Source: Trichoplax sp. H2 (taxonomy: Eukaryota). From it: a stretch of 64,000 nt of DNA. Shown here piece by piece: positions 1-64,000 of the stretch. The notes under the pieces were generated by a model. The model searched no databases, was not told where the DNA came from, and worked only from the letters and a program-made list of their open reading frames with translations. The DNA lies in assembly GCA_003344405.1 (NCBI GenBank), contig NOWV01000142.1, positions 124,001 to 188,000 of the forward strand, given 5' to 3'. Positions within the stretch are counted from its first letter, which is position 1; the number at the start of each line of letters is the position of its first letter. The position numbers and the translations under genes are program-made.

Positions 1-2888
1 TTAGCATGACAGGATACCCGATACGACTAGCCTCATCCTTTAGTTTTGCATCCGCTTGATCTTCACCATGATATCCTTCTATAATTGGGACACCAGCATC
101 CGCCATAATTTGCTTGGAAGTGCTTTAAGAGATAGAATAATATGTAATAAGTTTTAAGCTAGGTTCATCAGAGGAATAAATTTTTCTATTGAAAACCTCT
201 TAAGACCCATATCTCGAATTGCGCTTGCTGGCGGACCGATGAATACTATCCCTTGGGATTCACAAAGTTCAGCAAAGTCCGCGTTTTCAGATAGGAAACC
301 ATATCCGGGATGAATAGCCTTTTGGATAGGAATATTACGAACTGTAAATTACACGTTCGTTGCAAAATAGCATACGTAACACGGAATAAACTACAAAAGA
401 TTAAGCGTTTACTTGAGCTCCACAATAATTTGCAATATCAAGAATTTTATCGCCCCGCAAATAGCTATCCCGTGATGGTGCTTCACCAATATAGTATGCT
501 TCATCGGCCTATAAAGATGTAAATTATCCGATTCAAAACTTCATTCAATTACAAATAGTCGCCATATATTACTGTCGAATCGGGAAGACACGGTATCATT
601 TACCAATAGAGGATAAGTAAAATAAATTATAAACAACGAGTTACCATTTCAACGTGCATCGATCCCTGGTCTGCACTACTATATACGGCTACAGTCTTAA
701 TGCCCATCGATTTGGCAGTTTTAATCACCCTACAAGCAATTTCACCGCGATTCGCTATTAAGACTTTGGAAATCTTCTTTCTTTTGACTTCTATTGGGAT
801 AAAAAGATGGTTTTGGTGAATGATAAAATAAAAAAGCCTAGTCATGCTGGATTACGAGTATATAATTTAGCAGCAACTACTGTGTATCAAGTGTTATCTA
901 ATGGTTAAAGTTAAAACAGCACATTGGAAACATAATAATTATAACGATATCTATATTGAATACAGCAAAAGGTAAAAATAAGCTAAGTAATGCAAGCAGC
1001 AATGGTAGTTGATAGATTTATTTCTTAATTATACGAGTACTACTATCGAACGCTTACTACAATATTAGTTGGTAGTCATGAAAATAACAACATATAAGAT
1101 GTAATTGCAAGCACAGATGCCGTTAAAATCTACTTATTTTTTGCTAAATGACTCATTGCAAAATGGGTATCAATAGAATTTATAATTAAGATTATTGTAA
1201 AACATGATTATTTCAAATACTAATGCAAACTCGATTGCCCAAAAAGTCGCACGTCAGGACAATGTTACAGGAGGCTTTAATCTACTGCCATGAGTCTACA
1301 ACTAGTTCTATCCTTATCTTGATATCAATTTCACCACCAATATTTACTAACAATAGTGTGGAATAATACCTGTTGATTGATATCTTTCGAAAAGATTTCT
1401 CAATGTAACGATCGGTCTCCTATAATGCGATAGCAAAATATAAGCAATCCAATTACAACGTGGTTAATCAATAATATTTATTTCTTATTAATCCTGTTGG
1501 ATTAATTCGTTATGCGTTAATCCATGGGCCACTAGAAGAAGCTAGGGGAAACTACGGCTTCTTCGAGTGGTCTATGGTTATCCTATAGTATTACGTAAGG
1601 GAAGAGTCTTTGCATCGCCTTTAATGAAAATAAAGTTTGATTAATTATAATACCGATATTAACGTTAGGAAGGTAAAGTACTTAGGTCTAAGCATGCTAC
1701 TCATCGAACGATGTAAAGTGATGGTAATTTGCATTGAAAGTTGACAAGAAGCGTAGAAATTGTGTATCAACTATTTTACAGAGCAATTCTGGGTTAGGAT
1801 GAAGCAGGGTATGAAGGCTTTATACACAGTCTACGGGATAATAACAAGCTAATTCAGATTTAGATCCAAGCATATATTCTCTATCTACCGTTCAAGATTG
1901 TTTGGATAGAAAATCATTCCTACTGCTCCTAATTGCTCTAGGGAGCACTTTGGGTCAACAGTGCTATTCAACTGCTCAAGTTTACATAGGCAATGAACTC
2001 ATTTAATGGACAAATTAGCATCAGGATCGAAGTTCGAGCTTGTGCTCGCTAAAGGTTACGGAATCAGAAGGTGAGTTACAATGTCTCAAAAATTTGGCCA
2101 AATTTCACTACACTGCTACTGCTTGGCGAGTACAGCATGTCCTACAGACGCCATCTATCCACAGCTGCATCAAACTCCATGTTCTAACTTGGAAGGTTGA
2201 AGCTGGCCCAAGCCAATGGTCATAGAAAGAATATAAGAAAAACTAAGACACTAAGAGGTTTTACTGCGCTTAACTCATCCTTACTGCTACTCCTGGATCA
2301 GTATTGATACTACTATCTATCCATTGCTCAAAGATTCGATTCAATGACCCTTTAGGATAGGAAAATATTTGCACTGTTGATAAGTACGCTACTAGAAGTA
2401 TTGCATTCCTGTCGGTTGGAGCTCACAACAGCCAACCACGGTCAATGATAAAATGTTTATAAGGATAACTGGAACATTTTACGCCATCTAACTCAATTTT
2501 GCTACCATCATTCTAACGAATAGCTACCTCGGTGGATAGCATAGACACTGTCGTCTATCTATGACTGAAAATCACTACCAAAGCACAAAGGCATGTTCCA
2601 ATCTGCTGTGGTGGGGAGAAAAGTGCTGAAAGAGATTCAAAATGAATTGAAATTTTTTCAAAGCTCGACATATTACCTGTTGTTATACTTGCAAGAACTT
2701 TGTCGTAGCCAAAAGATCCTGTTGGCTATATTTATACCAATCTTGGAAGACATTTTGACATCGATTGAAGTGGATTACTCTGGATTATAGAACATGAACG
2801 AGGAAAGTTCAAAGTCTCAGTAATGGCTGCCTAGTCAATGGTGAAAACAGCTGTGGAACCTCAATCGCAGATAGACTCACTCTACCAT
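1..2888 (-). CDS. MCCC1: Methylcrotonoyl-CoA carboxylase alpha (biotin carboxylase) subunit, 5' portion; continues beyond window start
   Basis: Exons about 2881-2888 (ATG GTA GA|gtgagt, tentative), 1370-1419, 645-790, 413-508, 197-318 and <1-123 join in phase. They give [75 protein letters not shown]. The GYHGEDQ segment favours MCCC1 over PCCA. Confidence 0.9.
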
Positions 2889-5455
2889 GAACAACGAACC
2901 AATGTGCAACGACTATTGACTGAGCGGACACGCTCCCGTGTCAGCCCACTGCATCATTGTATTACAGTATGATAACATTGTTGTACGGTATTGTACTGAC
3001 TCGTACAGTACAGTACAGTACTGTACAGTACTATATACTGTAGTCCGCTAAGTATGGTACGCTGGTCCGGATCGGATCCTTTACTGCTACGGTACCAGTA
3101 CGCACTACGAAATGATCCAGACAGTCCTCCATATGCTCAAGCAATGAGACTCGCTGCAATGGGTGTAAACCTACCAGTCTAAGGCCAAAGATGGCCAAAA
3201 GCGCTTTGAGGTTGGGCGTTTGCAATACGAATATAAAAGTTGGCATATTCAGAATTGTCAGTTAGCATCTGCTCAAACTTGGAACAGAATTGACGACAGA
3301 TGATTGTTGAGAAGGAAAATAGCTTTATTTTAATGAATAAATTATTAATTAAGCAAGTAGAGACAGGGTATGAGGATTGTGAAAGGATAATCAACATCAC
3401 AAGGTTCAGACAGAAGACTTTGTACTATGGTCTATGATACACGAAGACGTATAATCAGCTATGGATGTTAATCTAGTATGACATGTATGTGGTACACTTG
3501 GGGGTTAGGGTATTTGAAACACTTTGCAATACTAATATGAAATGGCAACATTCAGAATTACGGGTTATCAACCACTGAAACTCGTAATAAAATAAAATTG
3601 ACGACTGATGATGGTTGCAAAGGGAAAGTAGTTTTATTTTAAACAAGAATAGGATAGCAGGATTATTAAGGTACCGCTAGAATAATGTGATGTCGAAATG
3701 TGTTCAAATTTTAAAATATTATCCAATGTTGCGCATTATATTAGGGCACAAATGCTGCTACATGCAAGTGAAGATAGTCGTGCTTATTAAGGCCACAAAT
3801 GTACTATCGCACTTGATTTCATTATAATAAAGTTTATAGTTGCTAGGAGTAATCAATTTTATTCTCGAATCGGAAATTGGAACAATGAAACAAGTAAAAG
3901 CAAAAATGAAGGTCAAGTAAGTTTAAGGAACTTCAAATACTGTACCAACCATTCAAGTGACTTAAGTCATATCTATTCTGGTATACCGTGGTGGTAGTAG
4001 ACTTGGCGTACAGTACAGTATAACAAAAAATCTCCATTTGAATGATTATTGAGAAAATACGAATACGGCCACAATACGCCAGGTATACGAACTATTTGCT
4101 CCGTTTGATCTGTTGGATTTTCTATTAATCTAGACTATTAACTTGATGCATAAAGTCATTTCTTAAATAAGATGCTATTGAAGAACGATGTCCATTCTTA
4201 CTATTCTATAATAATCTAAGATAAAGGATTAACAAGCATAAACTCGTATTTAATATGTGATCCATTATTAGCTTATTGGACTTACCAATCCGACACGATA
4301 GTCTAGATGCAATACTTTGCACGAAGACTATAACTAAATAGGAGGTTAAGAATGGTAAGGTAGAATGCAATAGATTAAGAAATCATGATACGCTGGTATA
4401 CTAGAGTATGAAGAGGATTTATGCTATACAGTTCTGTTGTTACAGTAGTTACGATATATATTATCTATTCCGTAAATTAATCGTAGTATCCGTACTGTTA
4501 TGTATGTAAGAATATAGTAACTTGTTGTACTGCACCTAACGTGTTAGCATAACATAAGGTAATGAATTACTAAGATTAGGGTATAATACGCTTTTACGGC
4601 TATACTATTGAAATGCAGTAAATCCTAAATAAAAGAGACTTTCAGTAAGCTTACTAGGAGGAGTGTATCAAAGTTCCTCGTACTAACGTTAACGACTAAG
4701 AGTGGAAATACAACGCGTACGATCGGGGACTTTTCAAGAATTTTCTCTTAAAAAAAGTCCCTGGTACGGTATAGAATTGACGAATATTGCTGCAATCCAT
4801 TCAGTAGGCAGATTATCATTATATAATACTCGTATTAAAGCATATTGAGCAATTATTCATACTGTTATCTTGTATACAAAGGTATCTAGTATTCATCTTT
4901 CATAAAAGATATAGAATCATGATCAAGAAAATTTTTATTCGATATTGAAGAAATAAAATTGTATTTGCTTGAAAGTATTTATGGTACAAACAATCTGTAG
5001 TAATCCTGATTGTCAACGGTTAGAATGCAAGTCAATATTGTTGTAATTGACTCAAGGTAATTTCTTCGAAACTTGAAAATAACCAATAATAACAATGATA
5101 ATAATAATAGCCTACGCGTTTAACATACTTAATCAAATATATATAATACTAGCGAAAATCTGCAAAGTGAGAGTTTATGATTACCGGTAACGAACATACA
5201 TCGTTGGATTTCTTTAGAATAAAGTTTTCTCTCTATATCAATAAATTGAAATAAAATGTACAGTACGCGTTCAAGTCCATGAGGTCGTGCCAATAGATAT
5301 TAATAACTCTTTCAGTCTCCAATACAAAATTCATTCTTTTCGATACCATTAGTAAAATATTTTCAACGCTACAAACAATGCGTATATTGATATTGCTTAT
5401 GCATTTACTGTGGATATTAAAATACGGATTCAAGTTTAGATTCGGCCAAGTTTAA

Positions 5456-7825
5456 TTAATTTATGTCGTCATCATAGGATAATCCCTTGGACCATTCGTA
5501 TAATTCTCCTGCTTGTTCTTCCCATTCATTTCCTTCAAATATGATATCATCGATATTTGTACGTGAGGTTGACTTTCTGTCTTGTTGAGTGCCTCTATAA
5601 CCTATAACCTGATTACTTTGCCGCTTATTATCATTATTCGGCTACAGAAAATGAAAATCTCAGTTATAAATATTCCAATTACTGAATTTGAAATATTTTT
5701 CACCTCATTGCTTTCGAAATCTTGATTAAGGTAATTTTTTCTCATAGATGCTACACGTTTTTGAGCTCTTCTTGATCGGCGTTTGCTTTGGGAAGTTTCA
5801 TGGTTTGTTGGTAAACCTGCTCTATCATTAGATGTTGTAGCAGATCTATTCAAATGAAAGAAATCAACGTAAGAATTAGCTGCTTGATGCGTTATGACAA
5901 TACTACAGTATATAATTTACACAATCGGTTCCTGGCTGTTATTAAAATATTAGTAAATGTACTACAGGATTGTTTAATGATGTTAATGTTATCTTAAATA
6001 TCATATTACAATGGGGTTTGTGCCAATATTGGTGGACCCAAAGGCAATCCAGAATTTGGAACATAGTAATCTACCATCTGAGGGGCTTGATCTACAAGCT
6101 TTCTAGTTATTACTCCAGTAGCCATATAGGATAGAACATCATGCATAATATGATGGCGTGGAACATCTAAAATGGTTTGATTAGAAAAGCGCTTATTTAA
6201 AAATTGTATACCTCACAGTCACGAACATTAAATTATGCATGCCTACTAATATAATTATTCTTAAAAATGCTTTTATATATGTAAAGATTTATAATTAAAA
6301 TTACTTTCTAGTGACAATCGTCGCCATAAATTTTCTTTGCCTCCTTTCGCTGCTTCTTTCTCATCCAAGTTACTTTGAAACTAGAAATAATGTTTGTTGT
6401 TAATTTCGATATTTACTAGTACTAATATGTGAGAGCTATGATAATTGTAATTGTTTACTTTGTATGCGTTAAAAAATATCTTTAATAAACCTTTGGATCA
6501 AGCCAGCTTTATTTGATAGAATAACACATATTAAATACCTTAAGATAATCCTGTAGCGTAACAACATCAATTTCATCAGTGATTTCATGACATTCTCTAT
6601 CCCAAGCATCAGCGATCATTTGATCATAGAATTTTCTGTAGCCCATCATTTTGCATGCATCAGCAGCTGCCTATGATTTGAATATAAAATTATTATATCA
6701 ACTATATGATCTTACTGCATAAGGCATGACGCAATTACCAGGATGGAATATAGCATCAATTTCATATATATTAAATCATACCTGGGATGCAGGCTTTATA
6801 ATTGTTCTGCCATTATAGTACTTTACTCCAAGATTTCTTCTGTCAATATAAATCTTAAACAAAATACTTGGAGGAAACTCTTGACCACCAAATCTAATGT
6901 AATTGTAAATTTACGGAAATGTTAATCTTACTATAAACCAAGCTACAGAAGCATCTTTCAAAAATAGTCGCACGATCTCGCATAATTTTAAATTACCTAA
7001 ATCGAATTTTTGCAGACAATGCTTTATCTTTTAACAATTCTGACTCTGTTGGACATATTTTTCGTATAACATCGAAGCTGATTGATGTTTCCTGTGTTAT
7101 AAGGAATATAATCCTTGCGTGAGTACGCTTTCAATCGAAAAGAAATTAAGTATAAACTATTTCAGTATCTAGTATACTACAGTTATTTAGTGTCAACATT
7201 TACCGCTTTACATAGAGCATCTTTCAATAATTTGAAAACCTGACGATCTCGATAAGACCACCAACACTTCTCAATAACTCTGACAGCGAGTATTTCGACA
7301 GTACTGTGAAAAATGCCAATAACACGATTCACTGAAAATTACTGTGCAATAAAAACCCATAAAGTTGATTTGTAGTTCTAATATAGAGCCTAATGACTAT
7401 CAATTCAATTAACTTATTACAAAATGCGTCATTAATTATCAAGCTGATCGAAACACTCGTTTGAAGTCTAGATGATACAAGCATGCCTTTAAAAACTACT
7501 GTTAAGAGTATTGTATTCGCATTGCAAGTATAAAATTGATAGGATAAATTAAAAGCGAATTTGTTGCCTACAACGGCGACGAAGATAATCTATAATGATT
7601 TCTTAACTTGTAATCTTTTTACCTGAAACTATATCTTCTAAAATAATGATCATTGGAATAATTTATAGCCTTATTTTTGGAATTTTTTTGAGCTATTTCT
7701 AATGCAGTAATCCCTCGATTTTCATTTGTAGCAGCGCTATCTGCGAATGGTTCCGTCCAAGATGATTGATAGGTACCGGCCGTAGCTATAGGATAGTTTT
7801 GCATCCGAGAAAATTCTGGGTTCAT
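5456..7825 (-). CDS. CXorf58: CXorf58-like uncharacterised conserved protein (multi-exon)
   Basis: Spliced exons give AVRVIEKCWWSYRDRQVFKLLKDALCKA / KICPTESELLKDKALSAKIRFR / FGGQEFPPSILFKIY..IKPASQ / AAADACKMMGYRKFYDQM..DEIDVVTLQDYLK / GGKENLWRRL and a last exon EWEEQAGELYEWSKGLSYDDDIN*. This matches my recollection of the CXorf58 family. The first exon (from 7825) is tentative. Confidence 0.75.
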
Positions 7826-10677
7826 ACTTAATTGCTATGATATTATATGATATCAGCACAATATGAATCAGGAATCGTTTGATAAGGTTTGAATTAAGGG
7901 CTTCAGAATGTCGACGAGGCCAAATTACAACACTGCTTTAAAACCATGAATGTTATGGATATATACTGTACATTAAAATAACTGGTTAATCATCGTTGAC
8001 AATCTGTTGTATACAATTTTGAGCAAAGTTATTTACAAATTGGTATGATCTATAACTAATACTGTATCTTATTACAATTATTTTTCTCCACTAATTATAT
8101 AATTAGTGTATTGCATGTCCATATATTAATTGATGTGCACGTTTCACTATCCTATATAACTGTAGGATAAGTACAAGTATAACTGATTAAATTTGCAGAT
8201 AACTTGGTATACTTATAATATAGTCGTATCGCAATTATATTATCAAAATTAAAACACTAGCCTACTATTATTATTATTATTAAATCTAGCGCTTGATCAA
8301 CTAATGTAGATCTCGTTCGTATCTTATGCTACCAACTAGAATGCGTGATTACGATCTGAGCAACTACTTAAGAAGCTAAAAAATACTACGCCAACACTAT
8401 CCACTAAGAGTATTGCCTATTAAAGTACGTTATGAAATTTATAACTGACAATACTGTACAAATGTACAATTATAAAAATTAGAAATACAGAACGGAGGTT
8501 TTCGCTGCTTCTTGGCTATATCGTCGCTTCCAGCAGTCGTCGTAATTGCCTTTGGTCATTCTAATAGTCAGTTCGTATTTTTAGACCGTTACCGTGGTAA
8601 TCAGGTTTTTATTGCGTTTGCGCAATGGCTGCTTATGATTTCTCAAGTCAATCCATTGGAAAGTAAAGATGCTTCTACACTATACAGTGCAACTTACCTA
8701 TAAACTTTTGCTAGCATTAGTATGAGTACGAAATTGTGTCTTGCGTTAGTTCATTTTAGCCAACGTCATGTTTGTAACGCGAAATCGATTGCAGTATTAG
8801 CGTGCATAATGGTCGACTGCATTGTAGCGCAAACATAAGCCTTTTACCATAGAAATTACCTTACCAATTTTAATTTTAGCTGCCAACTCTGCTACAGTAC
8901 GCAAAACCCACATAGTGTACATTGTACTGCACCTACAGTACTTGAACCGTACTGTAGCGGAGACCATTGTCCTACATGCTACCATGGCCACCATTTCTCC
9001 ATTTCTGAATTTCGACTGGTTTATTCTCTGCCATTTGCCGCTGCTTAAGAGCATAAAGGTAACTCAAAGGTCGACCAATTGCAATATTCATCTGGGTAGC
9101 AAACTATTAATAACTATCCATTTGTATTTAAATGCTAATATAATTAATACCAGGTGTATTCCGTACCGTATTAGAGAGATTGCTACAGTAGACTATACAA
9201 AGTGTACAGTATAAAATCGCTAAATACAGCACTGGAAATCAAGAAAAACAACGAAATTGGATGATCTGGAAGTAGTTCTATGCTAATTTGTTCGGCTCAT
9301 CTCATTCTTCATAAACGGTACTGATATAGACGTCTTGGATACACATTCTATATATACATTTGTTATTCTCGATGACAATGAATGCGTGAGGATTTCCTTC
9401 AATAGTAAAATCACATCAGAATTCTGGCGTTGTACCTGCATTAATTTATTAATCGAAAACTAAAGTCTGATCCGTAAGCCCTCAAGTAAGCAGAATGCTG
9501 TACAACAGGAACAACTTAATTCAAAATTGGTTAAATAAATATATGATGTTGATGCTAACTTAAAATAATCTAGGAAGACTAATCATATCTACCCCACTAG
9601 CTTCATTATTAAACTTATACTCCACTGTGGAACAACGGAACTATATTCAGCACAATCGCTTCTTGTATAAATTCTGCGCTCGTATCCTACTAGTGATCGT
9701 TATTTGAGGACATTGTATGCACATACTAGCAATTATTACTTCAATTTATGCTATTTCCGAGATCGTATAAGCACACAGACTACAAATTTACCTAAAGTGA
9801 AATGATTTCAGAATCTGTGTTAAATTAAGTTTTGAGGTATGCATGTCCACTGGGCACTCCTGTTCCGTCGTTGTCAACATGTGACAATTATAATTATATG
9901 AGTGTGTAAATCAACGACGTCAACATGAAACAGTTGATAACGTATGATTTTATGTATTATTATCGAGCTTTTTCAGCGATTGACCCATCGTATTACTATC
10001 GAGTTGATAAACTATATTGATCAACTTGCAGGAAGCCAATTATTATAAGCTACGAGTGGATAAAGTACTGTATAGACCTATTATTCTAGTAGACCTCTTT
10101 TCTTGGTGCTTCTATAAATAAAGAATAACTTATTCTGGTATCGATACTTAATCATTTTAATTATCTTAAGATTTTTCTTAATAACCCGTAACAAGTAACA
10201 ATAATACACTCTCGCATATCTAGTGTATTCGTACAAAGCTATAATTTACAAACCAGTAAAATATAGCAAAGAAGGAAAACTACGTGCTATTTCAGTGCAT
10301 GCTTTGCTACGTTCTTGTTATTATACAGTACGATCATTAAGTGTAGATTAAACCAAGAAATAAAAATTCGGTTGAAGAAATTCAATCAATTCTAGTTCTA
10401 AAAGACTACGGTAAATTACGCCTTATATATTTGCTAGTGTATCTAAACACAATAGATTTATGATCAAATAGATCACCCTAGCAATGATAATTATTCTTAT
10501 CCATAGCGTTTTTATTAATACCAATACATGAAAAAATGTTTCTTACTTACCATTTCAATACGTTCGTATATCTGCCTGACAAATGTGATTAAGAATATTC
10601 GAATTAAGCTTCTATTTCTAGAAGATGGGTATTAACGTAACGTTAAAACTCTTATAAAATAGTCATAAATGTAAAGT

Positions 10678-13073
10678 ATGGCGACTTCATATCAAGATTT
10701 AGCCGATAATATCCGAAATAAGCAAAATCAACGAAAACTAGAAATGGAACGATCGCATAATAACAACGATGAATACCAAAAGCCAAGGTAATTGTCGTAC
10801 GACTATTTAGTAACAATTATCCATTTATTGACATTCTATGCTATTATTTTCTTATTAGGATCGATGGGAATGGATTTGAGCGCAGTGCATCATTTAATTT
10901 TGAACTTTATAACTCTATCATGTCGGATTATTTGGTAGTACTGGCTCGGCGAGCTACAAGATGGCAAAAACTTTGGCCCTCATCAAATCAACGTCAGCCT
11001 AAACGATCTGCAACAAGTATACCGAAAATTAGTAGACATAAATATTGTCGTTACTATTTTTATTCGTTAGTTATTTAACAATAATTAGTCACTGGTCACA
11101 AATTTTGTTCATAGCCTATAAACATTTATGTGAATGACAGTAATATACAAAAATCTATGCGGAGCATATAAGTCAACTTTTATATATTCTGACTCGATTC
11201 TTTTTCCTTTATAGTTAAAAGATATATCAGGAAAGGTGTTCCAGATGGTGTACGGAAACAAGTAAGCTGTAATCCTTACAGTGAGAGATCTTACAAATGG
11301 TCACTATTGTATTTTATAAATTATTTATAAATGACATTCTGAATATGACTTGGAATATTGGCTAATAAAACTTTTCCTCGTACAGTTTATTAACATGACA
11401 TCTGCATTTATCCTGTTAGGTATGGATGTTTGCTAGTGGTGCCGATAAATTAATGAAACAAAATAAAGGCGTATATCGAAATTTATTAAGCAAAGCTGAT
11501 AATGCAGATGTTATATCAAGCGTTGAAAAAGGTTAGTTTCATTGATTTATAAATCTTGCGATTATGGTTTGGCAACAGTTACTACATAGAAAAGTAAATT
11601 GTTTTTATTATAGGTTGTTTTTATAACTCAATCACCCACTTTTTGTTGTATTCGTAGATCTTTTCCGCACCTATCCTGACAATATTCATTTTCGACGAGA
11701 TTCGGATGACAGTAAATGCGAACAATTATACGATGTCTTAATCGTTTACGGACACTACAACAAAGGTGTTGGCTACTGCCAGGTAAGTTTTTAATGGAAC
11801 TCGATTTCACCAGTGTTATGTAAAGCTTTGTAGCCACTTTTATGATCCATTGTAGCTATAATGACCATCCTACTTATAATTGTAATAAGGGTTTAAACTA
11901 CATTGCTGCTATGCTACTATTGGTTATAAAAGATGAAGAATCTACGTTTTGGCTACTTGTAGCTTTAACAATGAATCTATTGCCAAGTAATAAAACGCTG
12001 CTTATTCATCTTGTAAATTACTTCATCTGCTTAATATTGTTGGAAGGTTGCTGCTAGTCGGTTCCGTAACAAATAAAATCAATATCTATTTAGATTATTA
12101 CTCGAAAGGATTGAATGATTTAATTGTTGATCAAGCCGTTTTCGATAAATTACTGAGGTATTTTGTAGTTTTGTTTTATTTCTAAAATAATTAATCTACA
12201 ATTGATATTAAAAGAATTTTATCTATTTATCTTAACTAACCGTGAGCAAACAAGCTTCCATATTAATTAAAAAATCTTTCTTTCTTATTAAGTAAAAAAT
12301 TACCTGATTTACATGCACATTTGAAATCTCATGGCGTTGATGTACCTTTATTTGCTACGAAATGGTTCATCTGTTTGTTTGCTGATGTTTTGCCTTCTGA
12401 AGTAAGATTTGAAATCATAACTAAATCATCTATACAGTACGATCAAATTCGTAGGTCTTCTAGTTAATATATACGAACACCTACAATAATTAGCACTAAT
12501 CAATATAATCGTTAATCCTGGGCTTATACCTTTAGACAGTTCTTCGTTTATGGGATGCATTCTTTTATGAGGGATCAAAAATAATATTTCGCGCTGCGTT
12601 AACTATTATGATCAAACTAGATGAGCGGCTGAGATCAAAGGATGACCTGGCTTCGATATTAGAAATTTTCAAGGTAGTTTTTTAAGCTACTAATAGCACA
12701 TGTTTTGTCATTAAATGTATTTATTTCTAGCTAGGAAGTACATCATAATGTTATTTTGAATTCCTTTTTAATAGTCGATAGCAGAATTACCCGAATTTCT
12801 TAACTGTCATCAATTCATAGCGGTATGTAGGCTGCATCGCGAAGGACAATGATATAACTCTAAGCAAAAGTGTCTTCTGACTACATATATTTTTGGATAT
12901 TATTAACATCTACTTAATAGTGGCTGTTACAGCCTACCATCTCAGTATTTCTAGTATAAAATACTAATGATCTTACTGGAATTATTTATCAGGCAATATT
13001 TGAGATACCGAATCCACTATCAATGGATACAATTAAACAATTACGCCAGGAGTGCGCAAAACCATCGAATTGA
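10678..13073 (+). CDS. GRTP1: TBC-domain Rab GTPase-activating protein, GRTP1/TBC1D6-like (multi-exon)
   Basis: Exons encode IDGNGFERSASFNFELYNSIMSDYLVVLARRATRW, KRYIRKGVPDGVRKQVWM, DLFRTYPDNI (R-finger), VGYCQGLNYIAA (Q-finger), [33 protein letters not shown]. Stop TGA at 13071-13073. Confidence 0.88.
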
Positions 13074-14457
13074 AAACGACTCGTAGCAATAGTAGAATGT
13101 CTAATACTCATCTTGATATTAAGCAATAACCCCGCTTAAACGTATTCGATGATATTACATAAAGTCCTGTAATGTTCATACAAAAGTTTTTAATTTAGGA
13201 AATCCAATTTTATTATGCCATATGGCAGTAAGTTGTTTACACTAAGATCAAAGCTGAAAGATTTGCTATACACGTCATATCCCAAGAAATTAGCAGTCAG
13301 TAATCCGCAATTTATGCACGTAATATACATAATATGTTAGCAACCATTCTTTGGCTTTATAATGGTAGTATGTAATTAACATTGTTCGGCGATCTTATCC
13401 TTAAACTAAGGTCGAGCTGTTATTGCTATTGGCGAATTTACTAGTGTTGGTAGTGGTTAAACGATTTGGCTAAATGAAGTTCGGTCCAAAAATGGTCCAA
13501 TACCATGAATGGATTGGTTATGTTACATTCAAGCATCATTTGCTTGTTACTATTTGTATTATACTAAATATAACCGTATAAAGGGTATAAACCAAGCTAA
13601 GATGTAAACGGGTATGATAAATACGAATCTTTCAAATAGTCGTTCCTTCTTATTTATTTTTGACATGATTTAGGACTTACTTTCGACTGGTTAAACAGAA
13701 TAGTGCATTTTATTGTGCATAGAGCCTAAAATAGTGTAGAACAGTTTAATGATTATTCATTTGCTAGTATGTAGTTCGATGTACCTAAACATTATTAATA
13801 GCGATCTATGTTTAGTTTATGTATCACGTAGCGACACCTAGCTCTCACTAATTAAAGAAAGGATTCAAATTTTATCCTATCGAACTTTTTCATTCTATCC
13901 GTAATTTACTTGATGTAAGTAAGTGTTTTAATAGAACAATTCCCCAATACTTTGGAAATAGTTAATCTCATTTATCGTCTTTTCTAAGCTTTTGTTACGG
14001 TAGAGAAGAAGAATAGACAAACATTAGTACAAACTACTCTTTTAAAAAGTAGTTTAGTAACAAACCAAACTATCTTATTGATGATATCAATTAAAATTTC
14101 ATACAGAGATTTTCAGATCTAAACAACACTATTTTACCATCACTTAATTTATCGATGGAAGACCTAAGTACAATTTAAAAGTAGAGAATCCGGTTGCAAC
14201 AAACGTCTAGTAGTTTCCAACAATAATTATTAAGTCAACAAGCTGCGATATCAATGCACTAGAATTGAATTCATCAATGTGGGGTTAAAAGTAATGGCAC
14301 AAGGTATAATGCATGACCTATTGATCATATTTTACAGGATTCTTTTATGTTAACCGCCACAGGAGAAATTTATTACCTATCACTCAGCCTAGTTTCGAGA
14401 CCAAGATACAATATTTTAGTTTGCTTGCAAAATTAATCAAGCTACTGACTTCTATAA

Positions 14458-16613
14458 TTAGTGTTGCAAATCCGTAACTGTTTGATAGTGATCCTTATCA
14501 CGGTATCTAGCAACAAGTAGTACAATAACATAAACGATTAAAACTATAACAGTAATGATGGCTAGAACACCTCCAACAATTAATGGAGCTATACTTTGAT
14601 GGAATCGTCTGTCTTGATGCTTATCTTTGGATGGACAGTAGAATACTATAATAAAATAGATATGTTAGTAAAATGCATGAAATTAATAGTTAGTTTCTCA
14701 TGACTGTAAGGGAAACTACCAGATTAAACTATAGTTGCTATTATTGTTACGCTTACCTTTATAACTAAATTGGCCGTTAGTTACATCGAATGGCTGTAAT
14801 TTTATATTATTTATACGTATGGAACCATCTTGAGGCTGGAATTGAAAATCATAACCCTGATGACAGACAAATGTTTGATGGCTAAAACCAGTCATTGCTA
14901 AAATCAATGTCTGAGGCTTAACGTAGAGGTCAACGCTTTGATTTGAGTTTACTATATATGAGGATAGAGTAGAAATAATTTCTTATCACAATCTTTCTAA
15001 TATCGTTTGAAATTTTACATTACATCAGCAAATTATTAAGTTTCAATCATTCTACCGCCCAAAGAACTAGCTCAATCTTCAGCCTATCGCATAAGACTCA
15101 AGTATGCAAATGTGTTCATGTTTGAATATGAAAGGACTATTAAGTATCATACCGCACTGATCCAATATTGAAATAGATATGCTAACTATAAAAAGCTATC
15201 TACTAAATCGTGCGCCTGCTAACTGCTAAAAGATAGTAATTTGAAACTAATAATATTTTATTACTTTAGACTATCTATTTCGATAATATGTGGCTATGTA
15301 TCGCCAGTGATAATAAGTTAGTAATATATAAGGATATTTATTGCATAGTTCAATTAATAAAATTAGCCAAATTACGAACTCTGTAAATTATCTTTTTAAT
15401 GTTATATTCGAACATTAAACCAGACGTTAATCAGTAATCGTATAGCTGCATAATAATAGTATCATTTTTACCTGCTACTGTTTTATTTTTCGGAGATATT
15501 ATAACATCTAACTGGTCCATTTTCCATTCAGATACTGGTTTACCTGCTGGTTTATGAGTCATTTTAAACTGGAAATCGCAACTATATTGATAATAATCAT
15601 CCTTCCATTGTAACTGGAGAAAAGACGTTCCATTTTCCTGACAGTAACCACTAGCACTAGCTGTACGAGGCGCATTGACGAGTCTGTAATTTGTCTATGG
15701 AAGAAATTATAAGTATCTATGTCACAATACTGTAGTTATCGATATAGAGCGATCGTTTTCTATAACAATATTAATCTTGAATATAGAAATAGTGAGAGCA
15801 TATTGATGTTTTCGATATTGCAGTGTAACCTTATCATTGGATCGATTATAGTGCACAGTTATTAAACAGGACTTTTACCTCACCTTGATTACAGTAAATA
15901 TAGTTTATACTGGACTACTCCTTAGTTTATGACTAAGATTAAGCTTTAATTCCCCAGAATTAGATGATAACCATTAGCATGATGTAAGTAATAGTATAGT
16001 TAGCCTTGAAGATTATAATATATCTAATTGATTACATTATGGCAGTTACCTGCTATCTTGAGAATTCTACATTATATACGAATATAAACTTGTACATACA
16101 AATACTAAAATGATAAAATGCAATACACTACTCATGTAGCACATTATCCTGTTCTAGCTAGCGATTTTGTTGAAGGAAATCGATAACAAACATACATGTA
16201 ATATAATAAATGTATCTAATTATTCGTATATTATGGCAACTTTGATTTAAAGAAAATCTTCATTGGTTTTAGTAATTGCTAATTAATTTAAAATACAGAT
16301 TGATCCGTTTGTGCTCATGCATGTTATTATATTCTACCATTGTATTTCTGGGCAAATAGGGAAGATCAGAATTGGTTAAATTCAGTTGAATGGCCATAAT
16401 GGCTAGTAAACATGCTGTTCCTTGTTCGTTATGAAGACTCCAATAGCCAACTTTAGGACCACTATTTTGGATACCTTCTGCCGTTTGAACAGTGGTAACG
16501 CTGGATGCCGTACATGAATATATCCTAGTAATTAACACTATATCAAAATAATCAATAGATCAGTTACCTCCTTTCATGCATTCGAACCAGTGCGATCGAA
16601 ACTAAAATTAAAA
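14458..16613 (-). CDS. LAMP-domain (LAMP/CD68-family) type I membrane protein, paralog A; true start not located
   Basis: Exons about 16567-16613, 16339-16526 (GTACLLAIMAIQLNLT), 15471-15695 (ASASGYCQENGTSFLQLQW), 14757-14952 (HQTFVCHQG..NNIKLQPFDVTNGQFSY) and 14458-14646 (YCP..IAPLIVGGVLAIITVIVLIVYVIVLLVARYRDKDHYQTVTDLQH*). Confidence 0.78.
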
Positions 16614-19600
16614 TCTATATTTCGCTCTCCCCTTACGAGCATGAAATTCTTGATTTTTGCAATATGATATTATTATTCGTAAACTGGCCAGATTATTGTT
16701 CATCTATGATAATACTTTGGTAACTAAGCTAATAGATAATATTACAGTATTTCTAATCCAAAAGTAAATAAATGGCAACGTAAATCCTGGATGACAATTC
16801 CATCTAATATTTTTATTGGTAGAATATGCAAGATCTACCTTTCTAGAGAGGGTACTAATTTTTATGCAAAGCAATATAGAATTTGTTTAAAAATATTTGT
16901 AGGAAAGGGTGATGTTATGGGAAAAATTTTATGATAGATTTTGTAACATATAATGTTTTCGTGTTCTGTTACATTGGCAAGATAACTAGTCTCTTTTTTA
17001 AAATGAAGATAGAGCTGAGGTTAAACAAATGGCTTCTATAATCATACCTGCTATCAAAACTTGGCAAGAAAATATTTTGAATGTTGATAACATATTGGCT
17101 AAGACTGAATTTTTGGAGATCAATCGCAGCAAAGATTAAGATAAATACTTCGTCCAACCATACAGTCCTGATATAGTTTATCCTATTAATTTGAAACATA
17201 GCTTAGCAATACACGTACTGTTAATGCGGAAGCTGATAGAATATCACCTTCAATTGGTAATATTAGTTGAATATGTGAAATTAAAGCTTCCCAATTTAAT
17301 AATAATACTCATCTATTCTTTCAAATATTAGATTTAATACCTTAACTTTTAACTAGCGGTCTCAAGGGAATTAGTTGTTTATCAGTCATTTTGTCATCTT
17401 AATTAATCTAATCTAGAAAATTAGAATATAAGCTAAAAATTCCCTCCAGATATACAGAGGAAGTATTTATAGTAACGATGATATTTTTGAAAAATTCCTA
17501 ATTTAATGTCATATTAAGTCATAGCCTTTCTCAAGTTCTATGCTTCTATTATAGAAATAATTTAATTAATAATTTTGTTTCCGATGGTGAACATTTCAAC
17601 CAGTGATGATCAAGATGACGTCAGAAGTATGCCCTTATAGTAGACATATGATTTATTAGTCATGAAGTTGCTTGACTATTTGCTGGTCGAGAAAAGGCAT
17701 TACATATGGTAGCATATTGCTGTCTAATATCAATGAATTTTACTCTAATGGTTAAATTGGGTTAGTAGAAGTATAATAAATCAGAATATGGATTGTCTCT
17801 TATAAATTTTGATGATTTAAAATTTCTCATATAAAGTTGATTCTATAGTAATAAAAATTTGTTTTATTATAAAATAATATTGGAAGCGGTTTTAATTCTA
17901 TCACTATCTATATAATACGATTACTTACTTTAATGTATGTACTACAATGTTACTATAAAGTCTTTTAAGAATCAAGAAATTACCAGTACTTTTCTAGATT
18001 TCATTTCGGTAGTAATTATTGATCCCATTTCTCTACGGTATCTTTGATAATAATAGCCAATATGGATGATTTTGTATATTCAGGTGTTCTACTAATTTCA
18101 GCATAAATCTACCAACTCACGATGCTATCATAACATATAGTGGGAAATATAATTAATTATATACATAATAGAAGCATATTGTTGTTTACTATACGTATAT
18201 TTTGATTTAGATTAAATATTGCGATCATATCTAATTAATTTTCATACTTTAATTTTTAGTTTATTACGAATTTCTACGTAATATTTGCATTTGCAAATAT
18301 ATTATTTATTCATTTTAACTTGATAACTGTAGTTAAAATAGATATAACAATTCTTTAAATTATAGAGCATATTTTATAATTTTATTTTCATCTTTAGTCG
18401 TTCTATATTGATTTATTCTAATTTTCAGTAATAGAAAAGATTTTTATGAATAGTCGATATAACTTTGCGAGTTCTTCAGATTAATACCAGCTATTATGAT
18501 ATTAAATTCTAAATTTTATCTATTAAAGCAAAGTAATAAAACAAAAGATTGAAATTCTTTGATTAATGGATTAAGTATTAGTATTTGATATTTTGAAATT
18601 ATTTATAGATTAGTTTATAATAGGTTGTGTAAATATCAAAATCTACTATCTAGATAGGAATTGATCGAATACGGCAAGAGTATTTGCAATTGTATGTAGC
18701 AAAATTGTAATTTCTATTGTAAATACTGTAGATCACAAAATAGCATTGATCGTCATTTTTTTCACTGTTAGCTAACGATTAGAAGATAATTACCAACTTA
18801 GTAGTCTTTATTTGTAAAATTTAATGCTATGATATGATAAGCTAAGCTCGAACGTGTGCTACAAGTACAAGATTAGAAAATGAAAACGATCATTTTGAGA
18901 CTTGATAAAGTTAAAACTCACACGGTCGTGAAATTTTTCCGTATTAACTATTAAATATTATACAGTTTAACGTCCCAAACATTAACAACCTGCTTTGCGA
19001 AGTTAGGAACTAGATATGTTAGATTGGTCTAGTAGTAAGCTTATTAACTGATGTCAACCAGTACTGGCAATGGTGTTGTGATTCCTATGTTGCTATAGGA
19101 TTGCTACCATATCGACCATTTACTATAAGTATCATTAAGTTAGCATAGCAAAACGGGTGGTTAATCCTGGTATTGCTACTTTACTCGAAATGAATTGCTT
19201 TTTAGACAATACTTACTTTAAAATAGTATCTAGTATTCTAGGATACAAAAAAAATTATGAAACACATATGGTATTACATCATACAGCTAGTTGTACACAA
19301 CTGCTTTCTTTCTAGACTTAATTTACCGACAAGAAAAATGCAACCGTTAACACCACATGACATCTTAACAATCTGTCGGAAAATTACATTAATTATAAAG
19401 CATCGAACTCTGAATCCCTTGCAACCTTTCAAATCTTTAATGATTGTTCTGCTTCTATATTTCATATAGTAATAAGTCTTTGAATTTGTACAGATCCAAA
19501 TTTACTATATCCTTATATCATAAAATTGGAAAGTACAGGGACAGATTTCGTTTTCACATGACTACATATAGCTATGTTCTACACGTATGCTATATTAATC

Positions 19601-20998
19601 ACCTGTAGAAAGATAATTCAAGCTAATCTTTTTATATCACATTTAAATACAATCATTCGACACCGTAGATAATAGAATGAGAAATAGGTCGTTTAACGTA
19701 AGTTTAAGATGATTTTAATATGTTGGACTATCTACAAGTAGATAAACCAGGCTAATCAATTTCAGATGGAATAGTAATTATTCGAAAGTATTGTGTATTT
19801 AGCAATATATTTTGAGGTCTTATAGTAATAACAACAGTTTCTCTCCAATTCTTCCTGTAGTATAAGATTGCAGTGATATTAGATACTGTAAATCAAATGT
19901 TGTCTGGATAAAGAATTCAACGACTAATTTTATCATAGGTGGATATGGATATACATAGAGACTCAATTCAGATCATATACCGGTAATAAGGGAGTATGGT
20001 ATGTATTTTATTGTTTCTATCTTCTTTTCAAATATATAAAGCGTCAAAGGGATAAATAGAGGATAAAATAAATTATCAGTATCTTAATGGCTAAATTATA
20101 CACCGATTAAAACAACTGTAGGATAATCATTATTCATACGATGATATCTTATCCATGCACTAATAGTAATGATAGATAGAAATGAACAAACATTATAAAC
20201 TGTCTACAAATGCCAATATGAATAACAAGGATAGCAAAGATATAATAAGAATTTAATTTAGTCTTTCAGCGTTATACATTATATTGTAACAAAGCATAAA
20301 CCATATTATTCAATAATAAGAAATGATCTATATTGATTTTCATTTAATGCAATTGTTGAGCAATTTCAATATTAAGCATTGATCTCTACTTCTTTATCTA
20401 TTGATTGAAAAGCTGTTGGTTAATCAATTAATTACGAAGTAGGATATCATAAATAAATTATTATCTATAAATGATTAAGGTTGTCCAATTGACAAAATCT
20501 ATCTATCCTTATTCCTATATTCATTGATATACTGTTATATTATGATCATGAACCGTCATCTCTACCACTTAACACCATTTAATTGACTAGAATATTATTC
20601 CTATTGCAATTACAAATACAATAAAATGTCAATCGATTTTAGATTATAACTAATTCTATCTGAATATATCTGATCTTCTTGACTGAAGTGGTCGTTGATT
20701 CCAAATATAGTTCTCATTTAGCCAAATATGCAGCTTTTATATTTGATTTGATTCAAAATGTTGTAATCCCATGTAGGAGCTTTTTCAATATTGTTATTCA
20801 GAATTTATTAACTTCTACACCAGAATAAAATGTTAAAATTGTCAAAGATTATATGGCAATTCATTCACCTTAAAATGTATTAGCTTGTTCTATATCATTA
20901 GATGATAGAAAATCATGATGTTCAAGCTGTGGTAATAAATGTATACAATGAATCTACTTACCAAACATTTATCTGGATCATAAATAGGCAGCGACCAT

Positions 20999-23900
20999 TT
21001 ACATAGATTGATAGCCAGCTCGGACACGATGGCGAGAGAAAACATAAGCCAACAAAGTAATCAAGAAACTTGCTGTGATTAAACTACCGACCAGAATAGG
21101 GACGGTGTTATCCTTTTTAGGAGCAAATGGGCTATCATGGACACAATACCAGACTAATGAACAGAAATAGAATCAATAAAAATGCGATAAGAAAGCTTGA
21201 AAAAATAGGCATGGAAGCCCAAAAGATATTGTTTAATGGGTAAAATAGGCGATGATTATTTTCTAGATAATCAATCTTACGTTTAAAGCTGAATTTATTG
21301 TCAACCACATCAAATGGTTGAGCACGGACATTAACAATATCGACATTTCCCTTGTTATCCATAAAATTCAGTTTATAGCCAGTACCACAGATTAGAGATT
21401 GATGGCTCAGTGCTTTAACTTCCTCTAAGTAGGTGCTGTTGACCTCCCCTACTTGATCGCCCATAGCTATTCCAAATTAAAAATAACTTCATTAGTTTAT
21501 ATTGCTTTCATATAAGGGTATATTGCGATTAATTCTACTACCTCCTAACAAATTATCAAGAGCTAACTTACGCATAGCATCAGGAATACCACCAAGTTTG
21601 TAATTTAATTTAACAGAACGAGTTCTCCACCAATCAACCAACTTGGGTGGTACAGCTTTCAATAGATAAAAGTGAAAATGGAGCGCGAAGTCATTACCAT
21701 TGTCATGCCACATTACGGAGAAAGATGAAGTCATGTTAAATTGGCAGGTGCCTTCAGCACTAGCATTGGTTGGAACATTGGATGAAAATACCTATAGATT
21801 CAGATAAGAATTAAAACCCAAAATTCAATAATTACACATACTATGACTAATAATGTGGGAAATACGTTCAAAAAGGCTATTTGGCATTAAAAAATATTCT
21901 TTATACTTTCAAGCCGTTTGATTAGTCTAAGAAATTAAACTAGCCTAGCCAACAATCAAACAACTTACATGGATAGCATCACTTCCAGGTACTTTGTAAA
22001 AGACATTAACTCTAATTCCCATTTGGAAAAGCATGCAAGATTGATCTTTAGAGTTGGTGATATTCCAAAATCCAGTCGGGATCGTAAGTCTATCCACAGT
22101 TGCTGTTGCTGCTGTTGCTGTTGTTGCTTTTACTGTTGCTTTTACTGTTGCTTTTGTTGCTGCTGGAGTTGCCTTTACTGTCGTAGCTGGAACTGTATCC
22201 GCAGCAAAACAGACTATAAAATTTTTTTCAAATAATGATAAATGCACATTAGACCTATTGCATTTATTCTATCGTTTTACGTAGTATTTAAAAGGTTATG
22301 CATATAAAAGTATGTTATCAATTAGACCTGAGAAAGGTTCGGTTCGGTTCAAACCGTTTTGATCTATACATGAACCTGAACCTGAACCACTTTGACATCG
22401 TCTATCAATACATAATATGGTCTTCTTTTGTACAAGCAGCAAAATCGATCAATGTTAAACTGTGACATAATTTTTTAACTTTGAAGTGAATTCGAAAAGA
22501 CTTTCAATTATTTTTAAATAAAAATTCGATTTAGGTTAAAGTATGAGTATTGAACAGAAGTGTTCAAGAAACTTCATGCGCAGAATAGAACCAAATCTTG
22601 ACTAAGACTAAATAGATACTAAGCGTAGTATAGGGGCAAGAAACAATATTGCTGCGTTTTCTTACACCAAAATAGATATTACTATTCGTGATATTTTTTG
22701 TAATCTCAGGGAATTGACGGTACAAAAACTGTTAAGCTATCTTCAGCTGTCAAGCTGTTCTGTTGGATGAAAGTAATGGCATAAAATTCCCTTCAAACGA
22801 AGCAAGAAATAAATGAATATCAATTTTGCCTTGTTTATTCATGTCTATCAGATTAATCGATCTCATTTTGTACTCCTCTCTTTTGTGAAGCAACATTCTC
22901 CCCCAAGGTTTGATAGACTGAGATGTTTTACGTTGTTAGCCGGTCTAATCTTGGAAAATCCTTCATTACGGAAGACTTAACTAGAGTTAAAATTGATTGA
23001 TATTCCATTTACTAATTACATAAATTATAAAACTACTTGTGTCATGAGTAATGCCTGCCATCAGTGCAGAATATGGATTGCTACGCGTATATCCGTAGAG
23101 TTATAGCGCAAGACATATTACAGTGTATCGATTCTTCCCAATGTCAATAGCAAAAAGAATCACCAGATGCCATAAAGTATTGCCGTACTGCATGCGGCCA
23201 TGAGGCTTACTTACACCTACAGTATACCAATTTATACTATCTCATTCAATGGCTGTTATTTCCATAGTGCCTTCAACAGTATCTTATATTATACGATATG
23301 AAGATTGGGATTGAATGAGATTACTATCATGTTTTTGACCAGCTGACTTCAAGTTTACCATATGTCGATTAAATAAGAATAAGTCATACAATTCTATATT
23401 AGCCAAAGATTTGTTTGAATTGCGCATGAGGTTTCCTGCTTATTAGTGTTTAATATTGTACATGTAGTCAAATGAATAATTCTTGTAAATGTCTTTTATT
23501 TGACTGGATGTTAGATCATTTTTTGGTTTTGTTTCTCTATGGATACTCGGATATGTTGACGGATTATTTCACTACTTGAACTATAATCATTATATAGTTT
23601 GTACAATGATATTGCTTAGCATTTTTCGGTGTTTCATTAAATCGTTAGTGATTAGTAGCAAATTTCAATGAAGGAAGTCGAAATTTTCGTTATTTTTTAT
23701 CCAAGAAATAAATAGATAAATGATAGTAATAGTAAAACATATAAATACGTAAAGTAATTTTGAAATGAGACTTGATTCAATTTAATAGGAAAATATTTCA
23801 TTTAAAACAGATGCTCCTACACTAAGGCAATAGAATTGCAAAATATGTAAAAAAATATCGAATCCGTTGGCGTGGTTTTAACCTATGGAATATTTATTCA

Positions 23901-24926
23901 GTGGGTATAGTGTACGGTACAACACGGCATGTTCATGAAAGTATCAATCCTAGTGAATAACGGTACAGGATATGAGTAAAAGTAAAATAATCCCTGATTA
24001 ACTTTACAAGGTATGATAGCACATCGCTATTTTGGAGTTGAAACCAGGCCAGGAATAAATTTTTTTAATGCTGTAACCATTACTTCAATCAGGATAGGAA
24101 TGAAATTTCAAAAATAGTTTAATACAATAACTATTGAGATTTCAAATCTAAACTAAGCTATCCTTTAAATTTTACACGCACAAAGTTGACTGGGAAAAAT
24201 ACACTAGTTGTAAGAAATATATTGGGCAGATGAGACAAATATTCTCGTACATGAGGAATTATTCTATTGCGAAATGGTATAATGAGCTAGCAACAGGTAG
24301 AAAGAGTTTCCTTAAGATGAAATAGACCTATTCTGTGCAATACTCTTTTCAAATACATATGCAATGAATAAACCTTGTGCTTTTAAGACTGTAACCTATT
24401 AACACTAATTGGTATGTTTTAGGAAGAAATGACTACCGGTAATTTGACATTATAGCCAAGTGTCAATGAATTTAGAAATGATTTTATAGTTACTTTAAGT
24501 GAACCGAAGTGAATTGGTTGTAAGTATAGAGTTTTTCCCATCTTTGATAGTTAATCTTTATGTTATCCGAAAAGTAATTTCCATAAAAAATGAAATACCA
24601 AGTACTGCGGATGACAGCCTGGTATTCTTCATTATTGCTAATTATTATTATAGCATATTTACTACCACAATTGCAAAAAAATTCAATTGCACAGTTCCAT
24701 GTCGAAAGGAGGGATTAGAAAATTGAGTTTAGGAAGTATTTAATAATCAGTATCAGATCATGATAAACTATGAACAAGTTAAAAAGTCGATATCATAACT
24801 AGTAGAACTTAAAGTGAACGGATTATCTATTGCCAATTTACAAGTTCTAACATTGTCATCTTTCCAAGACTTACCAGTTAATGAACAGCATAATACCAAA
24901 ACGGCTAGTGACTTGAAAGAATTCAT
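20999..24926 (-). CDS. LAMP-domain lysosomal membrane glycoprotein, paralog B (signal peptide, Thr/Ala-rich mucin-like stretch, one LAMP domain, TM, GYxxM tail)
   Basis: Signal exon MNSFKSLAVLVLCCSLT|gtaag, then ATTVKATPAATKATVKAT repeats, SCMLFQMGIRVNVFY, ASAEGTCQ, SLICGTG..NVRAQPFDVVDNKFSF, and a last exon WYC..NTVPILVGSLITASFLITLLAYVFSRHRVRAGYQSM* with a canonical terminal GYxxPhi signal. Confidence 0.88.
22321..22390. mobile_element. Terminal fragment of a dispersed DNA-transposon/MITE-like element (in a LAMP-B intron)
   Basis: ATTAGACCTGAGAAAGGTTCGGTTCGGTTC followed by GAACCTGAACCTGAACC. A nearly identical 25-mer (ATTAGATCTGAGAAAGGTTCGGTTC) occurs at 49921-49945. Confidence 0.4.
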
Positions 24927-25675
24927 GTCTTGGATTTAGAGTTTTTTTCTCTTAAAGTCGCTCCTTTCAAAAATGGTATTTGAAAATTTATCTCGCCTTT
25001 AAGACAACGTGTAGAAGTCAGCAGATAGGACAGCACGGGGAATGGCGCAAGAGCTTTAAACTCTGAAAGTCCACACGACGCCGACTGAGATGGAATGAAT
25101 TAAGATATCATAAAAGTAAGTTTATCTCTTTATTCTAGTGCGTATTCACGGTCATATCCGTTATTGACTTTGTATAACATTTACCGGATGGCAGAAGGTT
25201 GCACTGACTTGATTCGATAATGACCATATGCTATGTTATGCGAATGCAGCTGTCATCCAATTTTCCATATTAATGCCTGGATATCATATGGCAGAAATAT
25301 TTGATTCTATTTAGTCCACGACTTGGAGCATGTTCAATCAATAGACCAGCCGATTAATTTGATATTAATTAAGGAACTATTTTAACTATCTCGATCAATT
25401 ATAATATTATTTTTTTTAATTGATATTTCCGAAGGATTCTATAATATCGAAATATTATAGATCATTATTATGTCGCACAGTGATATTGTTAGCGATATAT
25501 GAGCAGGCAGCCATTTATAAATATTCCTGTACTTTGACTCATGCGTAAGTATATTTTTCTGCAACAACATCGTATACTACTGCTGTAAATTGGCTATATA
25601 ACAGGTTCTTTTTAAATCGAAATTATTTCCCCTATTGGTATATATGCATTGCATTCTAGATACGCATATATGAGA

Positions 25676-25946
25676 CATGTTCTATTTTTAGGTCAATTAG
25701 ATCGGTTACTAATTTCTTCGATAAATTTATCTGGTTTCACTTAGTCTTTACCTCATGTAGTTTCATTGTATGTAAATGAAGGTCAGGGTTAGGGTTAGGA
25801 TTAGCGTTAGCAATAAGGTCTTATTGTATAGCAGTTATAGGAATTAAGGCATAAAAATGCTGTAAACATGTTTGTCAATATACCTCACTATGATAGTAGT
25901 GCATAATTTATGCATAGAAGTTATTGACCTAAAAGTAAAGGGCATG
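25676..25946. mobile_element. MITE-like element with imperfect terminal inverted repeats and internal TTAGGG-like units
   Basis: Left end CATGTTCTATTTTTAGGTCAAT; right end reverse-complemented CATGCCCTTTACTTTTAGGTCAAT; internal GGTCAGGGTTAGGGTTAGGATTAGCGTTAG. Confidence 0.45.
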
Positions 25947-26099
25947 CCATGATAATATATAAACTCGTATGGATGTAGGTGGTATCTGTTTACTTCCTTA
26001 CCGTGCGTCTACTCATGTTCATCAGCGTGCTTTGTGGTCCGAGAGTTCCCACTAGATAGAGTGTATCTACTATTTGTATTGCATCCAGTCGTTAAATCT

Positions 26100-27650
26100 A
26101 ACGTATAAAAACTGCCTTGTCAATCCTAAAAGTTTTCTCGCATCTTCCTACATCTATTAAGTTTCATCAATATATTTCTGCAGTAGCTAATTCTAATAAA
26201 AATTGCCTTGTGAACGTTGAAGTCTTTTTCCTTCTACTTATTTTGTATCTTCCTACACTTACTACGCTAATGACTATTTTATTAATGGATTCTTTGATTG
26301 GACTATTTAAACTATCAAGTCAAGCTGCCTTGTCAGCTCTAAATATCTTTCATCTATTTAATATCTTTGTATCTTTTTACACCAACTGCAGACTTGCATA
26401 TTGGATAGGTAGAATTCTTTGATTTGGATAATAATAATAACCAATAAAACTATCCATTCACCCATGCATCTTTATTCTATTCAATTTTTTCGTATAGTAA
26501 CTACGGTACAACATTGAATTTTGAAAGATTCCACCGGTTATATTGTACAATCATAGTCACCTCGTCAGTTTTAAACTTCATTCTTGTAATCCATTTCCTG
26601 ATATCTTATTACCCTAACTACCGTACTATTCCTTTAATAGATTCTGTTGGTTAAATTAGAGTTCTTAGCAAGTGTGAAGTAGATAAAGAACGTAATAACT
26701 TCGAGTAAAAGATACGATTATTTATGGAATTATTTACCTACGATCATACCGCATTTCAGTGACTTGAGTACGTCATTATAAATTCAATATAGGAGAAAAT
26801 ATTGTCCATTCTAAACTCTACGTCGATAGACTAGACGAATATATTAATAGATTAGATTCAATGGCATTCGTGTAAAACTTGATAAACTCCATTCTTATTA
26901 ACGACAAATTTGATTACATAGCTAAGGTTGTTTAGTAATGAGTTATTTACTGCTATTGCCCTTGTTTGACTTATCGACCGTAATTGAACGCATTCTAACG
27001 ATTCGGTTTTTGAATTATCCATTTATTTTAAAGTAGTATCCTCTTTGATTGCACTACTAATCTAATATTATTAATAATTCTTTCTCGCTTCTTCATCTAA
27101 CTATACGGGTGTAGTGCAACGGGTTTAACATCGAAGTGAAATTCTTATTTACAGTTAGTATCGGAATTAACTTGAAGTGCTACAGTAGAATTCTATGCTT
27201 GTGTAGTTTAACATGATTGGTTGCTCGTATCCCGGCATGAGCATTCGCGTAAAACCTTAATAAACTCAATTCCCCTTGTTTACGACAAATTTGGTTCTAT
27301 TGGCAATGAACGAATGATTTATCCTTGCGACACTGATTAGCCCCAATTGTACGCGTTTTTAACGAATCTGTTGTTGAGTTATCCATTTATATTACAGTAA
27401 GATTATTCTTGATGATATTACGAGTCCAATATCATTTCTCCTTTATTAGTATTACCGCACTATAATATTGGTGTAAATACGTGATAAAACTTGATATTAA
27501 ATTCATTTGCAATTGGTATTTCTGCTCTATTAGTAATAATTTAGGATAGATATGGACACCGCTTGGTTTCATTTGAATCAATTTATCTTCTGTTCTACAA
27601 ATCAATCATTGATATCCATTGCAACCATAGTCCACTTGGTAAGGATGCTA
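26100..27650 (+). pseudogene. Possible decayed leucine-rich-repeat gene
   Basis: Stop- and frameshift-interrupted fragments resemble extracellular LRRs: YLPTLTTL, INRLDSMAFV*NL, LRLFSNEL, VARIPA*AFA*NLNKL. Confidence 0.3.
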
Positions 27651-29212
27651 TTTTGAATCACTTTAGCAGTAAGAGTTTCGACTTCAGAGCTCGACCTCTT
27701 CACTGTGCACTGATAACTTTGAAGGGAACCCGTTGCTGTATGCTCGCCAAGACCATGATGGCACTTAAACGGCTGCGCTTCTTGAAATGAACAGATCGAA
27801 CAACGTATACAATTGGACCTACTATGATTTTAAATTATAAAGTTTATCTCCAAGAAATGAAATTGATCCATTTTGACAGTGCAATTGACTTATTGGACCC
27901 TGCTTTAGTGGTCACGCACAGCCACAACCATTGTACTTTATGATAAAGTCTCTTGACACTTACTGTACTGTATGCAGTATACGCGTATATATTTACTTTA
28001 GTCCCTGCTCATAAACATTTAATAATCAAGTACAGTAGCATAGTTTTGGGATCAGATCCTAACTTGGAAGAATGACCATCCTAATTTTCTTCGCAGTGGC
28101 CAAGGATACAGTACAGCCGACAATACAATTATTTTATTCATTAAAAATCGTTGACAAATTTCTACTATGCTGTTACACTGTATACAGTGCAGTGAAAATT
28201 GATTCATTGTGCTACAGTAGTACAGTACAGTTATACGCGTACATCTGATGGTAGGATCTAGTATAGTGGTCCATAGATGAGAATCTTGTTTTTCAGTACT
28301 AAAGCGTAATATCTACGTAATATCACACGTCAAATACTTTATTTGCCTTTATTTCGTTTTATTTTATAGTGATATATTCTATTCCGTTTTTCATTTTATT
28401 TTTTTTTTATTTACCGTTCAACCACCTCATAGCATACCACTGGCACTCCAGTAGAACTGTCTTACAGTATATTGCACTGTAAAGTACAGTACAGTACTGT
28501 ACCGTACTGTACTGTAGGGTACAACAGGAGATAGAAACAGTACAGTCAAAGTCAAAAAAATTTTTACCCGTACAGTACTGCACATTGTATGTATATTATG
28601 GAGGTAAAACACTTTTTGCCTACCTCTATGGTATTTAGTACTGTACTGTATGAGTCAGACTTTTGTAAACAGCAGCCATTCAATCCCAACCGATCCGCTT
28701 TAGTTCCCTTGACCTCATTCGAGAGTTAAAACACCCTCTAAACCAGTATACTGAATGTACATTAAGCATTAAGCAATTAAGTATCTGATGAATCTTGACC
28801 AACTTCATGTTTAGACTGTTGAAGTAGCATTGACAACGTTGTTGACGCCATTAGACGATAGAAAAGAAAATTAAGAGGAGAAAATAGAGATCACATAGAC
28901 AATATCAATTTAATCTACATCTAATTTTGCCATCCTTTGCTTCAATTCAAGACAGTAACGAAGGCGTTCAATGCGTACAGCTTCTTTCTGCCTTTCTCGT
29001 CGCGAGTATTTTCTTGCTCTTTTCGACAACAAGAAAAGAAGATCTCCATTGACCTTCAAACTGTTCTTATACTAGCCCATAGATTGGAAAGTGGGGAATA
29101 AGAGATCATTGCCATTATCTTCTTGAAGAAATTAACTGCTTCAGTGTAGAGTATACTCTTTTATTCAAAGCGATTTCTACTTTATTATTGGGTTGACATT
29201 AGTGGTGACAGA

Positions 29213-32200
29213 ATGATGATGATGGACGTTGCTTGCGCTACTTATGAAGTGGATTTTATCGAAGAAAGATCCATCCGTTATGGCCGAGAACCAGTTTGGT
29301 TATTGGGCTGCTGTTACAATCCACTAGAAGGTAAGCTAATTTAATAATCAAATACCAGAAAGGAAAATACCTCTTAATTGACAGTAAGAAGTAGTTCAAC
29401 CGATAATGTACTGTGGTAGATACGTTGATCAATGAACTACAATGCATTTGAAAGCGGTTTTCTGCATTGATACCGATTGGACACAAATTTGATCAACTTT
29501 AAATACTTATTGATTCATCTACAATGACATATTTAGGTGGTTTTCATAGCCTAGTTACAATCTCATCCGTAAAATAATTTATAATTCACTCAGCTTAATC
29601 TGTTGGGTAAACTACGGTCTTTCCCCAATATATAACTTTGCAGTACTCGCATGTCCGATTGAATTTAACCTTTCTAGAGGCCAGCCATAGAAAAACGAAA
29701 GAAAAATGGCCATCATTCTGCTGATGTTTTAATATTACAGTACAGTATATGCAAACAAGATACACACACATATAGGGTTATGGGTCATCGTACTAATTTT
29801 TTTATGAATATTTTAAGCTGTAAACAGAAATATCGCCGACATCACTACAGTAGCCACCAACTCTTGCTGTATTCACAAGACTTGCAAACCTATCTGAATT
29901 TGAATCATTTTCCTACCTCTTAGTCTTATCAACAAAAAAACTGACCACAGTGTATTTTCTTGTAGTTTGCGTAAAAATTTTTTCCCATGACTGTGTCCTC
30001 ATACAGTACGCAGTCTAGACAATTTACGTACAGCATTAATGGCGGTTAGTAGCAGGAGTGGTACTAACACTGTAGTTTGCCGTTTCTTCGTACCAAAGTA
30101 GCTCTGATTCCTTTATAACTAGTTTATACTACATCACATGAGTACCCGTAAAATTACCTAGACTTTCGAATGTTGTGATAGTCACGATGGACAGATGCTA
30201 ATTGTTATTGCTTTCCATCTCAGTATCAGCGATTTTATTTAAAACTTGCTCATAGATTGTCCTTTTTCCTCTATTAGTCTATAAATACAATATTTGAAAT
30301 ACGCGTATACGCGTACCTGCATAAACATCTCATCGTCACGATGATCATCGCTGCAGCCAATAGATGGCCTCATTAGATAATTCTCAGGGATATACTCGTA
30401 AATGATATACGGTAATAATATTTTTCTTAAAAAACGAACTTCTTGATTTGGGCGAGTGCCATCCTTTTATTTTAATGCAGGTTTCATAATTTCTATCCTT
30501 GGACGGTTAAAGTTAAAAATCTTTTAGTAAAATTTCTACGGCAAGAACATAACTGAGCGCTTCCTTCCTTACAATTTATTTAGAAGCCAGGTTTAATTAA
30601 TCATACCTACGAGATATCAGCCTTTTTCGATTGCGAACTTTTATGACCTTCATATTCGTTGCCTCTCAATCACCTTATCAAGCATTCACTTGCAATTAAT
30701 TGTAGGAGAATTTTTTAAAAATGAATTAAAAACAACTTTAATTGATACAGCCATTGTCGAATAACTCTAACTCAGAGCGTATCTTAAACTCATGTAGCAA
30801 TTAAAGATTATTATTCAATCTTAAACCAGTTATTATAAAACTATAAATCAACTATAATCAGAGCTCCCTTCCCTGTCATTCTATCTGTATTAGCATCGAC
30901 AGAGATTAATACGGTAACATTTTGAATAGGCGCTATTAGCTGGCCGGAGAAAGCCTAAAGTTTGGTTAAATAGACAGGACGGGAATTAAAACTTAAAATT
31001 TCGTCGGTGTGTACTACTCTTATAAGTTTTATAATATAAAAGTAGGTCATCCATTTAATTATGAATGTGTCAGTCAGCGTTATAATAAGATAGGTTAATT
31101 TCTCAGTATTTCAATCCTTTGGAAGGAAGGAATTCAAATGAAATTTATCGTTCATACGCCATAGGGTATGAGTGTAAAAAATGATCACAGATATGCTATT
31201 CTGGACGTTATTTACAACGATGTACGGATATTAATGTTCTGTGCCCTTAATATCTAACGCCTTTACTAATGGTGGTGTTCATTATGCAAATTTCCTAATC
31301 TTACTTGTCATCATTCGATTAATTTGATCATTTTATATCTTTGCATTTTACAGAATTTGATAAATTGATCGCTGATATCAATTCGAAATTTTGGTTCACC
31401 TATAGGAAAAATTATCCGCCAATTGGTAGGCCTTGTAGCACTTAACATTTCACTAGCAATATTCAAGTCTTGCTGTCGTTGATAGGAATCATAGGATAGC
31501 TATTCATGTATAATCTTTCTGTCCATGATGAACAATACATTATAGAGCAACCCATCATTGTGACTCCCTGAACGTAATTTAATATAAAAGGAACAAAAAA
31601 TAGCCTACATTTCTTTAAATTTATTCGACAATTGTTTGGTAATTTTATGTCAGTAATTTCCATGCTATGATCCAATAATTTTATCTTACCTTTCTGTTTA
31701 TAATATTGCACTGATAGTGATCAATCATGCTTCGGTAATCGTTAACCTCTATATACAATGCATGAGTTATTGTCATGGATTACCAAGTTCTATGGTACTG
31801 TAGAATTTAGTAGTCTAGTCATTGTATTTTTGTAGTAACTAATAACTGAACGATATTTAGCAATGATAATATATAAAATACAATACATCCATTGCAAAAT
31901 TGTGTCTACTAGTGATGATCGTGAATATAATTGACGACTAAACTACATATTATATTAAGAAAGAATAAGTGTATATAAAAATTCCATTTCATTAAATATT
32001 TTTTCGGCACTAAACGTAATCATGCACTGGTGCAATTTTTCGTCAGTTAGTTCAAGTGACGCTAACTTTGAATGATTTTCTAATTGCTAATGCATCTCAT
32101 AGGTGGAATCGGCCCAACATCCGATAAAGGCTGGGGTTGCATGCTGCGTTGTGGTCAAATGATATTAGGCCAGGCATTAGTTATGAGACATTTAGGCAGA

Positions 32201-34459
32201 GGTAAATGAAGATGGCTCATTCGTTTGTCTTCGCATTTTTAGATAAAATCTCTTATACGTAGAAATTACTTATTTCTTTTTTCACTATTGATACTGTAAT
32301 CTTGCAATTTCTATTAACACGCTACAAATTATCATTTCAATTCTAATAGATTGGCGTTGGTTTAAAAATAAAGAGCAACTTGCGAATTATTGGAAGGTAA
32401 CATACTCCTAAATCAACTATATTGGTATAAGATTACAATTTTTAAATATTTTTGTTTGAAATATTTGAACAACTAACCTTGCCGGATTTGTCTGACTTCA
32501 ACGTATTTAGATTTTAAAGTTATTCTTAGACTCCAAAGACAGTCTCTATTCAATCCATCAAATCGGTATTTGACCGCATAGTAATTACTAAATGCTTAAA
32601 AGATGTATTAACACTCTCGCATTTGATCTATCTCTTGTACAGTAGTAATGATACCAACAGATTTACATAATGTATTTATCCTTATGGATAATTGTGGCGT
32701 TATCAATTTCTTTCTGCTTAGCCTCTACATAATACAAAGTATCGTAGTTTTTACAAGCTTTTCTATGGCTATAAAATTTTCTTAGTCACAATAATGTATT
32801 GGATATTTTTAACCTAAATATTTGGAAGTGTGTTGAAACGTTTTTCTGATAATCTATCGTTGAATTATTAACTAGTATTTTTTTCTTGCAGCACAAATGG
32901 GAGTATCGGAAGGGAAAAAAATCAGTCAATGGTTCGGGCCGAATACAGCCGCACAAGTACTCAAGTATGCTTATTTAAAGAAGTTCTCAACCATCTGTCT
33001 TTAAGTCAATTATGATATGCTATGTTTATCGTAATTTTATGTATGTCTTGTCTTAGGAAACTCATCATGTTTGATGAATGGAGTCAAATGGGTGTTTATG
33101 TCGCTATGGACAACATTGTTGTTATTGACGATATAAGTAGGTTTTACAATTAGAATGCAATATAGGTTTAACTTGAATTTTTTACTTTCACTATTTTGAA
33201 ACGAAATTGTGTATAATTTTACTCACCTAATTGTGTTTTTATAGAAAAAATTTGCCACAATCATATCACCAGAACGTCGCAAGGAAACGCTGCTAATAGT
33301 GATGCTCAAGGGTCATCTAATGAGCAATCAAATGCTTGGAAGCCTTTACTACTTTTTATTCCACTACGTTTAGGTTTAACGGACCTTAACCCTATTTACA
33401 AAGATAAATTAAATGTAAAACCGTTTAACTTAAATCGTTATACGTGGCAGCTATGCTTTACCAATTTCTATTAGCAGGCTTAAAATATTCTTTACGTAAT
33501 TTACTAGAAATGCTTTAGGATAAAAAATACATTAGGAATAATAGGAGGAAAGCCTAACAGTGCACACTATTTTATTGGTATACAAGGTAACTAAAATCCT
33601 TTAAAAATAAATTAAGAAATCTAAGGATTCAAAATAAGATATTCAATGCAAATTCTAGGGGATTATTTGCTGTACTTGGATCCGCATACTGTGCAAGAAA
33701 CTGTTAAAGTAAAGCCCAACTGTCCTTTTTCGGATAAGGTATTAATCAAGATTTGTAACATAATACAGATTGTATAAATGACGTAGTCGTATACGATAAT
33801 CTTACCTTTCTGATCACAAATGCTAACGTTATCATCTAATTTCTTTATATTATATATTGTATATAATTGTAATATATGTATATTTATTAAATTTTTGAAA
33901 TGTAGACATATCATCAGAAAGGCACTAACCGACTGCATTTTTCGTACATGGATCCATCCGTTGCTCTCGTTAGTGCTGATTCATATTAGTAACTGATAAC
34001 TATTGCACATCTGTATTATTTTCTTCGTTATTAACTCGGACAGATTTTTTATAGGGATTTTACAGTGCTACCGAGGAGGAATTTAACGAACTTTGTCGCG
34101 ATTTTACTGATGTATGTATTGTCAAGAAATATCTTTCAATTTTACATTTACATCAATACGAATAAATATTGGTGTTATCCCTTTTTGCACTGCTGTGTGT
34201 AGTTAAATAGTGCACAGCCTCCGTTGTTTGAGGTAGTGGAACAACGACCTCCACATTGGCCAGAACTGGTACTGCCAAATAGTCCATACGATGACACATC
34301 CGATGTTGGTATGTAATTGCTTTATTCAAAACATTAATATGACCGAAGTGCGTAATATGGCTAATGAAGTTATTTTTATTAGCTGCAGGATTTACAGAAA
34401 TCAGAAGAGAAGAAAGGCATTTCGATAGTGATAACGATTTCGAAATAATTGACATGTAG
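29213..34459 (+). CDS. ATG4B: Cysteine protease ATG4 (ATG4A/B-like), about 14 exons
   Basis: Exon 1 (29213-29330) gives [19 protein letters not shown]. Later exons give [32 protein letters not shown] (catalytic Cys), [40 protein letters not shown] (catalytic Asp/His), MDPSVALGF and end DNDFEIIDM*. Confidence 0.93.
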
Positions 34460-36844
34460 TACCTTTTACAATTTATGAAGTATATACTACAACACTCTAT
34501 CTGATCTCTTTTTATTTCTTATAAATAGCAACTAGTGACAATTAAAAAATTATATCTCTATATTCTTTAGATTAATACATCAACTGTAAAATAGCTATAC
34601 CAAAGTAGCAAAATTAAATTGCTTTGTTGTACATTATATCTGTTGTATTTGACTAATATTTAACGATTATATTTTAGCCTCATATTGAACTAACGCTGCC
34701 TTTTAAACAGTATTCTTGTTTAATTATTACTGTATACGTTACCGCAGTGCCTTATTGCGTAAGGATAGATACTATGTAACTTTGTATCAAAGTCTATAGG
34801 TACCAATACTTAATTTTTATTTCCTTCCAGTGATAAATATGTACAATGTTGCATTGTAAGACTATCATATTTGTACAGTTCTATGCTCTAGTCAAACTTT
34901 AAAATGTGAAGTTAAAAAATAGTAAAGAGTTAGAAATATATTTACTCGCACATAAGATAGAGAATAAAGAGCGATATAGATTTAAGACTGTTGATCATTC
35001 AAGTATTTGTAGCCATATTATTTTTTTTATTTTATGGTGTTAAACTATGAAACCATTGATTTTGGTTGTGAACTATTTGTAATTTAATGAAATGGCTTTA
35101 TCGTATTTTATATCATTCCGAACTTTAGTTTAATTCATTGCAATCAGCCATGTTCTATCCTCATAGTATCTTAACATAAAGTATTTGATCTTTTCATTAT
35201 TGATAATAAAGTTTATAGATTGTCTATCAACTCACGTGAGTCTTACCATGTTTATAAAAACTGCCAACTAGAAATATTAAGGTAGATAGTAACTAAATGT
35301 CAATTTAACACGAAATTATTTGTACTACTGAAGAAAATGGTATGAGTCATGAATCATTTCAGGTGCTGTTAGGGTACATATTCTATTATGTCCAAGGAAA
35401 TTATTTTTTAAATATCTAAGCCTATAGAAATCTCTCAAAATACGTCGTTACAATAAATTTGCAGTTACTTAAATAAAGCAAATGGAAATTTTGGGTATGA
35501 TGGCGTTTCATTGATGTTAAATAGCAGATAATAGAAAATGCGTTGATAGAGACTAATAACCCAAACAATAACCAACAATATTGCTGCAAGTTTGCAATAA
35601 ACTATCTAAAAGAGCCATATAATGTTAAGTACGGCAATAGCCTTTAGGTTAATTCGATTTTTATTTAGAAATGGTAGATACATCTTTGTATTAGTCCTTC
35701 TTGGATTCCATTTCTTTATCCGAACTATGCAATTTTGCACCATAAATTATCTATAGAGCAGGTATGGGGCGATCAATACTATTTCACCACATCTACTATC
35801 TACAATTGTAATTAAATTATCTACGAGCATATATGCTGTACTGTATATATATATATATATATTCTAGCAATCATGAAATAGACATATTCAGTCTTTCCAT
35901 TTATGGAATCAAAATGATGCAAAAATAATGACTTACTAGTTGAAATTTATAATCTATAGTAGCTCAAACAGTTAAGTAAATTATTTAACAAAAAATTACA
36001 AATCTTACCGTGATCTTGATCATGTTTACTTTATAAGAAAAATCAAGAAAGATATGGCCATAACAAAAAGCCATTAAGCGTATTAATTTACGTGAAATTA
36101 ATACTGTTTTAATAATATTATGCGAATAAACAATTCTTTTAATCACTTATAATAATTATCTAACATAGATTTATCATAAAAGTCTTGTACACAACCTAAA
36201 ATGCTATCTAAAATGATACCATATCAGGCCTGATCTTAGATATTGGCATTATACTAACCATAATTAGATTTACTGTATTGTGGTAGAAATTATTCTGTTT
36301 GAAATAATCACGATGGTCATTTAGAATATAGTAAATAAGTATTAACTTTAATTTAATGGCTATTAAACTAGCACTTTCTTTTGATTACATCCAGAAAGAC
36401 TATAAAGTACAACACATCGAATTATTATAGTCTATTTCTGTTGCCCAGTCTATAACCAAGGAATATTTTAAAGAGCGTCAAAATCTATAGCCTAATATTT
36501 CTGAGAACATACGATACAAGTGTGGCTATTTTGGCTGCTAAAAGTAAAAGTATCCTCCAATAACTTTTAATTATACTGGATAGATAATCTTTTATGAAAT
36601 TTTAAGGTGATCTGTTGCGATACATCATCTACCATAAATAATATGAAGGCTGTAAAAATTATTTTAGCTTAGTTCAGAACTATAAGCGATGAGCCAAAGT
36701 CATCAACCTTTTTATCATTGCAGTTAGGCCAATAAAATCTATCACCACACCAGCTAATAAATTGATGTATCTATGTAATTTTAATTGTAGTTTAATTAAA
36801 TAAATGCCTAGTAGAACAAAGTCAGGAAATTGTTTCTTCCTTTT

Positions 36845-39800
36845 TTATAAACAAAATACTTGCAGTCCACCTTTTTCAACGGTACCCTGAATTGGGCCAT
36901 AATCCACTACTTCACCATCTACGGTTAAATATCCACCTTCAGTTTCTGGTACAAGACGAAATGCTTTGCATGGTATTAACTGAACATCAGGCGATTCAAT
37001 GTATTGTCCATTCTTGGTTGATAAGAGTATTTTAGTTAATCCTTTACGATTAACTTTATCACTGACTGCCACAATATATGCCTTGCCATCATCTAGTCTT
37101 GATGGCGGTGCAAATAGGAAATCCGTCGATAAATAAGGCAAATTACCGATGACAACTGTAATGAAATCCTGATCAATTACTTTCCATTGATTCGGTAGAG
37201 GTTTATCAAGTGATGGTATAGGATTTGAATCATCGCCAACTCTGCAAAATAATAAGGTATAATTTATTTCCTTATTTATTTATAAATCAAGCTTAATCTC
37301 CGTACTTTCTTAATCCATTGTACCTTCATAGATATTATTGGCTCTTAAAAGTTATATCAAGTAAAATAATATGATCGTTGCATCAACTTACGTCAGAATA
37401 GCAGATTGTTGATGGTTGGCATCCAATTGTGTAACATTCATATCATCATCGTTGTGAAACTAAAAATGCGAGGTGAGAATGTAGGGTGTTTACGCTTTTG
37501 CATCGATTGACATTGCTTCATGTTATGAATTAATTATTATTGTAAATGGCTGCGGATAATATTCAATAAATTACAGTATAATATATGGACTAACAAAGCC
37601 AAGATAACATGAGCCTAAACGATGCAGTATTTGTTTATTAAACATGCAATATGTTTATTATAGATGCTATCCAATTTAGCTTGCAAAGTGAATGGACTTT
37701 ATTTGTTTATTTTTATTATGTTATACGTTGCATGAATTACGGAGAGTTTATCTAGCTAATAAATAATTAGGAGTTTCAACACTGACTTTTCATTCCATAG
37801 GAATTAGTATTAGAACTGTTCATTTAGCCATATTACGTTCAAAAACTTGAATACTACTGCAACCTAAATCTTACAGATATAAAAAATCAATCTGACTTCC
37901 AATCAACTTACGTTAAATGTTTCATCCATAACAGCAGAACGTTCACTGACATTGCCATTATTCGTCCATTGAGATTCTCGAGTTTCTTCAGGCTCCTTGT
38001 CACAAGGTAAGTAAGATATTTTGCCTCGATAGACCTTTCGTTTAGCAATCATGGAAACTGCTTCTACAGTAAAGCGATTAGAACCAAGAAAATGAAACTT
38101 TTCTGACTTGATGTCAATATCAGCAATCATTCCCCATCCTATAGATAGAAAGGCTAGAAAATTGTTTTTTTTCGACTGTAAATGCATCAAATCCAACGGA
38201 CGAGTTGAATATTTTGCAATGATAAAGGTGGCACTGACGATATCATTTGGCTCTCTAGAATAAAATAATGAAGAAACTACTTAATCAACATATATGTACA
38301 CAGGCCAAGTTATGAAAATTAATTCGACTTAAAAATGCGATAGGATTCATCCTTGATAATGAAGCAAGGAATGAGATACAGGTGGAAATTCTTTGACTAC
38401 AAGTTAATATTTCTTAATTAATGACGATAGTCCTATTCTACTAGTATAAAATTAATAAGATAAATATTGATACGTTTATTTCAATCCATAATAAATGCAA
38501 ATGGACTCTAAATATATTCTAATAATTTTGATAGCCCTTCGAAGTAAAGAATAAAACCAACTAAAGCAGTACTTGGGCTATGCCATTTTTAGACACAGAA
38601 CGAAACTATGTGCATGCTTCAACCTAGCTAGTATAGAACTAATTTAGAGAATCAAGATTGCTTGATCTGTTTAGGATTATTAATAAATGAGAAACTTCAT
38701 AAATCTTTACATAGCATCCCTTAGCTCCAACTATCTCTTAGACACAATCTAATGATCAATCATTACCCTGAAAATTTCATAATGGACGCATAGAGTGCAT
38801 TCCCTGATCCTGCAGGTAAAATACCAATAGGCATATGTCTTACGGTATCCCAATCCTGCCGCTCATTTAGTCCATTTATAACCTAATCAGAGAGATTGAA
38901 CCAGTCATGAGTCTTATTTACAATGTTCACGCGATAAGCCATCATGTTCATCTTACATTTATATTTATTGGCAAGCCTATGCAATAAATTAATATCGCTA
39001 TTACTAGTTACAAACTTACTTCATAAATCAATCCGTCTCCGGATACAACTAATATACCATCCCATTTGGAAAGATTAGCATTAATGATATAGTCTTTTGC
39101 ATGCCCGACTCGTTCTATAAATGAAAGAAAATTAAGTTTAATCTGTCCGCAGTCAATCAATTACTACATGAAAGCTTCACTTAGTTATTAATATAAGTAG
39201 ATTTTGAAAATGACCTTTAAACTAAAGCTACTCAACATTAAAGCAATTACATCGTTGTACCTGTAGTTACAACTTCGCATAATATATCCGCTTCATTTAA
39301 AATATCTTTTGATTTGCCGTTGAAAATTTTACTAGCTTTACCAGATCCACTACAAGGGTTAATAAAAACCAACAATTTTCGTGGTGCTGGGCAAGATTTT
39401 GATCCTAGATCTGGATATTGTTAAGAAATAAAAAAATTTATGAGTCCATTTCATTTTTATTTTATCGGTATTGATGTTTTAAGATTTATATACGTATATC
39501 ATATCGATCGTCATATTTACTGTATTCTAATATTACAATCTATTAAGTGGATAAATCGATCGTATGATAATAAAGATTATTTTATTTTAACTATGTAAAT
39601 ATTATAGTCTCGATGATCATTTTAATTACTGAAAGATAATTTGTGAGATAGTTTCACGATCAGGATCAAAGTGGCAATTCGATTCTCAGGTTTTCATAAA
39701 ATGTTTTATTTTAATAAAGATCGGGACAGCGATGCTAAAATGATACAAGCTCAAAGATTATTTTAAGGATTAAATGTTAGCAACGTGGGTTAGGGTTAAT

Positions 39801-41786
39801 AAAGTCGTCAATTATGGTTAGATAAAGGTTAGAAGAATTTTTACATGAGGCACATATATAACATTGTATACTTAACGCAGCAATATTGTTGAGGATTGAA
39901 ATTAGTTAAGGAATACTAACCCAGTATTTCATCAAATAATGATGAAGTTGAGAAGAATCGTGGCTGCTATAGAATTAGGATATTCTCTGATTATCAAGTG
40001 TTGGTAGTGTGATATTAAACACGTAAAACTGCACTATAGGGAAATTTCTTTCCATACACTGTATGCCCTACGATATCGCACCAATGTCTCTTAATAGGAA
40101 TGTAAGCTATTGGCTGGATGTTAGACAGCTAAGGCTCATTTAATTGTGGTAAGGATCGAGAAAATGATGCCATGATAATTCATGAATATTGTATCATCTT
40201 AACATAGAAGCGTAAAGATGTTCTTCCAGGATTGAACTTCGATTACAGCTGCAATGGCATAATAAGCAGAGAAAACTGGCTTGTTCTATCATAACAACAT
40301 TATGCAGAATTCTAAATATTTTATCCTATTTGCAAACGTCGGATCTTCCGATTTACTATACGCTTTAGCAATTAGCGATGATCTTTAGATTCTTTTTCAT
40401 CGCTAACGATCCATTTAGCCGTAAACGTTAATATTTAAATTCAATATTTAGTGGCTCTACCGTAGGAAGTGATGAATCATTTTTTACTTTCCATTGTTTG
40501 GAGCAATTTTGTTTGAAGTAATTAAATTATCGCTTAAAACTGTCATACAATTTGAGTACAACCTGACATACTCGTATAACGTGACTAAACTAATATTTTT
40601 TCATAAGTACTGGAAGAAAACAAAACTAGAGGATAGTCTTCAATATCGAAAAGCTAATCGGATTTAAAGTCTATCTATAGAAATAGCCGATATTGCGAAA
40701 ATATAGAATTCTACTGTTACCATCAGTAAAGCCTCCGCTAGAATAGCAAATCTGTTCAAATTATTAAAACATCTTAGAGGAGAGCTTTTCATGGCGAAAT
40801 TGAAGTGTGACCTCATCAATAACAAATTTCCCAATAATTTATAATGGGAAACATTTTTACTCCAATATTTAATGGTAGCAATCTCTGGCTATTTAATAGC
40901 GTTTCTGACGGAAGAATAGATAGTTATTGAATGGAATTAATACGATGTGTCGGTGCAACTAGTGAAGCATACGGTTATCATATTGCTGTATGGGTGATTT
41001 GTTCTAAGTAAAGCTTATAGCAAGATAGCAAATTGGCCCTTTTAAAAGTAAAATATGGTACTACTAACTGAGTGATCGTTAGTGTATTCTTTTCATCAAA
41101 ACCTGGCGAAAAGGTAGGAGTGAAGACATTATGGGCGGAGTAGAATTTCCTCAGGATTTTTCTATAACGATCGAGGTATTAGTTTTTAAGCAAAGACGAC
41201 GAATAAACACGTGTAGAAAAGGTGATTGAATAGCAGCTATGTTGTGATGGAAAGGCAATCTCTACACTCTGATGGATGCAAGACTATCCTCAATCGAATA
41301 GATCTGGCTATGGATAAATGCTCTGATACAATCAATTGGAGTACCTGGTTGATACTTGATACCACGCAAAGCGCATATAATGGCTGCATGCCATTGATCT
41401 GCAATCTTGATGTTGTCTTCTACTTCCTTCGATTGGGCAACACGTAAATAGACTGGAATAGAAATTCTCTTACAAGCGGAACCAATCTTTTTCTTGCGCA
41501 TTGGATACCAAAATAAGGTCAAATAGCCACCACGATCACGGCGTTTCGTCGATGTACCTCTTGATACTTTACAGCCAATAACATCTTTTAGTTGTATTAC
41601 GCCATCATCACCTAGTAGTGATGCTGGAGGGCCACTATCGGATACTTTAATACACATTTGATTCTGAGTTAAGACGACATGGCAAGGCCTTAGCTTATTT
41701 CTAGGCCATATTAATTGTAATGTATCTTGCATGATAATTTGGCTAATTAACGTTGTCGACTTGTTGGATATACGAATTTCTTCCAT
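36845..41786 (-). CDS. SPHK: Sphingosine kinase (DAGK-catalytic family) with N-terminal PH-like region
   Basis: Exons about 41345-41786, 39261-39410 (LLVFINPCSGSGKA), 39020-39115 (VVSGDGLIYE), 38767-38883 (ILPAGSGNAL), 37911-38255 (LSIGWGMIADIDIKSEKFHFLGSNRF), 37391-37459 and 36845-37243 (AFRLVP..GYLTVDGEVVDYGPIQG). Confidence 0.92.
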
Positions 41787-42959
41787 TTTCTGTCTTGATA
41801 TCCAGAAGGAAATTTGCACGCGTCCCAAGTTGAAAGAAACGACAAGAATTACCAATTTCCAAGTCGGTCAATAAAATGCTTAACCTATACTATGCTTCAA
41901 AGCCAGTCTGAAAATGAATATATTAATAATAAGACTTTTTTTTGGCATGGGTAGATTATTGATTGAAATTTCAGTTTGCCAATAGAAGCAGACTACGCAA
42001 GTTCTAATGACATTTTGCTTGTTTAACTCTTGAATACAGTACAATAGCTTCCGTATGGCACAAGCATCGAATGGATTTATATTACTTTTCGCTACTCCTA
42101 AGTCATTGCGAATTATTTTTCTATACTTTAGCTCAGATACGCGTAGGCCCATTAATAAACAATCTGCAACGGTCTAAAAAATGACTCATACTATGTGTAA
42201 TAGTATTCCAATAGTATTATCCAATTAAGATAGAATAACAATAAATCAATTATTTCTGGCTATATTTAATCCACGGATTAATCATAGCGCAAAAAATAGA
42301 CTAAATATCCATGCGCTAAGTATTGGCGATCAAAGTGACATTTTTCAGTTATCCAATGCAATCTGATTCGTAGGCTAGGTGTAATTATTCATCGACTCAG
42401 TTAATCTCTATCTATGTTTTGATTATACTTAATCAGAGTATTGATCACAATTTTGCAATAATAACACAAGCCTACAAAATGCGGAATGGGTTATAACTTG
42501 CTTAAACCAATAGAACTACAAGACCATCTGCCTACCTCATAGCATCGACTCTTGTAACTATCCTTGTCAAGTAGATAATACTCTACTCTAGAAAGATGAT
42601 TAACGCGATTTAAAGGGTCAATCTGTCATTCAACTTGCAATCTTCATTAACGAAATACCAGCTAAAGAGTGGATCAAATTACCGTTAATTCCAATTATCC
42701 ACTGTCAGTAATCATAATAATAGAAAAATGAGGAAAAAAAGTTCTCGTTCCTGACGTAATTTAGACCATGACGTCAGGATCATGGCTTAATGTTCTATAC
42801 TATTACTGCGGTTAGCTAGAATGAATGGCGAGTTCGTGCCTACCGGAGAAATATCCTTCTTATTGTTGTTGTTGTTGTTGTTGTTGTTGTTATTATTTTT
42901 TTTTATCGTATACCGGCACTACCAACTTTCTTATGGTTTCTATTCCGGACTAATTGATA

Positions 42960-43300
42960 TCAGCAGCCATGAAAATACGATTGTAGTAAGCATCAGAGTA
43001 GTTCAAGTAGTGAAATGGGGTTAGGGTGAAGATTCTAAGCAAGAAATTAATCTATCCAAAATGGATACTGCTATATTTTATCCAACGTAGATGTGATAGA
43101 TACCTAAACAGGTTGATATTCTTATGGCTTCTATGTCGTACCAACTGATTTCAATCGTAATGAAAATACGATTCTAGTAAATGTAAAAGTAGGTAAAGTA
43201 TTGAAATGGGGTTAGTAGGAAGGTACAAAGTAATAAATTAATCTTTGCAAAATGGATACTAGATATGTTATCCAGTGCAGACGCTAGATACCTAAACACC
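42960..43300. repeat. Diverged ~180-bp tandem duplication
   Basis: ATGAAAATACGATT..GAAATGGGGTTAG..AAAATGGATACT..AGATACCTAAACA occurs twice, at about 42969-43110 and 43160-43298. Confidence 0.7.
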
Positions 43301-43589
43301 TTGATAGCCGTAGCTTGGACGTTCCATCTATCTGGTAGGGTAATGTTTTGATCGTTGGAATAGTTGAAGACGTTGAAAATTGTTTATTATTGTTTAGATC
43401 GCGTAGTACAAATTGTTATTATTGGTTAGAATGATAATTAATCTCAGTAATGGATAATGATGGACGGAATACATCATTGCCCTTGATTGATTCACAATGC
43501 GCCATTGTAACCTTGCGTAGGCTCTATTATTATTATCTTTTAAAGAGATATGTGTAAAATGGATATAATGGTCTTTCCTTGTTCCGCGG

Positions 43590-43696
43590 TAAACCTCAAT
43601 GGAATGTTAGTTAATGAATGCTCTATAAACCTCAATGGAATGTTAGTTAATGAATGCTCTATAAACCTCAATGGAATATTAGTTAATGAATGCTAT
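43590..43696. repeat. 36-bp minisatellite, 3 copies
   Basis: TAAACCTCAATGGAATGTTAGTTAATGAATGCTCTA repeated three times, nearly exact. Confidence 0.9.
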
Positions 43697-44199
43697 TGCT
43701 ATTTTAATGGCGTTAAAGTTTCGCACCGCTACCAGAAAGTAGGAATCAGAATGAACAACGCTAATTAAAGCGAATCAACTCCTATCCTTGGTTGATTTTT
43801 CAATGTTGTCTCGGATAGGTTTCTACTGTTCAAGTCGATGTTACTTTGTTTACTTTCCTTTTTTTGTAATCGATTGCAATAGAATACTACTGTGGTTAAT
43901 TAATATAATACTCTAACTATTATAATAGCATGAAAGTGAACTTGGGATCAGTGACGATTCAAAATAAACAGCTTTTATCCATGCAAATGAAACTTTTTGG
44001 TGTTCTCGACAAACATGGATTATTGCCTTTGGTAGTCTTGTATCGATCGAGCTGGATGTTCATTTGTCCTTTTCAGTACTTACTTTCAGTATTGGTGAGG
44101 TCGACGAAAAATTGAAAGCTGTTACATCACGCTAGCATTCGTCATAGGGTGGTAGTGCTAATTAGTCGATGTTGGTGCACTCTACTGAGTTTGTGTTTT

Positions 44200-44990
44200 A
44201 CGTCATTCAACGGCTACTAATAATGTCTAAAGTAATGATAGTTTTTAAATTTGTATTAACGTAATAATTAATTAGTTTAATGCAAGGCGATTAAATAACC
44301 TATTGCTTAACCTACCATGTCATTGGTGCACTTTTATCGTGGCAACATAAGCCTATGCGTACGTATTACAGCGATGCAAAAGGTTGGGTTAGTTTAATAA
44401 CTTACTTATTGATATATCTAATAAAATAAGGGTAGTTTTTGAATTCGTATAACGAATAAGTAATGAATTGCAATATAGCTAAATAATTATGCAATAATCT
44501 ATTGCTTTAACCGATCATGTCATTGCTACACTTTCATCGTGAATAATAATATACAGTAGGTCTACAGTAAGCGTTCGTATTATATCAACGCAAGAGGTTC
44601 AACTAGTTTAAGATACTTGCTAATGTATCTGAAGTAACGATAGTTTTTTAAATTTGGGTACCATAATAACTAATTGTAAGATAGTTAAAATATTTTATTC
44701 CTTAACCCGCCAAGCCATGTCACCGATGGATTTTTATCGTGACTGATAACATAAGCCTTAGCGTAGTTATTGCTGTTAGAGGTTCGTCTAGTTAATGGCA
44801 CTTGTCGATGTGCCTTGAGTCATGATAGTTTTGGAATCTGTATACTGTGATAATAATTAATTGTAAGACAGCTAAATAATTTACCGCTTAATCTGCCATG
44901 TCATTGGTGCACTTTCGTCATGACAACGTAAGCCTATCTGTACGTACATCGATGCAAGAGGTTTGGCTAATTTAAGATACTCGTTGATGC
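44200..44990. repeat. Degenerate ~190-200-bp tandem repeat, about 4 copies
   Basis: A CCATGTCATTGGTGCACTTTTATCGT-like core recurs at about 44315, 44515, 44716 and 44896. Flanking GATAGTTTT and GAGGTT motifs recur at the same spacing. Confidence 0.75.
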
Positions 44991-46087
44991 AGTAAACTTA
45001 TTTTTACACTATACTAGTATGCAGTATTACTATACTAGTTGTAAGTACACAATCAAGAATTAGAAGCTCCTTGAGTGTGCATAGAAAAAAAAATAATTGT
45101 ATTTTCAAAAACTGTATAACATTGTAACTATACCAACCCTAATTTTAGTTTTTTAAAATATTATGTTAACTTAGCAGTATTGATTTCAAATCTAGCCAAA
45201 TAGTTTTACACTAGATAAACTGTCTAGGAATCAATAAAGAATCTATTTATAGTATCTTTTCAATTTACCATCATAAGAAAATAAATTTGCATCTGTACTC
45301 TTGGGGTTATTAAGAAACAAGTGAAATACAAAAATGAATTACTGGGCATTCAATTCAAATATGCTTCATAAAGCATATTGATTAGCTTAGCCAATTCACA
45401 AACTCATATATATACCAATATTTGTTACAGAAAAATACTGATTTTATTCAATATAATTCAATTCGGCAAATGCTATCATTAAGAGAGAAATTGATAATGG
45501 CATTTTAACCGGATTAGGTCATTCATTTTCAAGTACATGATAATCATATAAATTTAATTACAGCGTATAACATAGTGGAATATTAGTAAGCTAATAGCTA
45601 GGCTTCATAGTACAGTACAATAATTTCTGTTATAGTACCATACATACAGTACTGTACAAGGTTAACGAGCCCGATGTACCCTAGAATAGTAAAATCAACA
45701 AAAGAAATTGCAGTAGTAACGATTATCTTGATATTGGACTTTGAAATATGAACTACTAAATGCATCATTTAACAAGTAAAAAGCTTTAACAATATTCATA
45801 AATGTGGAAAGTATCCAATTTAGAAATATCTATGGACACAAACATCAACAATCTACAGATGTAGTGACGCCTAAATTCAAAGAGTGTTGGCGTTCAATTC
45901 AGGCTTACCTATACTCGTATATACAAGAAATACTAATCTGAACAGAATAATGAAAAGGTGGTACTCTTTGCTTATAAACGCATATCATCATTAATGGAAT
46001 AAAATAGTAACCTACAAATTTGTCCTGCCTTATCTGCACAATAAATGAATATTTTATCTCCATTAACCTAAGCTACGATCATATCCG

Positions 46088-47464
46088 TTAGATATGCAAA
46101 AGTTGCAAGGTACTAGGTAAATCTGGAGTTTGATTTTGTTGAGTAGATTGTATTGTCTCATTGTTATTTTTTTTTCTTTCGTCTCTTCGTTTCTGTCGGT
46201 CTTTTTTAGCCAATTCTTTCCTCCGACGATTGGATATGTATTTATTAGGTTGCTGATGACTAGATGGTCTTCCTTTGATATTGCCTTTACTCCCTTTGGA
46301 AGATGATTGTTGTAGCTTTCCATTCGAATGATTATCCAGAGCGACTTTATTTTCATTCTCTGCAACAGTATGGTGAAGATGATGCCCTGCAGTTTTTTGT
46401 GTGCTTTGGCCATCTTGACTGGTTAATTCCTCAATTTGAACAATATAAGCAACAGTATTACTAATATTATATTCATGTTCTCGTAAGGCTTCCCTAACCA
46501 AGTTAATATCTGTACAATTGGATAAATGCATCACTTCTAATTCAATTTCATTTGGTTGATGGATGAAAGTATTACCCATAGAATTTGTAGCATCAGCATT
46601 CTTATTTAAGGCGCTAGCAGTCACTGTTGTCGTCATTTCATTTTTGTTTATGCACGTCTCAGAGTGAGTAGGACTGGCACCGATGGATGTCGTTGATGTT
46701 GTATCTTGAGCTGGTGTTGGATGAGAATGGGGGATAGAATCAGGATGACTGGCATCTTGGCTTCTAGGTTCAGTATTATTATGACATTTTCCTTCGGTTG
46801 CATCTTGTATCCCTTTCTGTTTCTTTTTCGTGGATTCATTGCAAGCAATTTTATCACTATCAGACTTGAGTTGATTTAACTTCACATCCGCTGCACCATG
46901 AGGATGGTTGTCCTTAATTTTTCGAACAGACGAGTAATGCTCGAAATCATGGTAAGAAATATGGAGTTCACGACTACCAGTCTTTGTAGGCCCATCTATT
47001 CCTTCAATTTGCCAGCATGGTTTATTAAGTTGATGAATGACAATGGTAAGGCGATGAATTCTAGCAAAAGCAACCAATGCATCATTGCCAGCAAAGGTCC
47101 CTTCTTGACCAAGCAATTGGATATGTTTATCAAAGGAGACATTATCGATCATAAATGGTTCAAAATCGTTGCGATTTTGGATCATATATTGCACCACTTG
47201 TTGACGATAGTTGATATGATTGGATTCATGGCCTTCTAATTGATCAGCCAAAGCTCGAAATAAGCAGTTTCCATCACCGGTGATTTGGCGTATTTTCAGT
47301 TGTATCCGACTCAGTTGTAACTTTAAGCTGTTTTCTTCACTCGACGACTGCGTTTGTTCTTTCTGACGGCGTATTTCACGCCTGGCAGCTCGTTCATCTC
47401 TTTTTCGTTGTTGTTGAGCTAGTCTTTGCGATTTTTGTCCATTACTATTCTGTTTTTTACCCAT
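46088..47464 (-). CDS. OTUD3: OTU-domain deubiquitinase OTUD3-like, single exon
   Basis: ATG at 47464 (MGKKQ). Basic N-terminus [26 protein letters not shown] (catalytic Cys), [29 protein letters not shown] (catalytic His), a UBA-like segment and a basic C-terminus. Confidence 0.92.
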
Positions 47465-48564
47465 GACGTTCCTGCCAATACCATGCAAGCTTGGCTATTG
47501 CAAATTTGCAATGCTATTAACAACCTTGCATCCAATTGGCTTTAGATCCTTCATTCATTGGCAACATCAGAATCCAATCCAATCTTGACCGCTATGACAG
47601 ATGACAGTTTGGTGCTCGATTATACCGTACAGTGTGCATAATAGACCTGATGATAGACCATGTCGTACCCTAAATAGCAACTCAAGACGAAGTCAAGATA
47701 TTAAAAGCTTGATAGGAGCAAAGCTTTGGCCATGGCTACTCGCTATGGCGTTGCATCTTGATAAGGTTGATTGGGCGAAATGATTAAGAAACGGCGTTCG
47801 TTTGTAATCGAAATGACTGGATTGTTATAGTAATCCATAGTGGCGAAGGGTCGAAATGGGTTATTTTATAGTCGTGTCTAGGAGACAACCGACGATGGTG
47901 TTTTTGGCCGTGGTGAATCCTACAGTACCTACTTTACGGTATCCTAGTACTGTACTACAGTACCATGATTGTTTGTACTGTAGAGGTGTCATTTGATGCC
48001 CCCCGATTGCATTTTTTTCCTTTCGTTTTAACTGACAGGTTGGTGTCCTGGTAAAAGAAAGAGAGACGAGAAATGGATGGTTATTCGTCCGAGTTGTACT
48101 ATAGTACTCCATGAACGGTACAGTACAAGTGTAGAGCAAGAATAGCCATAGGAAGAAAAAGATGATGTAATCCATCCAGGACGAAATACTTTTGTAAATA
48201 GAGAAATGGATATTGTACTCTCTTGCGCCATTGATTTTCACATTCACTGAGGCATGTACTGTATGAAGCTGCTGCCTGAACAGGTTCTGAGGTTGGTGGA
48301 ATGTTCTAGAAACACGGTCCACAGCCAGCGCAATCCTTTTCGTTTCAGAGAAATCAACACTAATGTTTTGCGACATTTTGAGAACGAAATCCATCAAAAT
48401 TGTTATGTGTGGAAAGAAGAAGCTCTCATAAGCATGCCTGTATCATTTATTTTTGTGAAGTAAATGATTTGAATTCGTTTTTTCACGATTTATAGTGTAC
48501 CGTTATTCTTGTAAAAATCGCCATTGTACAGTACTACTGCTTGTGTACAGAGTAGTACCGTGCT

Positions 48565-48960
48565 GCATGTCGTCGTTGGCAATGAATTACCAGCGTTGAC
48601 CGTCAACACGGGTGACACGGTCTAGCGGACGTACTGTACCACTGCTTGTCGTCGTTGGCAATGAATCAGAAAGACAATGAATTACCAGCGTTGACCGTCA
48701 ACACAGGTGACACGGTCTAGCGGACGTACAGTACAGTAGTACCGTACTGCATGTCGTCATTGGCAATGAATTACCTGGGTTGAACGTCAACACAGGTGAC
48801 ACCGTCTAGAGGACGTACTGTACCACTGATTGTGTACTGAGTAGTATCGTACTGCTTGTCGTCGTTGGCAATGAATCAGAAAGCCAATGAATGACCAGCG
48901 TTGACTGTCAACACGGGTGACACGGTCTAGCGGACGTACTGTACCACTGCTTGTATACTG
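48565..48960. repeat. Complex ~80-105-bp tandem repeat, 4 copies, between the divergent OTUD3 and Bak-like genes
   Basis: Unit GTCGTCGTTGGCAATGAAT..ACCAGCGTTGACCGTCAACACGGGTGACACGGTCTAGCGGACGTACTGTACCACTG starts at about 48569, 48648, 48753 and 48858. Confidence 0.9.
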
Positions 48961-49063
48961 AGTAGTACTGTTACTGGCTGGCTGGACCATGTAGAGTATT
49001 GGTATAAAACCAGCCTGCAGCCTAGATAAATCTTCATTTTGCATACTACTGCACAAACTAAGG

Positions 49064-52000
49064 ATGGCGCGAAATGAAGGTGACCATCGACTTCGCGATC
49101 GCTTCGGCAGCATTTTTACCAACTATCTAAGCGCAAGATTTCTCTTAAATGACAACCAAGAACGGGCAAGAGATGTAGCGCAGTTTCAAGGAGAGAATTA
49201 CATTGAAGTCAACGGAGACGAGACCGATTTAGGCCGTGGACCTGCTGATGTGGCACAATTACTCATTAACTTTGGAGATAATATAGAAGACCTTCGAAGT
49301 GTCACTCACGATTATATCGATCAAACATTGGTAATTAAGCTTAGAATAGACAAATTAATACAAGTGAAAAGTAATTGCCTTCGCTAATCGTTATCCCCTT
49401 GAAATGGATGAACAAGTGGAAAATGCTTGATCCATCCACTTTGTAGTATTGCTACACTAGACGACATGCTACAAGTGGTCATGACTTGTTTACTGTTCAA
49501 AATGTCATCCTGCCCATCAAGGGGAATGGACTGGGCAGAATAATCCATTCATGAATAGAAGTAAAAAGTAATTGCCTAAGCTAATTGCTATCCCTTTGAG
49601 AAGGATGGATAACTGGAAAATACTTGATCCATCTACCTTTTAGTATTGCTACCCTAGACGACATCAGACAAGATGTGATGAAATGTCCACTGCCGAAAAG
49701 GTCATCCTACCCATCAAGGCTTGAATATACTGTATATCCATCATTTCCTTCTTCAATTATACAATAGCATTGGGCAATCAGTAGTCATGAAATAGACAGC
49801 CGAGAGAGAGGTTGCTAAGAAATGTGTCAAGTGGAAAATGCTTGATCCATAAACCTATGCTACTACTGTACTGTACAGTACTGATTACACCATCATCCTG
49901 GTCATGAAGGTAAGTGTGCTATTAGATCTGAGAAAGGTTCGGTTCAACACTTGATTATCGATCATTTCCTTCTTTAATCATACAGCAGTGTCGTTAAAAG
50001 TCAACCCGACTCCAGGGCGGGATTCGCCTGAAGAATTTCTGTAGTGATGCAGTCTTTGGAAAGCGATTGCATTCATTTCGGGTTGCGTTTTCACTCCATT
50101 TAAGGACTCTATACGGTAGGGTGTGTTGGTCAAATATCCACTATAAAGAATTAGATTGAGGCATCCGAATTTCCTCCACTTCCCCCTCTTAAACCAGCCT
50201 TCGCCAGATTTTAGCTAAAGTAATTTCGAAAAAAATTTTATAGTCGATAATTTGAAGAGTAACGCTAAATTATTATTCGTTCGGCGTAAAGTTTCGTTTT
50301 CAGCAATACTGTACAGTCTAGACTACAGTATGGTTGGACAATCTTGCCAAAGTCGTTTCTTAAAAGTGAAATTATTACACGTTGGGCATGCACGCTCAGT
50401 GACAAGTCAATTGTTTATTTTACTCCAGCTGACACGAGTTGTTTAGTCAAGTTAGCCAGTCCTACTGTTCACGGTTGTGTCTACTTCCCCTGCAATCAAT
50501 ATCATAATCATGGCATGACGATTTAAACCTTAAATATCCTCTGTATTGACATGATGGTATCGAGATGATTTGGAGCCAACGTACATGTTACTATTTATCA
50601 AATTGCATTCCATAAAGTTCGTTCAGGCAATCGTGACTACTGTACAATTTGAAATCCCTGCCATTCAGATAGTAGTTCCCATTTGCAAGATAAAAAAAGA
50701 TGGCAACTTTGAAGAAATCATACTGTTTACTATCGCATTCAAGACATCCGTCAGTAAATGATCACTCGCGTCTTTAATTCAACAGGCAACGTAAAAACAA
50801 ATCATGCTCCATCAACATGTATGTCCAACGTTGATCATATTGATTATTTTTGGCCCTTCAATAGGATTATATGGAGCACTGATGGTACTCCGTTTGCATT
50901 GAAAGGTGCCGCAGAGACAGTTTGATTCCCCAGTAAGTTAATTAGTCCCGCCATTAATCAACTCTGAGGAAATCACCCTGTAATATCCAGTAGTGCGTTA
51001 ATTAAAGATGCCATTCCCATCATTTTTGTTCCTGCAGGCAACTTAAAAGAGCTGAGGCGTTTAGCGTTTTTACCTAGAAGGATTGTTGGACAGAAAACAT
51101 AATGATAAAGTGCTTTAAATACTAAATTAGCTGTAAATCGATTCTTTGATTGCAATAAATGGACGAGTAAATGAAAGTCTTTACCAGACTTTAAATGTAC
51201 AGTACTTCAAGCACTCAAGGGTTTAGCTACGAATCGATTCTTTATTGCAACAAACTAATCTACGAAGTGATATTGCAGAGAATGTTTCATTTAATTAAGA
51301 ATGTTGTTTACATTGCCGTTCTTTTCTAATTCGTAAGAATAGAGTGAAGGGCACGAAAATATACTACCAAGACTTAATAAAAAATTAGGCAGTTTAAGTT
51401 ACTTCTGAATGAGAAATTAGCCCAAAGGATATGATTTCGATAGAACTGAAGACAGCAATTGCATTATTATTGCACTCAACCCAAATTTATTCAGTCCGTG
51501 TTTACTTTACTAAAGCACATATTCATATGATAAATGACTAGTAGTATTAATTAAAACATACCTTTTGAATTATCGTCTGTTATCTTTAAAATTGTAGCTT
51601 TCAAATCTAATAAACTGATACTATGCTGTATTATTATTATTATAATATCAAAATTACGTTAATTAAATCAGCAAATATCTTCTATGTAACTATGTGCAAA
51701 ATGAGATTAACTGATCTACGACTTGGATTAATATTGCATTATCAAAGCTTAGAAAATTTTGCAGATGTTAGTATCATGTTGACATCATTTTTCTTTCTAT
51801 TTTTGAATATAGCATCTAAGTATTCAAGAAATTACCCAAAGATACCAATGGATTGTTGATCATGTGCTTCATTCTAACCGAAATAATTCGTTTGGACGCC
51901 TAGTTGTACTATTCTATTTCGGGTATCAACTAGTTTGTCGTCGATGGGATAATTTTGACTTCAAGCATCTTTTAAGAGAAGTTACAAAAACAATCATTCA

Positions 52001-52351
52001 CATTGCCATAAACTATGTAATGGATAAATTCTGGGATGGAACCTGGGTAATAACAGACTATCTGCACATTATCCCTGATATCAGTAGCTACAATACTGCC
52101 ATTACTCTTGCCATAGTGATAAATTCTTTGAATGATGACAATAATACCTAATTTGGGTAGAAGTGTTAACAATACTGTTAATATCACCTAACTTTGAATT
52201 TTTGGATTAATAACAGGATACCGTCTACGAGAACATAATGCAAATTCCGTTCGTCCAGAGCCAAATATCACCATTCCGAAGGAATTCTTTGATAGCAATA
52301 GCTCTTGTGTTCGGTTCAATTTTGGCGTTGAGTTTTATTCGACGTACCTAA
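49064..52351 (+). CDS. Divergent multidomain Bcl-2-family protein (Bak/Bax-like), 3 exons, 211 aa
   Basis: Exons 49064-49330, 51813-52046 and 52217-52351, all GT-AG and phase 0. Helix-1/BH4-like IFTNYLSARF, BH3 VAQLLINFGDNIE, BH1 NSFGRLVVLFYFGYQL, BH2-like DKFWDGTW|D and tail anchor SLIAIALVFGSILALSFIRRT*. Confidence 0.85.
49360..49860. repeat. Diverged ~200-bp intronic tandem duplication (2 copies plus a partial third)
   Basis: AAGTG/AAAAAGTAATTGCCT..GGAAAATGCTTGATCCAT..TAGTATTGCTAC..CTAGACGACAT..GTCATCCT.CCCATCAAGG at about 49362 and 49559; partial copy at about 49829. Confidence 0.75.
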
Positions 52352-55300
52352 ATGATCGATTAATTAATACTAAAAGAATAGATTTATTATGTGAAAGGCT
52401 TAACTCGTAAAGGATAGATATAAACAGTACAGTTAACTCCAATATTTGATACTGTACCTAAAGATGTGTAAGACAGTGTAATATTATATTCTAAGTTGAT
52501 GATGTATTTAGTAATGTCTACCGTAGATATTGTGTTCAACACGTGATAGATACTCTCTCCGGTTATTTTTGATTGCTATATATCATATTACAAAAAGTAT
52601 TTCTAAGAGGATAATGTTCGTTAGTCAGCGATCTGATAGTTACTGAACCTCTGTTAAATGAGCACATTATCGTAAACCGTCAGTAAAGCGACGGGAGTTT
52701 GCACTAGTCCTTTTGAAGAGGAGCCCTACAGTGCTCAAACTAGAGCTTCACATGAAAGGTGTAAACTATCCTGCATTAAGATACCAACACTGAAGTGTGT
52801 AATAAGTAAGGTGCTAAGACTGTAAACGCGAAAAAGTATATAAGCGGGTAGTTTGGTATAGTAAGATAGTTCTTTCTCGTTAGAGATCCTCAGCTAATCG
52901 ATTACGTTGTACCTTCGTAAACGAGGTTTTGTTCAATAAATCTTAATTTTCTAAAGTTATGAAGATTCTTGATCTATTAACCTCACAAGATGATTCGGTT
53001 CGGTTTTGTCATTGCTAGTAAATGTCTATCTTATATCTATCTGCTAATGCAAATACGACTTTTTCGGTCGCGTTATATGAAAGTTCTCTAAAAAATTCAA
53101 TCAAATTGCAGAAGCGTATCTGTTCCTTTTTTTGAATTTATATGAAATGACTTGTTCATTAACCATGATATATTTATTATCAAACATTTTTGATTTTGGT
53201 CTATAATCGCCCAGTAACTTAATGTTAATTTCTGTCATATATTGAAAATCAGTAATTATAGTATCAGCAATACGGATATTATTTAAAGATCAATACATAT
53301 TAAATACTACGTCCTTCTCTCTACTTTATATCTTTTTTGTCTAAACATTATGATGTAAAGATTGTTTTTATGCCAACTTCTCCAGTATGGAGACAATCTT
53401 GTGGCTAAAACTTGCCGTATGAATTTACTTTTCAAATTTTTAATTTTATAGTAAAGCGAGAGAATTTTGGTCATTAAAATTTTGTTTGTATCGATTAATG
53501 ATCTTCAATATAAAAATACTTTAAAAATTTTATATTCCTTATTGGAACATTAGTGCACAGTCATGAACTTGAATAACTTGACGTGCGTGGTTTAACTTTG
53601 TAATAAAATTAAAATTGTATATCAAATCTCTATGATATTGTCAAATTTCGTATGGATACTACGCAAATGATAGTGGAGGAAAGCGCGAGATTGGTATGAA
53701 CATGTATTGATGAATAGATTTTAATATAAGTATCAATGAAATTGCAACTTTACTATGTGCCTCTTACTAGCATCCCTTTACTAGCAACCTCTGAGATATA
53801 TGTTAGCATGCAAATTTTTTAAATAGTGGCAATTAATCTGCGCAATATCTTGAGATAGAGCTGTATCAATATATTTGGAATAGTGTGCCGTATGTCAGTC
53901 GTCACTTTTACCTTATTCTTGTTAGAATAGACATCTCGGATTAAGTGAGTTAACCAAATTTTACATCTTGTAATCTATTGCATATTATTGCATATACGCG
54001 TAGACTGGGATACATTTTGATTTAACTAACAAGACTGATTACAAGGCAAAACAGATATACCGAATTCGAAACTGTTTTATTCATATCTAAATCCGTAATA
54101 CTTGTTATCTAAGCTCTCTATCTATTTCCACATTATATATAATACTCTTCTAAGTTTATGCATCGAGATATTATGGTACTGTATTAGCAGAAGAGTTACC
54201 AAACTATCGCTTGTAATAAAATCTTAAGGTTGCGTGCTTATAGGATGCAGCAAATAGTTAGCCTTTGGCAATGAAATTTAATCATAACACAACTAAGTAT
54301 ATCTACGTGTATTACCATAGTATGAATATTCTATAAATTTTTCTACTTTATGAAAGAAAATTTATGTATAAAAGCCGATTTAGCCTTAAAATATTCCCAC
54401 ATCTCACTATACTAGCCGTTCTTGCGTACTTAATCATTAATTACAATTACATAATTAATATATTGCGCTGTGTGTTTCCGTTGCAGATCTAAGTAATTTA
54501 GACTCAGTTCTCACTATACTTCGTTGAAGCCTGGCCAAAAAATATTTTGACTATTCTAAACTGCAGTTAATGCACAAAACACCCTCAGAAAATGGAACCA
54601 AGTGGCAAGAAAAGTTAATTATATGATTATGAATGAAAAAGAAAAGCTATAGAAAATAATAGCGATAGTACCACTACTTATAGTGTTCAGATTAGATTAA
54701 AATAGCAGTAATTAACATTTAATTTTAAGCAATTCAGAATAATGACTGGCTAATTATTATCACGCACAGATAGCAATCCAACCCTTTTGTAACAGCATAT
54801 TAGAGCTTTTTGTGGGTCTTGGAGTGTAGAATAATGTTCGATATAATTTTAAATTCGATCCTAGATAATTAATAATCCCAATTTAGTCATCAAAAAGATT
54901 TGTATGTGTTTTAGGCTAGATATTTTTGGTATGATACTATCGTCATAGATAGAATCTGTTTTTATTTGAAATTTTATTGCATAATCGGCATCCAGATCGA
55001 ATTAAATATAGAATTAAATTAGTTATATACTACGAGTTGACTACCATGGTCGAGCTGTTATATATGATGTGTTAGAATGCTAATTATAAAATGCTGACTA
55101 AGCTACTAAACTAGCTTCTCAAGTGAGAATAGGATTTCTATATTTGTTGGCTATAACAGCTAAAGTAATGTTATCGTTGCTAAAGTAACAAGCAGAAACA
55201 TACGTTTAGTCATGGCTATCTTAATCTAATTATTTTCAATATCTTTCGTTGTCACCATATGTCTATCATTAAAAGTCAATGCTTCCGTGATTGAAGCATA

Positions 55301-55607
55301 TTTCAAAGATGTCGATTTACTACAATCTGTAAAAAACTACCTATTTGGATAATAATTTATAACCATTACTGGACCTTGAAATTATTAATCATTGATTTAA
55401 AATTAAATCGATTAACCTTATGCCCCAAAGGGCAAAAGGACAAATTAGTAAGTAATAATAATAATTTGATATTGTACGAAATTGAAGAAAACTTTTATCA
55501 AGTAAAGTTAACATTATATTGCCCTAGCTATTTTATCTTGTTAAATCTTTAAGTACAAAATAACGAGTTGATTAGCTATTATTTTCATGTTGCTTTAATG
55601 AGCTAAT

Positions 55608-56516
55608 ATGTCTGCTTTCATTTCTATAACAGTTCCTAATAACGCACTACTATGCCTGGTGATAGTGGTATCATTGATAATAGCTACACTATTCTTAAAT
55701 TGCATACTACATAAAAGATGGAAATTAATCGTCAAGTTATTTTCCAAATTTTGCCCTCGTGTAAAAGTTCGTAAGAAACGTTCTAGCAAGCTAGATGCTA
55801 CTAAGGATAAGTCACCAAATAGTGATGATTATGATACTAGTGATCATCCGTCCGATAATGAAGATGATAAGGCTAATGAAAATAGCAAGTTAATCACTGG
55901 ACCTGGCGATAATCGATCAATCGATCAAAGTAATCTTAGTTCTTCTCACACACCACCACCTAGTAGGGTAGAAACTGCAAGTTTAAGCACATATATTCCA
56001 GGTGCTTCTCGTACCGGATCTTATGCCTTAAATAGTTATACACATAAATTATCCAGTGAAGAAAATTTAGTTCATGTTGAGTTTAAAATTTCATTTGAGG
56101 AAACCCTTACTCAACTTGTAGTGAAGATAGAAGATGCTGTAATTGACGATGAGAAGCTTTTAAAAGGCTATGTTAGTGTTCATGGTGCACTGGTTGGAAC
56201 TAAAACGAGGCGCTTTCAAACTAGAGCTAAACGTTCAAGTTCTAGTATTATCTTCGATCAAATATTTGTTTTAACTAATGTTGAAATTTCAGACATTGAA
56301 ACGTCTAAATTGCGCCTTCGTTTATATCATCTAGCTAGTAAGGCAGCATTAATGCAAGCCAAAAAAATAGTTGCTGAAAATATTGTTGGCTTGCATCAAT
56401 TAAAAGCTACAAATAATAATAACAATAATAACAACACTGATAATGAAGCTGATGAAACTCAGATTGAAGATCAGCCAAAGCCATTGGAAAAAGATGAAGC
56501 TGAAGTTGCAGAGTAA
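55608..56516 (+). CDS. Single-exon membrane-anchored C2-domain protein, synaptotagmin-14/16-like
   Basis: N-terminal TM (ALLCLVIVVSLIIATLFLNCIL), basic juxtamembrane stretch, acidic/Ser linker and one C2 domain (VEFKISFEE..LVVKIEDA..RRFQTRAKR..IFDQIFVL..LRLRLYH). Confidence 0.7.
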   Translation: MSAFISITVPNNALLCLVIVVSLIIATLFLNCILHKRWKLIVKLFSKFCPRVKVRKKRSSKLDATKDKSPNSDDYDTSDHPSDNEDDKANENSKLITGPGDNRSIDQSNLSSSHTPPPSRVETASLSTYIPGASRTGSYALNSYTHKLSSEENLVHVEFKISFEETLTQLVVKIEDAVIDDEKLLKGYVSVHGALVGTKTRRFQTRAKRSSSSIIFDQIFVLTNVEISDIETSKLRLRLYHLASKAALMQAKKIVAENIVGLHQLKATNNNNNNNNTDNEADETQIEDQPKPLEKDEAEVAE

Positions 56517-57065
56517 TAGTTTCAGTAATGTTATTGTTTTGTTTTTATTCTAATATGCAATTTTGAGTATACAATTTAGGAATCAGTGCACAATTTCTTT
56601 TCAATATTTACATTAAAACATCATCGATATACGTATAATACGTGTGCGGCAATTAGGTCTTTATGTAGATAGTTATAATGGATCAAAATAGGGCGCTACA
56701 TAAACATAGACTAGAGGAAATCTAAATTGATACTGTCAACATTGTCAAAACATATCGAGGATGACCAGTAGATTACCATAATAATTGTCTCTATTATAGT
56801 AAAATGATGTGTACGTTATATAGAAATTTTCTATCTAGTATATATACATAATTTAGGGTATATTTTAATATAGTCTTCATTTTTAAATTCGTCTTTTAAC
56901 GATGTCCATTACATATCGAGGTAGTGTATAACTGAATACAGCAAAATTTTGCTTTTATATCTGTTAGAGTAATAAGTTTAATATTTAAGGTATTCTAAGT
57001 GTGGATAGTCAATGGTTAGTTTAAGGTGATTAGTTACATGCTGCAACGGAATATAAATGAAATAA

Positions 57066-60000
57066 TTATGCATTTGATAATAAATCCTTTAGGTCTTGTA
57101 AAAATATGCTTGCTTTTTCGGGTGTCATTGTATTAGCTAAGGATAGAAAATCGGCTTGATAGGCTTCTGAATTGGATAAATCATTACCAATACGGACTAA
57201 TTCGCTTCCAATGGATCTTACGTCAATTTTTATCTCTTGATTTTGGTCCTTTCTTTCATTATTTATCATAGTTTTATCAACACTATCATATACTTCCGCT
57301 ACGTCCAAACTTTTCGCTCTTGACTCTCTCAATTCCTTAGCTCGTAGTATTATCGGTGATGGGATACCAGCCATATCCGCTATTTCAATCCCGAGCGAAT
57401 TTTGACAGTGACCTGGTACTACTTTATGCAAAAGAGTTAACGAATTCTGATCAATGACACCCTTACTAGCTGTAAGCATTTGATATGACGATGAGCATGA
57501 CAGGTTGTCATTGACCATTCGACTCAACTGATGATAATGAGTGGCTGTTAAACACCGACATTTAACAATGTCATGTAGATATTCGATAACAGCCCAGGCG
57601 ATAGCCATACCATCATACATAGCAGTACCTCGACCTAGCCGAAGAATATATTCAAATAAAATAGCAGATTAGATCATTTTCTTTTTTCCTCCTTGTATAT
57701 TAACTCAAACATTTACTTAAAACAAATTCTTACCAATTTCGTCCAGAATAACGAGAGACCTTTCGGTAGCATGAGAAGTAAAATAAGCAGTTTCAAGCAT
57801 TTCTGTCATGAACGTTGATCTGCCTTCTATTATACTATCAGAGCTTCCTATGCGCGTAAATAGTCGATCTACAATACTGAGATGAGCTTTATCGGCCGGA
57901 ACGTAAGATCCAATTTGAGCCAAAATTGATATAATAGCATTTTGACGTAAGTAAGTACTTTTACCAGCCATGTTAGGCCCAGTAAGTAACCAAATGCGAT
58001 CAGAAGGGCGCAAATTGCAGTCATTTGGTATATAAGAACTCGAATCATAGGTGGTCGATTCAATGACAGGGTGCCTTCCGGCTACAACTTGAAATAACTG
58101 ATTTTCTTCATCGTCGAAAGTTGGTCTAATGAATTTACCATCTTTAGCAGCTATTGCTAAGCTGCAAGCTACATCTAATCTCGCTACAACCTGAGCAATT
58201 CTTTTCAACCAATCTATAGACAATGTTATTTTATTAAATAAATGGAGTAAAAATTCATTCTTACGTTGGTTAAGTTTAGCAGTGTTTCTTCGTAATTCAA
58301 TGTTAATCAACTGCAATTTTTCATCAGTAAATAATATTCGAGAGGCTTTTGTCTTCACCATCATTACATTACTATCATTAAAAGTAGACTGCAGATTTTT
58401 ACTCTCAGCTTTTGGTAAACTGTATGCATAACCAAGATCCTTGTATATTTCTAATTTACCACTTGGCATCAAATTTATGAAATTATCTTTAAGTCTTACA
58501 ACTTGTTGATGTAGTGCGTTAATTTCTGAACGAATTTGATCGCATTTATCATCCACACCAATTGCAGGAAAATTGGTTTCATCATCGTCAGTAGTGACTA
58601 TTCCTTGTAAATACTTTATTAAACTCTGGCGGTCGATACTTCTTGGTGGCAGTTGATTGATGAGTTCACGTAAACTGTGATCATTCGTTAAATTTTCATC
58701 TAATACCTGATGTAACATTTGGGTATTAGGTAGGACTTGACTCAATTTAATAACATGCCCTACATTTGCCATATTAGTAGAAAATGCTTGCACCAGTCGC
58801 TCCATATCTCCACACGTTTTTAAAATATCGCAAATAGATTTTGTAATTGTTAGATGATGGTAAAAGTAAGTCACTTCATCAAGCCTTTTATTAATTTTTG
58901 TAATATCTGTTAAAGGTGAGGACAAGTCTGCTTTGAGATATCTTCTACCAGCAGAAGTAACGGTATTGTCAATGATATGAAGTAATGTACGCGCTCTACC
59001 GCTTGAAGCATCGTTATGGAGTGGCTGTAACAGTTCAAGTGATTTTCGACTAGCCGGATCGATAGACATGTGATCATCGATTGAGTAGTGCTTAGGGGTA
59101 AGGGTTTTAATGATGTGTCTGCCTCTCGTATCAGTTAAATATTTCAGTAGCATCTTGATTGTGCTCTCTTCTATGCTAGAAATTTGTGTATTCTTCAATC
59201 CATTGTCACGCATCGTTGCCCATATATCGTCTTCTAAGGCATTATCTTTCAATGGTGTTAGCCTAAATCCAGGGAGCAACGACAACTGATCATATTTACC
59301 GGCAAAGGAGGGGATAGCTTGCATTGAATCGTTTTGGTTGAAATACTTGTTTAAAAGATTTTGCATGTCTTGATAACAAATTATCTAATGGAATCAATTA
59401 AGCACTGTTAAAACCTACTTTATGTATTTACTACTTGCATCCTCATTACCAATATGCTATCGATTGCTCTACCAATATGATTTCTATGTATCAAACTTGC
59501 AAAATGCAGAAGTGTCATTGTGATGTTACAGACAGCGTAATCCACCTAGCACAAGTGATGACCAGGGTCTATTCCAGTATTACGCACTTAATTAATTTTT
59601 ATTTTTTAAACCTCTTACCTCAACTGGATTAATTCTGGCCAATTCCTCTCCAAGATTTCCTACATTGACGGTTGTCAGTTGAAAATCACCTGTTGATATA
59701 TCCACCCAGCTGATACCTAATTGATGACCCGGTCCTTGACAAACTGCCATCAAGTAGGATGCATTTTCCTGCATAGGATTTATGAAGGTGCCAGGTGTGA
59801 CCACTTGTGTTACCTGTCGATGAACTAATTTAGAGTTGCGGCCAGTGTCAATTTTAGAATCAGTTTGATTGCATACAGCAACACGGAAGCCATGACCAGT
59901 CAACTTCGCTAACCATGCATCAAGTGCGTAGATAGGAAATCCAGCTAGATCAACATAAGTATTGTTACCCATTTTTTTATGGTGGCTTAAGAATAATTCA

Positions 60001-60263
60001 GTCTTTCCAGCTGCAGCATGTGCATCTTGATTATATAACTCGTAAAATCCACCAACTTGAAATAGTAGCAAGCAATCGCTATACTGTGCTTTAATATGCA
60101 AATACTGTTGAAACATATACTCAGCAGTAAGCGCTAATGGCGAAGTTACAAGGCATCGTTTGAGCGGATTTTCATGCCATTTCAACTTGCTATGCCGCCG
60201 CGTATTGAATGGAATGATTCGCTTGATTCCTTGGAAATAGTTCAATGATGTCCTCATCCACAT
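57066..60263 (-). CDS. MSH1: MutS1/MSH1-type mismatch-repair ATPase with putative mitochondrial presequence, 3 exons, about 954 aa
   Basis: Exons 59619-60263, 57734-59384 and 57066-57634 join in frame. Domain I MFQQYLHIKAQYSDCLLLFQVGGFYELY (FxE), VTQVVTPGT, GISWVDISTGDF, SRKSLEL, GRHPVIE, TGPNMAGKSTYLRQ, STFMTEM, ILDEIGRGT, ATHYH. Confidence 0.88.
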
Positions 60264-60799
60264 CCTTGTCAAAGTCACGCGGTTTTAATGATTGGAGTTG
60301 GATGTTGCATGCAGGTTACATTAAGGCTTTTGCAGAGCTAGTTCAATCAATACATTGAATTTTAGTGTTGATTATTGCATGAATTCCAGGACAACACTAC
60401 GGATTTGGAACTGCAGGGAGCAGCTGCTGGATGATTGTGCAGCATTTGAGCTTTTCGATATACAGTACTCTGCATAATGTCCAAGGGAGAGATTACGTGC
60501 AGAATAATTGTCACCCTTTTCTTTCCATATCTCTCCTTGGTATTGGGTACTATGACAGTCAGTTTCATTCTAACGTCGCTACTGTCGTGTATAGTACTGT
60601 ACTTCAAAGAACCCTATTTAAGCGACATGATTCTGGTAAGTTGCAAAGGATCTCCTATCCTGGTTGTGAGAATATCGACTCAGTATCATTGAAATCATTT
60701 TTAAACAAGAAAACAAGGACATAGCAGCTGAAGCTTAGCTGAAATCATGTTTTCATCGATCACTGTCGATATTTTAGCACAAAATTAGCGCTAATATTA

Positions 60800-60950
60800 A
60801 TATAAATTAATCCTATTAAATATATTTATTTATTATTTAGTATAGATTACTCCTATTGAATATATTTATTATTTAAAATAAATTAATCCTATTGAATATA
60901 TATTTAATATGTATTTAACATATAAATTAATCCTATTTTATACATATTTA
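60800..60950. repeat. AT-rich degenerate minisatellite
   Basis: TAAATTAATCCTATT(G/A)AATATATTT-like unit about four times. Confidence 0.65.
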
Positions 60951-61324
60951 TTATTCTACACTATAAAACAGTATCGGAAGGAAGGAGGTCATGGACAAAC
61001 ATCGACGTTAGATAATTGATGACCCAAATAATGTTTCCATCTTAGGAAAGGATAACTGCCCTTTATACCATCGTATACAGTGGAAATTGCTGCCTCCAAT
61101 GATCTATTCAACTTGAAACCTGCATGACAATAATTAAAATGGCGATTTATAATCATAACAAAATGAATAAAATGGAAGAATTGTTTGCATACTGAAGCAC
61201 TGTTGTATCTCGAACATCGTTTTTTGTCAGTCCAATTATACTGCATTCTATATTACAATGTCGAATGTTCCAAACACTTGTTCTGGACATGGTTTTTTAT
61301 TAACTGGTATTATATCTATATCTG

Positions 61325-61590
61325 GTACAGAATGTCTGGACATATTTTATTTGGCTTTGTATGATAAATGTATCCTGATTTTTGGACGCCCGGAAAGTCT
61401 GAACACATTTTATGCGGCTATGTATGAAAAATGTGTCCAGATTTTTGGACACTCTTACGCCCGGAAAGTCGGGACACATTTTATTTGGCTTTGTATGAAA
61501 AGTGTGTCTAGATTTTTGGACGCCCGGAAAGTCTGGACACATTTTATGCGGCTATGTATGAAAAATGTGTCCAGATTTTTGGACATTCTT
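61325..61590. repeat. ~62-70-bp minisatellite, about 4 copies
   Basis: GTCTGGACACATTTTAT(TT/GC)GGCT(T/A)TGTATGAAAA.TGTGTCCAGATTTTTGGACGCCCGGAAA-like unit in alternating A/B variants. Confidence 0.88.
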
Positions 61591-61644
61591 TTTCCTCATA
61601 CTAAAGCTGTTAATCTAGTTTTTGCTGATATCATTCTGTCAATT

Positions 61645-61870
61645 CTAGAGCGTACTGTACAGTACAGTACTGTACGCAAGATCAAATACCGTACAGTATC
61701 TACTGTACAGTAGACTCTGTTTGCTGGCTGGTACTGTACTGTACACTGTGTGCAGTACTGCACAGTCATTGGACAATGGCAGCGTGAACTTCTTTCGCAA
61801 GTACAGTACTGTACCGTACCGTACTGTACCACACCGTACCGTACTGGACCGTATCGTACCGTACTGGACC
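61645..61870. repeat. (GTACT/GTACC/TACAG)n simple-repeat cluster
   Basis: Dense GTACAGTACTGTACCGTACCGTACTG runs. Confidence 0.8.
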
Positions 61871-61977
61871 GCACCGACAGGCGACAGGTCTGAAAGTTGA
61901 CTCACAACGCGTATCAGAGTAGTCTTGAAATAAAAATAGAACCCAACCCGCCAAACGCCTTTACGCTAGTCATCGTC

Positions 61978-62047
61978 GTCCATCTTTTCTACATCAACTC
62001 CATTCTCCATCCATCTTTTCTACATCAACTCCATTCTCCATCCATCT
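61978..62047. repeat. 31-bp exact tandem duplication
   Basis: CATCTTTTCTACATCAACTCCATTCTCCATC occurs twice. Confidence 0.85.
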
Positions 62048-63804
62048 TGCTCAATTCTCCATCATTGTCAGGAAAATTATCCCTTGGAATACAAGCCATT
62101 CTACAGCAACATCCATCTATTCAACTTAGGATCATATTTGGGTGTCGGACTTTGAAGCTATTTTTCTCTTTGCTGTTGTAGCCAAGACTGCAACGTATTC
62201 AAAAAGTTGACACAAGTTCAGACTTGTACTGCATTCGTAGAAGCAAAAAAAATACTTTTCATCAACCTCAACGGAAAGGTATGTACAGGAGATTGCTTGG
62301 ATGGATGTAGGTCCGATTGAAATATCGGACAATCGATTTTAATTTTTCAACGGAAAAGTCAGAAATTCATTGTACTGTAGTAGCAGTTGCACCATAGCGT
62401 AGTAATCGATAGTGATCATGTTTATTTTGTTGCAGCCTAAAAATAGCGATCAGTTTATCTTGACAGAGAAAAAAGGTTTTGTTAGCTGATTCAAAGTGAG
62501 AAAATACTTTATTTTTAGTGATATGAAAGGGTCCAATTCAAACCGTTACCTCTATTCTTTTTAGCAAGCAAGGATTTACCAATACTGCAGCTAGCGTTAG
62601 CATCAGTATTTCCTTCAAAATTTGCATCATAATTGATGTCTAGTACTGTACAGCGTGAGCCTTTCGGATCGACATGTTTTCACTCTTTCCTGTTACACAT
62701 TTACACGTACATAGTAAATACGCGTATCGATCACTGTACACTAGAAACGCATGGAAATTTCAAAGTGTCGTCTTGTATCGTTCTGCTAACATAATTAACC
62801 TGATTGATGAAAACACAGTCATGATACTGTAAGTAGCTAGATGAAACCCTTTCTAATAAGAGAGCACTATCATACGATACCGATCGATTTTCATCTTAGC
62901 TCATCAACACTGTATCAAGCTGTAATGAGCTGCGTATCACCTTATTAGTGTTGGAATGCATTCTATCTTTGTAAATAGATATAGAAGTAGTTTGGTTAAT
63001 ATAGTACTCATGTTGTCATCAATTAATAAGCCTTTAACCATATTCAATTCAATCATGTTAAACCACAAATTGTGACTACGTAGCCACTGTTTGCCAGCCT
63101 ATTTATAGTCTATATATTAAGTGGCATAAAGCGGCGATGATGTAGTGTCTTTCTTTAACACCATTACGTCATCCATACAAAAACTTTTCTCAGGAGGTAA
63201 GTAAACTTTGTAACTTTATATAGCCATCTCCATCGATCCTATCGTTCTAAAATTCGACACTGCCAGTCAGAATACCTAAACCCAACACTTTAAGAAAGGA
63301 CTAAGTGGGACGAAATTGATTCATTGATCAACACTAATGCCATATTAACTCTGCTCTAGTAAAATGGGTAATTTCTACTTCTGATCATTTTGCCGCATTA
63401 TTTAAATCCCCTATTTTGTTTCCTTAATTGTAAAAAAAATGAAGGCTACACCAGGTTATCAATGTTTAGTAATTGTTCATCAACAGTACTACAAGTTACG
63501 CCATTACGTACAAAAATTGTACGCCCTAAGTAATTGAATGTCAGAAACTAGAAAAAAAATGTCACCAATACAACAATTGATCACTCGGTATGATTCATCG
63601 TAGGCTAAAAAAAAAATAAATGACTGTAGATTTTACTTGGCGCCGGCAATATACGCCGATTCACTAATGTACGCGTACATACAACCTTCAAGTACAGTAC
63701 TCGACATTTTTTTTTCAAATAAATTTAAATGTATGGCCGATTTCACTTATGTACTGATTACTCGTTCAATATCCTCAATTTTTTCTTCTTCATGCTTAAT
63801 AGCT

Positions 63805-64000
63805 ATGGCTCATGTAAAATCTGTTACATCAACACCTACTACAACAACTACCACCACTACTCAGTCATGTCCAAGACGAGAAGAAAATCTTCAGGAAATC
63901 GCCGCAGAATCCAAAAAATTATTTCTCGATTTCATTGCTGATAGATCAGCTAAAGATGGTCAGGATCAAGGATGCATATCGCAATTAACAAGGGAACATA
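63805..64000 (+). CDS. 5' end of a probable Bax-like Bcl-2-family gene, truncated by the window edge
   Basis: Open frame from ATG 63805 to the edge: MAHVKSVTSTPTTTTTTTTQSCPRREENLQEIAAESKKLFLDFIADRSAKDGQDQG. It resembles Bax helix 1 (human EQIMKTGALLLQGFIQDRAGRMG). A pyrimidine tract and AG acceptor lie just upstream. Confidence 0.6.
   Translation, partial: MAHVKSVTSTPTTTTTTTTQSCPRREENLQEIAAESKKLFLDFIADRSAKDGQDQGCISQLTREH

What the first reader, a model, noticed from the sequence alone, without database searches (positions are those of the whole stretch)
49064..52351. Hidden, highly divergent Bak/Bax-like apoptosis regulator with non-canonical BH1 and BH2
Seen: three phase-0 exons split across unrelated-looking ORF-track entries, with exon 3 absent from the track. 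They splice into a 211-aa protein with helix 1, BH3 (L-INF-GD), BH1, BH2 and a hydrophobic tail ending RRT. The second intron falls right after the BH2 Trp. Known: vertebrate BCL2, BAX and BAK have an intron right after GGW, and BH1 is normally NWGR. Here BH1 reads NSFGR and BH2 reads YVMDKFWDGTW instead of W-I-x3-GGW. Inference: this is a real but fast-evolving family member that gene predictors could miss, possibly with an altered BH3-binding groove (decoy, sensitiser or atypical effector). I cannot tell whether it is already described.
Basis: partly seen in the sequence, partly recalled or inferred. Interest (0 to 1): 0.85.

Follow-up and report, generated by a model that had tools for sequence, protein, structure and literature searches.

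The report
Unnamed fifth Bcl-2-family gene in Trichoplax
This is a real, expressed three-exon gene of the placozoan Trichoplax sp. H2 that encodes a very divergent, so far unnamed member of the Bcl-2 family of cell-death regulators, in addition to the four members described for this animal.

Summary
Exons 49064-49330, 51813-52046 and 52217-52351 splice at GT..AG sites into a 211-aa protein identical to the deposited model "hypothetical protein TrispH2_008944" of Trichoplax sp. H2. RNA contigs from 3 of 3 RNA runs (one study) carry both junctions.

Bcl-2 family membership is well supported by sequence. Pfam Bcl-2 gives E=5e-5 and TIGR00865 gives E=1.6e-5, both below the curated cut-offs. All 24 PDB sequence hits are Bcl-2 proteins. 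The protein has an L-x3-G-D BH3, a Gly-Arg in BH1, the family's phase-0 intron after the BH2 Trp codon, and a tail anchor. The fold could not be modelled with confidence (pLDDT 50).

It is none of the four published Trichoplax Bcl-2 genes. Intron number and length, mass and pI, ORF ends and cloning primers all differ. The T. adhaerens annotation mis-models it as a 124-aa protein lacking BH1, BH2 and the TM segment.

New context: the trBax (trBcl-2L3) gene starts 11.4 kb downstream on the same strand, which hints at a local duplication.

The "Bak/Bax-like" label is only suggestive, and whether the protein promotes or blocks death is untested. I rate it a new member of a known kind, of moderate interest.

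The parts
49003..49009 (+). TATAAAA, a candidate TATA box 61 nt upstream of the ATG
   Evidence: Motif found. The RNA contig X12 record 15 begins at 49035, but contigs cannot prove a transcription start, so this is an inference.
49064..49330 (+). Exon 1 (coding part), residues 1-89: helix 1, an acidic loop, BH3 (V63, L67, F70, G71, D72, I74; nt 49250-49285) and helix 3
   Evidence: An in-frame stop lies upstream. In T. adhaerens P0005 residues 1-90 differ at one position, E33Q. P0006 is 53% identical, and D62, V63, L66, L67, I68, G71, D72, I74 and L77 are invariant.
49331..51812 (+). Intron 1, 2482 nt, phase 0, GT..AG. It is also present unspliced in RNA contigs. It contains a 169-nt direct repeat and a spliced 76-nt mini-intron (49908-49983).
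   Evidence: The joint 49330/51813 is in 3 of 3 RNA runs. RNA contigs also run from 49301 on into the intron, while intron 2 has depth 0. Repeat D1 lies at 49354-49522 and 49551-49719, 80% alike.
51813..52046 (+). Exon 2, residues 90-167: helix 4, BH1 NNSFGR (nt 51882-51899), central hydrophobic helix 5 GRLVVLFYFGYQLV, helix 6, and BH2 YVMDKFWDGTW (nt 52014-52046)
   Evidence: Exon 2 alone matches Pfam Bcl-2 at E=3.1e-4, profile positions 29-89 of 100.
52047..52216 (+). Intron 2, 170 nt, phase 0, directly after the TGG codon of Trp167: the BH2-splitting intron typical of the family
   Evidence: The joint 52046/52217 is in 3 of 3 RNA runs, with sides of 145, 234 and 32 nt. The family rule is quoted from PMC7527217.
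52217..52351 (+). Exon 3, residues 168-211 plus TAA: helix 8, a linker, the tail anchor LIAIALVFGSILALSFI (nt 52289-52339) flanked by RR and RRT
   Evidence: Best Kyte-Doolittle 17-residue window is 2.73 at residues 192-208. The TIGR00865 alignment runs to residue 210 and profile position 212 of 213.
63733..64000 (+). Start of the neighbouring trBcl-2L3 (trBax) gene, cut by the window end. This is context, not part of the gene.
   Evidence: The published ORF primer trBcl-2L3-F matches at 63733 with 1 mismatch, and the internal primer matches at 63851 with 0 mismatches. The translation MADFTYVL... holds the S/T-rich stretch that the paper describes for trBcl-2L3.

Best explanation
The locus is a real, transcribed, three-exon gene of Trichoplax sp. 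H2 (TrispH2_008944). It encodes a 211-aa tail-anchored protein that is a fifth, placozoan-restricted and strongly divergent multi-motif member of the Bcl-2 family, separate from the four described genes trBcl-2L1, trBcl-2L2, trBax and trBak. It probably arose by local duplication near trBax, which lies 11.4 kb downstream on the same strand; this origin is inferred. Likely mechanism, also inferred: the C-terminal anchor inserts into the mitochondrial outer membrane or the ER, and the protein takes part in the BH3-in-groove network of the other Trichoplax Bcl-2 proteins. The BH3 is canonical (V63-L67-F70-G71-D72-I74). The BH1 Gly117 and Arg118, which pair with a BH3 Asp, are kept. The rest of BH1 (Asn to Ser, Trp to Phe) and BH2 (first Trp missing or displaced, GGW changed to GTW) is degenerate. 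I therefore favour a death-promoting role as a BH3 donor, sensitiser or atypical Bax-like effector (about 0.5) over a pro-survival role (about 0.2), a non-apoptotic role (about 0.15) or a decaying duplicate (about 0.15). Shown here: the gene model, its expression and splicing, family membership by sequence, and distinctness from the four known genes. Inferred: fold, localisation, partners and the direction of its effect on death.
For: Gene model: the spliced exons equal the deposited protein P0004, and both GT..AG junctions are in RNA contigs of 3 of 3 RNA runs. Family: Pfam PF00452 is the only family at E<=10 (E=5e-5, 24.2 bits, residues 70-161 against profile 4-89 of 100). TIGR00865 bcl-2 gives E=1.6e-5, colinear over residues 52-210 against profile 56-212 of 213. 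All 24 of 24 PDB phmmer hits at E<=10 are Bcl-2 family chains, the best being Bcl-w at E=0.0041. ESM Atlas features score 0.95 and 0.94 against PF00452 clusters, and 10 of the ten best hits with a family share it. Foldseek on the weak model returns mostly Bcl-2-family entries, about 34 of the 38 rows shown, best E 0.05. A phase-0 intron follows the TGG of the BH2 Trp, which PMC7527217 describes as the family signature. The tail anchor is at 192-208. The BH3 core is invariant in an ortholog fragment that is 53% identical. Not one of the four known genes: those have one intron each (1991, 1725, 463 and 280 nt), masses of 24766, 24282, 27382 and 27944 Da, and pI of 8.65, 8.85, 6.96 and 6.45. This gene has two introns (2482 and 170 nt), 24852 Da and pI 5.96. 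The ORF ends implied by their cloning primers differ from MARNEGDH...SFIRRT, and 0 of 16 primers match inside 49064-52351. The trBcl-2L2 chain 6yld_C aligns at 8% identity and was not among the phmmer hits. Link to trBax. Bax-like helix 5: NNSFGRLVVLFYFGYQLV aligns with BAX NFNWGRVVALFYFASKLV.
Confidence: 0.8

Rival explanations
1. It is one of the four Trichoplax Bcl-2 homologs already characterised (trBcl-2L1, trBcl-2L2, trBax or trBak), so nothing is new.
For: Its mass of 24852 Da is close to that of trBcl-2L1, 24766 Da. [quoted passage not shown]
Against: The pI is 5.96 against 8.65. There are two introns against one. The BH2 intron is 170 nt against 1991, 1725, 463 or 280 nt. The four ORFs start MSPEREKM, MTSSFDEA, MADFTYVL and MSSTITIAES and have other ends. 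No primer matches inside the gene; instead the trBax primers match 11.4 kb downstream. The residue numbers reported for trBak BH3 (I109...Y120) and trBcl-2L2 R97 do not fit V63...I74 and R118. 6yld_C is 8% identical.
Confidence: 0.02
2. It is not a Bcl-2 fold at all: an unrelated helical tail-anchored protein whose weak profile matches and motif-like strings arose by chance.
Against: Two family profiles give E about 1e-5 with colinear, near full-length alignments. All 24 of 24 PDB hits are from one family. The family-specific intron sits exactly after the BH2 Trp codon. BH3, BH1, BH2 and TM occur in the canonical order and spacing. A known Bcl-2 gene lies 11.4 kb away.
Confidence: 0.05
3. It is a transcribed but functionally decaying duplicate of a Bcl-2 gene (relaxed constraint), not a working regulator.
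For: BH1 and BH2 are degenerate. 4 of the 6 listed exon differences between close strains change the residue. Exon divergence is not lower than intron divergence in the same contigs. Much of the RNA signal is unspliced across intron 1.
Against: The 211-codon frame is intact across three exons with canonical splice sites. No insertions or deletions are listed in the exons of the RNA contigs, whereas intron 1 has 7 (table 4). Exon 1 survives at 53% identity in a distant placozoan, with helix 1 and the BH3 core invariant. The key residues G71, D72, G117, R118 and W167 are kept.
Confidence: 0.13

Closest known systems
trBcl-2L3 (trBax) of Trichoplax adhaerens (Popgeorgiev et al. 2020, PMC7527217)
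   Same: Same genome neighbourhood: its first exon starts at 63733 on the same strand. Both are multi-motif proteins with a C-terminal TM and a BH2-splitting intron after TGG. Both have an acidic to neutral pI. Helix 5 has the Bax-type LFYF string (BAX alignment).
   Different: trBax has a single intron (463 nt), 27.4 kDa, and an S/T-rich mucin-like insert. This gene has an extra 2482-nt intron between helix 3 and helix 4, 24.9 kDa, no S/T tract, and non-canonical BH1 and BH2. There is no BLASTP similarity to the first 89 residues of trBax. The rest of trBax lies outside the window and could not be compared.
trBcl-2L4 (trBak), the Trichoplax protein reported to act as a BH3-only-like sensitiser
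   Same: A multi-motif Bcl-2-fold protein whose main reported activity is through its BH3 (abstract and section read). This is the functional model I favour for the new protein.
   Different: The BH3 position differs (I109-Y120 against V63-I74), as do size (27.9 kDa), intron (280 nt, single) and ORF ends. No functional data exist for the new gene.
Vertebrate Bcl-w and Bcl-xL (best full-length sequence matches) and BAX (best match of exon 2)
   Same: Colinear alignment from BH3 through BH1 to helix 6: Bcl-w 4cim E=0.0041, Bcl-xL E about 0.1, BAX helix 5. The G-D of BH3 and the G-R of BH1 are conserved.
   Different: About 15-20% identity. NWGR is replaced by SFGR. W-x5-GGW is replaced by YVMDKFWDGTW. 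No BH4 Pfam match at E<=10.
TRIADDRAFT_51432 (XP_002107681.1, B3RJ71), uncharacterized protein of T. adhaerens
   Same: Ortholog: residues 1-90 are identical except E33Q.
   Different: It is a 124-aa model that leaves exon 1 for two small exons inside intron 1 (equivalent to window 49768-49810 and 51038-51102). It therefore lacks BH1, BH2 and TM. No junction for those exons was seen in the RNA contigs, though their absence from contigs proves nothing.

Membership tests
Bcl-2 family (multi-motif, Bcl-2 fold; Pfam PF00452 / TIGR00865) | Statistically significant match to the family profile | tested here: met
   PF00452 E=5e-5 and the only family at E<=10. TIGR00865 E=1.6e-5, colinear over residues 52-210. 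Exon 2 alone E=3.1e-4.
Bcl-2 family (multi-motif, Bcl-2 fold; Pfam PF00452 / TIGR00865) | Score above the curated gathering or trusted cut-off | tested here: not met
   24.2 bits against 31.4; 25 bits against 283.35. The precomputed Pfam field of the deposited protein is empty. This criterion is conservative and does not overturn the E-values.
Bcl-2 family (multi-motif, Bcl-2 fold; Pfam PF00452 / TIGR00865) | BH3 motif: four hydrophobic positions with L-x3-G-D | tested here: met
   V63, L67, F70, G71, D72, I74. V63, L67, G71, D72 and I74 are invariant in P0005 and P0006. The motif definition is from established knowledge.
Bcl-2 family (multi-motif, Bcl-2 fold; Pfam PF00452 / TIGR00865) | BH1 motif NWGR at the start of helix 5 | tested here: inconclusive
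   The sequence reads N-N-S-F-G-R (113-118). Gly and Arg are kept, Trp becomes Phe, and Asn becomes Ser in the BAX alignment, or is kept with a 2-residue gap in the Bcl-w alignment.
Bcl-2 family (multi-motif, Bcl-2 fold; Pfam PF00452 / TIGR00865) | BH2 motif W-x5-G-G-W | tested here: not met
   The sequence reads YVMDKFWDGTW (157-167). Only G165 and the terminal W167 fit. The position 7 residues before W167 is Asp. The C-terminal 77 aa alone find no Bcl-2 chain.
Bcl-2 family (multi-motif, Bcl-2 fold; Pfam PF00452 / TIGR00865) | Phase-0 intron directly after the TGG codon of the last BH2 Trp | tested here: met
   TGG|GTAATA...AACAG|GAT, 170 nt, confirmed by RNA junctions in 3 of 3 runs. The rule is stated in PMC7527217.
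Bcl-2 family (multi-motif, Bcl-2 fold; Pfam PF00452 / TIGR00865) | C-terminal transmembrane tail anchor | tested here: met
   Residues 192-208, mean Kyte-Doolittle 2.73, flanked by RR and RRT. Membrane insertion itself was not tested.
Bcl-2 family (multi-motif, Bcl-2 fold; Pfam PF00452 / TIGR00865) | Eight- to nine-helix bundle around a central hydrophobic hairpin | tested here: inconclusive
Bax/Bak-type pro-apoptotic effectors | Phylogenetic grouping with Bax or Bak | not testable with these tools
   No other Bcl-2 family sequences could be obtained (searches returned only placozoan orthologs). Indirect hints only: the BAX-like helix 5 and linkage to trBax.
Bax/Bak-type pro-apoptotic effectors | Permeabilises the mitochondrial outer membrane (cytochrome c release) in Bax/Bak-deficient cells | not testable with these tools
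   This needs the cell assays used in PMC7527217.
BH3-only proteins | BH3 as the only BH motif, no Bcl-2 core | tested here: not met
   The full-length product has BH1, a BH2 remnant and the core helices. Only the hypothetical intron-1 read-through product (107 aa) would be BH3-only-like.

The most novel reading that the evidence does not exclude
The locus makes two products. One is the full-length divergent Bax-derived tail-anchored protein. The other comes from transcripts that keep intron 1 (or use the small exons of the T. adhaerens model) and is a truncated protein of helix 1, BH3 and helix 3 (107 aa, ending VIKLRIDKLIQVKSNCLR). It lacks the core and the anchor, so it would be a BH3-only-like sensitiser in an animal where no BH3-only gene has been found. 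RNA contigs of 3 of 3 runs continue from exon 1 into intron 1, while intron 2 has no cover, so genomic DNA in the library does not explain the signal. Nascent unspliced RNA in random-primed libraries remains the simpler explanation, and the read-through tail is not conserved in P0006.
Probability: 0.1. Interest if true: 0.75.

Novelty: new member of a known kind. Interest (0 to 1): 0.5.

Why it matters
Trichoplax is used as the minimal, early-branching model of Bcl-2-controlled apoptosis. The papers I read state that it has four Bcl-2 proteins, no Bok and no BH3-only protein: PMC7527217 (sections read), and PMC8998228 and PMC7022251 (passages read). A fifth, expressed, strongly divergent member next to trBax would have to be added to that network. 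It could act as an extra BH3 donor, a decoy or an atypical effector. It shows that tBLASTn with human queries and the 2008 gene models under-count the family. It also gives a natural example of how far BH1 and BH2 can drift while BH3, the Gly-Arg of BH1, the BH2 intron and the tail anchor are kept. It is not a new kind of system.

Tried and rejected
- Whole-genome search of the window's assembly: none is held.
- Two metagenome scans for more placozoan orthologs found nothing: P0004 and alignment A1.
- The exhaustive HMMER scan found only P0005 and P0006. A third word-indexed search over residues 57-175 at E<=10 found only P0004 and P0005. So no outgroup sequences were available for a tree or for hhalign.
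- AlphaFold2 with the 3-row alignment was worse than with the single sequence (42.6 against 50.4).
- VIA-align wide search: Bcl-2 folds are present but not above background.
- Atlas search by its own model: no Bcl-2 cluster, TM 0.32 or less. Atlas features for exon 1 alone: 0.84, a lead only.
- PDB search with the last 77 residues: only LAS1 at E=0.4, taken as chance.
- PDB search with profile A1: designed ankyrin repeats. No single stretch passes in the two top rows, so I take these as spurious repeat summation.
- BLASTP of P0004 against the trBax N-terminus: no alignment.
- tblastn of P0004 against the window: no further paralogous exon; the best other hit has E=1.3.
- The small exons of TRIADDRAFT_51432 have usable splice signals in the window, but no junction for them is listed in the RNA contigs. 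Contigs drop rare forms, so this is not evidence of absence.
- Intronic snoRNA as the source of the intron-1 RNA: only a sub-threshold snR69 match at 51095-51190, 26 bits against 50, E=0.25.
- A candidate LIR-like string Y46-I-E-V was considered and dropped, because P0006 reads Y-S-E-S there.
- Print searches: 0 papers hold any of six accession or locus names of this gene or its ortholog. The topic searches gave only papers that speak of four members.
Either may hold sequence lists that bear on the 'not described' claim.
Full report
**Observation.** The window stretch 48900-52500 was read and the three proposed exons were translated. Joined by coordinates in a script, they give a 636-nt frame of 211 codons plus TAA. 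Both introns are phase 0 and have canonical ends: TTG|GTAATT...ATATAG|CAT, 2482 nt, and TGG|GTAATA...TAACAG|GAT, 170 nt. The ATG at 49064 is preceded by an in-frame stop and by a TATAAAA at 49003.
- BH3 core LINFGD at residues 67-72, with hydrophobic positions V63, L67, F70 and I74
- BH1 NNSFGR at 113-118
- BH2 YVMDKFWDGTW at 157-167, with the intron directly after the TGG of W167
- a 17-residue hydrophobic tail at 192-208 (mean Kyte-Doolittle 2.73), followed by RRT

**Identity of the gene.** A search with exon 2 for longer proteins returned one protein, "hypothetical protein TrispH2_008944 [Trichoplax sp. H2]" (RDD39251.1), 211 aa. The spliced product is identical to it. So the window is placozoan DNA, and the gene model is already deposited, without a family name or a recorded Pfam domain. 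The only other relatives found were these:
- TRIADDRAFT_51432 of T. adhaerens (124 aa)
- an unnamed 94-aa product of a 549-bp ENA contig, 53% identical over exon 1

These came from the word-indexed search of 5.8 billion proteins and the exhaustive HMMER scan of 1.84 billion representatives. The T. adhaerens model shares residues 1-90 with a single change, E33Q. It then continues into two small exons that lie inside intron 1 of the window (49768-49810 and 51038-51102), so it lacks BH1, BH2 and the anchor.

**Expression.** RNA contigs were laid from three RNA-seq runs of one study, whose organism label differs from that of the DNA-like runs. They are 90-100% alike to the window.
- All three runs contain the joint 49330/51813. 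The contig that spans exons 3 and 2 continues 29 nt into the end of exon 1.
- All three contain the joint 52046/52217, with sides of 145, 234 and 32 nt.
- The DNA-like run X1 covers the stretch colinearly without either joint.
- Intron 2 has zero depth in all three RNA runs.
- Intron 1 is covered by RNA contigs that start 30 nt inside exon 1 (49301) and run on: to 49909 in X11, to 50197 in X12 (with further contigs to 51781), and to 50950 in X13.

Spliced and intron-1-containing RNA therefore coexist, and genomic DNA in the libraries does not explain the intron-1 signal. Contig depths cannot rank the two forms. Unspliced nascent RNA in random-primed libraries is the simplest reading. Read-through would end after 18 extra codons and give a 107-aa product of helix 1 plus BH3.

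**Family membership.**
- Pfam finds Bcl-2 (PF00452) as the only family at E<=10: 24.2 bits, E=5e-5, residues 70-161 on profile positions 4-89 of 100. Exon 2 alone gives E=3.1e-4.
- NCBIfam TIGR00865 (bcl-2) gives E=1.6e-5 with a colinear alignment from residue 52 to 210, reaching profile position 212 of 213. Both scores lie below the curated cut-offs (31.4 and 283 bits).
- phmmer against PDB sequences returns 24 sequences at E<=10, and all are Bcl-2 family chains. The best is Bcl-w at E=0.0041, followed by Bcl-xL, BOK and BAX.
- Exon 2 alone hits BAX in 11 of 12 rows, but at E about 0.7. The alignment is NNSFGRLVVLFYFGYQLV against NFNWGRVVALFYFASKLV.
- Language-model features place the protein next to PF00452 clusters at 0.95 and 0.94.
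- The phase-0 intron after the TGG of the last BH2 Trp is what Popgeorgiev et al. describe as present in all four Trichoplax genes and in almost all animal bcl-2 homologs (PMC7527217, passages read).
- In the 53%-identical ortholog fragment, helix 1 and D62, V63, L66, L67, I68, G71, D72, I74 and L77 are invariant.

**Results against, or not helping.**
- Two AlphaFold2 runs gave poor models: pLDDT 50.4 and pTM 0.42 with the single sequence, and 42.6 with the three-row alignment.
- Foldseek with the better model lists mostly Bcl-2-family entries, about 34 of the 38 rows shown, led by BOK, BAK, Bcl-w and Bcl-xL. The best E is only 0.05 and the rmsd values are high.
- The Atlas's own model found no Bcl-2 cluster by structure.
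- The last 77 residues alone find no Bcl-2 chain.
- A profile dominated by exon 1 hits designed ankyrin repeats, because the BH3 string resembles that repeat consensus.

I therefore take membership as shown by sequence and gene structure, and the fold as inferred.

**Not one of the four published genes.** PMC7527217 (sections 6 and 9 read) gives these values for trBcl-2L1 to trBcl-2L4:
- a single BH2-splitting intron each, of 1991, 1725, 463 and 280 nt
- masses of 24766, 24282, 27382 and 27944 Da
- pI of 8.65, 8.85, 6.96 and 6.45

This gene has two introns (2482 nt not in BH2, and 170 nt in BH2), 24852 Da and pI 5.96. The preprint version (10.1101/816322, section 11 read) lists the ORF cloning primers. 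They imply N-termini MSPEREKM, MTSSFDEA, MADFTYVL and MSSTITIAES, and C-termini unlike ...SFIRRT. None of the 16 primers matches inside the gene at up to 4 mismatches. The solved trBcl-2L2 chain aligns at 8% identity and is absent from the phmmer list.

The reviews I read in passages state that T. adhaerens has four Bcl-2 proteins, no Bok and no BH3-only protein (PMC8998228; PMC7022251). A full-text search for six accession or locus names of this gene and its ortholog found 0 papers. The supplements of these papers could not be read as sequences, so an unindexed mention cannot be excluded.

**New context.** The primer check showed that trBcl-2L3-F matches the window at 63733 (+) with one mismatch, and that the internal trBcl-2L3 primer matches at 63851 exactly. 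The translation from 63733 starts MADFTYVL and contains the S/T-rich tract the paper describes for trBcl-2L3/trBax. The new gene therefore lies 11.4 kb upstream of trBax on the same strand. Between them are an unassigned ORF (55602-56516, +) and a MutS-family gene (57066-60284, -). With four known family genes in a genome of about 95 Mb (size recalled, not from a call), such proximity has a chance of roughly 1 in 1000 by my estimate. This suggests a local duplication. BLASTP finds no similarity to the 89 N-terminal trBax residues in the window, and tblastn finds no further paralogous exon in the window.

**Mechanism (inferred).** The protein keeps what a BH3-in-groove interaction needs on both sides: a canonical BH3 with G71 and D72, and the BH1 Gly117 and Arg118. 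It also keeps a tail anchor flanked by basic residues. The rest of BH1 and BH2, which line the groove, has drifted. Together with the Bax-type helix 5, the acidic pI and the linkage to trBax, I favour these roles:
- a death-promoting role as a BH3 donor, sensitiser or atypical effector, about 0.5. This follows the model of trBak, which acts as a sensitiser in this animal (PMC7527217).
- a pro-survival role, about 0.2
- a non-apoptotic role, about 0.15
- a decaying duplicate, about 0.15

The last option is kept alive by two observations. Of the 6 exon differences listed between close strains, 4 change the residue (D12N, S23R, L28S, R112Q). The exons are also no better conserved than intron 1 in the same contigs. 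Against decay, no indel is listed in any exon, whereas 7 are listed in intron 1.

**Verdict.** This is a new, unnamed and divergent member of a known family in a key early-branching animal, found next to trBax. I rate the interest as moderate, 0.5.

Noticed in passing
window 63733-64000 (+): The first exon of the Trichoplax Bax homolog trBcl-2L3 starts here and is cut by the window end. Published primers match with 1 and 0 mismatches, and the translation holds the S/T-rich tract TSTPTTTTTTTTQS. It lies 11.4 kb downstream of the finding on the same strand.
   Followed up: partly
window 49331-51812 (+), intron 1: RNA contigs of 3 of 3 RNA runs cover intron 1 from the exon-1 boundary onward, while intron 2 has no cover. 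One run also shows a GT..AG joint that skips 49908-49983, 76 nt. Read-through from exon 1 would give a 107-aa product of helix 1 plus BH3.
   Followed up: partly
window 49354-49522 and 49551-49719: A direct repeat of 169 nt, 80% alike, lies inside intron 1. The DNA-like run X1 has 2-4 times higher depth over about 49868-50351, which suggests a dispersed repeat there.
   Followed up: no
window 49768-49810 and 51038-51102 (+): The two small exons used by the T. adhaerens model TRIADDRAFT_51432 are open in this window and are flanked by AG and GT. No RNA junction for them was listed.
   Followed up: partly
window 51095-51190 (+): A sub-threshold match to the C/D-box snoRNA family snR69 (26.1 bits against 50, E=0.25) lies inside intron 1. 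It is probably chance.
   Followed up: no
window 46088-47494 (-): A long open frame with an OTU cysteine-protease domain (E=1.6e-12) lies just upstream of the finding on the other strand.
   Followed up: no
window 57066-60284 (-): A MutS-family gene in at least three coding blocks, with domains I, II, III and V (E down to 4.9e-42).
   Followed up: no
window 36845-37279 (-): An open frame with a YegS_C (lipid or diacylglycerol kinase-type C-terminal) domain, E=8e-10. It is probably one exon of a larger kinase gene that extends towards 41867.
   Followed up: no
window 48800-48846 and 48921-48967: A 47-nt direct repeat, 91% alike, lies just upstream of the candidate TATA box of the gene.
   Followed up: no

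What the first reader, a model, noticed from the sequence alone, without database searches (positions are those of the whole stretch)
57066..60263. Nuclear-encoded bacterial-type MutS1/MSH1 in an animal, with putative mitochondrial presequence
Seen: complete MutS domains I-V with the mismatch-reading FxE motif, two spliceosomal introns (so not bacterial contamination), and an Arg/Lys-rich, nearly acid-free N-terminal extension (MWMRTSLNYFQGIKRIIPFNTRRHSKLKW). Known: fungal MSH1 maintains mtDNA, while vertebrates, Drosophila and C. elegans lack it. There is no C-terminal GIY-YIG (plant MSH1) or HNH (octocoral mtMutS) domain. Inference: a retained mitochondrial mismatch-repair gene, relevant to mtDNA evolution in early-branching animals.
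Basis: partly seen in the sequence, partly recalled or inferred. Interest (0 to 1): 0.7.

Follow-up and report, generated by a model that had tools for sequence, protein, structure and literature searches.

The report
Known Trichoplax mitochondrial MSH1 gene
This is a real, spliced gene for a bacterial-type DNA-mismatch sensor (MSH1) that probably works in the mitochondria of the placozoan Trichoplax, but this gene and its likely mitochondrial targeting have already been published.

Summary
A three-exon gene (60263-57066, minus strand) encodes a 954-aa MutS1-type protein. It has an intact Phe-X-Glu mismatch motif, intact ATPase motifs, a basic N-terminal extension, and no GIY-YIG or HNH domain. 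Both introns are spliced out in RNA contigs. The protein is identical to Trichoplax sp. H2 RDD39253.1 and one residue from T. adhaerens B3RJ73. It is already known: placozoan MSH1 was reported in PMC8438181, and B3RJ73 is listed with TargetP mitochondrial probability 0.73 in PMC12292046. My trees place it with fungal MSH1 beside alphaproteobacterial MutS1 and reject a Rickettsia-group sister. One short-alignment test could not reject grouping with MSH6. 'Mismatch repair' is stronger than shown. Small additions: an intron-rich paralogue lacking the Phe shares both intron positions, and its public model appears to skip two exons. The boldest open reading is a MutS-alpha-like heterodimer of the two paralogues in mitochondria (about 25%). 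The scan's earlier notes held nothing on this gene.

The parts
59619..60263 (-). Exon 1 (coding, 645 nt, aa 1-215): N-terminal extension, MutS domain I, first part of domain II
   Evidence: donor confirmed by RNA contig joint
60144..60263 (-). Putative mitochondrial presequence (aa 1-40): basic, one acidic residue, highest hydrophobic moment in aa 1-18
   Evidence: net +8 in aa 1-37; 0 of 867 later windows reach it; TargetP 0.73 for B3RJ73 in PMC12292046 Table 1; not run here
60039..60047 (-). Mismatch-reading Phe-X-Glu (F73 Y74 E75)
   Evidence: aligns with the motif of Taq MutS; F and E in 115 of 115 comparison rows
59385..59618 (-). Intron 1, GT..AG, 234 nt, phase 0, with in-frame stop; same codon and phase as an intron of the paralogue on C157
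57734..59384 (-). Exon 2 (1651 nt, aa 216-766): rest of domain II, levers (III), clamp (IV), Walker A at aa 684-692, Walker B at aa 759-764
57635..57733 (-). Intron 2, GT..AG, 99 nt, phase 1, with in-frame stop; same codon and phase as an intron of the paralogue
   Evidence: (runs X10 and X5)
57066..57634 (-). Exon 3 (569 nt, aa 766-954): rest of the ATPase domain, dimer helix-turn-helix, C-terminal helix pair resembling the bacterial MutS tail; no nuclease domain

Best explanation
This is the Phe-bearing copy of placozoan MSH1: a nuclear gene of mitochondrial (alphaproteobacterial) ancestry, orthologous to fungal MSH1. Shown: it is spliced, encodes a full MutS1 fold with intact Phe-X-Glu and ATPase motifs, and has no nuclease domain. 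Inferred: the basic N-terminal 40 residues take it into the mitochondrial matrix and are cleaved. There it dimerises, clamps mtDNA, inserts F73 at mispairs or small loops (replication errors, oxidative lesions, recombination heteroduplex), and uses ADP/ATP exchange to mark the site. Lacking a nuclease and, as far as seen, a mitochondrial MutL, it most likely acts as yeast Msh1 is described: mutation avoidance, and control of mtDNA recombination through other enzymes. It is probably not the start of a complete MutS-MutL pathway.
For: Identity with RDD39253.1 and B3RJ73. B3RJ73 is in the alphaproteobacterial-like MSH1 table with TargetP 0.73 (PMC12292046). Whole-protein score is 317-335 bits to E. 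coli and Taq MutS against 221-242 to human MSH2/3/6. Full-length tree: placozoan pair sister to two fungal proteins 97/93, inside a 10-row clade holding all named eukaryotes 98/98, with Alphaproteobacteria 100/100; same shape under a mixture model, SH-aLRT 91 and 89. The genome has separate MSH6-like and MSH2-like genes. Splicing seen. Fold. Yeast Msh1 function from passages of PMC4608483.
Against: No localisation or activity data. TargetP was not run here and 0.73 is moderate. No hexacoral, sponge or choanoflagellate MSH1 was in my trees. The bootstrap had not converged (0.967) and long branches meet. The ATPase-only tree does not resolve placozoans with fungi. The AU test did not reject grouping with the MSH6-like row (p=0.237). 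A 26-row tree with gappy nuclear MSH rows was unresolved. Two residues invariant in 115 of 115 comparison rows are changed (G for D at 72, L for R at 566 in the clamp), so DNA binding may be altered.
Confidence: 0.75

Rival explanations
1. The protein works as the mismatch-reading half of a mitochondrial heterodimer with its paralogue on C157 (B3S3R6 type), which has Ala for the Phe but intact ATPase motifs. This would repeat the MSH6/MSH2 division of labour independently. It refines rather than replaces the best explanation.
For: The paralogue has E-A-Y-E at the motif and lacks the conserved Gly of domain I's GFP/GVP stretch, yet keeps Walker A, Walker B, the STFM motif and ATHY. Both carry predicted presequences (0.73 and 0.96). 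The pair is sister in 4 of 5 trees (not in 56) and only 31% identical (261 of 830), so both have been kept a long time. PMC8438181 reports the Ala copies in Hoilungia too. Both share Leu for the usual Tyr/Phe in the dimer helix-turn-helix (position 846).
Against: No binding, co-expression or localisation data. Yeast Msh1 is presumed to be a homodimer (PMC12292046). The paralogue could equally be a separate homodimer for recombination intermediates. Hoilungia has three copies, which does not fit a simple pair.
Confidence: 0.25
2. The gene came to placozoans by a separate horizontal transfer from an alphaproteobacterium, for example a Rickettsiales symbiont, and only resembles fungal MSH1.
For: After three placozoan-like hits, the best hits are bacterial MutS at 32-37%; 5 of the 7 with a taxon name are alphaproteobacterial. 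Only two introns. It keeps a bacterial-like C-terminal helix pair absent from the 2 fungal proteins compared. PMC12292046 did not recover one MSH1 clade and keeps HGT open.
Against: It groups with fungal MSH1 and Balamuthia, not inside bacteria. The AU test rejects a sister relation to the Rickettsia-containing group (p=0.008; group of 1 named and 2 unnamed rows, chosen after seeing earlier trees). Both introns match the paralogue in codon and phase. PMC3641634 classed a Trichoplax mutS as a eukaryotic, mitochondria-type gene (which copy is not stated in the passage seen).
Confidence: 0.07
3. The protein is not imported into mitochondria, or not only: translation from Met50, which lies where bacterial MutS begins, would give a presequence-free form acting in the nucleus or cytosol.
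For: Met50 sits at the start of the domain I match. The 5' end is not covered by the run on record as RNA. TargetP is 0.73, not near 1.
Against: The frame is open from an upstream stop to Met1, and the extension has presequence composition. The genome has its own MSH2- and MSH6-like genes. The paralogue also has an extension.
Confidence: 0.1
4. It is a divergent nuclear MSH6/MSH3.
For: The AU test on 290 ATPase columns did not reject grouping with the MSH6-like row (p=0.237). The Atlas feature search ranks eukaryotic MSH clusters, including MSH2, above bacterial MutS.
Against: Scores, fold and NCBIfam favour MutS1. A true MSH6-like exon from this genome scores 96 bits to human MSH6 against 70 or less to MutS. 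It groups with MSH6 in neither of the 2 trees that held nuclear MSH rows.
Confidence: 0.02

Closest known systems
Trichoplax adhaerens B3RJ73 / TRIADDRAFT_51434 and Trichoplax sp. H2 RDD39253.1 (placozoan MSH1; PMC8438181, PMC12292046)
   Same: Identical to RDD39253.1; one substitution (V/I at 39) from B3RJ73; same 954-aa model. Already listed as alphaproteobacterial-like MSH1 with TargetP 0.73.
   Different: Nothing of substance. RNA support for the introns and the intron comparison with the paralogue were not in the parts of these papers that I read.
Fungal MSH1 (Saccharomyces Msh1; Apophysomyces msh1 P0198 and Calcarisporiella P0205 used here)
   Same: Domains I-V, Phe-X-Glu, N-terminal extension, no nuclease; sister group in full-length trees; about 30% identity.
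   Different: The placozoan clamp is too divergent for Pfam MutS_IV while both fungal proteins hit it. Placozoans have a second, Phe-less copy and keep a bacterial-like C-terminal helix pair. Function is tested only in yeast.
Alphaproteobacterial MutS1
   Same: Best sequence matches (32-37%); passes NCBIfam PRK05399 (657 against cut-off 480); same fold.
   Different: Nuclear, two spliced introns, N-terminal extension; below the TIGR01070 cut-off (564 against 641.7); G72 and L566 replace residues invariant in 115 of 115 comparison rows.
'Plant' MSH1 (GIY-YIG) and octocoral mtMutS / MutS7 (HNH)
   Same: Organellar MutS proteins with a mismatch-recognition domain.
   Different: No nuclease domain here. 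The papers place both in other parts of the family. mtMutS is mtDNA-encoded.

Membership tests
Fungal-type MSH1 (MSH1/MutS1 clade) | MutS domains I, II, III, (IV), V without an added nuclease | tested here: met
   Pfam I, II (partial), III, V; clamp in model and full-length fold match
Fungal-type MSH1 (MSH1/MutS1 clade) | Phe-X-Glu in domain I and intact ATPase motifs | tested here: met
Fungal-type MSH1 (MSH1/MutS1 clade) | Groups with fungal MSH1 next to alphaproteobacterial MutS1 | tested here: met
   97/93 (bootstrap not converged), SH-aLRT 91; unresolved; only 2 fungal proteins and no other named animal lineage sampled
Fungal-type MSH1 (MSH1/MutS1 clade) | Nuclear gene with spliceosomal introns | tested here: met
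   both joints in RNA contigs; neighbours with OTU, Bcl-2 and YegS_C matches
Fungal-type MSH1 (MSH1/MutS1 clade) | Mitochondrial targeting | tested here: inconclusive
   composition fits; TargetP 0.73 taken from PMC12292046; no predictor or localisation run here
Fungal-type MSH1 (MSH1/MutS1 clade) | Mismatch binding and mtDNA maintenance | not testable with these tools
   needs biochemistry or complementation
'Plant' MSH1 | C-terminal GIY-YIG endonuclease | tested here: not met
   C-terminus is helical
Octocoral mtMutS / MutS7 | C-terminal HNH domain, encoded in mtDNA | tested here: not met
Nuclear MSH6/MSH3 | Closer to MSH6/MSH3 than to MutS1 | tested here: not met
   but the AU test did not reject the MSH6 grouping on the short alignment (p=0.237)
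Bacterial MutS1 gene (contaminant) | Uninterrupted gene in a bacterial neighbourhood | tested here: not met

The most novel reading that the evidence does not exclude
Placozoan mitochondria use a MutS-alpha-like heterodimer. This gene (Phe-X-Glu kept, reduced to 2 introns) is the mismatch-reading subunit, and its intron-rich sister (Phe replaced by Ala, ATPase intact) is the MSH2-like partner. That would be an independent, organellar replay of the step from the bacterial homodimer to the eukaryotic heterodimer. I did not find this idea in paper searches or in the passages read.
Probability: 0.25. Interest if true: 0.6.

Novelty: already known. Interest (0 to 1): 0.2.

Why it matters
Animal MSH1 bears on why mtDNA evolves slowly in some non-bilaterians and fast in bilaterians, but that point was made in 2021 (PMC8438181) and this protein is already tabulated (PMC12292046). 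What remains open is function: I found no test of an animal MSH1 in the papers read. The placozoan pair, one copy with and one without the mismatch Phe, is a ready two-protein system for asking whether a MutS homodimer has split into a heterodimer a second time.

Tried and rejected
Retrieving hexacoral, sponge or choanoflagellate MSH1: three homologue searches and one profile search were swamped by bacterial MutS. Only 10 of the 150 representatives were looked up for names, giving the paralogue, two fungi, Balamuthia and bacteria, so orthology to other animal MSH1 rests on the papers. Tree with all columns and exon-pieced nuclear MSH rows: unresolved, long branches meet. AU test against MSH6: not rejected. 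Atlas feature search: does not separate MutS subfamilies. Runs X2 and X6 showed no splice joints and run through the introns, so probably DNA or unspliced. No complex prediction was sent: a MutS ATPase pair would pass by likeness to solved dimers without telling homo- from heterodimer, and the public paralogue model is faulty in the dimer helix-turn-helix. The supplement of PMC8438181 holds only the manuscript source (part 1 of 5 read); its sequence folders and targeting table (external repository) were not seen and may say which Trichoplax copy was predicted mitochondrial. PMC3641634's main text does not give the accession of its mutS; its supplements were not read. Earlier scan notes concerned other genes. 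My revised paralogue model is unresolved after codon 868 (it meets a stop at 877), so its last introns are not settled.

Full report
Verdict. Interest 0.2; novelty: already known.

Observation. Three open frames on the minus strand join through two GT..AG introns into one 954-aa protein: exons 60263-59619, 59384-57734 and 57634-57066; introns of 234 nt (phase 0) and 99 nt (phase 1), each with an in-frame stop. Of 4 runs laid, X10 (RNA on record) has contigs that skip both introns exactly and X5 skips the second; X2 and X6 show no joint. Pfam finds domains I, II (first 61 of 133 positions), III and V, but not IV, GIY-YIG or HNH at E<=1. The AlphaFold model (125-row alignment, mean pLDDT 85, pTM 0.84) has the clamp elements at about 494-568 and low confidence over aa 1-40; the low confidence is expected without aligned relatives and is no evidence for targeting. 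The model's best PDB matches are E. coli and Taq MutS (ranks 1-10, TMt 0.87-0.88), and human MutS-beta first appears at rank 30. F73-Y-E75, Walker A, Walker B, STFM and ATHY are intact. Residues 1-37 carry net +8 with one Glu; 0 of 867 later windows of that length reach +8, and the hydrophobic moment is highest in aa 1-18. GC3 (0.31) is within the range of three neighbouring frames (0.22-0.36). Neighbours match OTU, Bcl-2 and YegS_C families (3 of 7 window frames scanned).

Identity. The spliced protein is identical to Trichoplax sp. H2 RDD39253.1 and differs at one residue from T. adhaerens B3RJ73/TRIADDRAFT_51434. Two unnamed proteins at 67% identity (P0002, P0003) start and break off at the same exon limits and are probably orthologues from other placozoans (inference). 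All further listed hits are at 32-37%; of the 7 that carry a taxon name, 5 are alphaproteobacterial. Against solved structures the protein scores 317-335 bits to E. coli and Taq MutS and 221-242 to human MSH2, MSH3 and MSH6. It passes NCBIfam PRK05399 and misses the TIGR01070 cut-off.

The family in this genome. A domain V search gave 13 matches at 6 loci, a lower bound: this gene, a paralogue on C157, an MSH6-like gene on C234, an MSH2-like gene on C741, and two loci (C763, C1) that I take for MSH4 and MSH5 from recalled motifs and their long joint branch. The C157 gene corresponds to B3S3R6 (885 of 907 residues matched; name). It has Ala in place of the Phe, intact ATPase motifs and at least 20 introns. 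A revised model, open to codon 867, adds two exons (L014 2066-2125 and 2210-2375) that the public model skips. It restores the domain II stretch and is 31% identical to the window protein (261 of 830). Both introns of the window gene fall at the same codon and phase as paralogue introns (216/229 phase 0; 766/772 phase 1); under uniform placement the chance is about 7e-5, higher if splice-prone sites are favoured. So the two genes descend from one spliced nuclear ancestor. Either this copy lost about 18 introns or the other gained them; I could not tell which. A MutL-family search gave 6 matches at 4 loci. The two N-termini I could see have no clear extension, and none looked bacterial-type (my reading, not a tree).

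Trees. ATPase region, 54 rows by 290 columns: the four placozoan rows form a clade (97/98) inside a 36-row group with Alphaproteobacteria, fungi and Balamuthia (98/91). The four nuclear MSH rows are apart in all of 200 bootstrap trees, and placozoans and fungi are not resolved together. Full length without nuclear MSH, 50 rows by 858 columns: placozoans 100/99, with two fungal proteins 97/93, in a 10-row clade holding all named eukaryotes and 3 unnamed rows 98/98, with Alphaproteobacteria 100/100; the bootstrap had not converged. A 20-row mixture-model tree has the same shape at SH-aLRT 91 and 89, and the AU test rejects placozoans as sister of the Rickettsia-containing group (p=0.008). Against my reading: the AU test did not reject the window orthologues plus the MSH6-like row on the short alignment (p=0.237). 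The 26-row tree with gappy nuclear rows left the window gene joined only to its orthologue. No sponge, hexacoral or choanoflagellate MSH1 could be named among my hits. Rows were picked by hand from about 490 fetched proteins.

What is in print. PMC8438181 (parts 1-3 of 5 read: abstract to methods; supplement part 1 of 5) reports fungal-type MSH1 in all hexacorals, two sponges and both placozoans. It gives two copies in T. adhaerens and three in Hoilungia, the duplicates having Ala for the Phe, and one T. adhaerens copy lacking domain II. My revised exons suggest that this lack is a gene-model error. PMC12292046 (section 7 part 1 of 2, and passages) lists B3RJ73 at TargetP 0.73 and B3S3R6 at 0.96, argues for mitochondrial origin, and keeps HGT open because it found no single MSH1 clade. 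PMC3641634 (passages) classed a Trichoplax mutS as a eukaryotic gene with valid introns and mitochondria-type relatives. The preprint 10.1101/2020.12.22.424024 (passages) agrees on placozoan duplicates. PMC4608483 (passages) describes yeast Msh1: ATPase, binds mismatches in vitro, prevents mtDNA point mutations, promotes allelic recombination and suppresses repeat-mediated deletions. Other papers were seen only as search listings.

How it most likely works. Shown: spliced nuclear gene, MutS1 fold, intact sensing and ATPase motifs, no nuclease. Inferred from composition and a published prediction: import into the matrix. Inferred from the established MutS mechanism (my own knowledge) and from yeast Msh1: a dimer scans mtDNA, stacks F73 on a mispair, exchanges ADP for ATP, and hands the site to repair or rejects a heteroduplex. 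Because even yeast Msh1 has no demonstrated MMR pathway and I saw no mitochondrial MutL candidate, 'mtDNA surveillance' is a safer label than 'mismatch repair'. Confidence 0.75. Two residues invariant in 115 of 115 comparison rows are changed, G for D beside the Phe and L for R in the clamp; their effect is unknown.

Most novel reading not excluded. The two paralogues may form one asymmetric dimer, this gene reading the mismatch and the Ala copy serving as the MSH2-like partner. For: complementary state of domain I, both ATPases intact, both predicted mitochondrial, long joint retention, and a shared Leu at position 846 where 114 of 115 comparison rows have Tyr or Phe. Against: no interaction data, three copies in Hoilungia, and the alternative of a separate recombination role. 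Probability about 0.25, interest 0.6 if true. It was not found in searches or in the passages read; subscription journals and the external data folders of PMC8438181 were not seen.

Noticed in passing
L014:1167-6580 (G000:C157): MSH1 paralogue (B3S3R6 type) with Ala for the mismatch Phe and at least 20 introns, two shared with the window gene. The public model appears to skip exons 2066-2125 and 2210-2375 and to misplace splice sites near the dimer helix-turn-helix.
   Followed up: partly
window 60048-60050 and about 58332: G72 and L566 replace an Asp and an Arg invariant in 115 of 115 comparison MutS rows; the two probable placozoan orthologues also have Leu at 566.
   Followed up: partly
window 57066-57130: Both placozoan MSH1 copies end in a helix pair with the TPxxA pattern of the bacterial MutS tail; the two fungal proteins compared lack it.
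   Followed up: partly
G000: No MSH3-like locus among the 6 domain V loci found (lower bound; two loci labelled from recall only).
   Followed up: no
window 55602-56516 (+): Convergent neighbour with a hydrophobic stretch followed by what looks like a C2-type domain (recalled resemblance to synaptotagmin-like proteins); no Pfam hit above cut-off.
   Followed up: no
window 61330-61590 and 61801-61876: Tandem repeat with a 63-base period (about 4 copies, 81% matches) and a GTACC-type pentamer array upstream of the gene; also an AT-rich 36-base repeat at 60797-60955.
   Followed up: no
window 46088-47494 (-), 51813-52151 (+), 36845-41867 (-): An OTU deubiquitinase frame, a weak Bcl-2-family match, and exons with a YegS_C match (sphingosine-kinase-like by recall).
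   Followed up: no
proteins P0136, P0275: MutS of Fimbriimonadales/Armatimonadota is 1242-1269 aa, about 400 longer than usual and matched in separate stretches, which suggests a large insertion such as an intein.
   Followed up: no
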